DNA of 64,000 nucleotides from positions 8,339-72,338 of the forward strand of contig JBEKBN010000002.1 in NCBI GenBank assembly GCA_050015375.1, read 5' to 3'. The notes beneath the pieces are model-generated. The model did not search any database. It was not told the DNA's origin and saw only the letters and a list, made by a program, of their open reading frames with translations. This document shows positions 1 through 64,000 of the stretch, in pieces. Source of the DNA: Minisyncoccia bacterium. Its GTDB lineage: Bacteria > Patescibacteriota > Minisyncoccia > 2-02-FULL-40-12 > IGHO2-01-FULL-4-A. A program made the translations under genes and the position numbers. Positions within the stretch are counted from its first letter, which is position 1. Each line of letters opens with the position of its first letter.

Positions 1-1058
1 TAGGTTTCGCCCGGATCGACAAAGGGGCTGGAAATGTCGCCAGTACTTAGCGAACCATGGTCTTCAGGCCAGATCTCTCCAAAATTATGATTGCCGTCAT
101 CACCGGTGTAAAGCGCGCCGCCGTCCGGCGCGCTACCTAAGGCTTTGATCCGCCACCAGGTGGCGCCAATGTCGGGCATTCCAAAAAACCAGCTTCCATC
201 ACCCACGTAATAGGAGTCATGGTAACGGGTCGGGGTTGTGGGTGTGCCGCCATAGGGTCCGAAATTCCTCCATTGCGAGTAGCCGTTGGGCAAAGCCACC
301 GTGGCTTGGGATTCGGGATATATGGTGGCCGGATAAAGCATATGGGGGTCTGTATCGTTAACCCATTCATCGGCGATTATTTTCCTGCCATCAGGCGATA
401 TGTATTTGCTTATATTCGGCCCGTTGAAATTAAAAGTTAAAAGAGGGATCGCGCTCACATCAGTATCGGATACGGTGGCTTTATAGATTTTTTTTGAATC
501 AAATTTAGGAGTTGTTGACCACGGCCAGTAGGCTGCTGAGCCTTCATCATAGTAGGTGTCCGGGATCTGGGGCGACCAATGAAAATATCCCGATGCCATA
601 CGACTTGGTCCATTCACGATCGGCCGTAAAAATTTTCCATCGGTATCAACAAGCATCCACATGTAGCTGTTTTCCTCGCCGGTAAAAGCGGCGGTATTCC
701 GGTCCCATGTCCAGAACGCCATTCTTTTGCCATCCGCGCTCCAAGGACTGACGCCGATGTCGTTTTGATAATATTCCTTTAAGTTTGGGGAATCGCTCAT
801 TTTCCAGACCTCATGCCCGGTCTCTGCGTCTTTGTACTCCAAAGTTTCCGGCTGCCAGATGTAATGGTTGGAAGTGTCTTCCAAAACGCTGGAGGGAAAA
901 ACATTTACGGTACGCCGCGCCTTACGGGTCATCATTTCATCAAGATTCTCCATGGCGGCTGAAGAAATTTTTACAAAACAAAACAGACCTAAAAATACGC
1001 CTAGGAAAATAAGAAGGGGTTTGGAATAATTCTTAAATCTTAATTTTACAATTTTCAC
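1..1058 (-). CDS. Secreted beta-propeller-like protein, 3'-truncated at the window edge. It is a paralog of the downstream 1126-4161 gene.
   Basis: My own translation of the minus strand gives an uninterrupted frame from GTG at 1056-1058: VKIVKLRFKNYSKPLLIFLGVFLGLFCFVKISSAA-MENLDEMMTRK...WQPETLEYKDAETGHEVWKM... This aligns with the N-terminus of the 1126-4233 product (AVENLDEAMLRK...QQPETLIWTDIATGSEVERL). The ORF track omits it because it runs off the edge. The start codon (GTG, no clear SD) is uncertain. Confidence 0.55.
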   Translation of the reverse strand, partial: MKIVKLRFKNYSKPLLIFLGVFLGLFCFVKISSAAMENLDEMMTRKARRTVNVFPSSVLEDTSNHYIWQPETLEYKDAETGHEVWKMSDSPNLKEYYQNDIGVSPWSADGKRMAFWTWDRNTAAFTGEENSYMWMLVDTDGKFLRPIVNGPSRMASGYFHWSPQIPDTYYDEGSAAYWPWSTTPKFDSKKIYKATVSDTDVSAIPLLTFNFNGPNISKYISPDGRKIIADEWVNDTDPHMLYPATIYPESQATVALPNGYSQWRNFGPYGGTPTTPTRYHDSYYVGDGSWFFGMPDIGATWWRIKALGSAPDGGALYTGDDGNHNFGEIWPEDHGSLSTGDISSPFVDPGET

Positions 1059-1125
1059 TGAATATTTAATTCTTTAATTTTCAACTTTGAAACATTGGGA
1101 AATCAATTGGGAATAAAATTAGAAA

Positions 1126-4100
1126 TTAATTTACAACAACTCCCGTCGGCGTAGCCGGAGGTGTAGTATCCCCCGATACATCAAGGGAAATGGTTTGGGA
1201 TTCTTTTCCCAAAACATCAACGGAAGTAATTCCGTATCTTGTCGTGCCATCTGTTGCTCCAAGCCAGTCCACCCAGGAGCATGAACCGCCAGAACAGATG
1301 TTTCTTGGAATAGAAGCGATCCTTCTTTGCTGAACGGCTGTCGGGGCTGCTCCGTCAAGGGCATATATATTGTAATAACGAACGGCCGAAGCGTTCGCTG
1401 GTTCAAGCCAATTAAGCGTATATTGCCCGGCGGCTGTGGCTGGAGCTTTTTCATATGCCTTGGTTAAGCTAGGCGGACTTAATGGAGCGACGGCAGAAAA
1501 AGGCGAGCTTCCTCCGGGATCGGCCGGGTATGAAGCCGTTTGAGAACCGGTTCCCGACCCTCCGCTTAGCGTGATCCTGTATATGTTGGATAGTTTATGA
1601 CCTTCCAGCCCACTTGCTTCCATTGAGGTAAGACCATAATAAAATGTTCCGTTGCCCGGAGCATCGGTGGCATCCCAATAGGTATTGCCGGTCCAGGTGC
1701 CAGTATCAAAATTATATCTATCCCACGCGTTCGCGGTTACAGTGTTAACCGAAGTCCAGGTTATCCCATCCGTACTTCGCCATAGCCGCCATTTATTGAT
1801 CTCTCTTGGCGGTAGATAAGTCCCGGTAGTTTCGTCCGGCCATTTTCTCTTTGTGTATCCTCTCCATGTTCCAGAATTCGTTCCCCAGTCGGCCCTGACC
1901 GTGACCGTTCCGCTGGCAGCTGTGACCCGAAAGATTTCCGGAGGGTAAGGATTTTCAACAACTACTTGAGCCATCGAAACATATTTGGTATCTTCCGCCA
2001 CACTACCAGCATATGGAGCATGAAATAAGGTTGAGGCAAAAGCTACTTTCGTTCCATCGGGGGACTGACATGGTCTTGGATAAGCATAATAATATGTAGG
2101 AGATCCGGAAAGATGGGTGTTAATCAGTTGCTTGGGAGCAAGATAATTAGTTTTTCCTGGTTGTGAGGTGGCATAGTATTTATTAACCCACATGGTGGTC
2201 TGTAAAGGCGATCCCGGCAGTCCAACGACCCAGTCCGACCAACCGGTCCAGGATGTGTGATTGGCAGAGCCGTGCCAGAATAGAGGAAACATTCCGTAAT
2301 GCGTTGGATCTGCCTTGACCCAAGGGACAATATCACCCGGACTTACGGGATTTGTTTTCGTGCCCGTGGTTACGATCCCCAGTCCCGGGCCATCTCCATA
2401 TTTTGGCGTATAGTCGTACATATCTTCAATTATATAGGTTCCCCACTGATCTTGGGAGCCATGCCCAAAATACGGGTTGTTGTAAGGATTATGTGGAAAA
2501 AATTTGGCAGACCAATTATCGTCCGTGAAAACGACTTGATCGATCCCGCCCCAAGATGTCCCATTCCAATCTGCCCAAAGGGGCCCGCCATCTGAAGCCC
2601 CGCCGGATTTTTTAAGCATAACGTGGACAGCGCCGCCGGCATAATTCAAAGTTACATATTGGCCATCCGGATTAGTAACATTCATGGAACTGGCATGCAC
2701 GGAAGCTTCGTTCTGAGACAAGTGCTCGCCGACCGGGTCGGAATAAGGCGCTGATGTGTATGAGGGGATTAAAGAAACATCATCTATATAAAATTCCGCC
2801 GGTTGGCTATTAGAATTATTTATAAATTGAACGGCGCCATAGTGTCCAGCCATTAAATAAATATTAAATTGGATTTTTTGCCACGAACCAGTGGTAGAAT
2901 ACGTGTTAGAAGAAACTGTGGTTTGCCCGCCATCAAGAATATTCACTTTTAACGTACCACTTGCAAGATAATACCAGGCAGTAAATAAATAACCATATTG
3001 GGTCATATCAATACCTTGAGATATGCCTCCATTTGATGGGGTGGAATCAACAACATGCCTTGCGTAGGTTCCCCCATGTGCTTTTGTCGAACTTCGTTCA
3101 TTTACCGCTGGACTTCCTACGGACGCCCAATTCGCATCCGCCTCCATTGTCCCATTAATTATTTGGTCCCCAATCCACGGCATCACTGCGCCATACGGAA
3201 AAGTATTTGTAATTTCCTGCCAATAGTTTGTCCAATCTGCGCCAGTCGGTGGCCTTTTCGCGGGATCAGCAAGATGGTCCTGAGTAGCTTCGTATATTTT
3301 GCCGTCTCCATTGCCTTGAACCAGAGTACCGTATCCGGATGGACCTAAGTGACGTGCAATACCCCAAGAAGCGGCCAGAACTGGCGCTCCACTGCTAAAA
3401 TCAATAAAATGAGCTCCTTTAGATGCAATTTGATTGGGGGTTGGATAATTGAAGACCGCCGCATCTGTTACAAGAAGCGTTGTTCCGCCGCTGGGAATGG
3501 AACCTGATATCCACTTGGTTCGCCCGTCATTGAAATCAAAAAAGGGGGCACCAGAAATATGAGGACCCGGGGAGGCCCTATTGGTAGTTGGATCAACACT
3601 GACCTTGAAGATCTGGTCAGAATTGCCAGAACCGATCTCACCACCTACCCAGTAATAAGGCCCATCCACAGCCCAGCCGATTCCCATATTGTCTACGGTA
3701 TTCCCCCAGCCCGTGGACTTTCTCATGTCGGTTCCATCAGAATTAGCTATCCATCTTCCATAAGAAGCCGTGTCGCGTTCCGGATCTGTACTGGTTCTTT
3801 TATTGCCGTAGTCGAACCAGCCTACCTTTGAGCCGTCAAAATTCCAAAATCTATGAGCTGCGATGTCATTGGAAATGATATCGGCGCCTTGGGGGCGGAA
3901 AAAGAGACGCTCAACTTCAGAACCGGTCGCGATATCTGTCCAGATCAAAGTTTCCGGTTGTTGAAAATAGTTGTTGCTTGGATTTTCTCCTGAAAAAACC
4001 GTGTTTGACCCGTTCCAGGGTGGACCCGGGTAACGGCTTTTTCTAAGCATCGCTTCGTCAAGATTCTCAACGGCAGCTTTGGTGAGAAAAGGGAAACTGA

Positions 4101-4161
4101 GTAGAACCAGCGCCAAAAAGCAAAAGATCACATTGAATTTTGTTTGTGCCTTTTTCGTCAT
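1126..4161 (-). CDS. Large secreted multi-repeat protein with a signal peptide, TolB/beta-propeller-like repeats and a C-terminal Ig/Fn3-like region.
   Basis: The ORF is 1035 aa. The likely true start is the internal Met (MTKKAQTKFNVIFCFLALVLLSFPFLTKAA), which gives a classic signal peptide. The body is rich in W/G/D/Y repeats. The C-terminus is Thr/Pro-rich (TTPPATPTGVVVN). It is paralogous to the partial gene at 1-1058. Confidence 0.65.
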   Translation of the reverse strand: MTKKAQTKFNVIFCFLALVLLSFPFLTKAAVENLDEAMLRKSRYPGPPWNGSNTVFSGENPSNNYFQQPETLIWTDIATGSEVERLFFRPQGADIISNDIAAHRFWNFDGSKVGWFDYGNKRTSTDPERDTASYGRWIANSDGTDMRKSTGWGNTVDNMGIGWAVDGPYYWVGGEIGSGNSDQIFKVSVDPTTNRASPGPHISGAPFFDFNDGRTKWISGSIPSGGTTLLVTDAAVFNYPTPNQIASKGAHFIDFSSGAPVLAASWGIARHLGPSGYGTLVQGNGDGKIYEATQDHLADPAKRPPTGADWTNYWQEITNTFPYGAVMPWIGDQIINGTMEADANWASVGSPAVNERSSTKAHGGTYARHVVDSTPSNGGISQGIDMTQYGYLFTAWYYLASGTLKVNILDGGQTTVSSNTYSTTGSWQKIQFNIYLMAGHYGAVQFINNSNSQPAEFYIDDVSLIPSYTSAPYSDPVGEHLSQNEASVHASSMNVTNPDGQYVTLNYAGGAVHVMLKKSGGASDGGPLWADWNGTSWGGIDQVVFTDDNWSAKFFPHNPYNNPYFGHGSQDQWGTYIIEDMYDYTPKYGDGPGLGIVTTGTKTNPVSPGDIVPWVKADPTHYGMFPLFWHGSANHTSWTGWSDWVVGLPGSPLQTTMWVNKYYATSQPGKTNYLAPKQLINTHLSGSPTYYYAYPRPCQSPDGTKVAFASTLFHAPYAGSVAEDTKYVSMAQVVVENPYPPEIFRVTAASGTVTVRADWGTNSGTWRGYTKRKWPDETTGTYLPPREINKWRLWRSTDGITWTSVNTVTANAWDRYNFDTGTWTGNTYWDATDAPGNGTFYYGLTSMEASGLEGHKLSNIYRITLSGGSGTGSQTASYPADPGGSSPFSAVAPLSPPSLTKAYEKAPATAAGQYTLNWLEPANASAVRYYNIYALDGAAPTAVQQRRIASIPRNICSGGSCSWVDWLGATDGTTRYGITSVDVLGKESQTISLDVSGDTTPPATPTGVVVN

Positions 4162-4304
4162 ATCTACGCCTAATTTTACTATGACCGGCGATATTATGAA
4201 AGAACTTAATCCACAACGGTTTCGCGAGATCAAAGCGGCGGCGGAAGGGTACGAAATTGACCGACTAACTTGTCAAATAAATCCGGAAATGCTAGGATAG
4301 CGAA

Positions 4305-4574
4305 ATGCCAATAACCAAATCTGCCCAAAAGGCGTTAAGACAATCAGAGGGTAGGAAATCCCGCAATATCATCCGCAAGGATAAATACAAGAAGTATGTG
4401 AAAGAATTCCGCAAGGCGATAGTCGCCAAAAATTTTGATGAGGCGAAAGTTCTCCTGCCGAAGGTCTATCAATCGCTCGACAAAGCGGCCAAAAGTAAAA
4501 CCATCAAGAAAAACAAAGCCAGCCGGTTGAAATCGCGGTTGAGCGCGTCAATGGTTAAGTCGGCGGGAAAATGA
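4305..4574 (+). CDS. rpsT: 30S ribosomal protein S20
   Basis: The 89-aa basic protein reads MPITKSAQKALRQSEGRKSRN...KNKASRLKSRL. This matches the S20 pattern (SAxKRxxQSExRRxxN...KNKAARxK). Confidence 0.9.
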   Translation: MPITKSAQKALRQSEGRKSRNIIRKDKYKKYVKEFRKAIVAKNFDEAKVLLPKVYQSLDKAAKSKTIKKNKASRLKSRLSASMVKSAGK

Positions 4575-4594
4575 TTTTTTTGGAGAATCTGTGA

Positions 4595-4636
4595 GACACC
4601 GGTCGCGGGCTCCGCCCGCGACCGGTGTCTTTTTTT
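4595..4636 (+). terminator. Rho-independent terminator after rpsT. It is partly bidirectional and overlaps the ftsW stop.
   Basis: A perfect 16-bp stem (gacaccggtcgcgggc / gcccgcgaccggtgtc) with loop tcc is followed by ttttttt. Confidence 0.8.
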
Positions 4637-5807
4637 ATCCATTTCTCGCTATCGCATTCGCGATCCCCAAGCCGGCGAAAAGCGGCCAGAGAGCCGAACT
4701 GCCATAACTGAAAAATGGCAGCGGCACTCCGGTCAACGGAATAAGACCGCTGATCGAACCGATATTTATGAATGCCTGAAGCGAAAGCCAGACGGCTACG
4801 CCGAGAATGAATAATCTTGAGAATTGATCACCGGCTTTTTTGGCTATGTGAACCAAGGTCAAAACCATGCCGACAAAAAGGGCAATGACAGCCGACCCGC
4901 CGACCAGACCCAGTTCTTCGACGATGACCGCGAAGATCGAATCCCCCGCCGGTTCGGGAAGATTGCTGATTTTTTGCTGGCTTTGGCCGTAACCGACGCC
5001 GAAGAGCCCGCCATTTCTAATGCTAACCAGTGCCTGATTAGTATGATAAGCGACGCCCTGGACATCCGCTGAGGGATTGAAATAGGCTTTTATCCTATCC
5101 CAGCGATAGGGCGCGAAGTATGCCAGCCCGGCAAATAGGATCGCAAAAACAAGCAGAAATCCCAGCATGTGGGAAATTTTCGCGCCTGAAAAAAAATACA
5201 TTGAAGCGCCCAGCAGAACAATGATGGTCAGAGTTTTCAGATCAGGTTGCAACGCTAAAAGAAAACCGACAAAACCCAAAACCAGCAAAAACGGCAGAAC
5301 CGCGGACGACCAATGATCGGTGGTGCGACTACCCCGTTGGGAGAACCAAGCGGCTAAATAGATTATCAAGGAAAGTTTGAGAAGTTCCGATGGCTCGAAA
5401 GTCAATGGTCCCAAATGAAGCCATCTTTGGGCGCCGTTTAAAGTTACGCCAAATTGTGGCATAAAGATCAAAAGCAAAAGCCCGATGTTGACGAATAGAA
5501 TCGGCAAAGCTAATTTTTTCCAAATTTTGGGTTTTATCCAAGAAAGCGCGAAAAAAATAACGAGTCCGGGCAGGACGCCAAACAGGAGCTGATGTTTGAA
5601 AAAATACGAAGCCGAGCCGAAAACCCGTTGGCCTTCGACCACGCCGGCCGACGACAGCATGACAAGACCGAATATGACCAGCAAAAAAAGAAGTATCACC
5701 AGCGTTTTCCCGGACCCCGAGGATTTCATTTCTCTATTATACAACAATTTCCGCGAGCCGGTCTCTTTTTTCACCAGATTCTCGGCTTCGCTCATCGGCT
5801 CATTCAA
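4635..5807 (-). CDS. ftsW: SEDS-family peptidoglycan glycosyltransferase (FtsW/RodA). The dcw context points to FtsW.
   Basis: The protein is polytopic with ~10 TM segments. The C-terminal motif GLIPLTGVPLPFFSYGSSAL is the SEDS signature. It lies adjacent to mraY. The start is uncertain: TTG at 5807 or ATG at 5795. Confidence 0.85.
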   Translation of the reverse strand: MNEPMSEAENLVKKETGSRKLLYNREMKSSGSGKTLVILLFLLVIFGLVMLSSAGVVEGQRVFGSASYFFKHQLLFGVLPGLVIFFALSWIKPKIWKKLALPILFVNIGLLLLIFMPQFGVTLNGAQRWLHLGPLTFEPSELLKLSLIIYLAAWFSQRGSRTTDHWSSAVLPFLLVLGFVGFLLALQPDLKTLTIIVLLGASMYFFSGAKISHMLGFLLVFAILFAGLAYFAPYRWDRIKAYFNPSADVQGVAYHTNQALVSIRNGGLFGVGYGQSQQKISNLPEPAGDSIFAVIVEELGLVGGSAVIALFVGMVLTLVHIAKKAGDQFSRLFILGVAVWLSLQAFINIGSISGLIPLTGVPLPFFSYGSSALWPLFAGLGIANAIARNG

Positions 5808-6007
5808 GACGATTTGTATTTCCGGAATTTCAGGTGACCCTCACCTGCGCGGGCTATTCAGCTTCGTTCTCGACCTCAAATTCCGGACAAATCGTCTCTC
5901 CGGTTCGCCGATTCGCTTGCCTGCGAGATGTGAAAAAAGAGACCGGCTCGCTTTTTCTTAGCACACCAAAAACAAAAAGACCCCCGAAGGAGTCCGATGA
6001 AAGAGCT

Positions 6008-6253
6008 CTAAATATTTTTACGCCTAACTTTTTTAAAGATTCGCTGCATACCCTCCCACGTCATTTGGTACATTTCCAGTGGGGTCATATACCAATCATC
6101 GAGCCATCTTTCATATCCAGCTTTTGCAATTATCAATCTGGCACCATAATGAAGCCAAAGGCATATGTTGCCAATAAGGAGAGAAGTAATCAATGAAATA
6201 CAAAAATAAATGGACAGAATCCAAAATGCTTGGAATGGCGAGATTAAGATCAT
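6008..6253 (-). CDS. Small hypothetical membrane protein
   Basis: The 81-aa ORF has one hydrophobic helix and sits between mraY and ftsW where murD would normally be. There is no homology signal. It is called only from the ORF and its context. Confidence 0.3.
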   Translation of the reverse strand: MILISPFQAFWILSIYFCISLITSLLIGNICLWLHYGARLIIAKAGYERWLDDWYMTPLEMYQMTWEGMQRIFKKVRRKNI

Positions 6254-6284
6254 AATGCTCCTTTTTGGTTTGAATTGTTAAAGG

Positions 6285-7364
6285 TCAGCGAAATAAAGGT
6301 GGAATTTTACTATCAACCAAGAAAATAATTAAACCGATGATCGCGCCAATGAGGTTTATCATCCAGAAGCGCATGGTCACCTGGGACTCGGGCCAGCCGA
6401 GAGCTTCGAAATGATGATGAATGGGCGTTGAAAGGAATATTTTTTTCTTGCGGAATTTTTTGGACAACAATTGGATAATGACCGAACCGGATTCAATGAA
6501 AAAGATAATGCCGATGGGAATAAGCAAGAACGGCGTATTGGTCAGCATAGCAATAATGCCAAGCAGAACGCCCAAGGGCATCGAGCCGGTGGCGCCCATA
6601 AAAAATTTGGCCGGAAAAATATTAAACCACAAAAACGCGGCCAAAGCGCCCATGATGGCGGCGATGAAAACCACCAGATCCATCCTGCCCTGAACAAAAG
6701 CGATGGCTCCGTAAGCGCCGAACATGGTCAAAAATATTCCCGCCACCAAGCCATCAAGGCCGTCGGTTTCATTCGCTGAAAAAGTTGTGGCTACGATTAT
6801 GAGAATGAAGATCAGAATATACCACCAGCCGACAAAAAGATCGCCCAGAAACGGCAGATTGATGGTGGTAAAACCAAGTTTGAAATAAAACCACCAGGCG
6901 CCGCCGATCGCCACGAGAGTGTATAAGATCAGCTGATATCTCATTGATAATCCCCCGCCTTTGGGACCGATCCGCAAAACGCCGAGGTAGTCATCAATCA
7001 TCCCGACAAGTCCCGCCACGACCAACGCCCCGAACGGCAACCAAGTTTGGGGCCGCGAAAAGAAATTCATCTTGCCCCAAAATCCATCCATTGTTTTTGA
7101 CAAAAACCAAAAGACCAAAGTCAGTAGAACGACCGTTCCCCAGACAATGAATCCGGCCATGGTCGGTGTGCCTTCTTTGGCTTTGTGGAGAGAATTAAAA
7201 ATGGGCGCGCCTTCCTGCCGAAGTTGTTTGCCCATTCTATTTTTGACCAAAACCTTGTTCCATAAGGGCGTCACCGCTAGCGACACAAAAAAAGCCAAAG
7301 TGGCGACGACAAAAATTCTGACGACATTGAAAACAGTGAATGATTGTGGTAATGGATTGATCAT
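6285..7364 (-). CDS. mraY: Phospho-N-acetylmuramoyl-pentapeptide transferase
   Basis: The protein has 10 TM segments. The motifs ANETDGLDGL and PIHHHFE are MraY hallmarks. Confidence 0.9.
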   Translation of the reverse strand: MINPLPQSFTVFNVVRIFVVATLAFFVSLAVTPLWNKVLVKNRMGKQLRQEGAPIFNSLHKAKEGTPTMAGFIVWGTVVLLTLVFWFLSKTMDGFWGKMNFFSRPQTWLPFGALVVAGLVGMIDDYLGVLRIGPKGGGLSMRYQLILYTLVAIGGAWWFYFKLGFTTINLPFLGDLFVGWWYILIFILIIVATTFSANETDGLDGLVAGIFLTMFGAYGAIAFVQGRMDLVVFIAAIMGALAAFLWFNIFPAKFFMGATGSMPLGVLLGIIAMLTNTPFLLIPIGIIFFIESGSVIIQLLSKKFRKKKIFLSTPIHHHFEALGWPESQVTMRFWMINLIGAIIGLIIFLVDSKIPPLFR

Positions 7365-7370
7365 AGATTT

Positions 7371-8417
7371 TTACTGCCAAGAATAGGCCTGCCGACCCCA
7401 CTCAACAAGTTCTTTTATTTCTCCGAAGCGGTCGTTGGAACCCAGAACCACGGCGATCATCCTGTTGTCGTCTCCGCCCGAAATGGATCCCTGCCCGCCG
7501 GCAGGTGTGGTATCTCCGGCGGAAACTTTGACTTCCAAAACCATGGTTTGGAGAGCGCCGTTCGTGAAACCCGTCTTGCCGCCAATGATCCCGGGAACGT
7601 CTCCCAAAAGCTGGTCGGTGCTGACCAGATGATGAGTATATTTGCCGTCAATTGAACTGACATCGGCGGTTCTGGTGGCTAAAATCTCCCAGATGACCGG
7701 ATACTTGTCAACATACCCGACTAATTTTATCAGATCGGAGACGGTTGAAAAAGAGTCGCCGTCATCCAGGCCGGCCGGGTCGGAAAATTTCGTGTCGGCC
7801 ATGCCAAGCACCCCCGCCTTCTCGTTCATTTTGGCAACTATGTCAATCCCTTTTTGGGAAGCATTGGAAGCGAAAACCAAAGCGGCGTCGTTGGAAGATT
7901 TTATCAGCATGACCTTCAAAAGATCGCCGCCTTTTAGTTTTTCGCCATTCGCGAAATCAGCGCCGTTGCCATCGGCGTTCAGATCTTCGGGCACAACGGT
8001 GTAAGTATCGCTAAGCGACAAATTTTCCATGACCACGACGGCGGTCATCAGTTTGGTTATCGAAGCGATGGGTAATTTGTCATTGACATCTTTTGAGTAA
8101 AGCAATTTCTCGGATTTGATATCATACAAAGCGGCGGACTTGGCGCCGATATCGGGATCGGGGATATTGAAATCACGGATCGGTAAATAGTTAGCTTGGT
8201 TGTTGGGTAAAATATACGTCTCGATCTGCTGGCCGAAATTTATTTGGCTGACGTCCATTTCTTTGGACGGAGCGATTACGGCAATGGCTTCATTTTTCGT
8301 CTTGTCAACTTGTGCGGTCGAGGGCAGCATCCGGAAGGAAGCAAACCAAACCAGCAAAGCCAATAAACCCAAAACGATGCCGGTTGAAATTGTGCTGATG
8401 ACCAGTTTTATCCGCAT
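7371..8417 (-). CDS. D-alanyl-D-alanine carboxypeptidase (low-MW PBP, peptidase S11, PBP5-like)
   Basis: There is an N-terminal membrane anchor. The SxxK motif is present (SITKLMT), as are SxN (SSND) and KTG (KTGFT). Confidence 0.8.
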   Translation of the reverse strand: MRIKLVISTISTGIVLGLLALLVWFASFRMLPSTAQVDKTKNEAIAVIAPSKEMDVSQINFGQQIETYILPNNQANYLPIRDFNIPDPDIGAKSAALYDIKSEKLLYSKDVNDKLPIASITKLMTAVVVMENLSLSDTYTVVPEDLNADGNGADFANGEKLKGGDLLKVMLIKSSNDAALVFASNASQKGIDIVAKMNEKAGVLGMADTKFSDPAGLDDGDSFSTVSDLIKLVGYVDKYPVIWEILATRTADVSSIDGKYTHHLVSTDQLLGDVPGIIGGKTGFTNGALQTMVLEVKVSAGDTTPAGGQGSISGGDDNRMIAVVLGSNDRFGEIKELVEWGRQAYSWQ

Positions 8418-8419
8418 AT

Positions 8420-9844
8420 TTATTTTTTCCCGCTTTCCGCTATCTTCAGATGCAATTCTCTAAGTTGTTTTTCGTCCACCTCCGAGGGCGAACCCATCAT
8501 TGGATCTCTGACCGAACCGGCCAAAGGAAAGGCAATGACCTCGCTGATCTTTTCTTCGTTTGCCAAGATCCTGACAAGCCGGTCAATACCGGGAGCGATC
8601 CCGCCATGGGGCGGCACGCCATATTCAAATGCCTCCAGCATATGTGAAAATTGTTTTTTCTGTTTCGGAGAAAAGCCGATGAGATCGAAAATTTTATCCT
8701 GGATCTTGGGATCGTGGATCCTGATGCTGCCGCCGCCGATCTCCACTCCGTTTAGAACTAAATCGTGCTGAAGGGACCGGGCCTTGCCGGGTTCGGTGTC
8801 AAGCAAGTGAATGTCTTCGGGTTTAGGCGCGGTGAACATGTGATGCGAAGGCGCCCATTTGTCGCCGGCTCCGTGAAAAAAATCTTCTTCGGTTTGCTCC
8901 GTGAAAAGCGGAAAATCCACGATCCAGCAAAAAGCCAATTCATTCGGGTCGTTCTTGTCTTTCCGCAGATCGGGCTTGTCACTGCCGAATTTTTCCTTGG
9001 CTTCCCTATAAGTCATTTTGGGCCAAGGAGCTTGGGTGATCTTTTTCTTTGGTGTCAGGGTCTGAACCAATTTGCTGTATAGTTTTTCAATTAATTCCAA
9101 AATTTCTTCTTGGCTGACAAAAGACATTTCCAGGTCCAATTGATAGAACTCGCCGGGACTCCGGTCGGCTCGGGCATCTTCGTCGCGAAAACAGGGAGCG
9201 ATCTGATAATATTTTTCCATGCCGGCGACCATCAATAATTGTTTGTACTGCTGGGGCGACTGGGGCAGAGCGAAAAACTGACCCGGATATTTTCTTGATG
9301 GGACAAGATAATCGCGGGCGCCTTCAGGTGTGGATTTGGTCAAGATCGGCGTTTGAATTTCGATGAATCCATCATCGGTAAGATAATTTCTTATGAACTG
9401 AATGACTTTGTGGCGCAATTGAAGATTTTTCCGCATTCGCGGATTACGCAGATCAAGGTAGCGATATTTCAATCGCGTCTCTTCGTTTATCTCTCTGGTG
9501 TCGGATGCGATGTCAAACGGTAACGTCTTTGACTCGCTGATGATCTTGATGTCCGTGGCTTCCAGTTCGACAGTGCCGGTAGCTAGTTCTTTGTTGACCA
9601 AATTCTTCGGCCGTTCATTGATCTTGCCAATAATTTTGACGACGAATTCGCTCCGCAATTTTTCGGCGATTTCGTGGGCGGTTTGCGAAATTTTCGGATT
9701 GACGACGACTTGAACCAAACCGGTCTTGTCGCGGACATCGAGAAAAATCAATTTGCCGTGGTCCCGCCGGGTATTGACCCAACCAAAAATCTCAACTTCC
9801 TCTCCGATATGACCCACCGTCTCAGCGGTATATGTGCGTTTCAT
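8420..9844 (-). CDS. aspS: Aspartate--tRNA ligase, short archaeal/eukaryal-type form without the GAD insertion and probably non-discriminating.
   Basis: The N-terminal OB-fold anticodon-binding domain is present. Class II motifs are present: FRDEDARADRSPGEFYQLDLEMSF, GGSIRIHDP and GIDRLV. At 474 aa it is too short to contain a GAD domain. Confidence 0.9.
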   Translation of the reverse strand: MKRTYTAETVGHIGEEVEIFGWVNTRRDHGKLIFLDVRDKTGLVQVVVNPKISQTAHEIAEKLRSEFVVKIIGKINERPKNLVNKELATGTVELEATDIKIISESKTLPFDIASDTREINEETRLKYRYLDLRNPRMRKNLQLRHKVIQFIRNYLTDDGFIEIQTPILTKSTPEGARDYLVPSRKYPGQFFALPQSPQQYKQLLMVAGMEKYYQIAPCFRDEDARADRSPGEFYQLDLEMSFVSQEEILELIEKLYSKLVQTLTPKKKITQAPWPKMTYREAKEKFGSDKPDLRKDKNDPNELAFCWIVDFPLFTEQTEEDFFHGAGDKWAPSHHMFTAPKPEDIHLLDTEPGKARSLQHDLVLNGVEIGGGSIRIHDPKIQDKIFDLIGFSPKQKKQFSHMLEAFEYGVPPHGGIAPGIDRLVRILANEEKISEVIAFPLAGSVRDPMMGSPSEVDEKQLRELHLKIAESGKK

Positions 9845-10171
9845 GAGTAAATTGTAGAATAAAAACGGAAATTATGCAAAAGAAAAAGCCGCTCATCCGT
9901 CAACCGACGGATTCGAGCGGCAGAAAAATTGGAAATGGGTCTAGGACGCCCCTGCGCCATGGAAAGTTTTTTGCGATTACCTCCATGGTTAGACTCGCAC
10001 TGTCTGGTTATCGGATTTTCGCAGCGTCCCAATCGACGGAAAGCCCATATTTTATCACTGTTTCATCCTGGTCATACAGGAATCCCCGAGCGTTGCGGTC
10101 TGGGCTAACAGCGATATTCTGCTACCATTTCCAAAAGGTATTATAGTCAACGGTTTTAGAATGTCAACAAA

Positions 10172-10215
10172 AAACCCCGCCAGATGAAAGCTTGGAAGGG
10201 CTTTTCATCTGTGCA
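10172..10215 (-). terminator. Rho-independent terminator of the 10241-10705 gene
   Basis: Read on the minus strand, a hairpin (cagatgaaaag...cttttcatctg) is followed by ggcggggtttttt. Confidence 0.55.
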
Positions 10216-10240
10216 GGGTCGAGTTGTTTCCGTTCGAGGG

Positions 10241-10705
10241 TTAGCGTTTTACTCGCTCAACAGCCGGCCCGAGGACATCTTTCATATCCTTCAGTCCGAG
10301 CCGCATTGTCGTTATTCCTTTGCTGACCTCCTCGGTTGTTTCCTCGTCGATGTGTTCCTCGACATCCTTGATTGCTGCCATCTTACCAGCTTGGTGCGCT
10401 CTTTGAATGTCTCCGGCGTTCGGATCAGATGATCGGCGTAGTGCTTCGATGGCGTTCTCGGCGGCATTGGTGCCGTTGTCACGGTTGTATCCCCATGTGT
10501 CCACTTCGTCCTTGGAAAGATCAATTTTCATGACCCTTCCTTGCAGATAGTCGAAATAGGCACGGTGGCCGTTGCCGAGAAGTTGCTGTGCCTGCTTCTC
10601 GGTCATTGGCTTCGGGTCGTAGTGCAGGAATCCCATCCCTTGAGGTCTTGATGCGTTGTAAAGAGCTGCCAATACTGCTGCTTTGCTTAATCCGGCGATA
10701 TTCAT
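10241..10705 (-). CDS. Hypothetical protein (ORFan, island-borne)
   Basis: The 154-aa ORF begins MNIAGLSKAAVLAALYNASRPQGMGFLHYDP...GNGHRAYFDYLQGRVMKIDLS. GC is clearly above the window average. I could recognise no family. It has its own terminator. Confidence 0.55.
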   Translation of the reverse strand: MNIAGLSKAAVLAALYNASRPQGMGFLHYDPKPMTEKQAQQLLGNGHRAYFDYLQGRVMKIDLSKDEVDTWGYNRDNGTNAAENAIEALRRSSDPNAGDIQRAHQAGKMAAIKDVEEHIDEETTEEVSKGITTMRLGLKDMKDVLGPAVERVKR

Positions 10706-10827
10706 GATTTTCTCTCCTTTTTTGTATGTCAGACAACGATTTCTGAATATTTACTAATAATACACCTTTTTAAGATATAAGACAATAGCTTCTCAAAATC
10801 AGCCAATATTACCTTTTTTTAATATAT

Positions 10828-10855
10828 TTGACAGTCTCCGCGTAAAGAATATAAT
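10828..10855 (+). promoter_or_regulatory. Sigma70-type promoter for small ORF copy 1
   Basis: TTGACA (10828-10833), a 16-nt spacer, then TATAAT (10850-10855). The ORF start is ~55 nt downstream with an AGGGA SD. Confidence 0.6.
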
Positions 10856-10911
10856 CAAATCGTGTGTTGTTTGGAATTCCATTGTATTTTCACCCCTGTT
10901 GATAGGGAACA

Positions 10912-11133
10912 ATGGATTTTTCGTCTGAATTAAAAGCTCGGCTGATTAAATATCTAGCCGATAAATACGAAATCCATGTGACCTCGGAAAAAGCCGAGGA
11001 GTTTTTGTCGTCTCTTGCCGACCTCTTTTTGGCTTTTTCGGATTCGGAATGTTCGGGTTCGGATGACTCTTTTTTCAACGCCCTGCAGGAACCGGTCGCG
11101 CCTCTCGCCTCGCCGTCGCTCGGCTCGGGCTAA
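10912..11133 (+). CDS. Small acidic protein, copy 1 of a duplicated module (73 aa)
   Basis: The sequence is MDFSSELKARLIKYLADKYEIHVTSEKAEEFLSSLADLFLAFSDSE...SFFNALQEPVAPL. It is paralogous to 12633-13034. The differences between the copies are mostly synonymous in this frame, which supports coding on the + strand. Confidence 0.55.
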   Translation: MDFSSELKARLIKYLADKYEIHVTSEKAEEFLSSLADLFLAFSDSECSGSDDSFFNALQEPVAPLASPSLGSG

Positions 11134-11264
11134 TAATGCGCAATTTGATGTCGTCACGAGTATTTTCCCTGACGGAAAAATCTCGCGACCCCGGCTCACG
11201 GTTTTTGCCTTTCCCTTTCGACAAGCTCAGGGTCAAACAAAAACATCGCTGCGCCTCGGCCAAG

Positions 11265-11297
11265 CAAAAAAATCTGCCGAAGGGCAGATTTTCTTTA
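11265..11297. terminator. Bidirectional intrinsic terminator
   Basis: aaaaaaa, then atctgccgaagggcagat, then tttcttt. Confidence 0.6.
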
Positions 11298-11360
11298 CGC
11301 TTGTCCGCAATGTGGGACGAAGTTGGAATGACGATGGCAATGGGATTATAACAAAAACAA

Positions 11361-11388
11361 AGCCCCGATTTTCTGGGGCTTTTGGTTT
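11361..11388 (+). terminator. Intrinsic terminator-like hairpin
   Basis: agccccgattttctggggct followed by tttggttt. It is preceded by aaaaacaaa, so it could work in both directions. Confidence 0.5.
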
Positions 11389-11408
11389 GCGAATATCTCT
11401 CCTCGTCT

Positions 11409-11651
11409 CTACCGTCTTTTCCCTTTTTCGAAATCGCCTGATTGGCGATGTCCGCAACGGAAAATATCATTTTTAGCGGCCTTGCTCAAATTCTTTGTCT
11501 TACGATTGAGACGTTTGGATGACTCGCATTTTTCACGGGTACAATACATCAATGTTTTGCGTCCTCGAGAAATAATTTTTACCAAATCACCAAACTGAAT
11601 CTTTTGGCCGCACTTTGCACAGACTCCGTCGCTGTCCGCTCTTTGATGCAT
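11409..11651 (-). CDS. Small zinc-ribbon protein (putative)
   Basis: MHQRADSDGVCAKCGQKIQFGDLVKIISRGRKTLMYCTREKC... has two Cys pairs. It shares the motif VC[AV]KCGQ with the adjacent 11694-11924 ORF. Confidence 0.4.
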   Translation of the reverse strand: MHQRADSDGVCAKCGQKIQFGDLVKIISRGRKTLMYCTREKCESSKRLNRKTKNLSKAAKNDIFRCGHRQSGDFEKGKRR

Positions 11652-11693
11652 AACTATCCTCCAAACTAATGGTTTTACCATTGTTGGCCGTAA

Positions 11694-11924
11694 TTATTTC
11701 TTTGTAGCAGGATGAGTGTTCTTGTGCTGTTGTCTTGTCTTATGCCCCATTGGCCTATGGCCGACATTGCCACTCGCTCTGTTTCCAACTACGCGAGGAA
11801 TTTGTTCGTGCGCTTGCTGGCACTTAGGATAGCGCCTTGCGTTCTTAAAACGGTAGGGCGTCTTTTTGAAATACTTGTACTCTTGACCGCATTTCACACA
11901 AACCTTTATGGTTGGAATCAACAT
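11694..11924 (-). CDS. Small zinc-ribbon protein (putative), tandem paralog
   Basis: MLIPTIKVCVKCGQEYKYFKKTPYRFKNARRYPKCQQAH... carries C-x2-C plus C/H ligands and is basic. Confidence 0.4.
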   Translation of the reverse strand: MLIPTIKVCVKCGQEYKYFKKTPYRFKNARRYPKCQQAHEQIPRVVGNRASGNVGHRPMGHKTRQQHKNTHPATKK

Positions 11925-11971
11925 AACCGACTCCTGTTCTTTCTGATTAGGTAATGGTTGCCTCTAAAACC

Positions 11972-12385
11972 TTAGAGGAGAGGCGGAAAGTTCTGGTCGT
12001 CACAACCAAAGTCAGTTTCCAAGCCATCTGCAATTTTTCCATCCGGAAATCTGACTGAAATCTGACCATTGACTTCTTGCCAGATATCCAAACGTTCAAC
12101 TCGAACGCAACCAATGGCTGTATAATTACCCTTGGCGTAACGTTTTCTCCCAAATGTAATCTTAATATGCACGTCCCTTTGGTTATCCTTGATTGGCGAT
12201 GAACTAACGTCAATTCCTCGAATTTCCAATTCGCCAACGACCTTCGTGGTTTTTTTGTAATCCTTCTCGTCCGTGTCGCTATCAGGAGAAATGCCGTTCT
12301 CGTGCTGGTATATAAGTTCAGCTGCCATAAACTTAGCGATTCGTACCGCTAAGATTTCCGACTCACTTATAGATTTTCGAGTCAT
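11972..12385 (-). CDS. Hypothetical protein
   Basis: The 137-aa ORF has good coding periodicity and no recognisable family. Confidence 0.5.
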   Translation of the reverse strand: MTRKSISESEILAVRIAKFMAAELIYQHENGISPDSDTDEKDYKKTTKVVGELEIRGIDVSSSPIKDNQRDVHIKITFGRKRYAKGNYTAIGCVRVERLDIWQEVNGQISVRFPDGKIADGLETDFGCDDQNFPPLL

Positions 12386-12558
12386 TAGTAACTCCCGTCA
12401 CAGGAACACTTGAGAAACATTCTCAAGCGACTACCGTCTCAGTAGTGATTTAGCAAGAAAATCCAGCCAAATCGCTACTGAGAAGATGATGTTAATGTGC
12501 TATGTTAAGAATAGTATTAATATTATACCTTATTCTCTGTTTTGTCAAGTTTGCATAT

Positions 12559-12586
12559 TTGACAGTTTTTAGGTTAAGAATATACT
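12559..12586 (+). promoter_or_regulatory. Sigma70-type promoter for small ORF copy 2
   Basis: TTGACA (12559-12564), a 16-nt spacer, then TATACT (12581-12586). It is positionally homologous to the copy-1 promoter. Confidence 0.55.
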
Positions 12587-12632
12587 CAAATTGAGTAAAC
12601 ACTGTGAGCACGAGCGGAAAAAGCCCTAGGTA

Positions 12633-13034
12633 ATGCAATTAGGGTTTTCAAAAGTGCTCAAAACTCGGCTAATTAAATACTTAGCCGAAAAATATTCAGT
12701 CATTGTATCTTCGGAAAAAGCCGAAGAATTTTTGCGTTCTCTTGCCGACCTCTTTTTGGCTTTTTCTGATTCGGAAGATTTAGGTTCGGATAACTCTTTT
12801 TTCAACGCCCTGCAGGAACCGGTCGCGCCTCTCGTCGGCTTCCGCCGATTCGGGCTGACCACCGCCTCATTGCCTCGCTTGCCATTTGCTCGCTCGGCAA
12901 CATTCCGGCGTTTGATTCCTTATGCGAGCCAAGCAGTTGGCTCGCTCAGGGCGCAAAAGATAAAACCGGATATAATCCGGTTTTATCTTTTGATGTCCGC
13001 CCTGAAGGAATCGAACCTTCAACCTCTTCCTTAA
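12633..13034 (+). CDS. Small acidic protein, copy 2 of the duplicated module. Its divergent Arg/Leu-rich C-terminal extension reads into the tRNA-Lys gene, so the 3' end is uncertain.
   Basis: MQLGFSKVLKTRLIKYLAEKYSVIVSSEKAEEFLRSLADLFLAFSDSE...SFFNALQEPVAPL. The conserved part is ~70 aa. The frame stays open to 13034. Confidence 0.45.
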   Translation: MQLGFSKVLKTRLIKYLAEKYSVIVSSEKAEEFLRSLADLFLAFSDSEDLGSDNSFFNALQEPVAPLVGFRRFGLTTASLPRLPFARSATFRRLIPYASQAVGSLRAQKIKPDIIRFYLLMSALKESNLQPLP

Positions 13035-13068
13035 AAGGGAATTGCTCTACCAATTGAGCTAAGGGCGG
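12996..13068 (-). tRNA. tRNA-Lys (anticodon UUU)
   Basis: By my own fold the gene is 73 nt. The acceptor stem is CCGCCCT/AGGGCGG, with U8. The D-arm is GCTC-AATTGGTA-GAGC, nearly identical to E. coli tRNA-Lys. The anticodon loop is CTTTTAA. The T-arm is GAAGG-TTCGATT-CCTTC. The discriminator is A. No CCA is encoded. Confidence 0.85.
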
Positions 13069-13089
13069 ATAAATTATTATATCAAATTA

Positions 13090-13644
13090 TCAATATTTCG
13101 GATTTTCTTCTTTGATCTTCAGTTTAAAATTCACAAATCTTGCCAAAGCAAATAAATAGCTGGACAGGCGGTTCAGATAAGTGATGGCGTTCGGGCTGAT
13201 CTTGCTTTTATATTTTACAACAATTCTCTCCGATTTCCGAGCGGCGGTCCGGGCTAGTTCCAGCCGCGAACTCAACTCACTGCCGCCGGGTATGACGAAC
13301 TTGGTGATCTCCGGGATTTGCCGGTCAATGTCCGCTATTTTTTTCTCCAGCTGGACGACCGATTCTTCGGTTAACCTTTTTTCAAAACGGAAATTAAATC
13401 TCGCGGCGGCAACCTCAGCTTGAATAATGAACAAAACGTGCTGGACGGCATGCAAATTTCCCGCAATTTTTTTTCCGCCGGCCGACGGATTTTTTCTGGC
13501 TTCGGTCTTGCAAAAACCGATAACCGCGTTCAATTCGTCCAAACAGCCCAAGGCCTCAAAAATCGCATCGCTTTTCGGCAAAACGATCTTGCCAAAAACG
13601 CTCTCGCCCTTGTCCCCCATCTTTGTATAAAACTTTGTTTTCAC
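13090..13644 (-). CDS. ATP:cob(I)alamin/corrinoid adenosyltransferase, PduO-type
   Basis: The N-terminus reads MKTKFYTKMGDKGESVFGKIVLPKSDAIFEALGCLDELNAVIG. This matches the PduO/MMAB family signature (YTKTGDKGxT...DxRxEAxGxxDELN). Confidence 0.8.
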   Translation of the reverse strand: MKTKFYTKMGDKGESVFGKIVLPKSDAIFEALGCLDELNAVIGFCKTEARKNPSAGGKKIAGNLHAVQHVLFIIQAEVAAARFNFRFEKRLTEESVVQLEKKIADIDRQIPEITKFVIPGGSELSSRLELARTAARKSERIVVKYKSKISPNAITYLNRLSSYLFALARFVNFKLKIKEENPKY

Positions 13645-13667
13645 AGAAAATATTCTAACACATTATC

Positions 13668-13709
13668 CCAAAAAAGAAAAAGCCCCGCCGGATGAAGTCG
13701 TGGCGGGGT
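13668..13709 (-). terminator. Intrinsic terminator for the 13726-14001 gene
   Basis: Read on the minus strand: aaccccgccacgacttcatccggcggggct followed by ttttctttttt. Confidence 0.6.
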
Positions 13710-13725
13710 TAGACAAACAATCTAC

Positions 13726-14001
13726 TTAGAAAATTAGATCGTCAGGCGTGGCCTGAGATACATCTTTAATCACCACCCAAGTGTTGGGTCCATAACCACG
13801 TGTTCTAGGTGGCAAAGAAAGGATATTTTTTGTGCTATATAACGGAATCACGCGCGGATTTACGCGAATTCCGCTTTGCCTAGCCGCAAAACTAGCTAAT
13901 ACGCGTGCGCACTCAACCACGTTTGCAAATTCGTGAACAGCCGTTAACTCTTCAACGAAACAATCATCCTCAAAAATAAGGTACCTAAATTTTAGAAACA
14001 T
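13726..14001 (-). CDS. Hypothetical small protein (91 aa from the internal Met)
   Basis: A strong SD (gaaaggagatggt) precedes ATG at 14001-13999 (MFLKFRYLIFEDDCFVEEL...). A TTGACT-N17-TATTAT promoter lies upstream on the minus strand. Confidence 0.55.
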   Translation of the reverse strand: MFLKFRYLIFEDDCFVEELTAVHEFANVVECARVLASFAARQSGIRVNPRVIPLYSTKNILSLPPRTRGYGPNTWVVIKDVSQATPDDLIF

Positions 14002-14047
14002 ACCATCTCCTTTCCCTATCCTCGTAACCTCACGCATTGCAGTGCCT

Positions 14048-14078
14048 TAATAATACCACTATAATATTATAGAGTCAA
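14048..14078 (-). promoter_or_regulatory. Putative sigma70 promoter for the 13726-14001 gene
   Basis: On the minus strand: TTGACT, then ctataatattatagtgg (17 nt), then TATTAT. Confidence 0.4.
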
Positions 14079-14089
14079 TAGGTAAAGGA

Positions 14090-14557
14090 TGGGGGGGGCC
14101 GAGTCAGTGGCCGTTTCAAGTGTCACTCCGAGGCAAGACAACAATTCCAAGCGAGACCGGAAATCCCTGCGAACCAGATTGCTTGTGAAGCGTCCAGCGA
14201 ACCCTTGTCTCTTCGAGCGGCCGCGTAAATTAAAAAACCAAGTAAGTCGGCGACCTTTTCGAGAGTACGGCCGAAATAGTTGAGCGAGGTATCAGTGATT
14301 ATTTTCATTTGTCGCAATGGCTACAAATCAATGAAGTCCCGACTCCGAAGGAGTCGAGGATCCTCGATTTTGCGAAGCAAAATCGGGACCGAGTGAAAAT
14401 TTGCCGAATGACAAATTTCGGTCGCCGAAGGCAGGAATGGATAACGAAATTTGTCCGGCAAATTGAACGAGCGAAAGGGGTGGGCTTGTCCCACCCCTTA
14501 GGTAGCGAATATGATTTGTCCAGCAGCGACATTGAAAATAATTACTGACGCCGAGCG
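14090..14557. ncRNA. Unassigned structured non-coding region. It is a candidate ncRNA gene whose identity is not resolved.
   Basis: This ~470-bp gap sits in an otherwise compact genome. It has no credible ORF. It is rich in local hairpins: gtcccgactcc...aatcgggac, gaggatcctc, ttttgcgaagcaaaa, aaatttg...caaattt, and aggggtgggcttgtcccacccct. It opens with a G8 tract. Confidence 0.25.
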
Positions 14558-16228
14558 TTATTTCTTCAACGACTCATCCAATATCTTCCTCAGCCCCTCG
14601 ACATCGATCTCGGGTTTGGGTTTTGGAGCGGCTGGCGGCCGGGGAGACGCGGACTGATTCGGAACCGGATTTGAAGCGCCGCTTTGAGTCGGTCGTTCTT
14701 CAATTTTCTTGCCTTTGAAATCCACCGCTCCCCGCTTGAACGCCTCATCCAGCGACACCGACGGCGGAGTTGTCGGCTCAGCGGAAGTCCGTCTGACAAA
14801 TGGCCGGTTGTTGTAATTGTTGTCTTGTCTTCGCGGTTGATTCTGGCCCCGATAATCATCCCGCGGCCGATTATCATTTTGTGATCTATATTCGTTCTCC
14901 GATCTTTTTGGATATGACTGATTCGTCGCCATGGCCGATTCCATCGGTCCGTACCATTTCTCAATATTTTTTTCAACGTCATCTACCGGCATGGCGTTAT
15001 GAGTCCGGGAATATTCAATGATTTTTTCGCGGTTGCTTTCTGGCAATTTCGGTGGCGTGTCAATGGTCATTGCCGAGAAAGCCCGCGAAGCGATGCCGTC
15101 AATGAGAAGTTTTATGTAAATTTGCCTTTTACCGAGATTGACGATATCGGTGGCCAAGAATTCGGGCGACAATTCTTTTTCTAAAAGTTCGGCATCCTCG
15201 GCGCCAACCCGGAAACTGATGATCGTGCCGACATTGCCGAAGATCGCGTCCCTGACGGTCTCGTCGAGCTGGGCGACATATTGATGGGCGACAATTAAAC
15301 TCAAATGATATTTTCTGGCTTCGGATAAAATATTAGCGAATGACGAGGTGGCGAAATTCTGGAACTCGTCAACGATCAAAACAAAATCCGTTCTTTCTTT
15401 TTCCGGAATGTCCACCCGCGACATGGCCGCCAGCTGGAGTTTGGTGATGATCAGGGCGCCAAGCAAACGCGAAGCGTCTTCGCCGATCCGGCCCTTGGAA
15501 ATATTGACCAAGAGGATCTTGCCTTGGTCCATTATCTCGCGCATATCAATGGTGGATTTCGGCTGGCCGACGATATTCCTGATAAGAGCCGAGGAAGTGA
15601 ATTGACCGACTTTGTTCTGGATCGCCGCTGTGGCTTCGGTGGCGAATTTGTCGGCATATTTGGCGAATTCCTGGGTCCAAAAGGCCTTGACCGTCGGGTC
15701 TTTCAATTGGGCGACGACGTAATTGCGGTAATCTTTTTCGGCAAGCATCCGGTTGATACCGAGTAGCGTCGCGTCCGGTGTTTCTAAAAGCGCCAAGATC
15801 GTATTATTCAAAATATATTCCATTCTCGGCGACCAGACATCGATCCAGATCTTTTTGAAAACGTTCATCACGCCGTCGGCGACAAGGTGGCGTTTATCGG
15901 GGTCAACCTGTTCCATGACATTGAAAGCGACCGGAAATTTCAGATCTGCCGGGTTGATATAAATAACGTCTTTTATCCTTTCTTCGGGAATGTAGTCCAA
16001 AAGATCCTCAACCGGGTCGCCGTGGGGATCGATGAAGCCGACTCCCCTTCCGGCCTGGATATCCTGAATGGCGAATATTTTTTCAAGTTCCGACTTGCCG
16101 AGGCCGGTCTTGCCGATAATGTAGACGTGGCGCCGGCGGTCGTCCATTTTTATACCAAAAGGCACTTTATTATTTCTAAAGTTGGTCTCGCCGAACAAAA
16201 CTATATCGTTGTCGTTGGTTTGAGCCAT
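14558..16228 (-). CDS. FtsK/HerA-superfamily P-loop ATPase, TraD/VirD4-like (type IV secretion coupling-protein-like), with a disordered Q/N/R/P-rich tail
   Basis: Walker A is GKTGLGKS. Walker B is VLIVDEFQNF. The protein is ~440 aa plus a low-complexity C-terminus. It is paired with the membrane protein at 16232-17500, a pairing seen in CPR genomes. Confidence 0.65.
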   Translation of the reverse strand: MAQTNDNDIVLFGETNFRNNKVPFGIKMDDRRRHVYIIGKTGLGKSELEKIFAIQDIQAGRGVGFIDPHGDPVEDLLDYIPEERIKDVIYINPADLKFPVAFNVMEQVDPDKRHLVADGVMNVFKKIWIDVWSPRMEYILNNTILALLETPDATLLGINRMLAEKDYRNYVVAQLKDPTVKAFWTQEFAKYADKFATEATAAIQNKVGQFTSSALIRNIVGQPKSTIDMREIMDQGKILLVNISKGRIGEDASRLLGALIITKLQLAAMSRVDIPEKERTDFVLIVDEFQNFATSSFANILSEARKYHLSLIVAHQYVAQLDETVRDAIFGNVGTIISFRVGAEDAELLEKELSPEFLATDIVNLGKRQIYIKLLIDGIASRAFSAMTIDTPPKLPESNREKIIEYSRTHNAMPVDDVEKNIEKWYGPMESAMATNQSYPKRSENEYRSQNDNRPRDDYRGQNQPRRQDNNYNNRPFVRRTSAEPTTPPSVSLDEAFKRGAVDFKGKKIEERPTQSGASNPVPNQSASPRPPAAPKPKPEIDVEGLRKILDESLKK

Positions 16229-16231
16229 AAT

Positions 16232-17500
16232 TTACTGCGGAAGTCCCGCCGGGGGTTGGCCTTTTTTGGCTTCGACTCTCGGGAAAGCCGGAGCGCGCAA
16301 ACCGATGCCGGGCAAATGCCACAGGGTCGCTAATTCCTCGGTATTCAAAAGAACGACATCCTTGATGAAAGTCCGCTCGCGGTATTTTCGGTAAATTCTG
16401 ATCTTGCGTCTCAGTTCCTGCCATTTCCAGAAAAACCCTTTGTTGGACGGGAATACTTGATAAAGAATTCCCTTGGCCAAGGACTCGGTCTTCGGATTTG
16501 GTTTGAAAGAGTTCATGTTGTTGGCGTAAAGTTGTTTGAACATGCCGATAACCGAGGTGACCCGGGCGCGGTTGAACAATTCCTTTCGGGCGACATACAG
16601 GAAACGGACATCGGCTTTGAACCCAAGTTTGGATATTTTATTCTCGACTTGCTCCAAAATATCTCGCTGGCCGGGGGTTAATTTCTGGACATTGAATTCC
16701 TGCTTCTCATCTTTTTTTTCGGCTTGCGGAACCTGAAAAACATTTTCTTCGATAAAATCCATCGTCTTATGCAAGGCATTGGGTTCGACTTTGACTTTTT
16801 TGCCTGTGATTTTGTCGATAATTTTTTGGGCATCTTCGATGATCTTTTTGCCGCCGGTCGGCCGGATGAGAAATTGCAACCAGACATGCTCGCCGGGCTG
16901 GGTCGAGCTCAAGGTTTCGGCCAAAGGCGCCAAGGGATCGGTTCGTTTGAATTCGTCTTTTCCGCTTTCTTCCTCGAAATAGGGATAGGTTCTCAAAGGA
17001 TAAGCGTTGTCGTTGATAAAAACGAGGTCGGTGCCATAAAGATCGTAATCATCGTTGGGCAAGATCCTCGGCAAATATTTGGTGTAATCCTCGACTTCTT
17101 TTATTTCGGCATCGGGATACTGGGCGAAAACCACATGCTCAACGAGGGAACGGAAATTCTCGGTCACCCGGATCAAAAAACTAATTTCACCGCCGTTGCC
17201 GACGATCTCGAATGAATAAAAATTCGGAACCTCGCCTTTGAAAAATCTTTTCTTCCACTTGACCGGCAAATAGGAAGCGTGGAGGCCGGCAAAAATATTT
17301 TCAGCGATCTTGGGACTTTTTTGGACATCGGGCGGCGGTTTTATTTCCAGTAAAACCCACTTCAAACTCAAGAGATACTTCTGGGTCACATAAACCAAAT
17401 AACCGGTGATCGTACCGGTAACCAAAAGGATCGGGACATAAATCCACCAATATGCGCCCAGGATCGAGAAAGCGGTTTTAAGTGGACTTAGAAAATCCAA
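16232..17500 (-). CDS. Membrane-anchored partner protein of the TraD-like ATPase (conserved hypothetical)
   Basis: There is an N-terminal TM (AYWWIYVPILLVTGTITGYLVYV) followed by a soluble domain. There is a 3-nt gap to the upstream ATPase gene, so the two are probably co-transcribed. Confidence 0.55.
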   Translation of the reverse strand: MDFLSPLKTAFSILGAYWWIYVPILLVTGTITGYLVYVTQKYLLSLKWVLLEIKPPPDVQKSPKIAENIFAGLHASYLPVKWKKRFFKGEVPNFYSFEIVGNGGEISFLIRVTENFRSLVEHVVFAQYPDAEIKEVEDYTKYLPRILPNDDYDLYGTDLVFINDNAYPLRTYPYFEEESGKDEFKRTDPLAPLAETLSSTQPGEHVWLQFLIRPTGGKKIIEDAQKIIDKITGKKVKVEPNALHKTMDFIEENVFQVPQAEKKDEKQEFNVQKLTPGQRDILEQVENKISKLGFKADVRFLYVARKELFNRARVTSVIGMFKQLYANNMNSFKPNPKTESLAKGILYQVFPSNKGFFWKWQELRRKIRIYRKYRERTFIKDVVLLNTEELATLWHLPGIGLRAPAFPRVEAKKGQPPAGLPQ

Positions 17501-17607
17501 GGGAAGCGAATAGCCAATAGCGAATAACCATTAGCCATTAAATTAAGCAATTGACTTTCCTCTATTATATATTTTCTGTTTGCAATTGGCTAATCGCTAT
17601 TCGCTAA

Positions 17608-25951: not shown

Positions 25952-27409
25952 CTACTCATCCGGCAGTTTTTCTTTTGTCGTATGGGGTTTTTGTTGTTCG
26001 ATCCATTCTTTCACAAAAAGCGTCGCCCGGACATCGTCTTCGTTATATTTCAATATTTTGTCGAGGATCTTTTTGTCGCCGGTTTCCAGCCACTGGTCAT
26101 ACCAGACCACCGACTCGGCGCCGCCGGCATCCTCGGCCTGCCATTTGAAACCAAGATATTGAGCGATGTCTTTCAAGCTGTAAAAATACAAGGGCAAAAC
26201 CGCCGCCTCAATGGCCACTCGGTGAAGGTCAATTGTGTGGTCGCGGAATTTTTCCTGCAATTTCAGGGAAATTCCGTATTTGTTTGACAACCGGTCAAAA
26301 ACTTCCCTTTCATAAAACGAATAATGATAAATCACGAAATCCTCCAGCGATTCCAGATAATCAAGAAATTGATTCCAAATGTCTTGTTCTTTTTGATTAT
26401 CTTTTGCTAGGAAGTATTTGTACTCCGGTTTCGCGGCACTGGTCTTGACCAGTAGTCCCAGAAGATAATCAATCCCCCGCGTTGGATCGGATTCAATATC
26501 AAAATAGATCTCAGTTTTGACTTTGGGCAATTCGGTTTTCTTAAGAATTATCGGCTCGCCCGACATTAAAACATTCGCCTGATTATGAAAACGCAGAACT
26601 TTATCAAACGGCCAATCCTCGAACTTCACTCGAAAATCATTGAGCTCCATGTCGGCGAGTTCTTTGACCGTGTGGATTCCGGCTTCGTAGAGACGACGCT
26701 GGTCGGCTTGGGATAATTTGTAGATGAGCGAAACATCATTGCAACCCTCGGCTTCCTCGACGCACATGTTGTACCACGGCGAATGCTTGCAACCCGATTT
26801 CAGAAACGGCGACGGTTTCTCACCGTCAAGAATTCTCTCAATGGTTTCGCGGGTCAGGTTGAAATAATCCAGAAAGTCATCAATGATAAACGACCGTTCC
26901 TCGCCGTCGGTGTTGATAATATATGCTTCGCGCGGCAAAATCCCCTGAAGTCGTTCCAGAATCAAAGAATAGAAAACCAGCTGGAATTTGTACTCGTCGC
27001 GGATTTCTTTTGTGCTTTTGATGTCATAGACGACATAGTAGTGGTCGCCGAAATTGGAAGTCATGCCTTTTTCCACCGGTCGGGCTTCTAAAAGATCAGG
27101 CATACCGACCCAGTGCTGATCCATCAGCACGCCATGATAAATATTTTTGCCCTGCTTCATTAGCTCAACGGTGGTGAAAAAGGATTCATCCAGATCTTTG
27201 GTCAATTCGGGTGGGATTTCTTCAAAATAGCGCGATCTTAGAACTTCGCGCTCGTGGCGGAGGCCATGTTTGTATATCATATCCAAAAGCGGGGCGGGCT
27301 TGCCTTTTTTGGACGGGTCGCCATAAATGTCGTACCAGATCCAATGCGGACATTGGAAAAATCGGTAGAAATGTTCTCCGGTTAACTTATAGTTTTTAGC
27401 GGCAGGCAT
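25952..27409 (-). CDS. RecB-family nuclease, TM0106-like (PD-(D/E)xK N-terminal domain plus RNase-H-like C-terminal domain)
   Basis: The N-terminus has Cys-rich motifs (FFQCPHWIWY; ...SGCKHSPWYNMC). The C-terminus EIYFDIESDP...YHYSFYEREVF is typical of RNase-H-fold exonuclease domains in this family. Confidence 0.5.
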   Translation of the reverse strand: MPAAKNYKLTGEHFYRFFQCPHWIWYDIYGDPSKKGKPAPLLDMIYKHGLRHEREVLRSRYFEEIPPELTKDLDESFFTTVELMKQGKNIYHGVLMDQHWVGMPDLLEARPVEKGMTSNFGDHYYVVYDIKSTKEIRDEYKFQLVFYSLILERLQGILPREAYIINTDGEERSFIIDDFLDYFNLTRETIERILDGEKPSPFLKSGCKHSPWYNMCVEEAEGCNDVSLIYKLSQADQRRLYEAGIHTVKELADMELNDFRVKFEDWPFDKVLRFHNQANVLMSGEPIILKKTELPKVKTEIYFDIESDPTRGIDYLLGLLVKTSAAKPEYKYFLAKDNQKEQDIWNQFLDYLESLEDFVIYHYSFYEREVFDRLSNKYGISLKLQEKFRDHTIDLHRVAIEAAVLPLYFYSLKDIAQYLGFKWQAEDAGGAESVVWYDQWLETGDKKILDKILKYNEDDVRATLFVKEWIEQQKPHTTKEKLPDE

Positions 27410-27443
27410 GCTTAATTATGCCTTTTTGGAGGGGAAAAGTAAA

Positions 27444-28250
27444 TTAGTAGCCCGGGTTCATCGTTTTGGTTGGAGTGGGAGAGGCGGTCGGGCTTGCGCT
27501 GGCAGTCGGACTCGCCGAAGTTGATACGGACGGGCTGGGAGACGGGATAACGACAGTTATTTTGGTGATAACATCGCCCTGTTTTATCAATTTGACGACG
27601 TTCATGCCCTTGACGACCTTGCCGAAGACGGTGTGCTTGCCATTCAACTGGGGTTGGTCTTTGGTGGTGACAATGAAAAATTGGCTGCCGTTGGTGTTCG
27701 GGCCGGAATTTGCCATGGCGATGACGCCGACCTTCACCGGCATTGAAACCAAAGTGAAATCATAGGTATAGCCCTGGGCTTCAAGAGCCGAGATTTCATC
27801 ATCGGTCAGGCCTTGGGCTTTCGGATTGATCTCATCGGCAAACGAATAACCGGGACCGCCGGTGCCGACATTGGGATCGTTGGTTTTCGATAGCGGGTCG
27901 CCGCCTTGGATAACGAAATCGGCAACCACCCGGTGGAATTTCGTGCTGTCATAAAATCCTTTTTGGACCAAGGTGACGAAATTACCGACGGTCTGCGGAG
28001 CGATCTGAGGATACAACTCAAGAACAATATTACCCCTGGCGGTCACTATTGTTGCCGAAACTGTTGAGACATAGCTAGGAAGTAACGAAAATGGTAGCGA
28101 CGGGGTCGGCGTTGGCGTTGGCACCGGTGTTTCGGTCGCTGTCGGACTCGGGCTCACGGCAACTTGAACCGGTTTAGACGCACTTTTATAAATGAAATAT
28201 CCGCCGACCAGAACCACCAACACGATGAATATCACTAAAATTATTTTCAT
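27444..28250 (-). CDS. Peptidyl-prolyl cis-trans isomerase, cyclophilin type, membrane-anchored with Pro/Thr-rich linkers
   Basis: FHRVVADFVIQGGDP...GTGGPGYSFADE is the cyclophilin signature. There is an N-terminal TM. Confidence 0.85.
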   Translation of the reverse strand: MKIILVIFIVLVVLVGGYFIYKSASKPVQVAVSPSPTATETPVPTPTPTPSLPFSLLPSYVSTVSATIVTARGNIVLELYPQIAPQTVGNFVTLVQKGFYDSTKFHRVVADFVIQGGDPLSKTNDPNVGTGGPGYSFADEINPKAQGLTDDEISALEAQGYTYDFTLVSMPVKVGVIAMANSGPNTNGSQFFIVTTKDQPQLNGKHTVFGKVVKGMNVVKLIKQGDVITKITVVIPSPSPSVSTSASPTASASPTASPTPTKTMNPGY

Positions 28251-28398
28251 TTTTCTTTTAATTCCGTCTTCGGTAGCTTTTGTTGTTCAACCAAAGCTAT
28301 TTTGGACGGGATTTGTTCGCCTCCAATCTAACAAACAAATTTTTTATTGTGAACTTGCGAAGTTTTTTAAATTGTGTTTTCGCTGAAACCCCAGTTTC

Positions 28399-28806
28399 TC
28401 AGGCAATAGTTCCCGACTCGAGTTCGGCCAAAATATCGTCCGGAATCGGAATTTTTTTGCCAATAGGACTTTCGCCAGGATACCGCCAAGCAGAGATGAT
28501 GCGCTTCTTATTTGAATCAATTTGAAAATTGAGGTTTTGAATTTCGGATTTGTCGGTCGGCCTTTGGCCGACCGATTGATACATCACCCAAATTTCCTCA
28601 ACCTTTTTTCCTTCTTTGCCTTTGGCTCGCGAGATGGATTTTCGGCTTTGCATCACCGCGACTGTTTTTGGCGCCACGCCTTCTTCCACCCGATTCGGAA
28701 ATCTGACCACTCGTTTCACCAAACTCGGCGACAAACGATAATACATCATCTTCTCTTTAACATGATTCGTCCACTGATATTTCGAATCGTCTTTTATTTC
28801 AAACAT
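28399..28806 (-). CDS. Hypothetical protein (last gene of the ASCH-Nudix-HD operon)
   Basis: I took the start at MFEIKDDSKYQWTNH... (ATG 28806-28804), one nt after the HD gene stop. The upstream extension in the ORF track would overlap the HD gene. Confidence 0.5.
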   Translation of the reverse strand: MFEIKDDSKYQWTNHVKEKMMYYRLSPSLVKRVVRFPNRVEEGVAPKTVAVMQSRKSISRAKGKEGKKVEEIWVMYQSVGQRPTDKSEIQNLNFQIDSNKKRIISAWRYPGESPIGKKIPIPDDILAELESGTIA

Positions 28807-28807
28807 A

Positions 28808-29353
28808 TTATAACCCAAGTTCATTGGAAATATTCTGCATCGCGTGAAGACCGATTTCGCAGAATTTTTCCAGATCAATATCAAGGAGTTCCTTGCACTT
28901 GCCGATGATTTCGCGTTTGGCACCTTTGGCAAATGATTTTTCGTGAAAACGGTTGACAATATTTTTTGGTTCAAGAAGCGCAAGTTTTTTTGACGGTAAA
29001 ACCAGCGCCGCCGCGGTAATCAATCCGCTCAATGGATCGGTCACAAACAACGCTTTCTCTATCAATGTCACCGGCGCGATGCCATGACTTTCATTGTGGA
29101 CCTTCACCGCTTGGCAAATGTCGGCCGGGTAGCCGTTTTGAGCAAGCAATTCCGCGCCAACCAGCGAGTGCTTTTCCGGCTCCGGTTTTGTAATGTCAAC
29201 ATCAATATCGTGCAAAAGTCCAGCCGTCCCCCATTTTTCTTTGTTCTCTCCGAACTCAACCGCCAGCGATTCCATTATCGCCTTTACCGCCAGGCAGTGC
29301 TTAATCAGATTCTGATTCTGCAAATGTTTTTTGAGAAATTCCAGATCGTTCAT
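28808..29353 (-). CDS. HD-domain phosphohydrolase
   Basis: H..AVKAI...W..AGLLHDID carries the HD motif. Confidence 0.7.
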   Translation of the reverse strand: MNDLEFLKKHLQNQNLIKHCLAVKAIMESLAVEFGENKEKWGTAGLLHDIDVDITKPEPEKHSLVGAELLAQNGYPADICQAVKVHNESHGIAPVTLIEKALFVTDPLSGLITAAALVLPSKKLALLEPKNIVNRFHEKSFAKGAKREIIGKCKELLDIDLEKFCEIGLHAMQNISNELGL

Positions 29354-29356
29354 TTT

Positions 29357-29794
29357 TTATTTTTCTATCTTAATATATTTCTCGCCAGTTTTGTAGGCCC
29401 GAAAAGATAATTTGCAAAATTCGAATAATGGCTCGGGTAATTTATCCAAATCATACCATTTCCAATCCTCGGAAACTTTGTTTGGTTCCATTATTTTCGG
29501 TTCTCCGCTTTTCCATTCCGCAGTAAGTCCGATGTGAATATAATGTTTAGGCGCGTATTTCGTGACGTTCGTCACATACTGAAAATTAATGTTTTTTATC
29601 TCAATCCCGCATTCCTCTCTGACTTCACGGATCGCGCAATCCTCGAACGATTCCATATATTCCAAATGTCCGCCCGGAAAAGAATACTCGCCTTCCCCGT
29701 GCGACCCATGCCGCTTCGTTAAAAGCACTTTTCCGTTTTTCATTATCATCACCCCGACCCCGACTCTAGGTTTTTGCTCGCTATTATTTTTCAT
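29357..29794 (-). CDS. NUDIX hydrolase
   Basis: The Nudix box is GGHLEYMESFEDCAIREVREECGI. Confidence 0.8.
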   Translation of the reverse strand: MKNNSEQKPRVGVGVMIMKNGKVLLTKRHGSHGEGEYSFPGGHLEYMESFEDCAIREVREECGIEIKNINFQYVTNVTKYAPKHYIHIGLTAEWKSGEPKIMEPNKVSEDWKWYDLDKLPEPLFEFCKLSFRAYKTGEKYIKIEK

Positions 29795-30150
29795 TTTAAT
29801 TCCATAACGACTAAACCATGTTTTTTAATTTTTTCTTGGTAATCCTGAAATGAGTAATACATATCACGAAGCTGGTCTTCGGTTTTACATCGCGGATTGA
29901 TTTCAGCCGGTTTGTATTTCTTTACCAGTGCTCTGATCGTTTTGAATTTTTCGACTTTTTTTATTTCTTTTTCAAATTTATCACTTCCGCACGAAAAAAC
30001 AACTTTAGTTCCAACGCTGATGTCCGAATATCTTTCGGTCCCAGCCCGGGTCTCGACTTTTTTCTTCCCCGACCTTATCGCCTCGAAAATGTCCCGGTCC
30101 GTCTCCCGAAGTTTTAAAATTATAATTTTATTCATCGACATTTTACGCAA
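29791..30150 (-). CDS. ASCH-domain protein
   Basis: The ~115-aa ORF begins ...IIILKLRETDRDIFEAIRSGKKKVETR, resembling ASCH/PUA-like beta-barrel openings. It overlaps the Nudix gene start by 4 nt. Confidence 0.5.
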   Translation of the reverse strand: MRKMSMNKIIILKLRETDRDIFEAIRSGKKKVETRAGTERYSDISVGTKVVFSCGSDKFEKEIKKVEKFKTIRALVKKYKPAEINPRCKTEDQLRDMYYSFQDYQEKIKKHGLVVMELK

Positions 30151-30263
30151 TTACCCGGCTTATTATTCCCACTTAATATTTAAAGACTAGGAGGTATGCT
30201 ATTGACTGCCAATATTAATCATACTAACATCTTTTTAGCAACATTTTTACAACGGGAGAATGT

Positions 30264-30519
30264 TATGTCCACAGTAAAAAGTGAGGTGGAATCGAAAGAT
30301 CCACAGAATCTTGTAAAACGGTTACATCCTGAAGCGTTTTCATACGACGACGGTGAAAAGGTCTTTATTTTGGATCAAACAATTGTCACGGAAAAATGTC
30401 CCACTTGCGGCCAAGATTGGACACACAAGATTGACAGCATAAACGGAAAAGTACTTGGTTCCGGCGGTGATAGTTCACAGGCGTGGAAATCTGCCGCTCA
30501 AAATCTTGGATTAGTTTAA
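30264..30519 (+). CDS. Hypothetical small protein with a CxxC pair
   Basis: Starts at MSTVKSEVESK (SD ggaga). It contains ...EKCPTCGQDW. A terminator-like hairpin lies at 30541-30575. Confidence 0.45.
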
Positions 30520-30602
30520 TCGTTCCTTTGTTGTTTCCTTGTTGATTACAAAGTCCGCTCGACGGGCTTTTTTATTTAACTTCCCATGGCACTTTTTGAA
30601 TT

Positions 30603-31010
30603 TTATATAACGTTTTGCAAAAACTCTTTTAATTTTGGCACTATAACCCTCTGGCCAAAACCTAATTGTAAATTTTCTATTTTGTCTATTTCCATCCACT
30701 TCATATCTGCGCCTTCATTTAGCACAGGGTTTTGGTCCTGATATAATTTACATATATATACCTTGGCGCTAACATCATATGGTAAATCATAAACCATTAA
30801 TTCGACGCAGTCGGTTATTTTGATTTCTAAATTATATTCTTCTTTCGCCTCACGAATAACAGTTGCCAGCGAATCCTCGTCGGGCTCTATTGTGCCGCCA
30901 GGAAAACACCACATGTTAGCGTATCTTTTTGAATTTAAATCTCGGAGTTGCATCAATGCTTTCCCAGATGAATTTAGAATAATGAACGTCACTCCGGTTA
31001 TTCTATTCAT
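30603..31010 (-). CDS. NUDIX hydrolase (second)
   Basis: The Nudix box is GGTIEPDEDSLATVIREAKEEYNLEI. Confidence 0.75.
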   Translation of the reverse strand: MNRITGVTFIILNSSGKALMQLRDLNSKRYANMWCFPGGTIEPDEDSLATVIREAKEEYNLEIKITDCVELMVYDLPYDVSAKVYICKLYQDQNPVLNEGADMKWMEIDKIENLQLGFGQRVIVPKLKEFLQNVI

Positions 31011-31041
31011 ATTTTATTTCCCACGGCATTTTTTGTATTAT

Positions 31042-31719
31042 TTACTCTTTTTCAATTTCTTCTAAAATGATATCGCGAACGTGTTTGTTAAATAAAATTT
31101 TGTGGTGGCCGTAAACATTAACTTGAATATTTTTTGCCCCTTCCAGTCGGCAATTTCCTGTCGGCCAAATATGATTATCGAATTCCCCAAAAATAGAAAC
31201 TATTTTATGGTTCACCTCGCTTTGGGAATGTAATTTTTTTATTATCTCGCCTTCCGGATGAAGTTCCTTAAACGCTTTGCCCGGTAGAAACCTTACCGCA
31301 TGACTTCCCAGAAACGGCGTTGCAATAGCAATCACTTTCGTCACCCGTCCGTCCTGGTTGTCATAAGCAAGTAAGTGTTTAGCAATTAAGCCGCCCTTGC
31401 TGTGGGCAATTATGATCACATTTCGCAGATTTTTTTCGTCAATTAACTCGCGTATCAATTTTGCAGAACGATCGATTGCTTTCGTGTTATAACCAAGACG
31501 CCCTACCACATAAACCGGATGACCCTTCAAAGAAATCGGATCAGCAATTGCTTTTAAAAACTGCCATTTTGAATATAAGCCCGGAATAAGAATTACTGGC
31601 GATTTATTCTCTAAAACATAGCTAAGGTAATGCTTGGGCGGTTTATGGAACATAAAAGTATAGCCCTTTGCTAAATAAAAGTAATCGTGTACCCAACTTG
31701 CAGTTTTTTTAATAGACAT
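31042..31719 (-). CDS. Alpha/beta-fold hydrolase (esterase/lipase-like)
   Basis: GxSxG reads AHSKGG. I took the start at MSIKK (31719), just after the secA stop. Confidence 0.6.
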   Translation of the reverse strand: MSIKKTASWVHDYFYLAKGYTFMFHKPPKHYLSYVLENKSPVILIPGLYSKWQFLKAIADPISLKGHPVYVVGRLGYNTKAIDRSAKLIRELIDEKNLRNVIIIAHSKGGLIAKHLLAYDNQDGRVTKVIAIATPFLGSHAVRFLPGKAFKELHPEGEIIKKLHSQSEVNHKIVSIFGEFDNHIWPTGNCRLEGAKNIQVNVYGHHKILFNKHVRDIILEEIEKE

Positions 31720-31724
31720 GGATT

Positions 31725-34535
31725 TTATTTCCTGTGATACGGGGCATTTATCAACCCGCATTTTTTCCATTTGCGGCCGGAACCGCAGGGACAGGGGTCA
31801 TTGCGGCCGGGTTCTTTTTGACCACTTGATATTACGGTTTGATTCTGGTTTTGATTTGCGCGATTCATAACTCCCGATTCTTGATTCGCAATATCCGGTT
31901 TTCTTTCGTCCATAGCAACTTTTCGAACCGGTTGCTGAACGGGACCGATTTTGTAAATAATATTTGCCACTTGATTTCCGATGGCCGATTGGAGTTCGTT
32001 GAATAATTTTTGGCCTTCGATCTTGTATTCGACAAGCGGGTCGCGCTGGCCGTAAGCCCGCAAACGCACCGAGTCGCGAAGATATTCCATTTGTTCAAGA
32101 TGGTCCACCCAAATCTCGTCAATCACCCGCAACATCAGCATCCGCTCAAGATTCCGCATGCCTTCCTCGCCAAGTTGTTTTTCCTTTTCGGCATAAGTCA
32201 AATCGGCGATCTGGGTCAAAAACTCGCGAATTTTTTCCCGGTCATCGGTTTTCGCGACTTCAATTATTTTCCCCATACCGCCATCATCAACCGGAATCAT
32301 CATTTTGAAATCTTCAGCGATTTCTTTGGCATGGTTCCTTTCATCAATTCCTTCGGAAGGCAAATCGAAATGGGAGTTAACGATCTTATCAATATTATCA
32401 TCAATATAGCCAACAATTTTTTCTTTAACATCTTTTGATCCAAGAATTTCATTTCTCAAACCGTAAATCGCCGTCCGATGCTTATTCATGACATCATCGT
32501 ACTCAAGAACGTATTTTCTGATGTCAAAATTATTGCCTTCGACTTTGGTCTGGGCTTGTTCAATGGCGCGGGAGATGAGCCGGTTTTCAATGGCATCGTC
32601 TTCGCCGACGCCAAGGCGTTCCATCAGATTTTTCAAGCGGTCACCGCCAAAAATCCTGATAAGTTCGTCCTCCGCCGAAACGAAAAATTGCGAACTGCCC
32701 GGATCGCCTTGACGGCCGGAACGGCCGCGAAGTTGGTTGTCTATCCGGCGAGCTTCGTGGCGTTCGGTGCCGATGACATGCAAACCGCCCGTCTCGATAA
32801 CTTTTTTCGCTTCGTCCGCCGAAGGCGGATTGCCGCCGAGAATTATATCCACACCCCGGCCGGCCATATTCGTCGCCACGGTCACAGCGCCAACATGACC
32901 CGCTTGGGCGATTATTTCGCCTTCCTGCTCATGGTTTTTGGCATTGAGCACTTTGTGTGGCACGCCTTCATTATTCAAATATGCCGACAAGATCTCATTT
33001 TTGGAAATTGACGTTGTTCCGACAAGTACCGGTTGGCCGCTGTCGTGGCGCTCTTTGACTTCGCGGGCGACGGCTTTCATTTTTCCTTCTTCGGTTTTGT
33101 AGATGCGATCGGCCTCGTCGGCGCGGATCATCGGTTTGTTGGTCGGCACTGAAATCACTTCCAGTTTGTAGACCTTGTGGAATTCCTCGGCCGATGTCTG
33201 GGCGGTACCGGTCATGCCGGCCAATTTGCCGTAAAGACGGAAATAGTTTTGGAAAGTGATCGTCGCCAGCGTTTTTGATTCCTTTTGGACCAAAACATTT
33301 TCTTTGGCTTCGACGGCCTGGTGCAAACCGCCCGACCAGCGTCGTCCGGGCATAAGCCGGCCGGTGAATTCATCAACAATGATAACTTCGCCATTTTTGA
33401 CGACATAATCCTTGTCACGATGGAACAAGATATTGGCTTTGAGCGCTTGCTCCAGCTGGTGGACATAACGCGTCCCGCCTTCTTCATAAATATTTTTAAC
33501 ATTGAGCATTCTTTCGACTTTCTCAATGCCTTTTTCGGTGATGGAAACGGCTTTCAATTTTTCATCAACGGTGTAATCTTCTTCCTTCGTTAGCCGGGGC
33601 GTGATCTTAGAAAATGTCTCGTAAAGCTGGGTTGATTCCATATCCGGAGCCGAAATTATCAAAGGCGTCCGGGCTTCATCGATCAAAATGGAGTCAATTT
33701 CGTCAACGATGGCAAAATTATGTCCTTTGGCTTGCGACTTTTCCAGTGAATTGTAGGCCATGTTATCGCGAAGATAATCAAAACCGTATTCGTTGTTGGT
33801 GCCATAAGTTATATCCGCCAAATACGCTTCACGCCGTGTCACCGGCCGCAAAAACTCATGAATGACGCGAAACCCACCAGTGATGTCTCTCGTTTTATCA
33901 AGTGCGTCTTCCTTCTCGCCAGTTTTTGAATTATGAATCACGAATTCTGAATTATGATCTTTTTCTTCTTGATTCATGATTCCTGATTCATGATTCCTTC
34001 CATGACTTGGGTCGTATAAATACGACGCCTCATGATTCAAAACACCTATGGTCAGTCCGAGCGCGTCATATATCTGCCCCATCCAAACCGCGTCTCTGCG
34101 GGAAAGATAATCGTTGACCGTGACCAGGTGGACGCCAAGGCCTGTGAGCGCGTTCAAATATGCCGGAAGGGTAGCGACAAGGGTTTTGCCTTCTCCGGTT
34201 TTCATTTCAGAAATATTTCCGGCGTGCAAAACCATTCCGCCGATAAGTTGGACGTCAAAGTGCCGCTGACCGAGAGTCCGTTTTGACGCTTCCCTCACTG
34301 CCGCAAAGGCCTCGGGTAAAATATCATCCAATGTTTCACCCCCACCACTCATGTTTGAGTGTGGGGGTGAACCGTCAGATAATCTTTTTTTAAATTCGTC
34401 AGTTTTATTTTTTAATTCCTCGCGTGAAAAAAGCTCGAACTTGGGTTCGAGTTCATTGATAGCCGCCACTTGGTCTTCCAGTTGCCTCACGGCGCGTAAA
34501 TTCGCGTCGCCGAATATTTTTGAAATAAAAGACAT
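31725..34535 (-). CDS. secA: Preprotein translocase ATPase SecA
   Basis: The DEAD-motor motifs are present. The C-terminal zinc finger is CPCGSGRKWKKC. There are two lineage-specific insertions: SPPHSNMSGGG at codons 56-66, and a low-complexity HESGIMNQEEKDHNSEFVIHNS block. Confidence 0.95.
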   Translation of the reverse strand: MSFISKIFGDANLRAVRQLEDQVAAINELEPKFELFSREELKNKTDEFKKRLSDGSPPHSNMSGGGETLDDILPEAFAAVREASKRTLGQRHFDVQLIGGMVLHAGNISEMKTGEGKTLVATLPAYLNALTGLGVHLVTVNDYLSRRDAVWMGQIYDALGLTIGVLNHEASYLYDPSHGRNHESGIMNQEEKDHNSEFVIHNSKTGEKEDALDKTRDITGGFRVIHEFLRPVTRREAYLADITYGTNNEYGFDYLRDNMAYNSLEKSQAKGHNFAIVDEIDSILIDEARTPLIISAPDMESTQLYETFSKITPRLTKEEDYTVDEKLKAVSITEKGIEKVERMLNVKNIYEEGGTRYVHQLEQALKANILFHRDKDYVVKNGEVIIVDEFTGRLMPGRRWSGGLHQAVEAKENVLVQKESKTLATITFQNYFRLYGKLAGMTGTAQTSAEEFHKVYKLEVISVPTNKPMIRADEADRIYKTEEGKMKAVAREVKERHDSGQPVLVGTTSISKNEILSAYLNNEGVPHKVLNAKNHEQEGEIIAQAGHVGAVTVATNMAGRGVDIILGGNPPSADEAKKVIETGGLHVIGTERHEARRIDNQLRGRSGRQGDPGSSQFFVSAEDELIRIFGGDRLKNLMERLGVGEDDAIENRLISRAIEQAQTKVEGNNFDIRKYVLEYDDVMNKHRTAIYGLRNEILGSKDVKEKIVGYIDDNIDKIVNSHFDLPSEGIDERNHAKEIAEDFKMMIPVDDGGMGKIIEVAKTDDREKIREFLTQIADLTYAEKEKQLGEEGMRNLERMLMLRVIDEIWVDHLEQMEYLRDSVRLRAYGQRDPLVEYKIEGQKLFNELQSAIGNQVANIIYKIGPVQQPVRKVAMDERKPDIANQESGVMNRANQNQNQTVISSGQKEPGRNDPCPCGSGRKWKKCGLINAPYHRK
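34337..34369. repeat. Palindromic mini-element copy (b), in-frame inside secA
   Basis: The arms are cacccccaccactca and tgagtgtgggggtg. The element encodes SPPHSNMSGGG, an insertion relative to canonical SecA between RLxxG and xLxxxLPEAFA. Confidence 0.7.
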
Positions 34536-34539
34536 CTAT

Positions 34540-34902
34540 TTAACTTCTCCTTTCTTTTTCAGACCTTTTTTCTTTGAACTTTTTTATTTGTCTTTCGATC
34601 TCGTCGCGAACACGGTCAATGGCAACATGCGGATCGTTGTGTTCATAAGTTGCCCGCATCAAATTTTTTCCCATTTTCAAATTCACCTCAGCGTAGAAAA
34701 CATCACCCTCGTGATGATGCCGCGACGGCCGGCTGACCTCGACCCGAGCTTCGATGAGATCTTTATTCGGCTTGCCCTCACACTCAAGATTTGAGTGTGA
34801 GGGTGAACTCAAAAACTTTGCGATCGACCCAATCTTCTCATCAACATAATCCCTTATCGCCGGCGTCAACTCTAAATTCTTCGCGTGAAGTATGATTTTC
34901 AT
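34540..34902 (-). CDS. hpf: Ribosome hibernation promoting factor / RaiA family
   Basis: MKIILHAKNLELTPAIRDYVDEKI... is an S30AE-family opening. The insertion SSPSHSNLECEG is encoded by the palindromic element. Confidence 0.8.
   Translation of the reverse strand: MKIILHAKNLELTPAIRDYVDEKIGSIAKFLSSPSHSNLECEGKPNKDLIEARVEVSRPSRHHHEGDVFYAEVNLKMGKNLMRATYEHNDPHVAIDRVRDEIERQIKKFKEKRSEKERRS
34775..34803. repeat. Palindromic mini-element copy (c), in-frame inside hpf
   Basis: A perfect 13-bp inverted repeat, ccctcacactcaa / ttgagtgtgaggg, encodes PSHSNLECEG. Confidence 0.7.
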
Positions 34903-35063
34903 AAGGTTATTTTAGCATAATATTTAGCGAGTGCCAACCTCTAGAAATTACATGACTTGACTATACATCATCCCCGTGGTATCTTGCAATCAGCACCTAA
35001 ACAACCTACAACCCGCTTATCCATCGTGGAATGACGGGAAGAGAAGTGAGAAGGAGTTACGAA

Positions 35064-35399
35064 ATGGCCAATATCATTGTTCGCCAGACGGAATATGGTT
35101 GTCCTTTGTGTTCGACAAATCACAGCTCTAGGTCAAAAGCCGAATCTTGCCGGGACAAACACGAACAGGTTTTAAAAGAAGTATTGCCGAAGTACGAGGT
35201 AGGCAAGCATGTAAAAGCGTATTATTTTAAAGATGTCCGTCGCGAAAGAGTAGTAACCGTTATTGTTAAAATCAGTGGTTCATTGTTCGAGATGCAATTA
35301 CTTCTCGAATCTGAAAACGGGGAACGTTGGTGGAACGAAGCCGTCGAGTACCAAACAATCAATCCTGAAAATTTCTATTGTCTCCCAGTAGTTGATTAG
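35064..35399 (+). CDS. Hypothetical protein with an N-terminal Cys cluster
   Basis: The SD aaggag sits 7 nt before ATG (MANIIVRQTEYGCPLC...). A bidirectional terminator lies at 35407-35440 (ccccgcg...cgcgggg plus a T-run). Confidence 0.5.
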   Translation: MANIIVRQTEYGCPLCSTNHSSRSKAESCRDKHEQVLKEVLPKYEVGKHVKAYYFKDVRRERVVTVIVKISGSLFEMQLLLESENGERWWNEAVEYQTINPENFYCLPVVD

Positions 35400-35434
35400 G
35401 TCAGAGCCCCGCGTGTACTAAATTCGCGGGGTTT

Positions 35435-36337
35435 TTATTTTAGCATCTTCAATCCTTCTTCCAGAGAAATCGTGGGTTTCCAGCCGAGGAGTTCTCGAGC
35501 TTTGGAATTATCGGCGAGGGTTCTGCGGGTTTCGCCGGGCCGAGCCGGAATATTAACTGCACCTGTTGGTTTTTTCGACAATCCCAGGATCATTTCAGCA
35601 ACTTTGTTGACGGAATAATTTTTGCCGGTGCCGATATTTATCAGTTCGCCTTGGCCGATTTTGTCGGACTTTGCCGCCAGGATATTGGCCCGGACGATAT
35701 CATTGATATGCGTAAAATCTCTCTCGCCCTTGCCGTCGCCGACAATGGTTAAGGATTTGCCGGCGCGGATTTGGTCAAGAAAAATTCCGATGACCGTGGC
35801 ATAAGCACCGGTTAAAAGTTGTCTCGAGCCGTAAACATTGAAATACCGCAAGGAAACGGTTTTAAGTCCGTAAAGATTTGAGAAGAGCCGGCATAACTCT
35901 TCGCCCACATATTTTGACAAAGAATAAGGGCTCTTGAATCGAGGCGACATTTTTTCATGAAGCGGCAAAGTTTGCTGGTCGCCATACGATGAAGACGAGG
36001 CGGAATAAATGACTCTTTTCACCTTGGCGTCGCGGGCGGCCAGTAAAACATTGAGCGTGCCTATAATATTATTATAAATAGTCGGCACTGGATCTTTTAT
36101 CGAGGGTTGGATTCTGGCGATCGCTGCTAAATGGAAAACCCAATCAATATTTTTGAAATATGGTTTTATCTTTTTCGGCTCGCAAATGTCGGCTCTGACA
36201 AATTTGGCTTTTCTATTGACCTGCGACTTTTTACCGGTAAAAAGATTATCAATCACTGTCACTTGGTGGCCTTCCGCGATCAGCGCGTCAACTAAATTCG
36301 AACCGATGAACCCGGCCCCGCCGGTGACCAAAACTTT
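35435..36337 (-). CDS. NAD-dependent epimerase/dehydratase (UDP-sugar 4-epimerase or decarboxylase family)
   Basis: The Rossmann motif is MKVLVTGGAGFIGSNL. YxxxK catalytic context is present. Confidence 0.8.
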   Translation of the reverse strand, partial: KVLVTGGAGFIGSNLVDALIAEGHQVTVIDNLFTGKKSQVNRKAKFVRADICEPKKIKPYFKNIDWVFHLAAIARIQPSIKDPVPTIYNNIIGTLNVLLAARDAKVKRVIYSASSSSYGDQQTLPLHEKMSPRFKSPYSLSKYVGEELCRLFSNLYGLKTVSLRYFNVYGSRQLLTGAYATVIGIFLDQIRAGKSLTIVGDGKGERDFTHINDIVRANILAAKSDKIGQGELINIGTGKNYSVNKVAEMILGLSKKPTGAVNIPARPGETRRTLADNSKARELLGWKPTISLEEGLKMLK

Positions 36338-36450
36338 CATCTCTTTTGCTTTATTTTTCACAAGTTCTAATCTATCACAATATTGCCATATCGTCCAAAA
36401 CAAATCCGAATAACCAGATCGCCGGAAACTTTTATTAAAAAAACCGGTTT

Positions 36451-37212
36451 TTAATTCCGGCTTGTTTCATTGGAAATTGCTAACAAATGCCATGCGTTTT
36501 CGTATTGCCAAAAATCAATGGCGGGTTCGTTGTTATTATATACCGGCCGTTTAATAATTGGTAGATAGAACCTCTTTTCGGCTTGACCTGGTTTGAACTG
36601 ATCCAGCAAGACCGAAGTCGGGACTACAAATGCGGTTTTGCTGAAACCGATGCTACTTAAACTAATTATCAAAAAATCTTCCTCTTTCAATGTCTTAAGT
36701 TGGGTGGTAAGTCGGCCATAAACATTAGTACAATCCTTGCGTGTAGGAAATGCTCCATTTATAACTCGGATGGAACAAATCCTTCCGTTGATTTGTAAAG
36801 AACGGCGTTTGAGTCCAGCTACAGAGCCCTTTCGTCTTCTGATAGGGATTAATTTTATTTCGTAGTTATACGGGCTGACTCTCGTGATAATATCCTTTTG
36901 AACATCGCTCAACATTTCCGCTGATGATTCCTCAATTCTAGAATACCATTTTTTAATTGCGCACATCCTTTGTCTCGTATGGCCATCGGGGCGACGTGGA
37001 ATCAGTTCGGCAAAATACTTCATGTATATTTGGCGTATATTTTCCCATGTAACACCGGTCATTTCACCGATATCGGTAAAAGTGAGACAATCTTGTCTAA
37101 ACCATGCCAGCCATTGTTCAAAAGGATAACGATCCAAAACCGAACCCTTGTTGTGGCGAGAGAAGCGTTTTATCGCATCTCGTAGAACCAGACAATCTAC
37201 CATTATCGGCAT
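36451..37212 (-). CDS. Hypothetical protein
   Basis: The 253-aa ORF has no recognisable family. Confidence 0.45.
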   Translation of the reverse strand: MPIMVDCLVLRDAIKRFSRHNKGSVLDRYPFEQWLAWFRQDCLTFTDIGEMTGVTWENIRQIYMKYFAELIPRRPDGHTRQRMCAIKKWYSRIEESSAEMLSDVQKDIITRVSPYNYEIKLIPIRRRKGSVAGLKRRSLQINGRICSIRVINGAFPTRKDCTNVYGRLTTQLKTLKEEDFLIISLSSIGFSKTAFVVPTSVLLDQFKPGQAEKRFYLPIIKRPVYNNNEPAIDFWQYENAWHLLAISNETSRN

Positions 37213-37295
37213 GAATTCTCCCTTTTTTCAAATTTTAATGAACGAAACGGGCTTTGGTGATACTTTAACACACCAGCGCGATTAATCAAGCCCAG

Positions 37296-39101
37296 TTACA
37301 AATTCAAAAGAGCGGCGGCTGGCTGGTATGATCTTTGTTCATTTGAATTGATGAGAAAAACTGAATTGAAATCGCCGCCTTCGGAGATAAAATCGGCGCC
37401 AGAAATATTCAGCCAATGAAGAGTCGCCGTGTCGCCGCTGGTCTGAACAAGCCGGTAAACTTTACCGTCTTTAGTTTCGCCGTTGGTGAAAAACCAGGAA
37501 GTGATGAACGCGTCGCGAACCGACGGCGCTACAACTTTCACCGCCGAAAAGCATCCCTGGCCCAAATGACCATACATCAAACAAATCGCCGGATTGAGAA
37601 TCAATCTTTTGTATCCGAAATCGTTGATGATATAAACATCAATATCGCCGACTGCCCGGATAAAATCCCCCTCGTGCAAACCAAAGTCAGAAGGTTTGAC
37701 AAAAGGCACGATCGGAGGAGCCGGGGTCATAGTTGGGATCGGGGTTGGAGTCGCAACCGGCATATTTAATTCCCGGTCAACTGTAAACGCGAAAGCGACG
37801 GCCGGCTCATCCGCGCTGAAACCGGAGATCTTGTCTTTTTTGAACGGCATCAAGACCACCCGCGTAATATCCGCGCCGATACCGGAAAGATATAAAATAT
37901 TAATCGCGTCGGTCGGCTCAAAAATCTTGTTCTCGATCGTGCCGTCAGTTTTGTAAACCAAATACGGGACCTGGAAGCTGGTCAGCGACGGTGACGAAAA
38001 AGAAATTTTCAAGATCGGGTTCTGGCCGGGCGCGAAATTGGAAATATCATACCAGCGGGCTTGCCAGTCCTTCAGTGAATCGCCGACTGCCAAGGTGACA
38101 TTGTCGCCCAGATTATTCAGGACCTTCGTTGACGAGACCCTGAAATTTTGAAGTTCCGGCCGTAGATAGCCGAATTTCAGATCAAGCGTTGAATTGTTCA
38201 AGAAATTGGCGATGGTCCAGTCGCGGAAAACATCAGCAAAATTTTCAGGAAATCCATTTTTTGCCAAAGCCGAATTGATGCTCGGGATACCGATCGCATC
38301 GCTCTTGAGTGAATCCGCCAAAATTGCGTTCGTCCAATGTTCGGATAAATATTCGCCGAAAAGAGCGATTTCGCCGTAGTCATAGGAAAGGTTTTTCCAC
38401 TCGGTTAAACTGTCGGAAGGATCGGAAAGAAAAGTTTGCAGCCGTTTCTCCAGATTTGAACCTGAATAAATATCATTGTAGCCGGTGAGGGTAATAGCGT
38501 ATTCGGAGCGGGTTTCATTAAGCCAGGTGTCGTCTTCAACCTGACGCAAAAGATCCTTTTGATTGAAGGCGATCAGATGCTGGAACTCATGAGCCAAAAA
38601 AGAATCCATTTTTAGCGAGTCCGAAAGCATGGTTGAATTGAGATAGAACATTTCCCTCTGGTTGGAGATCGGATTTATATCGGATTTGGGATAGCAATCG
38701 TTGGTATTGAAATATCCGCCGGCATTTTCGATCAAAGGTAAAAATAAGATCGTGATCTTGGAATCGTTGTCAATGCCCGGGTTTGGTTCTGAACCGAAGA
38801 TCTGGGTTTCAACGGGATAAATTTTATTATCGAACTGACCCAGCACGGCGATGATCTCGTTCAAAACTATTTTTTGGTCGGCAGAATTCAAACTATTCCA
38901 AAATCCATCATCAACATAGCCGTAAGCCCGATTTGAAACATATTTCAGTGTAGCACCGGTGTTGATTCTGGCTTGAGCGTCATAATTTTTATCGACAAAA
39001 AATGTCTGGTTTTGACCGGTAGCGTCGGCTTTGGCCGAACCGACAAGACCTAGACCGAAGATAGAAATAAAACCGATAACCGTTAAAAATCTTTTCAGCA
39101 T
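37296..39101 (-). CDS. Secreted protein with an HExxH motif (putative zinc metallopeptidase)
   Basis: The signal peptide is MLKRFLTVIGFISIFGLGLVGSAKA. FLAHEFQHLIAF is present. Confidence 0.5.
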   Translation of the reverse strand: MLKRFLTVIGFISIFGLGLVGSAKADATGQNQTFFVDKNYDAQARINTGATLKYVSNRAYGYVDDGFWNSLNSADQKIVLNEIIAVLGQFDNKIYPVETQIFGSEPNPGIDNDSKITILFLPLIENAGGYFNTNDCYPKSDINPISNQREMFYLNSTMLSDSLKMDSFLAHEFQHLIAFNQKDLLRQVEDDTWLNETRSEYAITLTGYNDIYSGSNLEKRLQTFLSDPSDSLTEWKNLSYDYGEIALFGEYLSEHWTNAILADSLKSDAIGIPSINSALAKNGFPENFADVFRDWTIANFLNNSTLDLKFGYLRPELQNFRVSSTKVLNNLGDNVTLAVGDSLKDWQARWYDISNFAPGQNPILKISFSSPSLTSFQVPYLVYKTDGTIENKIFEPTDAINILYLSGIGADITRVVLMPFKKDKISGFSADEPAVAFAFTVDRELNMPVATPTPIPTMTPAPPIVPFVKPSDFGLHEGDFIRAVGDIDVYIINDFGYKRLILNPAICLMYGHLGQGCFSAVKVVAPSVRDAFITSWFFTNGETKDGKVYRLVQTSGDTATLHWLNISGADFISEGGDFNSVFLINSNEQRSYQPAAALLNL

Positions 39102-39261
39102 CTCTTTATTGTATATGAACAGCGCGAAATTGCAAAAAGTTGGACATATCCTCTTTTTTGTTGTATTATTATAGGAAATGAGTCCCGTTAGAAGTCACCC
39201 TAGCGGGTCCGCAAATTATACTTAATTATATAGTCAATCTGTCGCAGGTTGTATAACTTAT

Positions 39262-40683
39262 GTGATTAACTGTGCAGCAGTGACTTCTAACGGGATGAGA
39301 AGGCAAACACTTTTTTGGGGAGATGTCATAATCCTCTATCTATCGCTGTTTTTGGCGCTTTTTATCCGTTACGGAGCCGACCCGCGCTATGTCCTCCTGC
39401 TACGAGCCCACCTCGTTCCGTTTTCCATAATTTTTGCGGTTTGGCTTTTAGTTTTCTATATCGCCAACTTGTACGAGATCCGGTCAGCGAAAAATAATTA
39501 TGAGTTTTATTCGACCCTGACCTACTCTTTTTTGACCAACGCTCTTTTTTCGATCCTCTTCTTTTATTTCATCCATTTCTTCAATATCACGCCTAAAACC
39601 AATCTTTTTATTTTTCTGGTTGTCTCCGGAATTTTACTCGGCTCCTGGCGATATTATTTCAACCGTTTGTCGGCAAGAAATACTTTTAACAACAACGCTC
39701 TGTTTTTGGGTTTGAGCCCCCAGTCACAACAAATTTACGATCATCTTCTGGCCAATCCGCAGCTCGGCTACAATGCTCTGGGCATCATTGACACCGCCCA
39801 TTATTCAGCGCCAGAGATCTTGGAAAAAATTATCGCCGAGAAAGATGTCAAAACCCTGATCCTCGGACCCGAGGCCTATTTGGTGCCGCGAATCATAAAT
39901 ATATTATATAAATTCGTTGGCAAGGGAATGGTTTTTTACAACCTTTCATATTTTTATGAAATGGCTACCGGCAAGGTGCCTTTGGGAGCCATCGATCAGG
40001 CCTGGTTTCTTGCCAACCTTTCCGAAAACAGCAAGCGCGCCTATGAAGTCGGAAAAAGAGTTTTTGATATTATTTTCGCGGTTATCATCGGTTTAGTCTT
40101 CGTCGTGTTCCTTCCATTCATTATCTTGGCGATCAAACTTGATTCACCCGGTCCGATCTTCTACAAGCAAAAAAGGATCGGCCGTTCGGGAAAGATCTTC
40201 ACTTTGATAAAATTGCGGACGATGGACCACGATGTCGAGAAAAAAACCGGTCCGGTTTGGGCTTCAGCCAATGATTCGAGACGGACGCGGGTCGGCCGGT
40301 TCTTGCGAAGGACCAGGATCGACGAAGCGCCCCAGATCTGGAATATTATCAGGGGTGATATGTCGTTCGTCGGCCCGCGGCCAGAGCGCCCGGAATTTCA
40401 TAGCAAACTCCAAGAAGACGTTCCGTTCTATGAAGAGCGGTGCTTGATAAAACCGGGGCTGACCGGCTGGGCTCAAATAAATTACAAATTGGATTTCAAG
40501 GACGGCATGACCGTTCGGGATACTTTTGAGAAGGTCCAGCACGATCTTTATTATATAAAAAACCGGACGCTCCTTTTGGACGCCGGCATAATTCTCAAAA
40601 CCATAAACATCATCCTTCAAAAACTTTTCAGCAAGACCAAAAAATTCATCACCGACCAGCCGACATCACCACTGTCTTCCTAA
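39262..40683 (+). CDS. Polyprenyl-phosphate sugar-1-phosphate transferase (bacterial sugar transferase family, WbaP/PssY-like)
   Basis: The N-terminal region is polytopic. The C-terminal Bac_transf motifs are KRVFDIIFA..., ...PGPIFYKQKRIG, and PQIWNIIRGDMSFVGPRPE. Confidence 0.8.
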   Translation: MINCAAVTSNGMRRQTLFWGDVIILYLSLFLALFIRYGADPRYVLLLRAHLVPFSIIFAVWLLVFYIANLYEIRSAKNNYEFYSTLTYSFLTNALFSILFFYFIHFFNITPKTNLFIFLVVSGILLGSWRYYFNRLSARNTFNNNALFLGLSPQSQQIYDHLLANPQLGYNALGIIDTAHYSAPEILEKIIAEKDVKTLILGPEAYLVPRIINILYKFVGKGMVFYNLSYFYEMATGKVPLGAIDQAWFLANLSENSKRAYEVGKRVFDIIFAVIIGLVFVVFLPFIILAIKLDSPGPIFYKQKRIGRSGKIFTLIKLRTMDHDVEKKTGPVWASANDSRRTRVGRFLRRTRIDEAPQIWNIIRGDMSFVGPRPERPEFHSKLQEDVPFYEERCLIKPGLTGWAQINYKLDFKDGMTVRDTFEKVQHDLYYIKNRTLLLDAGIILKTINIILQKLFSKTKKFITDQPTSPLSS

Positions 40684-43026
40684 ACTCTGGACAAATTTTT
40701 GAGCTTCTGGCTGAAATGTCGCGTCCAATTGCGCCGCTATGTGAGCTTGCTCGACAGCCGCGTCGATCTGTCCCAGTTGCGCTAAGACCACGGCATAAGA
40801 AGCGTGATATTGAGGATTATTTGGCGCGACCTTGACCAGATTCATGTAAATATCGTCGAGGTTTTGATAATCTTTCAATTTCAAATAAACAGTGACGAGA
40901 TGAACTAGATTCGATTCATCGCTCTTGTAATCATAACCGCGTTGATAGGCCAGCCCGATATTTTTTAATCCATTAGTTGTATCACCGGAATCAATTTGAG
41001 TTATGCCCAGATACCACCAGGAAAGACCGACGGTCGGATTGAGATCTGCGGCTTGCTGGAAATAAACTATGGCATCCTTCTCGTCGCCTTTGTTGAGATA
41101 ACCCTGGGCGACCTCGAAATAAGTTCTGACGAATTTGGGCGCGATCTTGAGCGCGGCCAGCGAATTGTCCAAAGCCATGTCATTGTAGGGCGAAGTCGGA
41201 GTACCCGAGCCCAGCGTAATATATATACGGCTTAAATACAAATACGGCAGATAATCATCCGGAAACTGCTGGATGTTCTTTTTTTCATAATCGGCGGCCA
41301 CCAAAAAGGCCTGGGTAAAGGTGTCATCAAGTTTTTTTCCAGAAACATCCTGAAGCAAGTCCTGGGCGAATCGATTGCGTATTTCGTACTTGCCCAGAAC
41401 ATCATACTTCAGCGCGGCTTCATATTGAACGATGGCATCGCTAAACTGGCCGCTCCAGCCGAGCACAATCGCCCGGGTAGTCGTGTAATTGGCAATTGCC
41501 GGCAGAATATTAGTGTCATAGATCAAGACCCAGGTCGGCACAATGAGAATTATGCCGACAATATAGGCCAGCGTGCTCGAACCATTTTGTTTTATCAGTT
41601 GCTTTCGATTGTCATGCTGAACCGGCACCGTTTGGATTGGAGGCAGAGAAAAGAAATTGATCAAACCCAAAATTAAAAAGAAAACCAGATAATTGGCCGA
41701 CGTATCAAAAATGAAAGAATTGTGGATCATATAGGCGATCAGGGTGGTAATCAAACCGATTTTCAGAATATTCAATCCTTTCTGTTCTTTGGGGTCACCG
41801 GACTTGAATTTACCGGTGGCTTTGAAAGCGAAAAAGAAGATTAAAATGTATGTCATAAAACCGACGATGCCCATCGTGAAAAGAACCTCAAGGAATTGAT
41901 TATGGGCACGGTCGAAAAGCGTTTCTGAACCCGGGCCATTGTAAAATTTCGGATTGAAATGAATCGAAAACGGAATGTCAAAATTTTCCGGGCCATAACC
42001 GACAATCACCGAGCGAGCGGAGTCAACGAAACCTTCGAAGCCGGCGGTCCAAGCCCAAAATCGAGTTTGGACCGTTGTTGAATTGATGGAAAGATCCGAA
42101 TATCTGTCCAGATATGAATTATTTCTGACAAAGCTCGTATTTCTAGCGGCAAGTAAAATTCCTGTCCCCAAAATTATAAGTCCCAGAAATGCCAAGGAGT
42201 AATTCTTGACTTTTTTCAAACCCAGCTCTACCGACAACCATAACCCGAAAATAATTATACCGGCGACTAAGGCGATAACTGAACCTCTGACTCCGGCTAA
42301 AAAGACGGCGATCGAGTTTAAAACAAATACTAAATAATAAAATTTCCGCCAAGCCGGGGAAATTGTCACTCGAGACAGAGTCAGCGCCAAAAATCCGCAA
42401 ACGATCATATAGCCGGCAAATAGCGCCGAATTTCCGATGGTCCCGAATATTTTTACACGGCTTCCCGAACCGATTATCCAGGTCCAGGAGGTCTTTTGCA
42501 AAAATCCGTAAAATGCCGAGCCCAAGCTGGCAATCAAAAATAGGTTAACTAGATTTATCCACTCCTTTTTTTTCCTGAAAATCGCCGACAAGATTATGAA
42601 GAAAGCCCAGAAATGAAGCATGCTGAAAAAACCGCCCATTCTTTCAAGGGTGCCCCAGAAACTTTGAAAAAAACTGACGCTGGTGAAAGTGGTTAAGCCA
42701 TACGCGGCGGTGAAACCGGTGATGGCCCAGAATAATTTGGTCCGTGGCGGCAAATATGACCTGTCTTTGATGATAAGGACAATGTAGAGCAGGACCATTA
42801 TCTCCACTGCCGAACGAAAAATTACGACCTTTCCAAAATGGAACGGCGAAATGAAATCATTAAAAATTATCAGCGGCATGAAAGCCGATAAATAAACAAA
42901 ATACCGTAGTATTTTTGCCAGCATTGGCTCCGCTGTCGGAAGTATTTTTTTATTCTGGCTATTGTTCATAATATAAATCATACGAAATAAAACAAATAAA
43001 AGCAACTGCCATTTTTGATGTTCCAT
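40666..43026 (-). CDS. O-antigen ligase/polymerase-like membrane protein (Wzy_C-type) with a C-terminal TPR domain
   Basis: The protein is 786 aa with more than 10 TM segments. It has a Wzy_C-like loop. TPR-like repeats run over the last ~250 aa. Confidence 0.65.
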   Translation of the reverse strand: MEHQKWQLLLFVLFRMIYIMNNSQNKKILPTAEPMLAKILRYFVYLSAFMPLIIFNDFISPFHFGKVVIFRSAVEIMVLLYIVLIIKDRSYLPPRTKLFWAITGFTAAYGLTTFTSVSFFQSFWGTLERMGGFFSMLHFWAFFIILSAIFRKKKEWINLVNLFLIASLGSAFYGFLQKTSWTWIIGSGSRVKIFGTIGNSALFAGYMIVCGFLALTLSRVTISPAWRKFYYLVFVLNSIAVFLAGVRGSVIALVAGIIIFGLWLSVELGLKKVKNYSLAFLGLIILGTGILLAARNTSFVRNNSYLDRYSDLSINSTTVQTRFWAWTAGFEGFVDSARSVIVGYGPENFDIPFSIHFNPKFYNGPGSETLFDRAHNQFLEVLFTMGIVGFMTYILIFFFAFKATGKFKSGDPKEQKGLNILKIGLITTLIAYMIHNSFIFDTSANYLVFFLILGLINFFSLPPIQTVPVQHDNRKQLIKQNGSSTLAYIVGIILIVPTWVLIYDTNILPAIANYTTTRAIVLGWSGQFSDAIVQYEAALKYDVLGKYEIRNRFAQDLLQDVSGKKLDDTFTQAFLVAADYEKKNIQQFPDDYLPYLYLSRIYITLGSGTPTSPYNDMALDNSLAALKIAPKFVRTYFEVAQGYLNKGDEKDAIVYFQQAADLNPTVGLSWWYLGITQIDSGDTTNGLKNIGLAYQRGYDYKSDESNLVHLVTVYLKLKDYQNLDDIYMNLVKVAPNNPQYHASYAVVLAQLGQIDAAVEQAHIAAQLDATFQPEAQKFVQSLGRQW

Positions 43027-43117
43027 TTATAGCTTGCCAAATCAAATATATTAGGGTAGTATCCGCATGGGACAGCATTAAAATCTCGAACATTAACAAT
43101 TCCTGTGAGAGGGTGAA

Positions 43118-44512
43118 ATGAAAATTTTGCTGATTGCCTACGACAACGAATCCCACATCTCCCTTTTCCCATTGGGGCTTGCGTATATCGCTTCAGCGTG
43201 CAGAAACGCGGGCCATAAAGTTACTATTTACAATCAGGATATCTATCATTGGCCTGAAACGCATCTGACTGATTACCTCGATGCCAACCACTTTGATGTG
43301 GTCGGTTTGGGCGTAATCGGAGGTTATTACCAGTATAGAAAATTGCTAGCAATATCTGAGGCAATCGGCAAAACCTCTAGAAAACCGTTTTTTGTGATAG
43401 GAGGCCATGGGCCATCGCCGGAACCGGAATTCTTTTTGCGTAAAACGAGAGCGGATGCGGTTGTCATCGGCGAGGGAGAGGTAACGATAACGGAATTGCT
43501 GGCAAGATTGGAAAATGGAAATGATTTATCCTCCATTAATGGTATCGCTTATTTTGACAAGGATTCTGGTAAATTTATTCAGACTCCGCGGCGTTCTCTT
43601 ATTATGGGCATGAACAGTATTCCCCTTCCAGCCTGGGATCTTTTCCCTATGGAGCATTATGCTCTGTACAGAATGCCAAATATACGCAATACCGAGAGGT
43701 TTATGGTTTTGCTGTCCGGCAGGGGTTGCGATTTCAAATGCAATTTTTGTTATCGGATGGACAAAGGCCTAAGGATCAGATCTTCTGAGAGCATCATTGA
43801 AGAAATAAAGATCCTTCAAAAAAAATATGGGGTATCGTATTTCTTATTCTTTGACGAATTGCTCATGAATTCCGTGGATCGGATAGTTGAGCTTTGCGAA
43901 AGCTTTCAGAAAGCAAAATTGAACATCAAATGGTGCTGTAATGGAAGACTCAATTACGCGAAACCGGAAATGTTGGGCTTAATGAAACAAACAGGATGCG
44001 TTTTTATCAATTACGGCATCGAATCTCTTGACGACGAGATGCTCAGGATAATGAAAAAAGTACTCACTGTTAAACAAATAATTGCCGGCGTTGAAGCAAC
44101 GATCGCGGCCGGAATAAGCCCAGGTTTGAACATCATATTCGGAAATATCGGGGAAACGGCGGAAATTCTTCAAAGGGGAGTCGAGTTCTTACTGAAATAT
44201 GACGACCACGCCCAGATGAGGACTATTCGGCCGGTCACTCCATATCCGGGTTCATATCTGTACTATTATGCCATTAAGAATGGGCTTCTGAAGGGTCCAG
44301 AAGATTTCTACGAGATCAAACACGTAAACTCAGACCTGCTTTCAGTAAATTTCACTCAAATGAGCGACGAAGTATTCCATCGGCTTTTACTAGATGCGAA
44401 TACTACTTTAATGAACAGGTATTTTTCAGGGCAACAGAGTAAATCCGCGGAAATTGCGAGGAAATTGTACATTGAAAAGGATCCAAAATTCAGAGGGTTC
44501 AGAACAGTTTAA
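43118..44512 (+). CDS. B12-binding radical SAM enzyme (class B)
   Basis: There is an N-terminal B12-binding Rossmann region. The CxxxCxxC motif is CDFKCNFCY. Confidence 0.8.
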   Translation: MKILLIAYDNESHISLFPLGLAYIASACRNAGHKVTIYNQDIYHWPETHLTDYLDANHFDVVGLGVIGGYYQYRKLLAISEAIGKTSRKPFFVIGGHGPSPEPEFFLRKTRADAVVIGEGEVTITELLARLENGNDLSSINGIAYFDKDSGKFIQTPRRSLIMGMNSIPLPAWDLFPMEHYALYRMPNIRNTERFMVLLSGRGCDFKCNFCYRMDKGLRIRSSESIIEEIKILQKKYGVSYFLFFDELLMNSVDRIVELCESFQKAKLNIKWCCNGRLNYAKPEMLGLMKQTGCVFINYGIESLDDEMLRIMKKVLTVKQIIAGVEATIAAGISPGLNIIFGNIGETAEILQRGVEFLLKYDDHAQMRTIRPVTPYPGSYLYYYAIKNGLLKGPEDFYEIKHVNSDLLSVNFTQMSDEVFHRLLLDANTTLMNRYFSGQQSKSAEIARKLYIEKDPKFRGFRTV

Positions 44513-44537
44513 ATAAATCCGACTTAACGTCGGATTT

Positions 44538-45533
44538 TTAAATAATTTTGGAAATCTCTTTGGGTTTTTGATGTTTATCCGAGGAATATTTTTTATCTCC
44601 GGTGATATCTTTAAATCCCTTGTAATCGAAAACATCCTGTTTAAGATTGTTGATATTGGCCGATGGCACCAGAATGAACATTTCATCATTGGCAACAATT
44701 CTCTTAGCCGGGTCACTCCCTCCCAGAAGGTCTTCATGAATTTTTTCTCCGGCTCGGTTGCCTATCTCTTTTATTCTTATTTTTTTTCCGGGGAAATGTT
44801 TTGAAATGAAAAGGCCCGCCAAATCATCAATCCTAATCGAGGGCATTTTAAGAATAAAAATCTCTCCTCCTTTGGCCAATTCGGCCGCTTTTAGGGTCAA
44901 ACCGACGGCCTGCTTGGTCGACATCAGAAATCTGGTCATGTCCTTATTTGTCATGTTAATTTCCCCACTTTTTTCCGCTTGTTTTTTCCAAACTTGTAAA
45001 ACGGATCCGTCCGACCAGCTGACATTGCCAAACCTGACACAAGAAAATTTCGTTCCTTCCGGAGGAGTAAAATAGTTAGTATTGATGAACAATTTTTCCA
45101 TCATGAGCTTTGAAACGCCCATAACGCTGCAGGGGTCCGCCGCTTTATCCGTTGAAATTCCTATCACTTTATTTACGCTGTTGTTCAACGCCGAATCTAT
45201 CACATTCTGCGAGCCGATAATATTGGTCTTGACGGCTTCGTTCGGATTATATTCGCAAAAGGGCACATGCTTTAAAGCCGCGGCGTGAAAAACTATATTT
45301 ACGCCCTTCATGGCAAAAGAAAGCCGCTCGCGATCTCGCACGTCGCCGATCAGCGCTCGAACATTTTGGGGATGTCCCAGTTTTTCGAGAAGATAATATT
45401 GCCGACTTTCATTTCGGGAATAAACTCTAATTTGTTTCGGTTTAAATTTAAGGAGCTGAAGCGTTAATTCTCCTCCGATCGTGCCTGTTCCCCCGGTAAT
45501 TAAAATGGTTTTATTTTTAAATTGATTTACCAT
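44538..45533 (-). CDS. UDP-GlcNAc 4,6-dehydratase family (PseB/CapD-like)
   Basis: ILITGGTGTIGGEL, with a short-chain dehydrogenase extended fold. It lies adjacent to a DegT aminotransferase. Confidence 0.7.
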   Translation of the reverse strand: MVNQFKNKTILITGGTGTIGGELTLQLLKFKPKQIRVYSRNESRQYYLLEKLGHPQNVRALIGDVRDRERLSFAMKGVNIVFHAAALKHVPFCEYNPNEAVKTNIIGSQNVIDSALNNSVNKVIGISTDKAADPCSVMGVSKLMMEKLFINTNYFTPPEGTKFSCVRFGNVSWSDGSVLQVWKKQAEKSGEINMTNKDMTRFLMSTKQAVGLTLKAAELAKGGEIFILKMPSIRIDDLAGLFISKHFPGKKIRIKEIGNRAGEKIHEDLLGGSDPAKRIVANDEMFILVPSANINNLKQDVFDYKGFKDITGDKKYSSDKHQKPKEISKII

Positions 45534-46647
45534 ATTTCATCAACACTTCCAAAACTTTATTAGCGATGTGTTTAATATCGGCCTCCTTTAATCCTATATA
45601 GAACGGCAAAGCAAGGGAAGAATCGCTGACCATTTCCGAAACCGGAAAGTCGCCTCTTTTATAGTTAAATTTATCTCTGTAAAAGCCAAACAAATGGATT
45701 GAGGGTAAATAGGGTTTTGTGGAAATACCTTGTTTATGTAGATCTTCAATAATTTCGTCTCTATTTATCTTTTGATCTTTTATTCTCACGGTATAAACAA
45801 ACCAGCTGTGAGTATTTTCTTTGCCGATCTGGGGAACAGCTATTATCCGATCGTGCTTCGCAAAATATTTATTGTATAATTGAGCAATAGTTCTTTTCTT
45901 TTTGATCATGAAATCCAGTTTCTCCAATTGGGCTAATCCAAGAGCCGCGCTCATTTCATCGAGACGATAATTATAGCCTAGCCGAGAATGATCTAGCCAC
46001 TGCATATTTTCCGAACGTCCTTGATTTCTTAAACTTACACAGAGAGTATAGATATTTTTATCATTCGTTACAATAATTCCGCCTTCGCCGGTAGTCATCT
46101 GTTTATTGGGATAAAAGGCGAAAATAGCCGATTCCCCGAATGTTCCGACATTTTTGTTTTTGAATTTGGCGCAAACCGATTCACAGGCATCTTCAATTAT
46201 CTGCAGTTTGTGTTTCCTGGCAATTTTTAGGATGGGGCTCATATCGGCCGATTGGCCGAAAATATGAACAACCAAAATTGCTTTGGTTTTTGGGGTGATC
46301 TTTTCTTCAATCTTGGAAGGATCGATATTGTATGTTACTGGTTCGATATCGACAAAAACCGGTTTAGCGCCAACGTATAAGACCGAATTTGCGGAAGCAA
46401 TAAAGGAAAAAGGTGAAGTAATTACCTCGTCACCCGGACCAATTCCAGTTGCAATCATCGCCAAATGCAAGCCCGCCGTACCGCTTGAAACTGCGCAGGC
46501 GTATTTTGTGCCAATTTTTTCGGCGAATTTTTTTTCAAATTCAATATACCTTGGCCCCAAACTTAAATTTCCTGAATTTAAAACTTCCATTACTAACTGT
46601 CTTTCTCTTTCTTTAATGTATGGCTTAGCGATTGGATATTTCTTCAT
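45517..46647 (-). CDS. DegT/DnrJ/EryC1/StrS-family PLP aminotransferase (PseC/LegC-like)
   Basis: The length and motifs fit the sugar aminotransferase family. Confidence 0.8.
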   Translation of the reverse strand: MKKYPIAKPYIKERERQLVMEVLNSGNLSLGPRYIEFEKKFAEKIGTKYACAVSSGTAGLHLAMIATGIGPGDEVITSPFSFIASANSVLYVGAKPVFVDIEPVTYNIDPSKIEEKITPKTKAILVVHIFGQSADMSPILKIARKHKLQIIEDACESVCAKFKNKNVGTFGESAIFAFYPNKQMTTGEGGIIVTNDKNIYTLCVSLRNQGRSENMQWLDHSRLGYNYRLDEMSAALGLAQLEKLDFMIKKKRTIAQLYNKYFAKHDRIIAVPQIGKENTHSWFVYTVRIKDQKINRDEIIEDLHKQGISTKPYLPSIHLFGFYRDKFNYKRGDFPVSEMVSDSSLALPFYIGLKEADIKHIANKVLEVLMKYGKSI

Positions 46648-47423
46648 TTTTTAAAAATTAAAATTTTAATATGGGCGAAGTTCCCATGTGGCGGGAGCGA
46701 AGCAAAAAAATCAGCGAAAGTACTATTGTAAATGATTTCTTTTGAGACCGCTTTTGCCAAGGCCGGATATAAAATTCTAGACCCAAAATAATGAGAACTC
46801 AAAAAATTATTCTCTTCAACAAACCTCATTCCTTGGCTGACAAGATATTTGCTGACCGAGATCTTGTCAAGAAGCAAGTTGTGATATGCCGGCGGTATGG
46901 CAGCTAGCCCAATCTCCTCTCGGGCTTTATTCAATGAATCTAAACCATCTTTGAAAGCTTCCAACAATATCAATCTACCTCCTTTTTTTAAAACTCCGGC
47001 TATGTTTTTTAACGCTTTTTTCTGGTCGTTCCAATTCAACAAGTTAATGATGCATCTTTCCGTAAAAACGCAGTCATATTTATTTTTATCTTGTAATTTT
47101 AAAATGTCTCGCTCTTGGAACTTAATTTTTCCTTTTATGTTTTTAGTGGATTGCTTTTGGGCTAAAGTAATGAGGTCGCGAGAAAAATCGATGCAAGTCA
47201 AATCTATTTTTTTGGTTTTTAAAATTTCTATTGACCCACTGCCATTACCACAACCGACCTCAAGACACTTTTCTTCATCCTTCAGATATGAGGAGATATT
47301 AACAATTTCTAATCTCCTTGTCATTAGGTCGGCCATGGTGCTCGTCGAAGCCAGGCCGTGTTCTTCGGCTTCCTTTTTATAATGTTCCTTTATTAAAATC
47401 GTGTAATTTTTTCTGTTTGACAT
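46644..47423 (-). CDS. Class I SAM-dependent methyltransferase
   Basis: LEVGCGNGSG is the motif I glycine loop. Confidence 0.65.
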   Translation of the reverse strand: MSNRKNYTILIKEHYKKEAEEHGLASTSTMADLMTRRLEIVNISSYLKDEEKCLEVGCGNGSGSIEILKTKKIDLTCIDFSRDLITLAQKQSTKNIKGKIKFQERDILKLQDKNKYDCVFTERCIINLLNWNDQKKALKNIAGVLKKGGRLILLEAFKDGLDSLNKAREEIGLAAIPPAYHNLLLDKISVSKYLVSQGMRFVEENNFLSSHYFGSRILYPALAKAVSKEIIYNSTFADFFASLPPHGNFAHIKILIFKK

Positions 47424-47426
47424 TTT

Positions 47427-48587
47427 TTAATAATTAATCTGTTTTGCTAATAATCTCGGATTAATATCCAATTCTTCAAGAATTTTAGCTACTCTTGGTC
47501 CGGTTTTGCCGTCACCCCAAGGGTTTTTCGATTTTGCGACTCTGGCTCTATAAATATTATCATCCAATGATTTATGAATAGCCGCGATTATTTCTGCTCT
47601 TTTATAACCGACGTCTATAACGTTGTCCCCTCTTTGACGGCCTGATTGTCTTGAGCCGATATTAACTACCGGCACATTAAATGAAGATGATTCTATCATG
47701 GCCGCGCTTGAATTGCCAATCCATACCGCAGCTTCTCTTTCCAGAGTTAAAAAGTGTTTATAGGGTAAGCTTTTAACAATACGAAACAAGGAATTATTTT
47801 TTTCCCTTTCTATAACCTTTATGATTCTCCGGCCGCCGGCATCAGGATGGGGATAAGCCACAACCACTAGCAAATTGAATTTTTTTACAGCCGCCATTGT
47901 CTCCTCCATTTGTTTTCCAGCCCGCTCAAATTCCTCGCTTACCGGGTGTTGAGTTACCAAAATTACTTTATGATCGGGATCAAGGTCTAGTTTTTGGAAG
48001 AGATCTTCCCTTGACAGTAATTTTTCATTTAAAATGACATCAAGAGCCGGCGCGCCAACTATATGAATTCTCCATTTCTCCTCACCCATTTTTTCTATTC
48101 TTTTTGCTGATTCTTCAGTAGACGGAAAATGAATTTGAGAAAGTTTGGTAATGGCGTGCCGAGCGATTTCATCAACGGTAGATGTCCTCTCGCCGCCACC
48201 CATTTGCCCAGTTGGAATGCCCAAATACAACGCGGCTGTGGCGGCACATAGCATTTCCGGCCGATCGCCAAGGGTTAGAATAAAATCCGGCCTATTCTTA
48301 GATAGGGCATTGACTATATTGGTAAGGAATTCACCGGTGAATTTGGCCATTCCTTTTCTGTCATCGCTTTTAAATACGCAGCTGATCTTTTTAACTTTTC
48401 CCGGAAATTCTTTTTCAACTTGATCAACGGTCAGACCGAATTCGGGCATCAAGTGAGAACCGGTGGCATATATCTGCAACTTCAAACGCTTGCTTTTGTC
48501 TATGGTTCTTAGCACTGGGGTCATCATCCCAAAATCAGCCCGGGTTCCGGAAATATAAGCTATTTTTTTAATAATTTGGTCTCCCAT
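47427..48587 (-). CDS. UDP-N-acetylglucosamine 2-epimerase (hydrolysing), NeuC family
   Basis: KIAYISGTRADFG...ATGSHL is typical of NeuC. I took the start at MGDQIIKK. Confidence 0.75.
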   Translation of the reverse strand: MGDQIIKKIAYISGTRADFGMMTPVLRTIDKSKRLKLQIYATGSHLMPEFGLTVDQVEKEFPGKVKKISCVFKSDDRKGMAKFTGEFLTNIVNALSKNRPDFILTLGDRPEMLCAATAALYLGIPTGQMGGGERTSTVDEIARHAITKLSQIHFPSTEESAKRIEKMGEEKWRIHIVGAPALDVILNEKLLSREDLFQKLDLDPDHKVILVTQHPVSEEFERAGKQMEETMAAVKKFNLLVVVAYPHPDAGGRRIIKVIEREKNNSLFRIVKSLPYKHFLTLEREAAVWIGNSSAAMIESSSFNVPVVNIGSRQSGRQRGDNVIDVGYKRAEIIAAIHKSLDDNIYRARVAKSKNPWGDGKTGPRVAKILEELDINPRLLAKQINY

Positions 48588-48627
48588 AAAAATAAAAACC
48601 TCGGTTAAATGGCCCCGCGGCTCTGGT

Positions 48628-49680
48628 TCACCAGTCACCACTTTGGATTAAGCTGTCATTCTTTATGTCTTTTTTGGCCAACTTGCCAAGCAACGACTGA
48701 TAATATCTAGGCGATACACCATTTCCCGGCCTTTTGATGCCGAGATTTTTTTCTGTAAATCTCTCTCCTCTCTTAATGGGCCTGAGTGATACGATGCTTT
48801 TTCGGGTAATCAGTGCTATCTTCTTTTCGCTTGGAACCGGTTGTTTAATGTTCCGCCCCATAATGATCGGGATATTTCTAATGGCTTGAATGGCAATTCT
48901 CAGCTCCTCGGGATTGGATGATGCCTTATGGTCCGGACCCTCCGTGTTTTTATTCAGGGTCAGATGCTTTTCAATAACGCAGGCGCCCAATGCGACTGCC
49001 ATTGTTGATACAAGACTGCCTTCGGTATGGTCAGAATAGCCGACGAGAACAGACGGCAGTGCTTTCATCATCGTCTGCATAGCCCCCAAATTCACCCCTT
49101 CAAAAGGACATGGATAGTTTGTCGTGCAATGGAGAAATACAATCTTGTCGTTGCCCGCTCTTTTTATCCATTTCATCGCATCCTTAATTTCCTTCAGGGT
49201 TGCCATACCCGTGCTCACGATCATTGGTTTCCGGAATTTGGCAATGTGTTCCAAGAACGGCTGATTGGTCAGATCTCCAGAGCCGATCTTGAATGCCGGG
49301 ACTCCGAGCTTATGAAGAAAATCGGCGCTTTTGATGTGGCCATGAGGCGTGGATAAGAATATGATATTTCTTTTTTTACATCTTGCCACTATCGAATCAT
49401 AGAATCGTTCATCCAGTTCGATCTCTTTCAGCATCTCGAGCTGGGATTCCGTCTTACCGGTATTTTTCTTTTGATACTCAGCCATCTCGCCACCGCCGGT
49501 CACTACCTGTTCGGCTTTCCAAGTCTGGAACTTAACGGCATTGGCTCCGGCATCAGCCGCGGCATCAACCAGCTTCAATGCCAGATCAAGTCGTCCATTA
49601 TGATTCACACCTGCTTCAGCGATAAAAAATACCGGCCAGCTGTATCCAATTTCAGATTTACCTATTTTTACAGTAATCAT
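48628..49680 (-). CDS. Nonulosonic acid synthase (NeuB/PseI/LegI family) with a C-terminal SAF domain
   Basis: FIAEAGVNHNG...AVKFQTW... is the NeuB signature. Confidence 0.85.
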   Translation of the reverse strand: MITVKIGKSEIGYSWPVFFIAEAGVNHNGRLDLALKLVDAAADAGANAVKFQTWKAEQVVTGGGEMAEYQKKNTGKTESQLEMLKEIELDERFYDSIVARCKKRNIIFLSTPHGHIKSADFLHKLGVPAFKIGSGDLTNQPFLEHIAKFRKPMIVSTGMATLKEIKDAMKWIKRAGNDKIVFLHCTTNYPCPFEGVNLGAMQTMMKALPSVLVGYSDHTEGSLVSTMAVALGACVIEKHLTLNKNTEGPDHKASSNPEELRIAIQAIRNIPIIMGRNIKQPVPSEKKIALITRKSIVSLRPIKRGERFTEKNLGIKRPGNGVSPRYYQSLLGKLAKKDIKNDSLIQSGDW

Positions 49681-49757
49681 AATTGTTCTCTTGCTGTTTT
49701 AATATTAAATAATAAGTTAGTTATTTAACATTATTCAGAAATAAATCAAATTAAGAT

Positions 49758-50783
49758 TTAAATAACCGTTACAGTCTTACCAGTTCGACTGCTTTTTTCC
49801 AAAGCAAATAAGGCCTTCAGAAAGCGGTGGTTTTCTTTAAATAAAAAGGGATATTTGCTTCGGCCCTCGATCGCGGTTAAAAATCTACCAATCTCTTCTT
49901 CGTACATATCTTCGGTGGTTATATAATGTTTCTCGTTATGACCTTTTTTCAGATGGATCACTTGGAGTTTTTTGTCCTTGGCAGTGAATAATTCTATCCG
50001 GCTGTCCTGCCACTCCCATTCCAAAACCCCATTTGAACCGATCACCCGCAATGTCCGGAATGGTTTTCGCGATAAGATATCAATGCTGATGTTGCCGATT
50101 ACATTATTTTGGAATCTAATAATAGAGGCGTATAAGTCATCGGCGTTCATGTCAAGTCCGGAAAGCTTTTCCGTGAATCCAGCGATCTTCTCAACTTTCA
50201 AATTTAACACATAGCTCAACCAGCCCAGTTCAAACGCGAACATTTCTCTGCAAGCACCGGTAGGTCTTTTGGAGAAATAAACTTTTCTATAATCTTCCCA
50301 GGGATGCCAATCGGGCAAGTATTGGCCCATGTGATATTGAAATGATAAAACTCGTCCGATCTTATCGCTGTCCAATATTTTTTTCATTGCTTTTATCGCC
50401 GGGTGAAATCTCAAGCTACATGATGGCGCACCCACAAAAGTACCGTCCAAAAGGCCCATCAACTGTTTATAGCCCTTATCGGTGGTTGGATGTTCGACAA
50501 AAAAATGTTTTTTGTGCTTTGCAGCATATAGGAAATAATCGGAATGTTTGTCGGGTGGAGTTGATATGATGAAAACATCTGGTTTTACTCGGTCTAGGGT
50601 TTTTTTGAAATTATTGAATATTTTTATCCCGAAATTATTTTGCGCTTCAAGACGCCTTTTTTTTAAAGGATCAAAACCATAAATATTCTCCTTGGGTATT
50701 TTGTGAAAGAGGAGATTTCTGATTCTTCTCTTGCCCATCGAACCCAAACCTATTTGCATAATTTTAAGCCGTTTTTTATTCAA
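49758..50783 (-). CDS. Gfo/Idh/MocA-family oxidoreductase
   Basis: The N-terminal Rossmann region is MKIMQIGLGSMGKRR. Confidence 0.65.
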   Translation of the reverse strand: MNKKRLKIMQIGLGSMGKRRIRNLLFHKIPKENIYGFDPLKKRRLEAQNNFGIKIFNNFKKTLDRVKPDVFIISTPPDKHSDYFLYAAKHKKHFFVEHPTTDKGYKQLMGLLDGTFVGAPSCSLRFHPAIKAMKKILDSDKIGRVLSFQYHMGQYLPDWHPWEDYRKVYFSKRPTGACREMFAFELGWLSYVLNLKVEKIAGFTEKLSGLDMNADDLYASIIRFQNNVIGNISIDILSRKPFRTLRVIGSNGVLEWEWQDSRIELFTAKDKKLQVIHLKKGHNEKHYITTEDMYEEEIGRFLTAIEGRSKYPFLFKENHRFLKALFALEKSSRTGKTVTVI

Positions 50784-51501
50784 ATCTTTTTAATTTTTGT
50801 TCTATTTTCTTCTTATTCGCGTAGACCAATTCAGCCATTATCCAGTCCTCGGGATGGTCAAGATCTATCGAACGCCAGCGGGGGCAAATCACACCGTGAG
50901 TATTCTCATTTACAAATTTCTTCGTTTTCAAGAATTCCTCGGTTCTGATCATATAAACCATGCACCCATTCAGGATATAACCCTTTGGCCAGGCCTGGCG
51001 GTTGGCATTTTCTTTTTTGGGCTGGTTTATCAATACAAGTTTTCCTTTTTTGCTGATCTGATAGAAGCGGGGATGTGTTTCACAAACCGTGCAGACCGAT
51101 TTTATTTTAGGATTTTTCATCAGCTCGTAACACTTTTTTATGTCCTCGATTTCTCTAAGCGGTGATGGCGGTTGAAGTAAAGTAATCACATCAGGATGGT
51201 AATTCTCTTCATCTCTCAATTTTCTTATAAGCGATAAGAAAACATCGTTGATCTGTGCGGTATCGGATGCCAAACTGGCCGGTCTGAACGATATCTCGGC
51301 CCCGAATTTTTTTGCTATTTTGGCGATTTCAGGGTTCTCGGTATCAACTATGACGCGATCAAAAAAACCGGACCTTTTAGCTTGGAGAATAGCGTGGGCG
51401 ATAAGAGGTTTGCCGTGAAAAATCCGGATGTTTTTATTCGGTATCCCTTTTGAACCCGCCCGCGCACAGATAACAGCTAAATTTTTCTCTTTTTTAATCA
51501 T
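50776..51501 (-). CDS. CMP-nonulosonic acid synthetase (acylneuraminate cytidylyltransferase family)
   Basis: AVICARAGSKGIPNKNIRIFHGKPLIAH is the NeuA/CMP-NeuAc synthetase signature. Confidence 0.8.
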   Translation of the reverse strand: MIKKEKNLAVICARAGSKGIPNKNIRIFHGKPLIAHAILQAKRSGFFDRVIVDTENPEIAKIAKKFGAEISFRPASLASDTAQINDVFLSLIRKLRDEENYHPDVITLLQPPSPLREIEDIKKCYELMKNPKIKSVCTVCETHPRFYQISKKGKLVLINQPKKENANRQAWPKGYILNGCMVYMIRTEEFLKTKKFVNENTHGVICPRWRSIDLDHPEDWIMAELVYANKKKIEQKLKRFE

Positions 51502-52483
51502 TGCTCTTTTGAAAAACTATTCTCATGTGGTTACTTATGTTCTGCTTGTCAATTATGGCTTGCATCAAAGGAATAAAATCTTTTAACCTGGATGAGTAAT
51601 CAAATCTATCTTCGTAATTTTTCATGCAGAAATAATCCATTACATCCAAACCATAATAATCAACGGAATGAACCTTAAAACCGGTTTTCTTGGCCAAATA
51701 ATCCAAAGATCTCTGATCAAAGAAACAAATGTGTTGGAATGGGTAGAGGTTGTTTTGGTCTTTGCCCATCAGCAGAAAAGATAGCGAATGGATATTGGGA
51801 GTATGAGCTATAACAAAACCGTTCTTGATCAATTTTTTATTTATGGTCTTAAAAAGAGTTATCGGATCGGTCAGGTGCTCTAGAACATCGTAAAGAGTGA
51901 TTATGTTGTAAGACCCGTCCTTTTCATTCTTCAAATCGGCACTTTCTACGTTTAACCCCCTGTTTTTGCATATCTTAACCAAAAAATCGGATAATTCCAG
52001 ACCTTTATACTTAACGCCGTTGTCTTTCAGATAACTCAACAGATAACCAGGGCCACAACCTACATCAAGAAGTTTTATCCTATTTTTGGAGATTTTGGTT
52101 TTCTCCAATATATAATTCAACCTTTCCGGAGCCAAAGTTTTTTTCCGATAATCATAGGTGTTCAAAACATTAATTCTAACATCCCTTTTATAGACCTCGT
52201 CGTCGTAGACCCCATGGTTGCCCAGCTTTGTAAAATCAACATTTGGCGAAACCAGGCCGCATTTTGAACAATCAATGAGCTGGTATTTATTGTAGGACAA
52301 GAAATTGTCGCCCTTTTGGGAACCGCAGAGCGGGCAAACGAATTTATTGCGAGTTTTAATACTAGAAGCGAATTTATTCATCATATGATCCTTGTAAACC
52401 AAAACGTTTTTCCAGAAATCTTTTGGCCGGGATTGTTTGGAATCAATATTGAATATCTTGTAGCCCTTAAGCATGTTCCTCAT
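51494..52483 (-). CDS. SAM-dependent methyltransferase
   Basis: LLDVGCGPGYLL, preceded by an N-terminal Cys-rich segment. Confidence 0.65.
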   Translation of the reverse strand: MRNMLKGYKIFNIDSKQSRPKDFWKNVLVYKDHMMNKFASSIKTRNKFVCPLCGSQKGDNFLSYNKYQLIDCSKCGLVSPNVDFTKLGNHGVYDDEVYKRDVRINVLNTYDYRKKTLAPERLNYILEKTKISKNRIKLLDVGCGPGYLLSYLKDNGVKYKGLELSDFLVKICKNRGLNVESADLKNEKDGSYNIITLYDVLEHLTDPITLFKTINKKLIKNGFVIAHTPNIHSLSFLLMGKDQNNLYPFQHICFFDQRSLDYLAKKTGFKVHSVDYYGLDVMDYFCMKNYEDRFDYSSRLKDFIPLMQAIIDKQNISNHMRIVFQKSND

Positions 52484-52487
52484 TTTT

Positions 52488-53741
52488 TTATTTTACCTGA
52501 TGCCTTAGTTTCCAAATACCTTTTTCTTTCTTCCAAAGATGAGGCGAACGAAACTCATCGGCCAAACGCATGAAATATTTTTTATCCATCTTTGGATGGA
52601 TAAACGATCCGTGGGCTTTCGGAAATTCTTTTTTGGTGATACTGAGATATTCCCACAATTCATCGGCAAATCTCTCCGGAAATTCTCCATCAAATCTTCT
52701 TACAAGCGAGACCCCTTCTTCCCGAGTGATTTCACCCGATCTTATCTCCTGGGCGGCATCATTAGTGGCTCGGCCTAAGCCAAATTTAATGAACGCGGTA
52801 TAGTAGTAGAGGTCATCCATCTTGTCATCAATACTGTTGTATTTGCTATATGTTCCCGGGGTTCTTTCCGGCGATGCCTGAAAACCCCCGTGTTCGACGG
52901 AATAGTAATAAGCTCCCTGAGGATGCCATTTTAAATAATAGCCCAGATAATGAAATTCGATCTTGTGTTTTTTTATATCTTTGGGGTTGGCGGGCAAATA
53001 GAGATTAAGGTCGTTCTCCTGAACGCCATATTTCTTTGACAGATCAGAGAGAGAAACGCCGCCTAGAAAAATTTTTGTTTTATCGGAAGAGGTGAAATAC
53101 GACCAATCTTTAACCGCTTTATCGGCATCAGCGATCGGATTGCCATATTCAGCTTCATTTTCTCCATAAAAAATAAGCGGTATATCGTAAAGAATCGCAA
53201 CTTTAGGCGCCAGTGACTTCTGTCCGAAAACGAACGGTTGAAAAGGATGAAAAAGATTTTCGAGGGCCAGGCGCGTGAGCAAACGGTGAGTTCTGCCATT
53301 TGGCGTGTAGAGTACATTGTCGAAGCCCGCGTGAATCCAGGCTTCAAAATTTTTCCAACCCCATGGCGTATAGATATGGGGAGCCCAGGTTATCGTGAGA
53401 GGGTGCATGCCATATTTAAACTTCAGAATGTGAGCCGCGTAAAAACTGTCTTTACCGCCCGACCCCGGGACTAAACAATCATAAGACCCGTCTTTTTTTC
53501 TATGTTTATCGCATAATTTCATTAGCTCCCCTCCGCGTTCCGCCCAATCAATTGATTTTTTACGCTCGGTCACTCGACAGGCATCACAAATTCCATCCTC
53601 ATTAAAATTTACAGTTCCTTTTTTGCTATCTTTGGTATGCGAATATTCAACTGCCGAGATTGGTTTTTGATTCGAAACAACACATTTTTTGCAAAAGTTG
53701 ACCTCCTCTGGCAAACCATATTTTGTTGGAATTTTACTCAT
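52488..53741 (-). CDS. N-acetyl sugar amidotransferase (PP-loop ATPase, WbuX/PseA-like)
   Basis: The PP-loop is SGGKDS (CLVPGSGGKDSFYAAH). HisH/HisF paralogs immediately downstream form the canonical amidotransferase trio. Confidence 0.75.
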   Translation of the reverse strand: MSKIPTKYGLPEEVNFCKKCVVSNQKPISAVEYSHTKDSKKGTVNFNEDGICDACRVTERKKSIDWAERGGELMKLCDKHRKKDGSYDCLVPGSGGKDSFYAAHILKFKYGMHPLTITWAPHIYTPWGWKNFEAWIHAGFDNVLYTPNGRTHRLLTRLALENLFHPFQPFVFGQKSLAPKVAILYDIPLIFYGENEAEYGNPIADADKAVKDWSYFTSSDKTKIFLGGVSLSDLSKKYGVQENDLNLYLPANPKDIKKHKIEFHYLGYYLKWHPQGAYYYSVEHGGFQASPERTPGTYSKYNSIDDKMDDLYYYTAFIKFGLGRATNDAAQEIRSGEITREEGVSLVRRFDGEFPERFADELWEYLSITKKEFPKAHGSFIHPKMDKKYFMRLADEFRSPHLWKKEKGIWKLRHQVK

Positions 53742-53751
53742 GATATTTTGT

Positions 53752-54402
53752 CTATGCTATTTTAATAAAATTTTCTATTATCTTTAGCCCAACGGGGCCG
53801 CTTTTTTCAGGATGGAATTGGCATCCATAAATATTGTTTTTTTTAATAATCGCACAAAATTCATGGCCGCCATATTCAGTCGTGGCAAAAATAACCTTTT
53901 TATCATCTGGCTCCAATATATATGAGTGGACAAAATAAACATCCGCTTCCCGATCTATTGATCTGAATGGTGTGTCGTTTTTAGACACGGATGTCTTAAA
54001 AGATAATCTATTCCATCCGATATGCGGGATCTTTGCATTGTCTGCCAACTTAGGAAACTTTATAACCCGCCCCGGTATAATATTCAGGCCGGAGAACTCG
54101 CCAAATTCGAAGCCCTTGCTTAGCAATAATTGCGCGCCTAAACATATCCCCAAGATCGGTTTGCCGCTTTCGGCAAATTGCTTAATAGTGGTTTCTAGAT
54201 TTCGAATACAAAGTCCGTTCATTCCGGCTTCAAATGAACCGACGCCGGGCAATACAAGAGCATCAGATGACTCTATTTCCTTGGCCTCCTCGGTGATTAT
54301 GGCCTTTGTCGTAAATTTATCAAAGGCCTTCTGAATACTATATAGATTGCCCACTCCATAATCAACTACCGCAATTTTTGGTGATTTCATGGTCATAGTC
54401 AC
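53752..54402 (-). CDS. Glutamine amidotransferase, HisH-like (WbuY-type)
   Basis: The class I GATase has the catalytic Cys in GICLGAQ and a His-Glu tail. Confidence 0.8.
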   Translation of the reverse strand: MTMTMKSPKIAVVDYGVGNLYSIQKAFDKFTTKAIITEEAKEIESSDALVLPGVGSFEAGMNGLCIRNLETTIKQFAESGKPILGICLGAQLLLSKGFEFGEFSGLNIIPGRVIKFPKLADNAKIPHIGWNRLSFKTSVSKNDTPFRSIDREADVYFVHSYILEPDDKKVIFATTEYGGHEFCAIIKKNNIYGCQFHPEKSGPVGLKIIENFIKIA

Positions 54403-55160
54403 GCCATCCTAACTTTTAGCTTCTTTCCATGCAAAAAAACCTTTAATGAATCAACCGTATAATCGTTATAATGGAATACTGACGCCGCGGCAATTGCATT
54501 GGGTCGAGAAGATCTAATAACTTTTGCTACTGATTCTTTGCTACCAGCTCCTCCGTGGGCGATGATCGGAATGGTCGAAAAGGCGGTGATGGCGGAAATA
54601 AGTTCTAGATCATACCCCTTTCTTGTTCCATCTTTATCTATAGAAGTGACGACCACCTCGCCCACTCCCATACCAATGGCCTTTTTTACCCAATCAATGG
54701 CGTCTATGCCCGTTCTTTCTCTCCCGCCATCCGTGTATGCTTCCCATTTTTTGTCTCCGATCTTTTTTGCCTCGACGGAAAGGACTATACACTGGGAACC
54801 GAATTTGTTTATAGCCATGGAGATGAATTCCGGATGGTGGATGGCGAATGTATTAATGGCTATCTTATCGGCACCCGCTCTCAAAACGTTATCTATGTCG
54901 CCGACTGACCTGATTCCGCCGCCAACTGTAATGGGTATGAAGATGCCGCTAGCAACAGATTTCAACAAGTCAAAATCAAGATTTCTTTGATATAAGCTGG
55001 CCACGATATCCATATACAGTAACTCATCGGCGTTTTCGTTGTAATACCTCAAGGCCAGTTCTCTGGAATTACCGACGATTCTTAACCCTTCCGTAAAAAT
55101 TCCTTTTACTACATTGGGGCCTTTTATATCCAGCCGGGGAATTATTCTTATATTTTCCAT
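54399..55160 (-). CDS. HisF-like cyclase subunit (WbuZ-type)
   Basis: The (beta/alpha)8 HisA/HisF family opens IIPRLDIKG... Confidence 0.8.
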   Translation of the reverse strand: MENIRIIPRLDIKGPNVVKGIFTEGLRIVGNSRELALRYYNENADELLYMDIVASLYQRNLDFDLLKSVASGIFIPITVGGGIRSVGDIDNVLRAGADKIAINTFAIHHPEFISMAINKFGSQCIVLSVEAKKIGDKKWEAYTDGGRERTGIDAIDWVKKAIGMGVGEVVVTSIDKDGTRKGYDLELISAITAFSTIPIIAHGGAGSKESVAKVIRSSRPNAIAAASVFHYNDYTVDSLKVFLHGKKLKVRMA

Positions 55161-55177
55161 ATTTTTAATGTTGACCT

Positions 55178-56386
55178 TTATTGGGTTAGATAAACTTGGT
55201 CAAAGATATCATGTATCGGTTTTTCATATCGGGTAATATTGAAAATCTTGCCATCATCGCACTGCAAGTAAAGCGTCCGATACAATCCCAGGCATGGCTC
55301 CAGAACCCTATTAAAAAAAACGCTGGCCAGTTTGGTTTTAAACTTAAGTTGAGCAAAGAATCCTGAAAATTCAAGAGCATACATCAAGTTGAAGTTGGCC
55401 GGATAGCAAAAAGTAACTTTCTTGTTTTCACCAAAATAAGAAACAAGGCAATTTTCAACAAATGAGAAATTGGGGAAAGCCATGAAACTTATAATGATGT
55501 CACGAGAACCGATTTTAAGTTTTTGTATTTTGAACGCTTGGCGAACCGCTTCCAATAAGCGTTCCGGCTTGAGAGAATAATAAACCCGAGGCAAAAATTT
55601 TATGTCGTCAAAATAATCATTGAGAAAATTTGTGTCTATAGCTCGCCAACGGTGCTGTTGAGAGATGACGAGATTTATGGGTCTCCCCGGCGAGATATTT
55701 TTGATGAGTTTTGCGATAGCCACCATGATCATCACCGGTGAAGGTTCGACGATGGTAAACCAGATTTCGCCATTATTTTCTTCCAACAATTTTTTCATGT
55801 TTTGTTCCAATAAATCGTTGACGGTTGGAATTTCTTTGTTATCCGCCAGCGGTTTACTTAGGTCGTGAATAGAAATCCTTTCGGGACAATTTTTAAAATA
55901 ATCGCACCAGGCTTCGAATGTCGCTCTGCCCACGGCGTTTTCAAACAACTTATAAAATACATAGGAATTCAAACCGAAACTATAAGCCGAGATGGAGGCG
56001 TTGGAGCTTATCGAAAAAGAGTAGGCGATCTTGCCAAGATTTTTCCAGATGAAAATTTCGGCGGGTTTCGAGTCGTCTAAAATTCTGAATAATTTCAAAT
56101 CAAGAAGTTTAAGCTCTTTTTTTTCGGCTGGATGGGGCTTGTAGAAAAGTTCATAGCCCACGCACTGCTTCCTTATGTAATCGAGGCACATATTGGTTAT
56201 TTTTACATATTCCTCAATCTTCAACTGGTCCGACAATTTAAGAAACGACGCTCCCCAAAAAATAACCTGTTTGTTGCCTCGCTGGCCCAAATTAGATTCA
56301 CCGATCAGACCATACGGAACAGCAACTTCATGGACATTTTCGGCCTCTTTATTGGCTGGCTGCAGGGTCTTGAGATACATCTTCAT
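55178..56386 (-). CDS. Hypothetical protein in the glycan locus (possible transferase)
   Basis: The 402-aa ORF has no confident family. Its context suggests nonulosonic-acid transfer or modification. Confidence 0.45.
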   Translation of the reverse strand: MKMYLKTLQPANKEAENVHEVAVPYGLIGESNLGQRGNKQVIFWGASFLKLSDQLKIEEYVKITNMCLDYIRKQCVGYELFYKPHPAEKKELKLLDLKLFRILDDSKPAEIFIWKNLGKIAYSFSISSNASISAYSFGLNSYVFYKLFENAVGRATFEAWCDYFKNCPERISIHDLSKPLADNKEIPTVNDLLEQNMKKLLEENNGEIWFTIVEPSPVMIMVAIAKLIKNISPGRPINLVISQQHRWRAIDTNFLNDYFDDIKFLPRVYYSLKPERLLEAVRQAFKIQKLKIGSRDIIISFMAFPNFSFVENCLVSYFGENKKVTFCYPANFNLMYALEFSGFFAQLKFKTKLASVFFNRVLEPCLGLYRTLYLQCDDGKIFNITRYEKPIHDIFDQVYLTQ

Positions 56387-56488
56387 TTAAGATTTTTAAC
56401 ATAAAATCGCACCCACGTAAAGAATATAGTGTTCTGCCAACAAAAAAGAGCTAACTGGTGAGAGTTAGCCCTGTGATTTTTTCCAAAA

Positions 56489-57334
56489 TTATTGTTTGCC
56501 GGTTTTTTGCCGGAATAGATTATCGGCATATTCCCTCTCTGCGGATTTTATCTTTGTGAATCCGTCTTCTTCCCGATTTGCCTTTTTGGCCGAGTAATGG
56601 TGGATATGTTCAACAAAAACGTCCGGTCTTAAATAGGCTGAATGCCCCGGAGAATTTATAAGACGATATGACCATTCAACGTCGGAACCATAAATAAGGA
56701 AGTTTTCGTCGTAATAACCGATTTTCCCAAAAATTTCTTTTTTGTGCAGACTGCATGGATTGGGAAATGGGTCAGTAAATTTTACAGGGCCTATGTCCCG
56801 TGGACCATCGGCTTGCTGTTGCGGACATGAAATCCTTGAAATTGCGGGTGATACTACATAACAATCGGGGTAACGTTCAAATGTTTCCATGCAGCGGGTC
56901 AACCAACACGGGTTCAGTTTAGGCACAAAACAATCGGAATCCATGATAACAATGTAGTCGCAGGTGGATTCTCGGATGAGTTTATTCAATATTTTGCCCA
57001 TATTCTTGGTGCCGGGGCGATTATCAAAAAGAGTCAGTTTATAGGGCCAATCGGTATTCTCAATTAAATGTTTGGCGCATTGAACTTCAATTTCCGGGGC
57101 GGTATAGAACAAAACGATAATCTCAACCCGTTTTAATTCATAGTCGGTAGGGATTGGCAGTTGTATTTGCCTGATGACTTCGTTACGAGCAGTTTTTCTT
57201 TCTTCGGACGTGAGAACAGATTCTACCGGTGACTTTTTTTTGTCCCCGATCATTCGCCCTATGAATCCGCCAAGATATTTCTGATCAAAATCATTGATAA
57301 ATGATTTGCTAGTTTTTCTCTGGGCGTGGTTCAT
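56489..57334 (-). CDS. Glycosyltransferase-like protein (GT-A fold, DxD)
   Basis: YIVIMDSDCFV has a DxD-like motif. Confidence 0.45.
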   Translation of the reverse strand: MNHAQRKTSKSFINDFDQKYLGGFIGRMIGDKKKSPVESVLTSEERKTARNEVIRQIQLPIPTDYELKRVEIIVLFYTAPEIEVQCAKHLIENTDWPYKLTLFDNRPGTKNMGKILNKLIRESTCDYIVIMDSDCFVPKLNPCWLTRCMETFERYPDCYVVSPAISRISCPQQQADGPRDIGPVKFTDPFPNPCSLHKKEIFGKIGYYDENFLIYGSDVEWSYRLINSPGHSAYLRPDVFVEHIHHYSAKKANREEDGFTKIKSAEREYADNLFRQKTGKQ

Positions 57335-58350
57335 TATTGAAAACTATTATACGCAGGCTGACAGTAGAATTTTCTAATCAGATCGCATACACGGCGTATA
57401 TCTGACTCCGTCAGTTTTAGGTGCATCGGTAAGCTAATGATACGCTTATAAATGAACTCCGTATTGGGAAGCTTTTTGTGCCAATTGAATATCTTGTAAT
57501 AATATAGGGGTTTAAAATGGACGGAGGTTACAACGCCATTTTCGGCAAGATACTTAATCAACTCATTGCGATATGGTACAAAGATCGGATAATATATCCA
57601 GGTGGAGCTTTTGAAACGTCGTTCAATGAATTCGGGTAAGTACTTGTCATACCAGCCGGCAACTTTTTTATGATACGCGTTGTTGGCGTCCAATTTTTCC
57701 AGCTGGCAAAGCCCGATAGCAGCAATGATATCGCTCATATTTGCCTTAAGGCCCGGCTCTTTAATATCATATTCCCAGCTATACTTTGAACCTGAACGGG
57801 CATAGGTGCTTTTATCGATACCGCACCAAGAGATCGCTCTTGCGCGCCGGTAGAGTTCCTTATTGTTAGTGGTCAGCATTCCGCCGTCACCCGTGGGCAG
57901 ATTCTTTACCGCGTGAAAACTCCAGCAAGAAACCAAACCTCGATGCTTCACGCCTGCGGCATGAGCCATGTCATAAATAATTCCTTTTCCTGATTCATTG
58001 CCGCCGTAGAAAACCTGGATGTCGGCTTCAGGCGTACAAAGCGTTTTAGGGTCAACATCCACAAATTCAATCTTCTTACCGATATTGAGAGGGGCAAGAG
58101 CCGAAGACACAAAGGTAAAGGCCGAGACCCGCACCGGATTGGGCAATTTAACCACGCGCACCGCAATATCAAGAGCAGCCGTGCAGGAATTGGTCGCCAC
58201 TGCGTATCTCGCGCCGGCTTTCTTGGCGAATGTTTTTTCAAATTCCTCAACCTTGGGACCCATGGCCCACCAGCCGGAATCCAAAACTTTTTTGATAGCT
58301 GCAAGTTCTTTGCCCGTCGGTACTGCTTTAAATAAACTTATTTTTTTCAT
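57334..58350 (-). CDS. DegT/DnrJ/EryC1/StrS-family aminotransferase (second)
   Basis: Shows DegT-family N-terminal and PLP-lysine context. Confidence 0.75.
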   Translation of the reverse strand: MKKISLFKAVPTGKELAAIKKVLDSGWWAMGPKVEEFEKTFAKKAGARYAVATNSCTAALDIAVRVVKLPNPVRVSAFTFVSSALAPLNIGKKIEFVDVDPKTLCTPEADIQVFYGGNESGKGIIYDMAHAAGVKHRGLVSCWSFHAVKNLPTGDGGMLTTNNKELYRRARAISWCGIDKSTYARSGSKYSWEYDIKEPGLKANMSDIIAAIGLCQLEKLDANNAYHKKVAGWYDKYLPEFIERRFKSSTWIYYPIFVPYRNELIKYLAENGVVTSVHFKPLYYYKIFNWHKKLPNTEFIYKRIISLPMHLKLTESDIRRVCDLIRKFYCQPAYNSFQ

Positions 58351-58391
58351 ATTGATTATTTAAATATAAACCTATACTTAAGTCAATGGTC

Positions 58392-58835
58392 TTAAATCCC
58401 GAAATTAATCTTTTTTAAATATTCTTTTTCTTCAGCGATCATGTTTTTCGGTAATTTTTTAAAAATTTTAATTTCTGAAGCATCTTCATTCGGCATAAGT
58501 CGCCCCTTTTTGATCTCGCACAAGAACACTAAGCTAACTGTCGAACCAAACCCCACTTCTTTCTCCTCGCTCGGATACGCGTCTATGTATCCAAGACAAT
58601 CTTTTATACGGACCGAAATACCCAACTCATCCGATGCTACGCGTCTTACGGCGTCATGCATGGTTTCTTTGTAATAAACAGTTCCGCCCGGTATGTGCCA
58701 CAGGTTATTCCAGGAAGACAGTTTTCTTAAAGCCAAAACGATTCCCTTATTTGTTTTGACGACAACTATCACGCAAAGTCGGGGAACTTTTGAATATATC
58801 GCCCTGAACTCTTCGAATGTAAACGGTTTTTCCAT
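58392..58835 (-). CDS. NUDIX-family hydrolase (divergent Nudix box), possibly a nucleotide-sugar hydrolase
   Basis: GGTVYYKETMHDAVRRVASDELGI is a divergent Nudix box. Confidence 0.55.
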   Translation of the reverse strand: MEKPFTFEEFRAIYSKVPRLCVIVVVKTNKGIVLALRKLSSWNNLWHIPGGTVYYKETMHDAVRRVASDELGISVRIKDCLGYIDAYPSEEKEVGFGSTVSLVFLCEIKKGRLMPNEDASEIKIFKKLPKNMIAEEKEYLKKINFGI

Positions 58836-59002
58836 ATGACCTCTAGATTACACCCAAATCAACATATAAATCAAGTTTTGGACCCAATACCTACTGGTGC
58901 TGGTTGCCTTCGTTTGCTTTGTTGCGGGGGTTGGATTATGTGGAAGTCGCTTTAAGGCAGTTTTCTGGAAAGTTTAGGTTTATAAGAGGGTAGTAATAAA
59001 AA

Positions 59003-59027
59003 AGCCCTTGAGGGTTATTCAAGGGCT
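59003..59027. terminator. Bidirectional intrinsic terminator
   Basis: agcccttgagggttattcaagggct is flanked by A/T runs. Confidence 0.6.
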
Positions 59028-59041
59028 GAAAAATACGATAT

Positions 59042-60559
59042 TCAGATAAAGATCCGGTCCCGGAAACGTTCATAGAGAGAAGCGTCTAATCGCGCATCAA
59101 GACGGTTGTCCTGATGGCCTTCGATCGCCCGTGGAATTAGGGTAATGTCGCCCAGTAACCGGCGTATCCTGTCATCAGACTCGTAGATTGCCAGGATCTC
59201 CTTTGTCAATGGCTCGTAAGAATTAAACACGATATTGAAGAGCAGTTGGAAGTTGTTTAGGAACAGCAGGTCAGCTTCCTTGACCCAGGGGCGGAACCGA
59301 AGACTCAGTTCTCCATACATATCAGTTTTGCCCCATTGTTCCAGGTTTTCTGGAAATGTAAGCCCGTAGTCCCTGACTACCAGGTTTGTCAGAGATGCCC
59401 CCGGGTAAGGCATGTACTGGTAAAGCGCCATACGTGTTGCCGGATTGATCTTTTTAAAGTCTTTGCAAAGGGCAACTGTCGCGGCGGTATCTTCGTCGGT
59501 CTCGAATGGAAAGGCGAAAATAAATGTGTGGACGGTCGTCAAGCCCAGGTCGGTAATCCGTGCGTTGAACAATTTCATCTTGTTGAAGTCCGCCTGTTTG
59601 TTGATGTATTTCTGAATCTTCGGAGAACCTGTCTCCGGGGAATAGGCAACAAAATCACAAAAGCCAGGGAACTCCTTCACTACAGCCTCTTTGTAAGTAG
59701 CAAAGTTGCTACGGACCAACGATATTTTCAATCCTCGGTCCTTGAACCTTCGGATAAGCTCAAGAGCACGGCTGACTTTCAGGATAAAATTTTCGTCCAT
59801 GATCTCAAAGATATCAAAGCCATATTGGTCATGCAGGAAACTTACTTCGTTCATGATGTGGTCGACGCTGAACGCACGCCACTCATTTTTCCCTTCAATA
59901 CCGCCTTTGTAACAATATGCACAATTAAATGGGCATCCTCGGGAAGTACAGATTGATGCAAGCACTGGATATTGGGCAGGGTTGAGGTATTCCTCAAGCT
60001 GATGCCAGGCCGGAATTGGAAGTGAACCTAGAGATTCGATGATGCACCGCGGAGGTGTCATGTTGATGCCGTCTTCTGACTTAATGCAAAGGCCATTAAC
60101 GGTGGATAGGGGAATACCTTCTTCAAGCGCCTGCGCCAGTTCGACTATTGTCTGTTCGCCTTCCGAGCGGACAATGACATCAACTAGCGGATGGCTAATC
60201 GTTCCCTGAGGGTAGATCGACGGATGCACGCCCCCCCAGACAATGGGAATTTTCGTCCCGAACCTTGATCGGATCGACTGCGCGAAAGACAAACCGTTGA
60301 TGATTTGCGACCCCGTCATACTGGATATGCCGAAAAAAAGAATCTCGGGAGCCACGGCAATCTTCGCGTCCATCTCCTCTACAGTCATCAGGCGCTGGTC
60401 GAGCAGGATGACCGGGAACCCCGCTTCTTCAAGCACAGAGGCCAAGCACATAACGGAAAGAGGAGCATACATCCGTCTAATAGAATGAATGTCTCGCCGC
60501 CGTTCAGCGGCATACCCGCCTGTCGGCCGGGGGTAAAACAGTACCACATGTTTTTTCAT
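59042..60559 (-). CDS. B12-binding radical SAM enzyme (second)
   Basis: CTSRGCPFNCAYCY, preceded by a B12-binding N-terminal domain. Confidence 0.8.
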   Translation of the reverse strand: MKKHVVLFYPRPTGGYAAERRRDIHSIRRMYAPLSVMCLASVLEEAGFPVILLDQRLMTVEEMDAKIAVAPEILFFGISSMTGSQIINGLSFAQSIRSRFGTKIPIVWGGVHPSIYPQGTISHPLVDVIVRSEGEQTIVELAQALEEGIPLSTVNGLCIKSEDGINMTPPRCIIESLGSLPIPAWHQLEEYLNPAQYPVLASICTSRGCPFNCAYCYKGGIEGKNEWRAFSVDHIMNEVSFLHDQYGFDIFEIMDENFILKVSRALELIRRFKDRGLKISLVRSNFATYKEAVVKEFPGFCDFVAYSPETGSPKIQKYINKQADFNKMKLFNARITDLGLTTVHTFIFAFPFETDEDTAATVALCKDFKKINPATRMALYQYMPYPGASLTNLVVRDYGLTFPENLEQWGKTDMYGELSLRFRPWVKEADLLFLNNFQLLFNIVFNSYEPLTKEILAIYESDDRIRRLLGDITLIPRAIEGHQDNRLDARLDASLYERFRDRIFI

Positions 60560-60701
60560 CGCTTCATACCTCCACTATTTTCTGTAAAAAGAGCTAGCTT
60601 ATATTAGAATAGAAATAAATAATCGTCAACCGTAAATCAGACGCCTTGAATAAATTCCAAAAAAATGAGATTATAAGAGCGTTGGTTTCGCTTATGCTTA
60701 T

Positions 60702-62501
60702 ATGTTGATAAATCTAAAAAAAATTAAAAAGATTATGGCCCTTCTTCTGGAAGCTTTCGGTCACTTCAAATCAAAGTTTGTAATTATGGTGGTTTTGGGA
60801 TTCTTAGGAGGACTTTTTGGGGGCATAGGCATAGGCGCCATAATTCCTCTTTTCTCTGTAATTACACATCAACAAATTCAAGGCATGGACTTTATCACCA
60901 AAAACGTAGAAAAGGTTTTCGCTCTTTTTCGCATTCCTCTCACATTACCATTTTTGCTTTCATTTATAGTTATTCTTTATGTTCTGAAGGGATTTGTTCA
61001 GTTCATAGCCAAATATACCAATGAAAAAATAATGGCTCAATATGAAGCTCAAGCTAGAACCAATCTTTTAAGAGTAACAATCCAATCCTCATGGCCTCAC
61101 CTGATTAGCCAAAAAGTCGGTTATCTGGAAAGAGTGCTTTTAGGTGATATCACCGAAGCCACAAGTGTTTTAGACCAGATTAGCGGAATAATCCTTATAG
61201 CGACCAGCTTGATAATGTATACGTTTGTTGCTATAAACATCTCCTTCGACATCACCTTGATGACCCTAATCCTTGGAGCAATAATCTTTTTATTTATAAA
61301 ACCCTTCCTTTATAAAACGAGAAAAATCATATCGAAAACTTCTGCTATGAATAAAGTGGCAAGTCATTATATTAATGAAAGTATCATGGGCGCAAAGATG
61401 ATCAAAATAACCTCAATTGAAAACAAAATAGCCGACAAGGGTAAGGAATATTTTGAAGAACTAAGAAAAACCAGAGTAAAGTCCGCATTCTATTGGTTAC
61501 TTCTTGGAACTTTTTTTGAACCTTTGGGGCTCCTATTTGTAGCCGTTTTGTTCGTCTTTTCATTCAAGTCTCCAGGATTCAACATTGCGGCTTTTACTGT
61601 AACTGTCTACCTGATCCAGAGAATGTTTTCTTTTATTCAGTCTGTTCAGGGACAAGTGTACACCTTGAACAACCAATCTATATATTTAAAAATTATTTCC
61701 GACTATAAGCGGAATGCTACCAATAACTTGGAGGTTAACAGAGAATCTGGTAACTTTATTTTTAATGAATCCCTTGAGTTTAAAAATGTGCAATTTGCAT
61801 ACCCTTCTCACAAAGAAGTTCTTAAAAATATTAACTTTTCTATAAAAAACGGGGAGGTGATGGGAATCATTGGCCCCTCCGGCGCGGGCAAAACTACAAT
61901 TGTTGATTTAGTTTTGCGGCTTTTTACTCCTGGAGCCGGCAAAATACTTCTCGATGGCAAGGATATTGATGGAATTAGTTTAAAAGAATGGAAAAAAAAT
62001 ATAGGATATGTGCCTCAAGACAATTTCTTTCTCAGTGACACCGTTGAAAACAACATCAGATTTTATGACGAGTCGATATCCGAAGAAGATATCATAGAGG
62101 CCTCTAAAATAGCTAATATTTATGATACCATCCAGAGCATGCCCGAAAAGTTTAAAACCTTCATGGGCGAGAGGGGCATTCAATTGTCAGGTGGCCAGCG
62201 CCAAAGAATTGCCTTAGCAAGAGCGTTGGCGAGAAAACCTCAAATTTTAATCCTGGATGAGGCAACGAGTTCACTTGATAATGAATCAGAGGCCCTAATT
62301 CAAAAAGCCATATCGGATTTACGCGGAAAAACAACAATAATAATTGTCGCTCATAGATTATCCACCGTAATGAACTCCGGTCATATCATTGTTTTGAAAA
62401 ATGGAGTAATAATAGAAAGTGGGTCGCCAGATGAATTATTACAAAATGAAAATTCTTATTTCCACAAAATACGCAACATGGTAAACGATAATTTCAGCTA
62501 A
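60702..62501 (+). CDS. ABC transporter, fused permease/ATPase exporter (MsbA/type I exporter-like)
   Basis: Six N-terminal TM segments. GPSGAGKTT, LSGGQRQRIALARAL and ILILDEATSSLD are present. Confidence 0.9.
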   Translation: MLINLKKIKKIMALLLEAFGHFKSKFVIMVVLGFLGGLFGGIGIGAIIPLFSVITHQQIQGMDFITKNVEKVFALFRIPLTLPFLLSFIVILYVLKGFVQFIAKYTNEKIMAQYEAQARTNLLRVTIQSSWPHLISQKVGYLERVLLGDITEATSVLDQISGIILIATSLIMYTFVAINISFDITLMTLILGAIIFLFIKPFLYKTRKIISKTSAMNKVASHYINESIMGAKMIKITSIENKIADKGKEYFEELRKTRVKSAFYWLLLGTFFEPLGLLFVAVLFVFSFKSPGFNIAAFTVTVYLIQRMFSFIQSVQGQVYTLNNQSIYLKIISDYKRNATNNLEVNRESGNFIFNESLEFKNVQFAYPSHKEVLKNINFSIKNGEVMGIIGPSGAGKTTIVDLVLRLFTPGAGKILLDGKDIDGISLKEWKKNIGYVPQDNFFLSDTVENNIRFYDESISEEDIIEASKIANIYDTIQSMPEKFKTFMGERGIQLSGGQRQRIALARALARKPQILILDEATSSLDNESEALIQKAISDLRGKTTIIIVAHRLSTVMNSGHIIVLKNGVIIESGSPDELLQNENSYFHKIRNMVNDNFS

Positions 62502-62517
62502 ACTTTTTTATGGAATT

Positions 62518-63342
62518 TTATTGTAAAAATCTTCTCATAGCATCGAGGGTAAAACGGAACACCTTGGCAGAAATAGTTCCCACAAGCGGAATAGATCTGA
62601 TTTTTCTCATTGTGGGATATTTTCTAAACTGATCAAATCGCAGGTTAATATGCCAAAAATAATCTATCTTGCGTTTTTTTAAATCAATTTTAAGACCCTC
62701 CCTTTTACATAATTTAACCGCGTAATACATCCACTTCCCCGCTACAACCGCTGTCCGATCATGGTAAATTAACGCCGGTTTTTTTACACTTAAGAATGGT
62801 GCAGAAACATTATTTGATCTTTCTGTTCCTCCTAATTCCGCTTGCCAAATATTTTCACCATCAACCAAAAGGTCGTTGAGTATTTTTTTATCCCAAAGAG
62901 CAGCAGTCAAAGAAGCCCTATAAGGGGCGCCTTTACTGATGAGGCCTAGATTAAGATTGTTTGTAAAATCATGATCTGGTAACGGCGACGGAAAAAGTCT
63001 TATATATGCGACCTTTTTATCATCAATATACTCCACTAAAGAATCAATATAGGCACTGTCTACCGGCTTCTCGATAAATAAATCTTCTATTAAACACATC
63101 ACATAGGGAGTAGGTATTTTTTTAAGAACTACCCTCATATTTGAAGCCCATCCTTTATGTTCACCTACTGCTATGGTGGTTACTCTATCATGGTTGTAAA
63201 TTTTGTAATTTGTAATGAGATAGATGGGGTAAGGACAGTCCGGCCAATATCTAAAAAAAAGAGTAAAAAATGGTTCCCACAAATCTTCACTGCCATCATA
63301 CGAACTGACAATTACCGAACACTTATTGTTTATTTTTTGCAC
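62518..63342 (-). CDS. Hypothetical protein (possible glycosyltransferase)
   Basis: The 274-aa ORF has no confident family. Confidence 0.4.
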   Translation of the reverse strand: MQKINNKCSVIVSSYDGSEDLWEPFFTLFFRYWPDCPYPIYLITNYKIYNHDRVTTIAVGEHKGWASNMRVVLKKIPTPYVMCLIEDLFIEKPVDSAYIDSLVEYIDDKKVAYIRLFPSPLPDHDFTNNLNLGLISKGAPYRASLTAALWDKKILNDLLVDGENIWQAELGGTERSNNVSAPFLSVKKPALIYHDRTAVVAGKWMYYAVKLCKREGLKIDLKKRKIDYFWHINLRFDQFRKYPTMRKIRSIPLVGTISAKVFRFTLDAMRRFLQ

Positions 63343-63489
63343 GATTATTATTGATTACCATCGGATTCTATCACAAAACACGGGAGTATGTCTACCATTA
63401 CGCGTAGTTGCCAAATATCACCTTCTGATGTAATCTAAAAAAATTAAAGATTCCCATTTTTATATGGTCTATAATATCGGTCAACCAAT

Positions 63490-64000
63490 ATGGGTATAAA
63501 TAACATTATCGCTATTATCCCTGCGGCCGGCAAACCTACCAATAAAATCATGGCTAATTCCAATCTGCCGGATACCATGATACCCATCAACGGCAAACCG
63601 GTGATTGATTATATTATCGAAGATCTAATTAGCCGCAGTATAGTAAAAGTGATCGTTATTTTACATGAAGACGATAATCACACGGAAAAATATATTACTA
63701 AAAAATTTCATTCCAAATGCGTTTTAACGGTTATTTATTATAAAAACGGTGGTCGGGGAAGTATAGGTTGTTCGGTTTCTTTGGCAAGACCGTATTTGAA
63801 AAATGCAAAGGGTGTTATTATTTATTTGGGAGACACTATATACAAAGGTAGGTTAATATTTAATAATAATTTTTTGGTTGTCTCTGATGTATATGAATCT
63901 CCGGAAAAGTGGTGTTTTATTGAAAAAAATGACCATAAATTTAGTTTTATAAATAAACCCGAGGAATACACTGGAAAAGGAAAGATATTATGCGGTTTAT
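63490..64000 (+). CDS. Sugar-phosphate nucleotidyltransferase-like protein, 3'-truncated at the window edge
   Basis: MGINNIIAIIPAAGKPTNKIMANSNLPDTMIPINGKPVIDY matches the NTP_transferase GxGTRL-type N-terminus. The frame stays open to the end of the window. Confidence 0.55.
   Translation, partial: MGINNIIAIIPAAGKPTNKIMANSNLPDTMIPINGKPVIDYIIEDLISRSIVKVIVILHEDDNHTEKYITKKFHSKCVLTVIYYKNGGRGSIGCSVSLARPYLKNAKGVIIYLGDTIYKGRLIFNNNFLVVSDVYESPEKWCFIEKNDHKFSFINKPEEYTGKGKILCGL

Follow-up and report, generated by a model that had tools for sequence, protein, structure and literature searches.

Several described systems resemble parts of the locus analyzed here. In the pSAM2-type AICEs of actinomycetes, a rolling-circle Rep, an integrase and a small accessory gene lie in one operon (repSA-xis-int), and the element integrates at the 3' end of a tRNA gene. 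The origin of small rolling-circle replicons, such as the small plasmids of Firmicutes and the Microviridae, typically adjoins rep or lies within it, and the Reps of rolling-circle plasmids and of phage f1 start replication at one copy of the origin and end it at another copy in direct orientation. Decayed element arrays at tRNA genes (defective prophages and islands) consist of successive elements at a single tRNA, with att-like scars, in which the integrase has been lost and regulatory genes have been kept. Very few mobile elements have been characterized in bacteria of the candidate phyla radiation (CPR), which are currently almost intractable genetically. Prophages of the inovirus/plectrovirus group with Rep proteins of the G2P/ORF2 type, some of which encode a serine recombinase and use a tRNA as att site, have been reported from CPR bacteria as well (Roux et al. 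2019, PMC6813254).

The window (the whole stretch of 64,000 nucleotides that was analyzed) contains an island between an AspRS gene and a tRNA-Lys(UUU) gene, in which a module of a sigma-70 promoter and a small ORF occurs twice, at positions 10824-11133 and 12555-12850. Both the duplication and the two promoters had been pointed out in an earlier sequence-only reading, and they proved to be real. The promoter of copy 1 (TTGACA-N16-TATAAT, + strand; -35 at 10828-10833, -10 at 10850-10855) matches the consensus at 12 of 12 positions and lies in a control region (10783-10865) that is 79% identical to positions 9803-9883 of the related locus L001. That of copy 2 (12555-12596, + strand; TTGACA-N16-TATACT, -35 at 12559-12564, -10 at 12581-12586) matches at 11 of 12 positions. 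A minus-strand promoter starting at 12548 stands back-to-back with the latter. The promoter blocks of the two copies (10824-10865 and 12555-12596) are 79% identical to each other, and the direct repeat 10933-11107/12660-12834 is 86% identical. The small ORF of copy 1 (10912-11133, + strand) encodes 73 amino acids; residues 5-43 form a two-helix core, and the rest toward the C-terminus is an acidic, disordered tail. In copy 2 (12633-12850, + strand) the core is intact, and a 2-nt deletion past the identical 42-nt run shared by the copies shifts the frame, so that the ORF stays open to a first stop at 13034, within tRNA-Lys(UUU) (12995-13068, - strand), in agreement with the read-through described earlier. 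Beyond the 42-nt run, similarity between the copies is not significant past approximately 30 nt, and each tail ends in a predicted terminator hairpin (11264-11297, with -17.8 kcal/mol for the DNA fold window 11245-11324, and 12955-12991, with -30.7 kcal/mol for the fold window 12920-12999).

Pairwise dN/dS between the copies was 0.34 in the sense frame, the lowest value among all six frames, which bears out the purifying selection proposed for the protein; the accompanying statement that the differences were mostly synonymous was incorrect, as 14.3 synonymous differences were counted vs. 18.7 non-synonymous ones, and 12 of 62 residues differ. The antisense ORFs of both copies were rejected as coding sequences: their dN/dS was higher, at 0.44, they are read in a frame whose third codon positions coincide with those of the sense frame, and it is the + strand that carries the promoter. 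An internal hairpin with a T-run over the SEKAE codons (10982-10999 in copy 1, 12708-12727 in copy 2) showed covariation across seven loci, with 11 of 500 shuffles reaching the observed score; it was discarded as a family-wide feature, being missing in L004, L012 and L013.

The two ORFs are homologous to a family of at least 146 clusters that share the two-helix core, as detected by profile search, and for which there is no Pfam model. In the intact relatives, the small ORF is the first gene of an operon, followed by a rolling-circle Rep (PF23343) and then by a large serine recombinase, both exceeding Pfam thresholds. This order was seen in L001, L004, L005/L006, L007 and L013, and partially in L008; the exception among loci with enough downstream context is L002, a short contig in which the small gene can stand alone. 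The Rep of L013 also matches the Pfam model RepSA (PF20199; 35.2 bits, cut-off 34). The recombinase gene adjoins tRNA-Lys(CTT) in L001 and tRNA-Gln in L005 and L007, and the orientation toward the tRNA in these three loci is the one in which copy 2 faces tRNA-Lys(UUU), at a distance of 160 nt. The intact elements span only about 4 kb, and searches of IMG/VR with the hairpin arm described below and with the L001 Rep returned no matches. A small two-helix protein, a hairpin, an HUH-type Rep and a large serine integrase together make up an undescribed element family of CPR bacteria, and full-text literature searches turned up no description of such a replicon-plus-integrase family.

A strong hairpin lies between the small-ORF core and rep in all Rep-linked loci (fold z-scores from -2.9 to -9.3, with -8.9 for the hairpin region of L001). 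L001 and L004 have 100% identity in both arms, although the Reps of these loci are only 56% identical. The loops differ among the relatives' loci, which makes a conserved nick site in the loop a poor fit; the hairpin may serve as the origin of replication or in the control of rep. Both copies in the window retain the left arm, at 11056-11083 (+ strand; 28 of 28 positions identical to L001 and L004) and at 12783-12810 (+ strand; 27 of 28), but neither has a right arm, and no fold is predicted for either region (z-scores of +1.9 and +0.1, respectively). Past the left arm, both run into the same 24-nt replacement sequence.

This arrangement bears directly on the perfectly identical 42-mer, which had been put forward as a possible special site, RNA element or product of gene conversion. 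The 42-mer has exactly two occurrences (11066-11107 and 12793-12834, + strand), with 0 chance matches expected, and is composed of the last 18 nt of the hairpin arm and 24 nt of junction. The first 18 nt are kept in other family copies as part of the arm, which is invariant at the nucleotide level across the closest relatives (L001, L004 and L002), while the last 24 nt are present in this organism only, and in no other family member. A run of this length has P = 0.003 if the 33 differences over 187 nt are assumed to be evenly spread, but P is only about 0.05 against the adjoining 55 nt, which are already 89% identical. Identity between the copies rises from 70% (10921-11010) to 89% (11011-11065) and to 100% in the 42-mer. 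Up to position 10983, the pairing of copy 1 with L001 and of copy 2 with L002 is backed by 21 informative sites and the pairing of the two copies by 5; past this position the corresponding counts are 0-2 and 4-7 (Fisher p = 0.003-0.005 for the switch, with two outgroup sequences only). Judging from these site patterns, the 5' halves of the copies appear to come from different sub-lineages and the 3' halves to be common to both. Since the 5' halves group apart and the 3' halves together, the identical stretch would represent a tract of recombination or gene conversion joined to a conserved arm of the hairpin, and recombination between the copies together with this one arm seems the best explanation of the 42-nt identity. 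The perfect 42-mer is explicable without any special function. Among the options offered earlier, gene conversion or recombination is thus favored by the site-pattern switch, whereas a special site comprising the whole 42-mer fails by the refuting condition stated with that proposal, given that only its first 18 nt are conserved outside this organism.

The island extends from 9845 to 12994. Its left end (9845-9890) lies directly upstream of the start codon of AspRS (ORF 8420-9844, - strand), and positions 9846-9890 align locally with L001 8196-8237 (34 of 44 positions identical, score 37), a segment that in the L001 island adjoins the leftmost att-like motif on its inner side; no att-like motif was found at the left boundary in the window. 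On the right, the island is bounded by a TGTCCGC core (12994-13000) and the tRNA-Lys(UUU) gene (together 12994-13068, - strand), the putative integration target. Within the island, an att-like motif, CTTGTCCGCAATGTGGGACGAAGTTGGAA (11300-11328, + strand), is identical at 29 of 29 positions to L001 8734-8762 and includes TGTCCGC (11302-11308), the sequence at the tRNA-Lys 3' end. A second, interrupted copy of the motif lies at the L001 island edge; in the metagenome collection the motif was found only in the same-strain contig L003, and in genome contigs not at all. The 29-mer is a candidate att site, on account of the 7 nt that it has in common with the tRNA end and of where it lies in one other locus. 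The direct repeat of the tRNA-Lys 3' end is limited to these 7 nt within the motif at 11300, none being present at 9845-10240, and an Rfam search over 9000-14000 detected tRNA only.

Two sets of cargo genes are present. Unit A carries a 154-aa ORF (10241-10705, - strand) that belongs to no known family and is not homologous to the L001 cargo genes, and unit B an operon (11409-12385, - strand; terminator at 11359-11382) of two CxxC ORFs of 90 and 76 aa and a 137-aa ORF. None of the four ORFs gave a match above threshold in Pfam, PHROGs, PADLOC or NCBIfam. No cargo gene of one unit is related to any of the other, so this is no simple 1.7-kb tandem duplication.

The sequence-only reading had further proposed a mobile island of higher GC content, without integrase, at tRNA-Lys. 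No Rep or integrase was indeed detectable: the Reps and recombinases of five loci, searched by tblastn against the island and the 64-kb window, gave a best E value of 0.25. Mobility is supported by the Rep-serine-integrase operons that abut tRNA-Lys or tRNA-Gln elsewhere, but not by composition. The GC content of 9845-12994 is 0.449 vs. 0.441 elsewhere in the window, an equal or higher value is reached by 43% of stretches of this size, and only the short tails after both ORFs are GC-rich (0.57-0.61); the deviant base composition by which tRNA-linked genomic islands are classically recognized is not found here. The same arrangement was found in other samples, and a 98%-identical strain (L009) carries the island. 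In the nearest relative with context (L010, AspRS 82% identical), murI, TonB_C and small ORFs lie between tRNA-Lys and AspRS, so that it does not provide a clean empty site.

We consider, with a rough probability of 0.6, that 9845-12994 consists of two tandem remnants, decayed or non-autonomous, of the integrative rolling-circle element family of CPR bacteria. An intact member comprises, in this order, divergent cargo, a sigma-70 promoter, the gene of the small two-helix protein, the strong hairpin, rep (the HUH-type initiator) and the serine recombinase gene, the 3' end of which runs into the 3' end of the tRNA gene. Each copy in the window would correspond to the promoter and first gene of one element, both cut inside the hairpin, with the left arm kept and the right arm, rep and int lost. 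The 3' halves, including the same truncation junction, would have become common through recombination or gene conversion, and the 42-nt identity would combine 18 nt of invariant arm with 24 nt of recently shared junction. The island shares with the family the small-protein homologue with its promoter, the location and orientation at a tRNA 3' end and the distal att-like motif; the full hairpin, a rep downstream and a large serine recombinase at the tRNA are missing. As no remnant of Rep or recombinase was detectable in the tails, we infer the loss only from the kept hairpin arm and the gene order of the family. The two orphan copies are probably still expressed and might interfere with incoming relatives.

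It is unlikely, in our judgement, that the 42-mers are functional in themselves, as a half-origin or terminator of a Rep or as a recombinase site, and that the 1727-nt unit between them is a non-autonomous mini-element, which the Rep or integrase of a helper element could cut out, copy and reintegrate. Such a unit would contain tail 1, the att-like motif, three cargo genes and, from copy 2, the promoter and 5' part. The repeats lie in direct orientation at a spacing of 1727 nt and match exactly, they include the arm of the hairpin, which no other DNA feature of the family equals in conservation, and the unit would hold a complete att-like site (11264-11328, with terminator, TGTCCGC and conserved arm); initiation and termination of rolling-circle Reps at two origin copies would suit this layout, and the 100% identity is slightly above that of the adjacent tract. 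However, both copies are without the right arm and do not fold there, no Rep or recombinase was detected in the 64-kb window, the final 24 nt recur in no other family member, and the unconserved loops leave no common nick motif visible. Moreover, the repeat is a branching point in the assembly graphs of other samples, which do not close to a circle. Logan contigs of 1745 and 1724 nt, considered as a free 1727-nt circle, were rejected as unitigs broken inside the repeat at k = 31. A more elaborate form, less likely still, takes the 42-mers as half-sites bounding a 1.7-kb satellite of the Rep/serine-integrase elements, non-autonomous but equipped with an att-like site, three small cargo genes and a small regulator gene, which a helper Rep would mobilize by initiating at one 42-mer and terminating at the other and whose orphan protein would act in trans on helper replication.

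Lower again in probability is the duplication of one module within the genome, followed by divergence, with the 42 nt being least diverged because they code for conserved C-terminal residues. The presence of two copies at one locus and the purifying selection on the protein would agree with this, but each 5' half is nearer to a different foreign sequence than to the other copy, and the intervening genes are not duplicated. In addition, the last 24 nt code for residues that are unconserved in the family, and synonymous differences fall approximately ten-fold between the halves, beyond what selection at the protein level can cause.

As for the protein itself, an AlphaFold model was confident only over a 40-residue helical hairpin, and the acidic tail, modelled at low confidence and predicted to be disordered, is present in only 5 of 75 family members. 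No match above threshold was found in Pfam, PHROGs, PADLOC or NCBIfam, none among PDB sequences, and none at E <= 0.001 when the model was compared by Foldseek with PDB and BFVD; scans of metagenome, genome and viral contig collections confirmed no relatives. These results speak against the earlier suggestion that the protein is a DNA mimic or an anti-restriction factor. We regard it as very improbable that the island carries it as cargo of this kind, duplicated through selection for dosage. The net charge of the copy 1 protein (-8) and the mobile-element context of the gene would be in line with such a role, yet the acidity lies in the disordered tail, the folded core having a net charge of -3 in copy 1 and +1 in copy 2 (family core mean of -2), and no rigid fold with a DNA-like acidic array is seen. 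Furthermore, the gene keeps its place at the head of the rep-int operon, a position that points to a role in replication or integration, and in L001 it is translationally coupled to rep, suggesting that the protein may be an accessory factor of one of these processes.

The template and variable repeats of diversity-generating retroelements, which are common in CPR bacteria, have a common conserved 3' end, and the two repeats of about 175 nt with an identical 3' end superficially resemble such a pair, but this reading is refuted by the mismatch spectrum, which is not adenine-specific (of the 33 mismatched positions, 7 have A in copy 1 and 14 have A in copy 2), besides each copy having its own promoter and start codon and the homologues being linked to rep.

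The window illustrates the decay and recombination of elements whose intact form, as a self-replicating, self-integrating and tRNA-targeting module of such small size, is a candidate basis on which genetic tools for CPR bacteria might be developed. Among annotated proteins, the closest relatives of the family's Rep are those of small rolling-circle plasmids of Firmicutes and VP4 of Microviridae (23-35% identity); unlike the family, neither group is integrative, and no homologue of the small protein was found in them. The inovirus/plectrovirus prophages have the same Rep family (PF23343) and are likewise integrated beside tRNA genes, also in CPR bacteria, but the intact elements studied here are only about 4 kb, gave no IMG/VR matches, and list no morphogenesis (Zot/pI) or coat genes among precomputed Pfam annotations. 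The intact relatives resemble the pSAM2-type AICEs in operon content and in integration at a tRNA 3' end. They differ in having a large serine recombinase instead of a tyrosine integrase, a small gene that is placed ahead of rep and is not similar to Xis, and CPR bacteria instead of actinomycetes as hosts, and no gene for conjugation was seen in them; the copies in the window, in turn, are without both rep and int. As in decayed arrays at tRNA genes, successive elements at one tRNA would have left att-like scars here, with the integrase lost and a regulatory gene kept. In contrast to such arrays, composition is not deviant, only TGTCCGC is shared in place of a long tRNA-end repeat, and what has been kept is a specific module of promoter and small gene, truncated in the hairpin.

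The 3.15-kb stretch of this Minisyncoccia metagenome-assembled genome (CPR, candidate phyla radiation) that is enclosed by the AspRS (8420-9844, minus strand) and tRNA-Lys(UUU) (12995-13068, minus) genes carries, in order after AspRS, a 154-aa ORF (minus), the first copy of the module (promoter 10828-10855, ORF 10912-11133), a GC-rich tail with a terminator at its end, three ORFs of 90, 76 and 137 aa (minus), the second copy (promoter 12559-12586, ORF from 12633), and a second GC-rich tail with terminator adjoining the tRNA gene. The duplicated module is genuine: the ORF block (175 nt) is 86% identical between copies and the promoter block (42 nt) 79%, both sigma-70 promoters are near-perfect sites, and the 42-mer (11066-11107 and 12793-12834) is exact in both copies and occurs only twice in the window. 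Other parts of the sequence-only reading did not hold. The proposed higher-GC island showed a GC content of 0.449 vs. 0.441 in the rest of the window, a value that 43% of windows of equal size reach or exceed, and the differences between copies, described as mostly synonymous, amounted to 14.3 synonymous and 18.7 non-synonymous (pairwise dN/dS 0.34). The sense frame of the small ORF had the lowest dN/dS of the six frames; an antisense ORF is open in every copy because its third codon positions coincide with those of the sense frame. Copy 2 had also been read as continuing in frame into tRNA-Lys; the frame is indeed open to 13034, the stop codon having been lost via a 2-nt deletion, but a terminator (12955-12991) precedes that first in-frame stop, so the run into the tRNA is a sign of decay rather than a fusion protein.

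Several other features were observed in the window. A candidate structured RNA of approximately 210-250 nt (9880-10167, minus) separates the 154-aa ORF from the AspRS start, with a 12/12 sigma-70 promoter (10167-10140), a terminator hairpin (9889-9922), paired 5' and 3' ends and a fold z of -3.4, and with no Rfam match. The region 21055-23663 includes an ORF-poor 1.3-kb stretch with several 49-96-nt repeat families (21588-22134 and 23568-23663; no Rfam match), flanking a 333-aa ORF (22326-23327, minus) with a sub-threshold IS110-family transposase domain match (Transposase_20, E 0.0012). A GC-rich, palindromic, terminator-like 32-mer (CCCCCACA...TGTGGGGGTGAA) was found twice (23349-23380 and 34340-34371, 84% identity). 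Genes for a VirD4/TrwB-like coupling protein, a DUF8128 protein and a sigma-70 region-4 protein (~14558-18657, minus, from the gene table of locus L019) adjoin the adenosyltransferase gene, just past it, and could be part of a CPR type IV secretion or conjugation machinery.

The two copies are homologous to the head of a rep-int operon. Among loci outside the window with enough downstream sequence, genes for a rolling-circle initiator (Rep) and then a large serine recombinase come after the small gene in L001, L004, L005/L006, L007 and L013, the short contig L002 being the exception; L008 carries a partial Rep downstream. The Reps scored above the Pfam threshold for PF23343, that of L013 additionally matching pSAM2 RepSA, and their closest annotated relatives were Microviridae VP4 and Firmicutes rolling-circle plasmids of 1.4-5.4 kb. 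In L001, whose recombinase has Resolvase, Recombinase and Zn-ribbon domains, the small-ORF stop and rep start codons overlap (ATGA), and the two genes are therefore translationally coupled. In L001 the recombinase ORF enters tRNA-Lys(CTT) at the 3' end, as it does tRNA-Gln in both L005 and L007, and copy 2 has the same position and orientation with respect to tRNA-Lys(UUU). The recombinase frame extends into the antisense of the target tRNA (L001 11079-12572, L005 8980-10578, L007 ~4809-5469), so the integrase gene gains its final codons through integration. A cargo gene divergent from the small-ORF promoter encodes a superinfection-immunity protein (Imm_superinfect; L005 7314-7640, L006 162-422). 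The island had been noted from the sequence to have no integrase; neither Rep nor recombinase traces were found anywhere in the window.

A strong hairpin lies between the two-helix core of the small gene and rep in every Rep-linked locus (L001, -30.2 kcal/mol, z -8.9; L004, z -9.3; L005, z -4.4; L007, z -3.7; L008 and L013, z -2.9 each). Its arms are identical in L001 and L004 even though the Reps of these loci are only 56% identical and the small-ORF cores strongly diverged; the loops differ. In L005, L007, L008 and L013 a hairpin at the equivalent place is built from different sequences. The left arm, GGTTCGGATGACTCTTTTTTCAACGCCC, which encodes GSDDSFFNA, is retained in the window (identity 28/28 in copy 1, 27/28 in copy 2), and the right arm is absent from both copies, whose regions do not fold (z +1.9 and +0.1). 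After the left arm both copies share an identical 24 nt, TGCAGGAACCGGTCGCGCCTCTCG, found in no other family member. From this comparison, the 42-mer is read as a composite, its first 18 nt belonging to the conserved arm and the remaining 24 nt to a truncation junction common to both copies. Homology of L002 breaks 7-8 nt earlier than that of the window copies, and this locus ends in its own terminator. Separately, a 6-bp hairpin with a T-run covers the SE(K/Q)AE codons of the small ORF in the window (10982-10999 and 12708-12727), L001, L002, L005, L007 and L008, and is absent from L004, L012 and L013; two of its pairs covary at synonymous positions (GC/AU/UA and CG/UA/UG), pairing holds in 93% of cells, and the observed score was reached in 11/500 shuffles.

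Identity between the copies rises from 70% (10921-11010) to 89% (11011-11065) and 100% over the 42-mer, falling to approximately 55-65% for some 30 nt and then to nothing. The first 30 codons hold about 13 synonymous differences and the following 32 a single one, a drop that protein-level selection cannot produce, and L001 and L002 have synonymous changes in 11011-11055, so a general nucleotide constraint is absent there. In a four-sequence comparison, 21 informative sites up to 10983 grouped copy 1 with L001 and copy 2 with L002, vs. 5 grouping the two copies; after 10983 the counts were 0-2 vs. 4-7 (Fisher p = 0.003-0.005). The 5' halves therefore differ in ancestry while the 3' halves share a recent one, a pattern that points to recombination or gene conversion, between tandem copies or between parent elements, and favours the gene conversion that had been listed among the candidate causes. 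The 42-base run was only marginally unusual against the adjoining converted tract (p ~0.05). The alternative of a nucleotide-level site lost ground for the 42-mer as a unit, as its last 24 nt are specific to the window copies; nothing out of the ordinary is needed to account for a perfect match between copies that are otherwise diverged.

A 29-nt motif (11300-11328) is 100% identical to L001 8734-8762, with non-alignable flanks, and contains TGTCCGC (11302-11308), the bases at the tRNA-Lys 3' end in both genomes. L001 has two copies of it, one at the far end of the intact element and one where the island adjoins the dsbA terminator; a 20-nt palindrome, TCTGCCTGCCGGTAGGCAGG, is inserted into this outer att-like copy (8150-8197). 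The motif would represent an att scar dividing remnant A (9845-11299) from remnant B (11300-12994), both of which end in small ORF, ~165 nt of GC-rich tail, terminator hairpin and TGTCCGC. The left edge of the island (9846-9890) aligns just inside the outer L001 motif (34/44). The strain contig L009, from another sample (AspRS 98%), is identical to the window over 10100-11394 and unitigs from other samples end inside the 42-mer at both ends, thus the arrangement is stable in the population. L009 is also identical over 7574-8900; the patch between (~85 differences over 8900-10000, concentrated in the AspRS 5' half and left island junction) reflects local recombination. The tRNA-Lys/AspRS site is variable among relatives, one with 82% AspRS identity having other genes there, and a clean empty site was not found among them.

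The main alternative, in which the direct 42-mers are working half-sites bounding a helper-dependent 1.7-kb mini-element, is improbable: one hairpin arm and Rep are missing, the last 24 nt are unique, and the assembly graph branches at the 42-mer and forms no circle. The cargo genes of remnant A, remnant B and L001 are mutually unrelated, which is typical of modular elements and excludes a plain 1.7-kb tandem duplication; the switch in site pattern also contradicts it.

A word-indexed search of 5.8 billion proteins returned only three relatives of the small protein; when 1.8 billion cluster representatives were searched with a profile, 146 small proteins (44-100 aa) emerged that share a core of ~45 residues, FSxxLKxRLIxYFxxKYxIxITSEQAEEYLxSLADLFLAF. 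An AlphaFold prediction made with 75 sequences showed two helices, spanning residues 5-19 and 25-43 (pLDDT above 90), followed by a tail of low confidence. No family match was found in Pfam, PDB sequences, PADLOC or NCBIfam, nor any Foldseek match (E <= 0.001) in PDB or BFVD; moreover, only 5/75 members have the acidic GSDDSFF tail and net charge averages -2 over the core, leaving the suggested DNA mimic without support. The protein may be a replication or integration accessory factor. A diversity-generating retroelement pair was contradicted by the spectrum of mismatches between the copies.

Under the truncation reading, the hairpin would serve the element as its origin or as a structure that controls rep. 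Both long inverted repeats and origins of rolling-circle replication are known hot spots for deletion, and a deletion that ended on one side within the hairpin may have removed rep and int; the truncated form would then have recombined or propagated, leaving the same junction in both copies. As consensus promoters and cores are intact, expression of the orphan copies probably continues, and they may interfere with incoming relatives.

The family found along the way is a more interesting result than the 42-nt puzzle, and a full-text literature search returned no description of a small-ORF/Rep/serine-recombinase family. The window locus lacks three features that define this family, namely the complete hairpin, rep and int, and is most appropriately classed as a decayed or non-autonomous derivative. 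Functionally, the intact relatives resemble pSAM2-type integrative elements in having one operon, inserted at the 3' end of a tRNA, that encodes both a rolling-circle Rep and an integrase. Their Rep belongs to a family also found in inovirus and plectrovirus prophages; such prophages have been reported from CPR (PMC6813254). Four traits set the intact relatives apart: a serine integrase, a small protein encoded at the head of the operon, the absence of genes for morphogenesis or transfer, and a size of ~4 kb.

What the first reader, a model, noticed from the sequence alone, without database searches (positions are those of the whole stretch)
34337..34803. Palindromic mini-element inserted in-frame into two essential genes (secA and hpf), like Rickettsia palindromic elements, with a third copy beside the IS110-like gene
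Three copies of a ~33-42-bp palindrome are present, with consensus ...GTT(T)CACCCCCAC(C)ACTCA-nnn(n)-TGAGTGTGGGGGTGAAC. They are at 23348-23377 (intergenic), 34337-34369 and 34775-34803. Copy (b) lies inside secA codons 56-66 and encodes SPPHSNMSGGG, exactly where canonical SecA has no residues. Copy (c) lies inside hpf codons 34-43 and encodes PSHSNLECEG in a loop of the RaiA fold. Both keep the reading frame. In-frame proliferation of a palindromic repeat into ORFs is well known for RPEs in Rickettsia and is otherwise rare. Because the same element flanks an IS110-like gene, the recombinase may mobilise the element or use it as an insertion target.
Basis: seen in the sequence. Interest (0 to 1): 0.8.

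Follow-up and report, generated by a model that had tools for sequence, protein, structure and literature searches.

The report
Palindromic mini-transposon inside essential genes
A 28-29-bp perfectly palindromic DNA element that behaves like a miniature transposon (it carries a 4-bp target duplication and is present or absent between sister strains) sits in frame inside secA and hpf of this ultra-small CPR bacterium, and the same element occurs across CPR lineages inside many other housekeeping genes; the neighbouring "IS110-like" gene is an unrelated TIGR-Tas RNA-guided system.

Summary
Three copies share a 16-mer (none expected by chance). Two add exactly 11 residues, to SecA and to HPF.

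The mobile-element reading is supported and turns out broader than proposed.
- The core CCCCCACACTCA-TGCA-TGAGTGTGGGGG occurs in 7 CPR species genomes and in more than 113 metagenome stretches.
- 32 of 84 copies carry a perfect 4-bp direct flank repeat of the form YNNR; 4 are expected. Among copies with an exact consensus core the figure is 21 of 32.
- Three clean filled/empty pairs show the target 4-mer once in the empty site.
- Sister strains differ by 33-nt presence/absence in hpf and secA.
- In-frame copies also sit in rsmA, holA (three copies), holB, folD (two sites), typA, tgt, nfo and glycosyltransferase genes.
- 28 + 4 = 32 nt breaks the reading frame. Surviving coding copies carry one extra nucleotide in the loop, in an arm, or downstream (rsmA).

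The proposed IS110 link is not supported. That gene is a TasR-like protein flanked by a stem-loop TIGR array, and three of its five homologous loci lack the palindrome.

The mobilising enzyme was not found. The target duplication favours a staggered-cut (DDE-type) transposase over a hairpin-binding RAYT. I class this as a new variant of the MITE/REP/RPE kind, apparently undescribed.

The parts
34339..34367 (.). Copy b of the palindromic element. The core is 29 nt, with one extra base in an arm, and the flanks are TTCA (34335-34338) and TGAA (34368-34371). It lies in frame in secA and encodes SPPHSNMSGGG (residues 56-66). The indel relative to the empty secA of L126 is 33 nt.
   Evidence: RNA hairpin -27.5 kcal/mol, z -5.5
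34775..34803 (.). Copy c of the palindromic element. The core is 29 nt, the compensated variant CCCTCAC...GTGAGGG with a 5-nt centre, and the flanks are CTTG (34771-34774) and TGAA (34804-34807). It lies in frame in hpf. The 33-nt / 11-aa indel is absent from the sister strain L125. It falls in a disordered loop between helix 1 and strand 2.
   Evidence: hairpin -24.0 kcal/mol, z -5.6
23349..23376 (.). Copy a of the palindromic element. The core is 28 nt with one arm mismatch, and the flanks are TTTA (23345-23348) and TGAA (23377-23380). It is intergenic, 17 nt upstream of the tas start codon, between the upstream TIGR sub-array and the ribosome-binding site. It is present at the same place in L127 and absent in L128-L130.
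   Evidence: hairpin -19.2 kcal/mol
31725..34535 (-). secA, the host gene of copy b.
   Evidence: Pfam SecA_DEAD, SecA_PP_bind, P-loop_SecA, SecA_SW and SEC-C; alignment to solved SecA structures
34540..34902 (-). hpf/raiA (ribosome hibernation factor), the host gene of copy c.
   Evidence: Pfam Ribosomal_S30AE, E 1e-18; homologue alignment A1; AF2 model
22326..23327 (-). It is a TasR-like TIGR-associated protein with a RuvC-like N-terminal domain and a Nop/IS110 C-terminal domain. It is not part of the palindromic element; it is listed because the finding linked the two.
   Evidence: weak Transposase_20 hit only; only 5 homologues found; profile hit to 9mty_A at E 1e-9; Foldseek top hits are TIGR-TasR 9mty, then IS621
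21536..22325 (-). Downstream TIGR stem-loop array of about 11 units with a period of about 72 nt. Each unit has a variable outer stem closed by GCGG/CCGUC, two unpaired segments of about 10-12 nt, and an inner UCCA..UGGA hairpin. An intrinsic terminator at 21510-21531 follows it.
   Evidence: architecture as described in PMC12045711
23429..23787 (-). Upstream TIGR stem-loop array of about 5 units, preceded by a promoter-like site at 23790-23818.

Best explanation
The palindrome is a very small non-autonomous transposable element, which I call palA.

Its canonical form is a 28-bp perfect palindrome: two 12-bp terminal inverted repeats, CCCCCACACTCA / TGAGTGTGGGGG, abutting a 4-bp centre that is usually TGCA.

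Shown:
- It inserts at YNNR tetranucleotides and duplicates them, giving a 4-bp target-site duplication.
- It occurs at many non-orthologous sites within and between CPR (Patescibacteria/Minisyncoccota) genomes.
- It is polymorphic between sister strains.
- It has longer relatives (63-170 bp) with the same termini.

Inferred:
- It is moved in trans by a transposase that makes 4-nt staggered target cuts. A DDE-type enzyme of the IS5, IS1380 or piggyBac style is the most likely kind. I put about 0.5 on that sub-claim.
- A 28 + 4 = 32-nt insertion shifts the reading frame. The copies that persist inside genes are therefore the minority with one extra nucleotide. The extra base can be in the centre (29-nt cores, hence the 33-nt / 11-aa inserts in hpf), in an arm (secA), or a few bases downstream (rsmA).
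- The G+C-rich arms translate without stop codons in two of three frames into Pro/Gly-rich peptides such as SPPHS..GG. These are tolerated in surface loops.
- Chimeric flanks such as TTCA-core-CAAG may be donor-derived 4-nt flaps retained on one side. This point is speculative.

The neighbouring tas gene and TIGR array form an independent system into whose leader one copy happened to insert.

The confidence of 0.8 applies to the statement that palA is a mobile element that duplicates its target and survives in genes when the frame is kept. It does not apply to the enzyme class.
For: Repeat and distribution:
- 3 copies in the window against 0 in shuffles.
- 7 of 7 species-genome hits are CPR taxa.
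- Only 1 hit in 2.9 million viral contigs.

Target-site duplication:
- 32 of 84 dereplicated copies have identical 4-mers on both sides. Shuffled pairing gives 4.2 on average, maximum 11. Other duplication lengths score about 0.
- Direct identity holds at all four register positions, and the flank consensus is Y-N-W-R.
- 21 of 32 exact-consensus cores have a duplication against 11 of 52 diverged cores, Fisher p 8e-4. This is the age structure expected of a transposon.

Clean filled/empty pairs with the target 4-mer present once in the empty site:
- hpf, L126 CGAG-core-CGAG against L125.
- L067 paralogues, TTCA.
- L081/L071 against L112/L010, CAAG.

Presence/absence between relatives:
- Window hpf+ secA+; L125 hpf- secA+; L126 hpf+ secA-.
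- tas leader: window and L127 filled, L128-L130 empty.
- rsmA: 4 of the 120 closest homologues are filled.

In-frame copies in Pfam-verified genes: rsmA, holB, folD (two sites), typA, tgt, a family-2 glycosyltransferase, nfo, holA (three copies) and PMT_2.

Frame logic:
- 29-nt cores make up 10 of 17 coding copies but 8 of 80 non-coding copies, p 3.6e-5.
- The rsmA insertion is 32 nt plus a compensating +1, placed at different positions in L098/L011 and in L009.

Family structure:
- Longer elements share the termini and have 4-bp flank repeats.
- Subfamilies have both arms changed in compensation: 19 observed against 0.5 expected.

Position in the proteins:
- The HPF insert has pLDDT below 50 and lies between helix 14-31 and strand 50-57.
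- The SecA insert falls at an 11-residue gap relative to solved SecA structures.
Against: - No autonomous element or transposase bounded by these termini was found in 935 kb of flanking loci, nor among the 26 of the 55 long window ORFs that I scanned with Pfam.
- A 28-bp duplex is too short to loop into a conventional DDE paired-end complex (established knowledge). The physical mechanism is therefore unexplained.
- Most coding copies lack matching flanks. A recurrent TTCA-core-CAAG class (rsmA, typA, L080, window hpf) cannot be derived from a CAAG duplication by point mutation. The empty rsmA site has CAAG once and the filled site has TTCA on the other side.
- All three window copies share TGAA on one side. 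This suggests that 4 nt travel with the element.
- Sampling is biased. The collection patterns required near-perfect arms, so the palindromy statistics are inflated. The flank and centre statistics are not affected.
- For hpf the direction of change cannot be decided: gain in the window lineage or precise loss in L125.
Confidence: 0.8

Rival explanations
1. palA is a REP-like element moved as a single-stranded hairpin by an HUH tyrosine transposase, either a RAYT / IS200-like Y1 enzyme or an IS91-like Y2 enzyme. On this reading the flanking tetranucleotides are cleavage or target sites rather than a target-site duplication.
For: - The element is a perfect hairpin of REP size.
- palA-bearing contigs L059/L041, L066 and L116 encode Y1_Tnp proteins. 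Those of L059/L041 and L116 are flanked by, and even interrupted in frame by, other perfect palindromes of 21-29 nt, palB and palC. RAYT-REP systems therefore do operate in these bacteria.
- The flank tetranucleotides come from a small set (CAAG, TGAA(C), TAAA, CGAG). From my own memory, this resembles the IS91 targets CAAG/GAAC.
- In rsmA and secA the element sits next to a pre-existing tetranucleotide that is not duplicated.
- One side of the element is constant within a genome: TGAA in all 3 window copies.
- A 28-bp substrate is physically easier for a hairpin-binding enzyme.
Against: - Pristine copies have identical 4-mers on both sides in 66% of cases, although at least 6 different 4-mers are in use; about 5% identity is expected by chance. 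This is what a duplication gives. It is not what an invariant core without a guide sequence would give.
- Three empty sites contain the 4-mer exactly once.
- The RAYT-associated palB and palC show no flank repeats.
- No Y1 gene lies next to palA in about 110 loci, whereas RAYTs are normally flanked by their own REPs (PMC3116915).
Confidence: 0.2
2. The 28-bp palindromes are not themselves mobile. They are excision footprints: the two terminal 12-14 bp left behind, with the duplication intact, when a larger cut-and-paste transposon with the same ends leaves, as with P-element footprints.
For: - The centre is the most variable part, with 2-7 nt and many sequences, like junctional diversity.
- The duplications are intact.
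- Longer elements with the same 12-nt termini exist.
Against: - The identical centre TGCA occurs in 37 of 81 copies at unrelated sites.
- Whole compensated subfamilies (CCTA..TAGG, C4T) are present at several sites. This points to copying of the 28-bp unit.
- No full-length parent was seen in 935 kb.
- The longer relatives diverge from palA immediately after nucleotide 12.
Confidence: 0.1
3. One reading: the adjacent IS110-like recombinase mobilises the palindrome or uses it as an insertion target.
For: - One copy lies 17 nt upstream of the gene, and it is also there in the 76%-identical homologue L127.
- IS110-family elements are known to target palindromic repeats (established knowledge).
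Against: - The protein is TasR-like, inside a TIGR array, with a promoter-like site upstream and a terminator downstream. It has no IS ends.
- 3 of 5 homologous loci lack the palindrome.
- None of about 120 palA loci elsewhere carries a homologue.
- No spacer matches palA.
- The family has only 5 members in 5.8 billion proteins, while palA is widespread.
Confidence: 0.03
4. The palindrome is a non-mobile functional motif, such as a binding site for a dimeric protein, a Xer-like 11-6-11 recombination site, a DNA-uptake signal or a terminator, that arose or was conserved in place.
For: - It has an 11-6-11 architecture and perfect dyad symmetry including the centre.
- It is conserved across classes.
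- Some intergenic copies are followed by T-runs.
Against: - Target duplications and clean empty sites.
- Presence/absence between sister strains.
- Insertion into unrelated coding sequences at non-homologous positions.
- Never found as a solo half-site in the window.
- Density of about 1 per 20 kb, far below that of uptake sequences.
Confidence: 0.04

Closest known systems
Rickettsia palindromic elements (RPEs; Ogata et al. 2000, summarised in PMC10969869)
   Same: - Palindromic selfish repeats that proliferate into protein-coding genes of a reduced-genome, host-dependent bacterium.
- They stay in frame and add peptide segments at tolerated positions.
- No transposase is known for them.
   Different: - RPEs are about 100-150 bp, come in about ten families, are confined to Rickettsia, and encode a conserved peptide of about 30-50 aa.
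- palA is 28-29 bp and adds 11 aa.
- palA has a demonstrable 4-bp target duplication and recent presence/absence polymorphism.
- palA is shared almost unchanged across several CPR classes.
- There is no sequence similarity between the two.
REP / REPIN elements with RAYT transposases (PMC3116915, PMC3337134)
   Same: - Size (20-40 nt), a hairpin-forming palindrome and many dispersed copies.
- CPR contigs carrying palA also carry RAYT-like genes with their own palindromes.
   Different: - REPs are imperfect palindromes, overwhelmingly extragenic, have a conserved 5' tetranucleotide, flank their RAYT and make no target duplication.
- palA is a perfect palindrome, has a 4-bp duplication, is not found next to a RAYT, and about 18% of sampled copies lie inside genes.
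Bacterial MITEs (Correia/NEMIS, Nezha, Chunjie, QMITE and others; review PMC10969869)
   Same: - Terminal inverted repeats plus a target-site duplication that decays with age.
- No coding capacity.
- Subfamilies and length variants.
- Occasional in-frame intragenic copies.
   Different: - Known MITEs are typically about 50-500 bp and AT-rich, and most can be traced to a parent IS.
- palA consists of nothing but two abutted 12-bp ends, is G+C-rich at its tips, and has no identified parent.
piggyBac / IS1380-type and IS5-type DDE transposons (from my own knowledge, not tested here)
   Same: - A 4-bp target duplication at a pseudo-palindromic YNNR site (piggyBac TTAA, IS5 YTAR).
- Element termini CCC...GGG, as in piggyBac.
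- piggyBac excises precisely, which would fit the footprint-free empty alleles.
   Different: - No such transposase was found.
- The target is looser than TTAA.
- piggyBac is eukaryotic.
- The resemblance rests on end and duplication features only.
TIGR-Tas systems (Faure et al. 2025, PMC12045711), for the neighbouring gene only
   Same: - A TasR-like fold.
- Arrays both upstream and downstream of the gene, ending in a terminator.
- Stem-loop units with two short spacers.
- A CPR host.
   Different: - The family is very small and divergent: 5 members, and no Pfam hit above threshold.
- Its units are about 62-72 nt with an inner UCCA/UGGA hairpin.
- Activity is untested.

Membership tests
MITE (non-autonomous TIR transposon) | Terminal inverted repeats | tested here: met
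   The 12-nt arms CCCCCACACTCA / TGAGTGTGGGGG are present in all copies. Longer relatives share the same termini.
MITE (non-autonomous TIR transposon) | Target-site duplication, seen as direct repeats flanking young copies and present once in empty sites | tested here: met
   32 of 84 copies against 4.2 expected. 21 of 32 pristine cores. Three clean filled/empty pairs.
MITE (non-autonomous TIR transposon) | Multiple copies at non-homologous sites, with insertion polymorphism | tested here: met
   3 copies in the window and 5 in L091. hpf, secA, tas leader and rsmA are each filled in some relatives and empty in others.
MITE (non-autonomous TIR transposon) | A related autonomous IS or transposase with matching ends | tested here: not met
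   None in 935 kb of loci or among the 26 window ORFs scanned.
Rickettsia palindromic elements | Sequence membership in an RPE family, a length of about 100-150 bp, and a Rickettsia host | tested here: not met
   The element is 28-29 bp and all identified hosts are CPR. Only the behaviour (in-frame spread) is shared.
REP/REPIN-RAYT | Cognate RAYT (Y1_Tnp) gene flanked by the repeats | tested here: not met
   An HMM of the three CPR RAYT-like proteins finds none next to palA in any locus or in the window. The RAYTs present in L059/L041 and L116 are flanked by different palindromes.
REP/REPIN-RAYT | Extragenic location and no target duplication | tested here: not met
   17 of 97 sampled copies are inside verified genes. 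A 4-bp duplication is present.
IS110 family insertion sequence (the adjacent gene) | A DEDD + Transposase_20 recombinase within a mobile unit with defined ends and a bridge RNA, present in multiple copies | tested here: not met
   Only a sub-threshold Transposase_20 hit. The best structural match is TasR. The gene is flanked by tandem stem-loop arrays rather than IS ends. It is single-copy in the window.
TIGR-Tas (the adjacent gene) | A Nop-domain Tas protein structurally like TasR | tested here: met
   Foldseek hit to 9mty at E 5e-10, and a profile hit to 9mty_A at E 1e-9 over residues 181-332. The model has pLDDT 76.
TIGR-Tas (the adjacent gene) | An adjacent array of repeated units, each with two short spacers between box C/D-like motifs, in dual-repeat or stem-loop form, ending in a terminator | tested here: met
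   About 16 units with a period of about 72 nt. Each folds with a variable outer stem and two unpaired segments of 10-12 nt. A terminator lies at 21510-21531. The same arrays occur in L127-L130. Criteria are from PMC12045711.
TIGR-Tas (the adjacent gene) | Processing into tigRNAs and RNA-guided DNA binding or cleavage | not testable with these tools
   This needs RNA-seq or biochemistry.

The most novel reading that the evidence does not exclude
palA is the smallest transposable element yet recognised in bacteria: two abutted 12-bp ends, 28 bp in all. It has piggyBac-like signatures, namely CCC...GGG termini, a 4-bp YNNR duplication and footprint-free empty alleles. It is specific to the Candidate Phyla Radiation and is moved by a still unrecognised enzyme. 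That enzyme must handle a substrate too short for a normal synaptic complex, perhaps a hairpin or cruciform, or paired copies. palA repeatedly remodels surface loops of essential proteins (SecA, HolA, HolB, FolD, TypA, Tgt, RsmA), with frame restoration by +1 indels.
Probability: 0.35. Interest if true: 0.8.

Novelty: new variant of a known kind. Interest (0 to 1): 0.68.

Why it matters
CPR bacteria have tiny genomes and are thought to carry little mobile DNA. Here a selfish element is shown to be active recently enough to differ between co-occurring strains. It sits inside genes that cannot be lost, so insertional mutagenesis and rescue by a single-base indel is a live route of protein evolution in these organisms.

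Practical consequences:
- The element is a ready-made marker for strain tracking.
- It is a likely cause of assembly breaks; Logan contig L002 starts inside copy a.
- It shows that an 11-residue Pro/Gly-rich insert persists at defined loop positions in SecA and HPF, which suggests it is tolerated there.
- Its 28-bp size poses a mechanistic puzzle, and solving it could reveal a new transposase or a compact insertion tool.

The work also corrects an annotation. The 'IS110-like' gene is a divergent TIGR-Tas locus with a stem-loop array. This adds a CPR example to a family described only in 2025.

Tried and rejected
- Rfam and ARAGORN on the window and on ten palA loci. Nothing relevant was found, so palA and the 72-nt repeats are not known RNA families.
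- Literature searches for the sequence itself, for CPR MITEs and for CPR REP/RAYT. No report was found.
- tblastn of the Tas protein and blastn of the TIGR array against the palA loci. No association.
- Search for solo arms and for distant inverted arm pairs, to find an autonomous parent. Only 63-170-bp relatives turned up.
- All-against-all clustering of 1065 ORFs from palA loci, to find a recurrent neighbour. Only housekeeping families and a RAYT-like family appeared, and the RAYT-like family proved to have its own palindromes.
- Viral contig scan. One hit in a G+C-rich context, so the element is not phage-borne.
- Test of TIGR spacers against palA. No match of 9 nt or more other than trivial self-overlap.
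- Pfam on 26 of the 55 long window ORFs. No transposase.
- Quasi-palindrome 'flank flipping'. It explains secA (TTCA..TGAA), tgt, and the orthologous pairs L041/L105 and L071/L052. It does not explain the TTCA-core-CAAG class, which remains unexplained.
- My first automatic core-length tally was mis-registered. It was replaced.

Full report
**1.

- On the + strand they share the 16-mer TGAGTGTG(G/A)GGGTGAA.
- That 16-mer occurs three times in the window. It occurred zero times in each of 100 dinucleotide-preserving shuffles.
- No solo half-site exists at up to 3 mismatches.

The host genes are confirmed.
- secA is 31725-34535 on the - strand, 936 aa, with the full SecA domain set.
- hpf is 34540-34902 on the - strand, 120 aa, Ribosomal_S30AE.
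- The copies are read in frame as SPPHSNMSGGG (SecA residues 56-66) and PSHSNLECEG (HPF residues 34-43).
- Against E. coli SecA there is an 11-residue gap at exactly that point.
- In an AlphaFold model of HPF, residues 34-45 are an unstructured loop with pLDDT below 50, between helix 14-31 and strand 50-57.
- As RNA the three copies fold at -27.5, -24.0 and -19.2 kcal/mol, with z scores of -5.5, -5.6 and -3.5.

The same sequences occur in three independent assemblies, so they are not artefacts. The organism is named 'Minisyncoccia bacterium' by NCBI. That class belongs to the CPR/Patescibacteria phylum Minisyncoccota.

**2. The element is not private to this genome**

- A strict pattern found seven matches among one genome for each of 185,579 species. 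All seven are CPR taxa: Saccharibacteria, Paceibacterota, Yanofskybacteria (two), Parcubacteria, and 'Patescibacteria group' (two).
Many are from groundwater.
- It found only one match in 2.9 million viral contigs.
- The canonical form is a 28-bp perfect palindrome, CCCCCACACTCA-TGCA-TGAGTGTGGGGG.
- 38 of 81 dereplicated copies are perfect palindromes, and 37 have the centre TGCA.

The search patterns demanded near-perfect arms. Arm conservation is therefore partly imposed by the sampling. Flanks and centres were unconstrained.

**3. It carries the signatures of transposition**

Flank repeats:
- Identical 4-mers flank the core in 32 of 84 dereplicated copies.
- Shuffling the left-right pairing gives 4.2 on average, with a maximum of 11 in 2000 shuffles.
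- Duplication lengths of 3, 5, 6, 7 and 8 score about zero.
- Identity holds at all four positions of the register. The flank consensus is Y-N-W-R.
- The common 4-mers are CAAG, TAAA, TCAA, TGAA, CGAG and TTAA.

Age structure:
- Copies with the exact consensus core have a perfect flank repeat in 21 of 32 cases.
- Diverged copies have one in 11 of 52 cases, p 8e-4.
- This is what a transposon family should show.

Three clean filled/empty comparisons show the target 4-mer once in the empty site and twice in the filled one:
- hpf of L126 (CGAG-core-CGAG) against L125.
- Two paralogous sequences within L067, with a 32-nt gap and TTCA.
- L081/L071 against L112/L010, with CAAG.

Family structure:
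- Longer elements of 63-170 bp share the 12-nt termini, and three of them (69-142 bp) have matching 4-bp flank repeats.
- There are subfamilies in which both arms have changed in compensation: CCCTCAC/GTGAGGG and CACCTA/TAGGTG. I count 19 compensated pairs against 0.5 expected.
- Orthologous copies sometimes have one flank flipped to its reverse complement, as in L041 against L105 and in L071 against L052. Quasi-palindrome correction by template switching would produce this. It also accounts for the TTCA..TGAA flanks in secA.

**4. Presence and absence between close relatives**

- The closest HPF homologue is P0003, on L125, from the same JGI sample that also contains the filled allele. It is 97% identical over the aligned residues and lacks exactly the 11 residues. 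A more distant homologue, P0002 on L126, has them.
- At the DNA level the window is hpf-filled and secA-filled. L125 is hpf-empty and secA-filled. L126 is hpf-filled and secA-empty. Each indel is 33 nt.
- The hpf copies of the window and of L126 share the rare C4T variant. They may therefore descend from one insertion that L125 later lost cleanly. I cannot decide the direction of change.

**5. In-frame spread into genes is general**

Spanning ORFs verified by Pfam show copies inside:
- rsmA (L009, L011, L098)
- holB (L035)
- folD at two different sites (L051, L053)
- typA (L057)
- tgt (L058)
- a family-2 glycosyltransferase (L089)
- nfo (L091)
- a PMT_2 protein (L072)
- three separate sites in one holA gene (L091)

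About 17 of 97 sampled copies are coding. I would expect close to 90% for random insertion into such compact genomes (established knowledge of CPR coding density). Insertions into genes are therefore strongly filtered.

The filter is legible in the sequences.
- 28 + 4 = 32 nt shifts the frame.
- 29-nt cores, which give 33 nt, make up 10 of 17 coding copies but 8 of 80 non-coding copies, p 3.6e-5.
- In secA the extra base is in an arm.
- In rsmA the core is 28 nt. Comparison with an empty orthologue (L132) shows a 32-nt insertion plus a compensating +1.
- That +1 lies 9-13 nt downstream in L098 and L011, which read ASRPQM in place of KPPDM. It lies immediately after the flank in L009, which reads ARPPKM.
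- These are two different repairs of the same frameshift.

**6. What moves it is not established**

Points favouring a staggered-cut integrase, most likely a DDE transposase:
- True duplication of variable target 4-mers.
- The termini CCC...GGG, a 4-bp pseudo-palindromic target and clean empty alleles. These recall piggyBac/IS1380 and IS5 (my own knowledge, untested).

Points against, or unexplained:
- No transposase with these ends was found in 935 kb of flanking sequence or among the window ORFs scanned.
- 28 bp is too short for a conventional paired-end complex.
- A recurrent flank combination, TTCA-core-CAAG, occurs in rsmA, typA, L080 and the window hpf. It cannot come from a CAAG duplication by point mutation.
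- All three window copies share TGAA on the same side.
- A piggyBac-like 4-nt donor flap retained on one side would explain these chimeric flanks. That is speculation.

The main rival is a hairpin-binding HUH enzyme.
- For it: palA-bearing contigs do encode RAYT-like Y1 transposases (L059/L041, L066, L116). Those of L059/L041 and L116 are flanked and even interrupted in frame by other perfect palindromes, palB and palC.
- Against it: those palindromes lack flank repeats, and no RAYT lies beside palA.

**7. The 'IS110-like' gene is something else**

- ORF 22326-23327 has only five homologues among 5.8 billion proteins.
- It has only a sub-threshold Transposase_20 match.
- A profile of the five hits PDB 9mty_A at E 1e-9.
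- The AlphaFold model (pLDDT 76) matches TIGR-TasR (9mty) best. The IS621 and ISCro4 bridge recombinases and TasH follow.

The surrounding repeats fit that assignment.
- The gene is flanked on both sides by about 72-nt periodic repeats.
- Each repeat folds as a variable outer stem closed by GCGG/CCGUC, two unpaired segments of 10-12 nt, and an inner UCCA/UGGA hairpin.
- A promoter-like site lies upstream and an intrinsic terminator lies downstream.
- This is the stem-loop form of TIGR array described for TIGR-Tas systems, which are frequent in CPR (PMC12045711).
- All four other homologous loci have such arrays. Only the window and L127 have palA in the leader.
- No spacer matches palA.

The juxtaposition is therefore an ordinary intergenic insertion.

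**8. Comparison with known elements, and novelty**

- In behaviour palA is closest to Rickettsia palindromic elements, which also spread in frame through genes. It shares neither sequence, size nor host with them, and unlike them it shows a clear target duplication.
- It meets the MITE criteria except for a known parent.
- It fails the REP/RAYT criteria that I could test.
- I found no report of this sequence, or of MITE/REP-type elements in CPR, in the searchable literature. That library is incomplete.

I class palA as a new variant of a known kind. Its distinctive features are its minimal size, its perfect dyad symmetry, its near-identity across CPR classes and the visible frame-repair logic.

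Noticed in passing
window 21510-23818 (- strand): A complete TIGR-Tas locus. In order on the - strand: a promoter-like site at 23790-23818; about 5 stem-loop units; the palindrome; a TasR-like gene at 22326-23327; about 11 more units; and a terminator at 21510-21531. The Tas family here is very small (5 members), and no Pfam model reaches its threshold.
   Followed up: yes
L059 8983-9728 (also L041); L116 6355-7126; L025, L027: Two further families of short perfect palindromes. palB is TGTTGAAGTC-A-GACTTCAACA and palC is ATGTCAAGGCG-N-CGCCTTGACAT. They flank RAYT-like Y1_Tnp genes and also sit in frame inside those genes, encoding LKSDFN and MSRRRLDI. They have no flank duplications. REP-RAYT-type systems thus seem to exist in CPR, and I found no report of that.
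   Followed up: partly
window 21197-21400 (- strand): A strongly structured non-coding stretch of about 200 nt between the TIGR terminator and secD. Its folding energy is -89.6 kcal/mol, z -5.25. It contains a 20-bp stem (21231-21284) nested in a 14-bp stem (21213-21331) and ends in a terminator-like hairpin. No Rfam family matches above noise.
   Followed up: partly
L091 11636-12349: One holA (DNA polymerase III delta) gene carries three separate in-frame copies of the element. The same 13.7-kb contig has five copies in all, including one in nfo.
   Followed up: partly
L041 10250-10560, L073, L081, L105, L052, L071; empty versions at L112 8497-8663 and L010 5096-5212: In one group of loci the element sits inside a larger conserved inverted-repeat structure, CCAAAATAACAGGT ... 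ACCTATTATTTTGG, which encloses a second G+C-rich hairpin. This structure occurs in different genomic contexts, and L112 and L010 carry it without palA. It may be a larger MITE or an unannotated structured RNA. There is no Rfam hit.
   Followed up: partly
window 25952-27409 (-); L129 78-1538: A 485-aa protein with a C-terminal RNase_H_2 (PF13482) domain lies close upstream of the tas locus both in the window and in L129. The two proteins are 78% identical, whereas the Tas proteins are 60% identical. This may be plain synteny or an accessory nuclease.
   Followed up: partly
window 34290-34910 compared with L125: The window and its hpf-empty sister strain are only 91% identical at the DNA level here. 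The differences fall in patches: 9 in the 20 nt just downstream of the hpf insert, and two further clusters upstream of the secA insert. This suggests mosaic recombination between strains rather than simple clonal divergence.
   Followed up: partly
window 14558-16228 (-): An ORF with the TrwB/TraG-type type IV coupling-protein domains TrwB_AAD_bind and TraG-D_C. It lies next to an unannotated 422-aa ORF (16232-17500) and a gene containing sigma-70 region 4.
   Followed up: no
window 12954-12992 and 4594-4630: Perfect 18-bp and 17-bp hairpins with 3-nt loops. The first abuts tRNA-Lys (12995-13068). They are probably terminators and are unrelated to palA.
   Followed up: no
L131 582-609 (IMG/VR contig): The only viral-contig copy of the palindrome, AATT-core-AATT, lies in a G+C-rich context unlike CPR DNA.
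   Followed up: no
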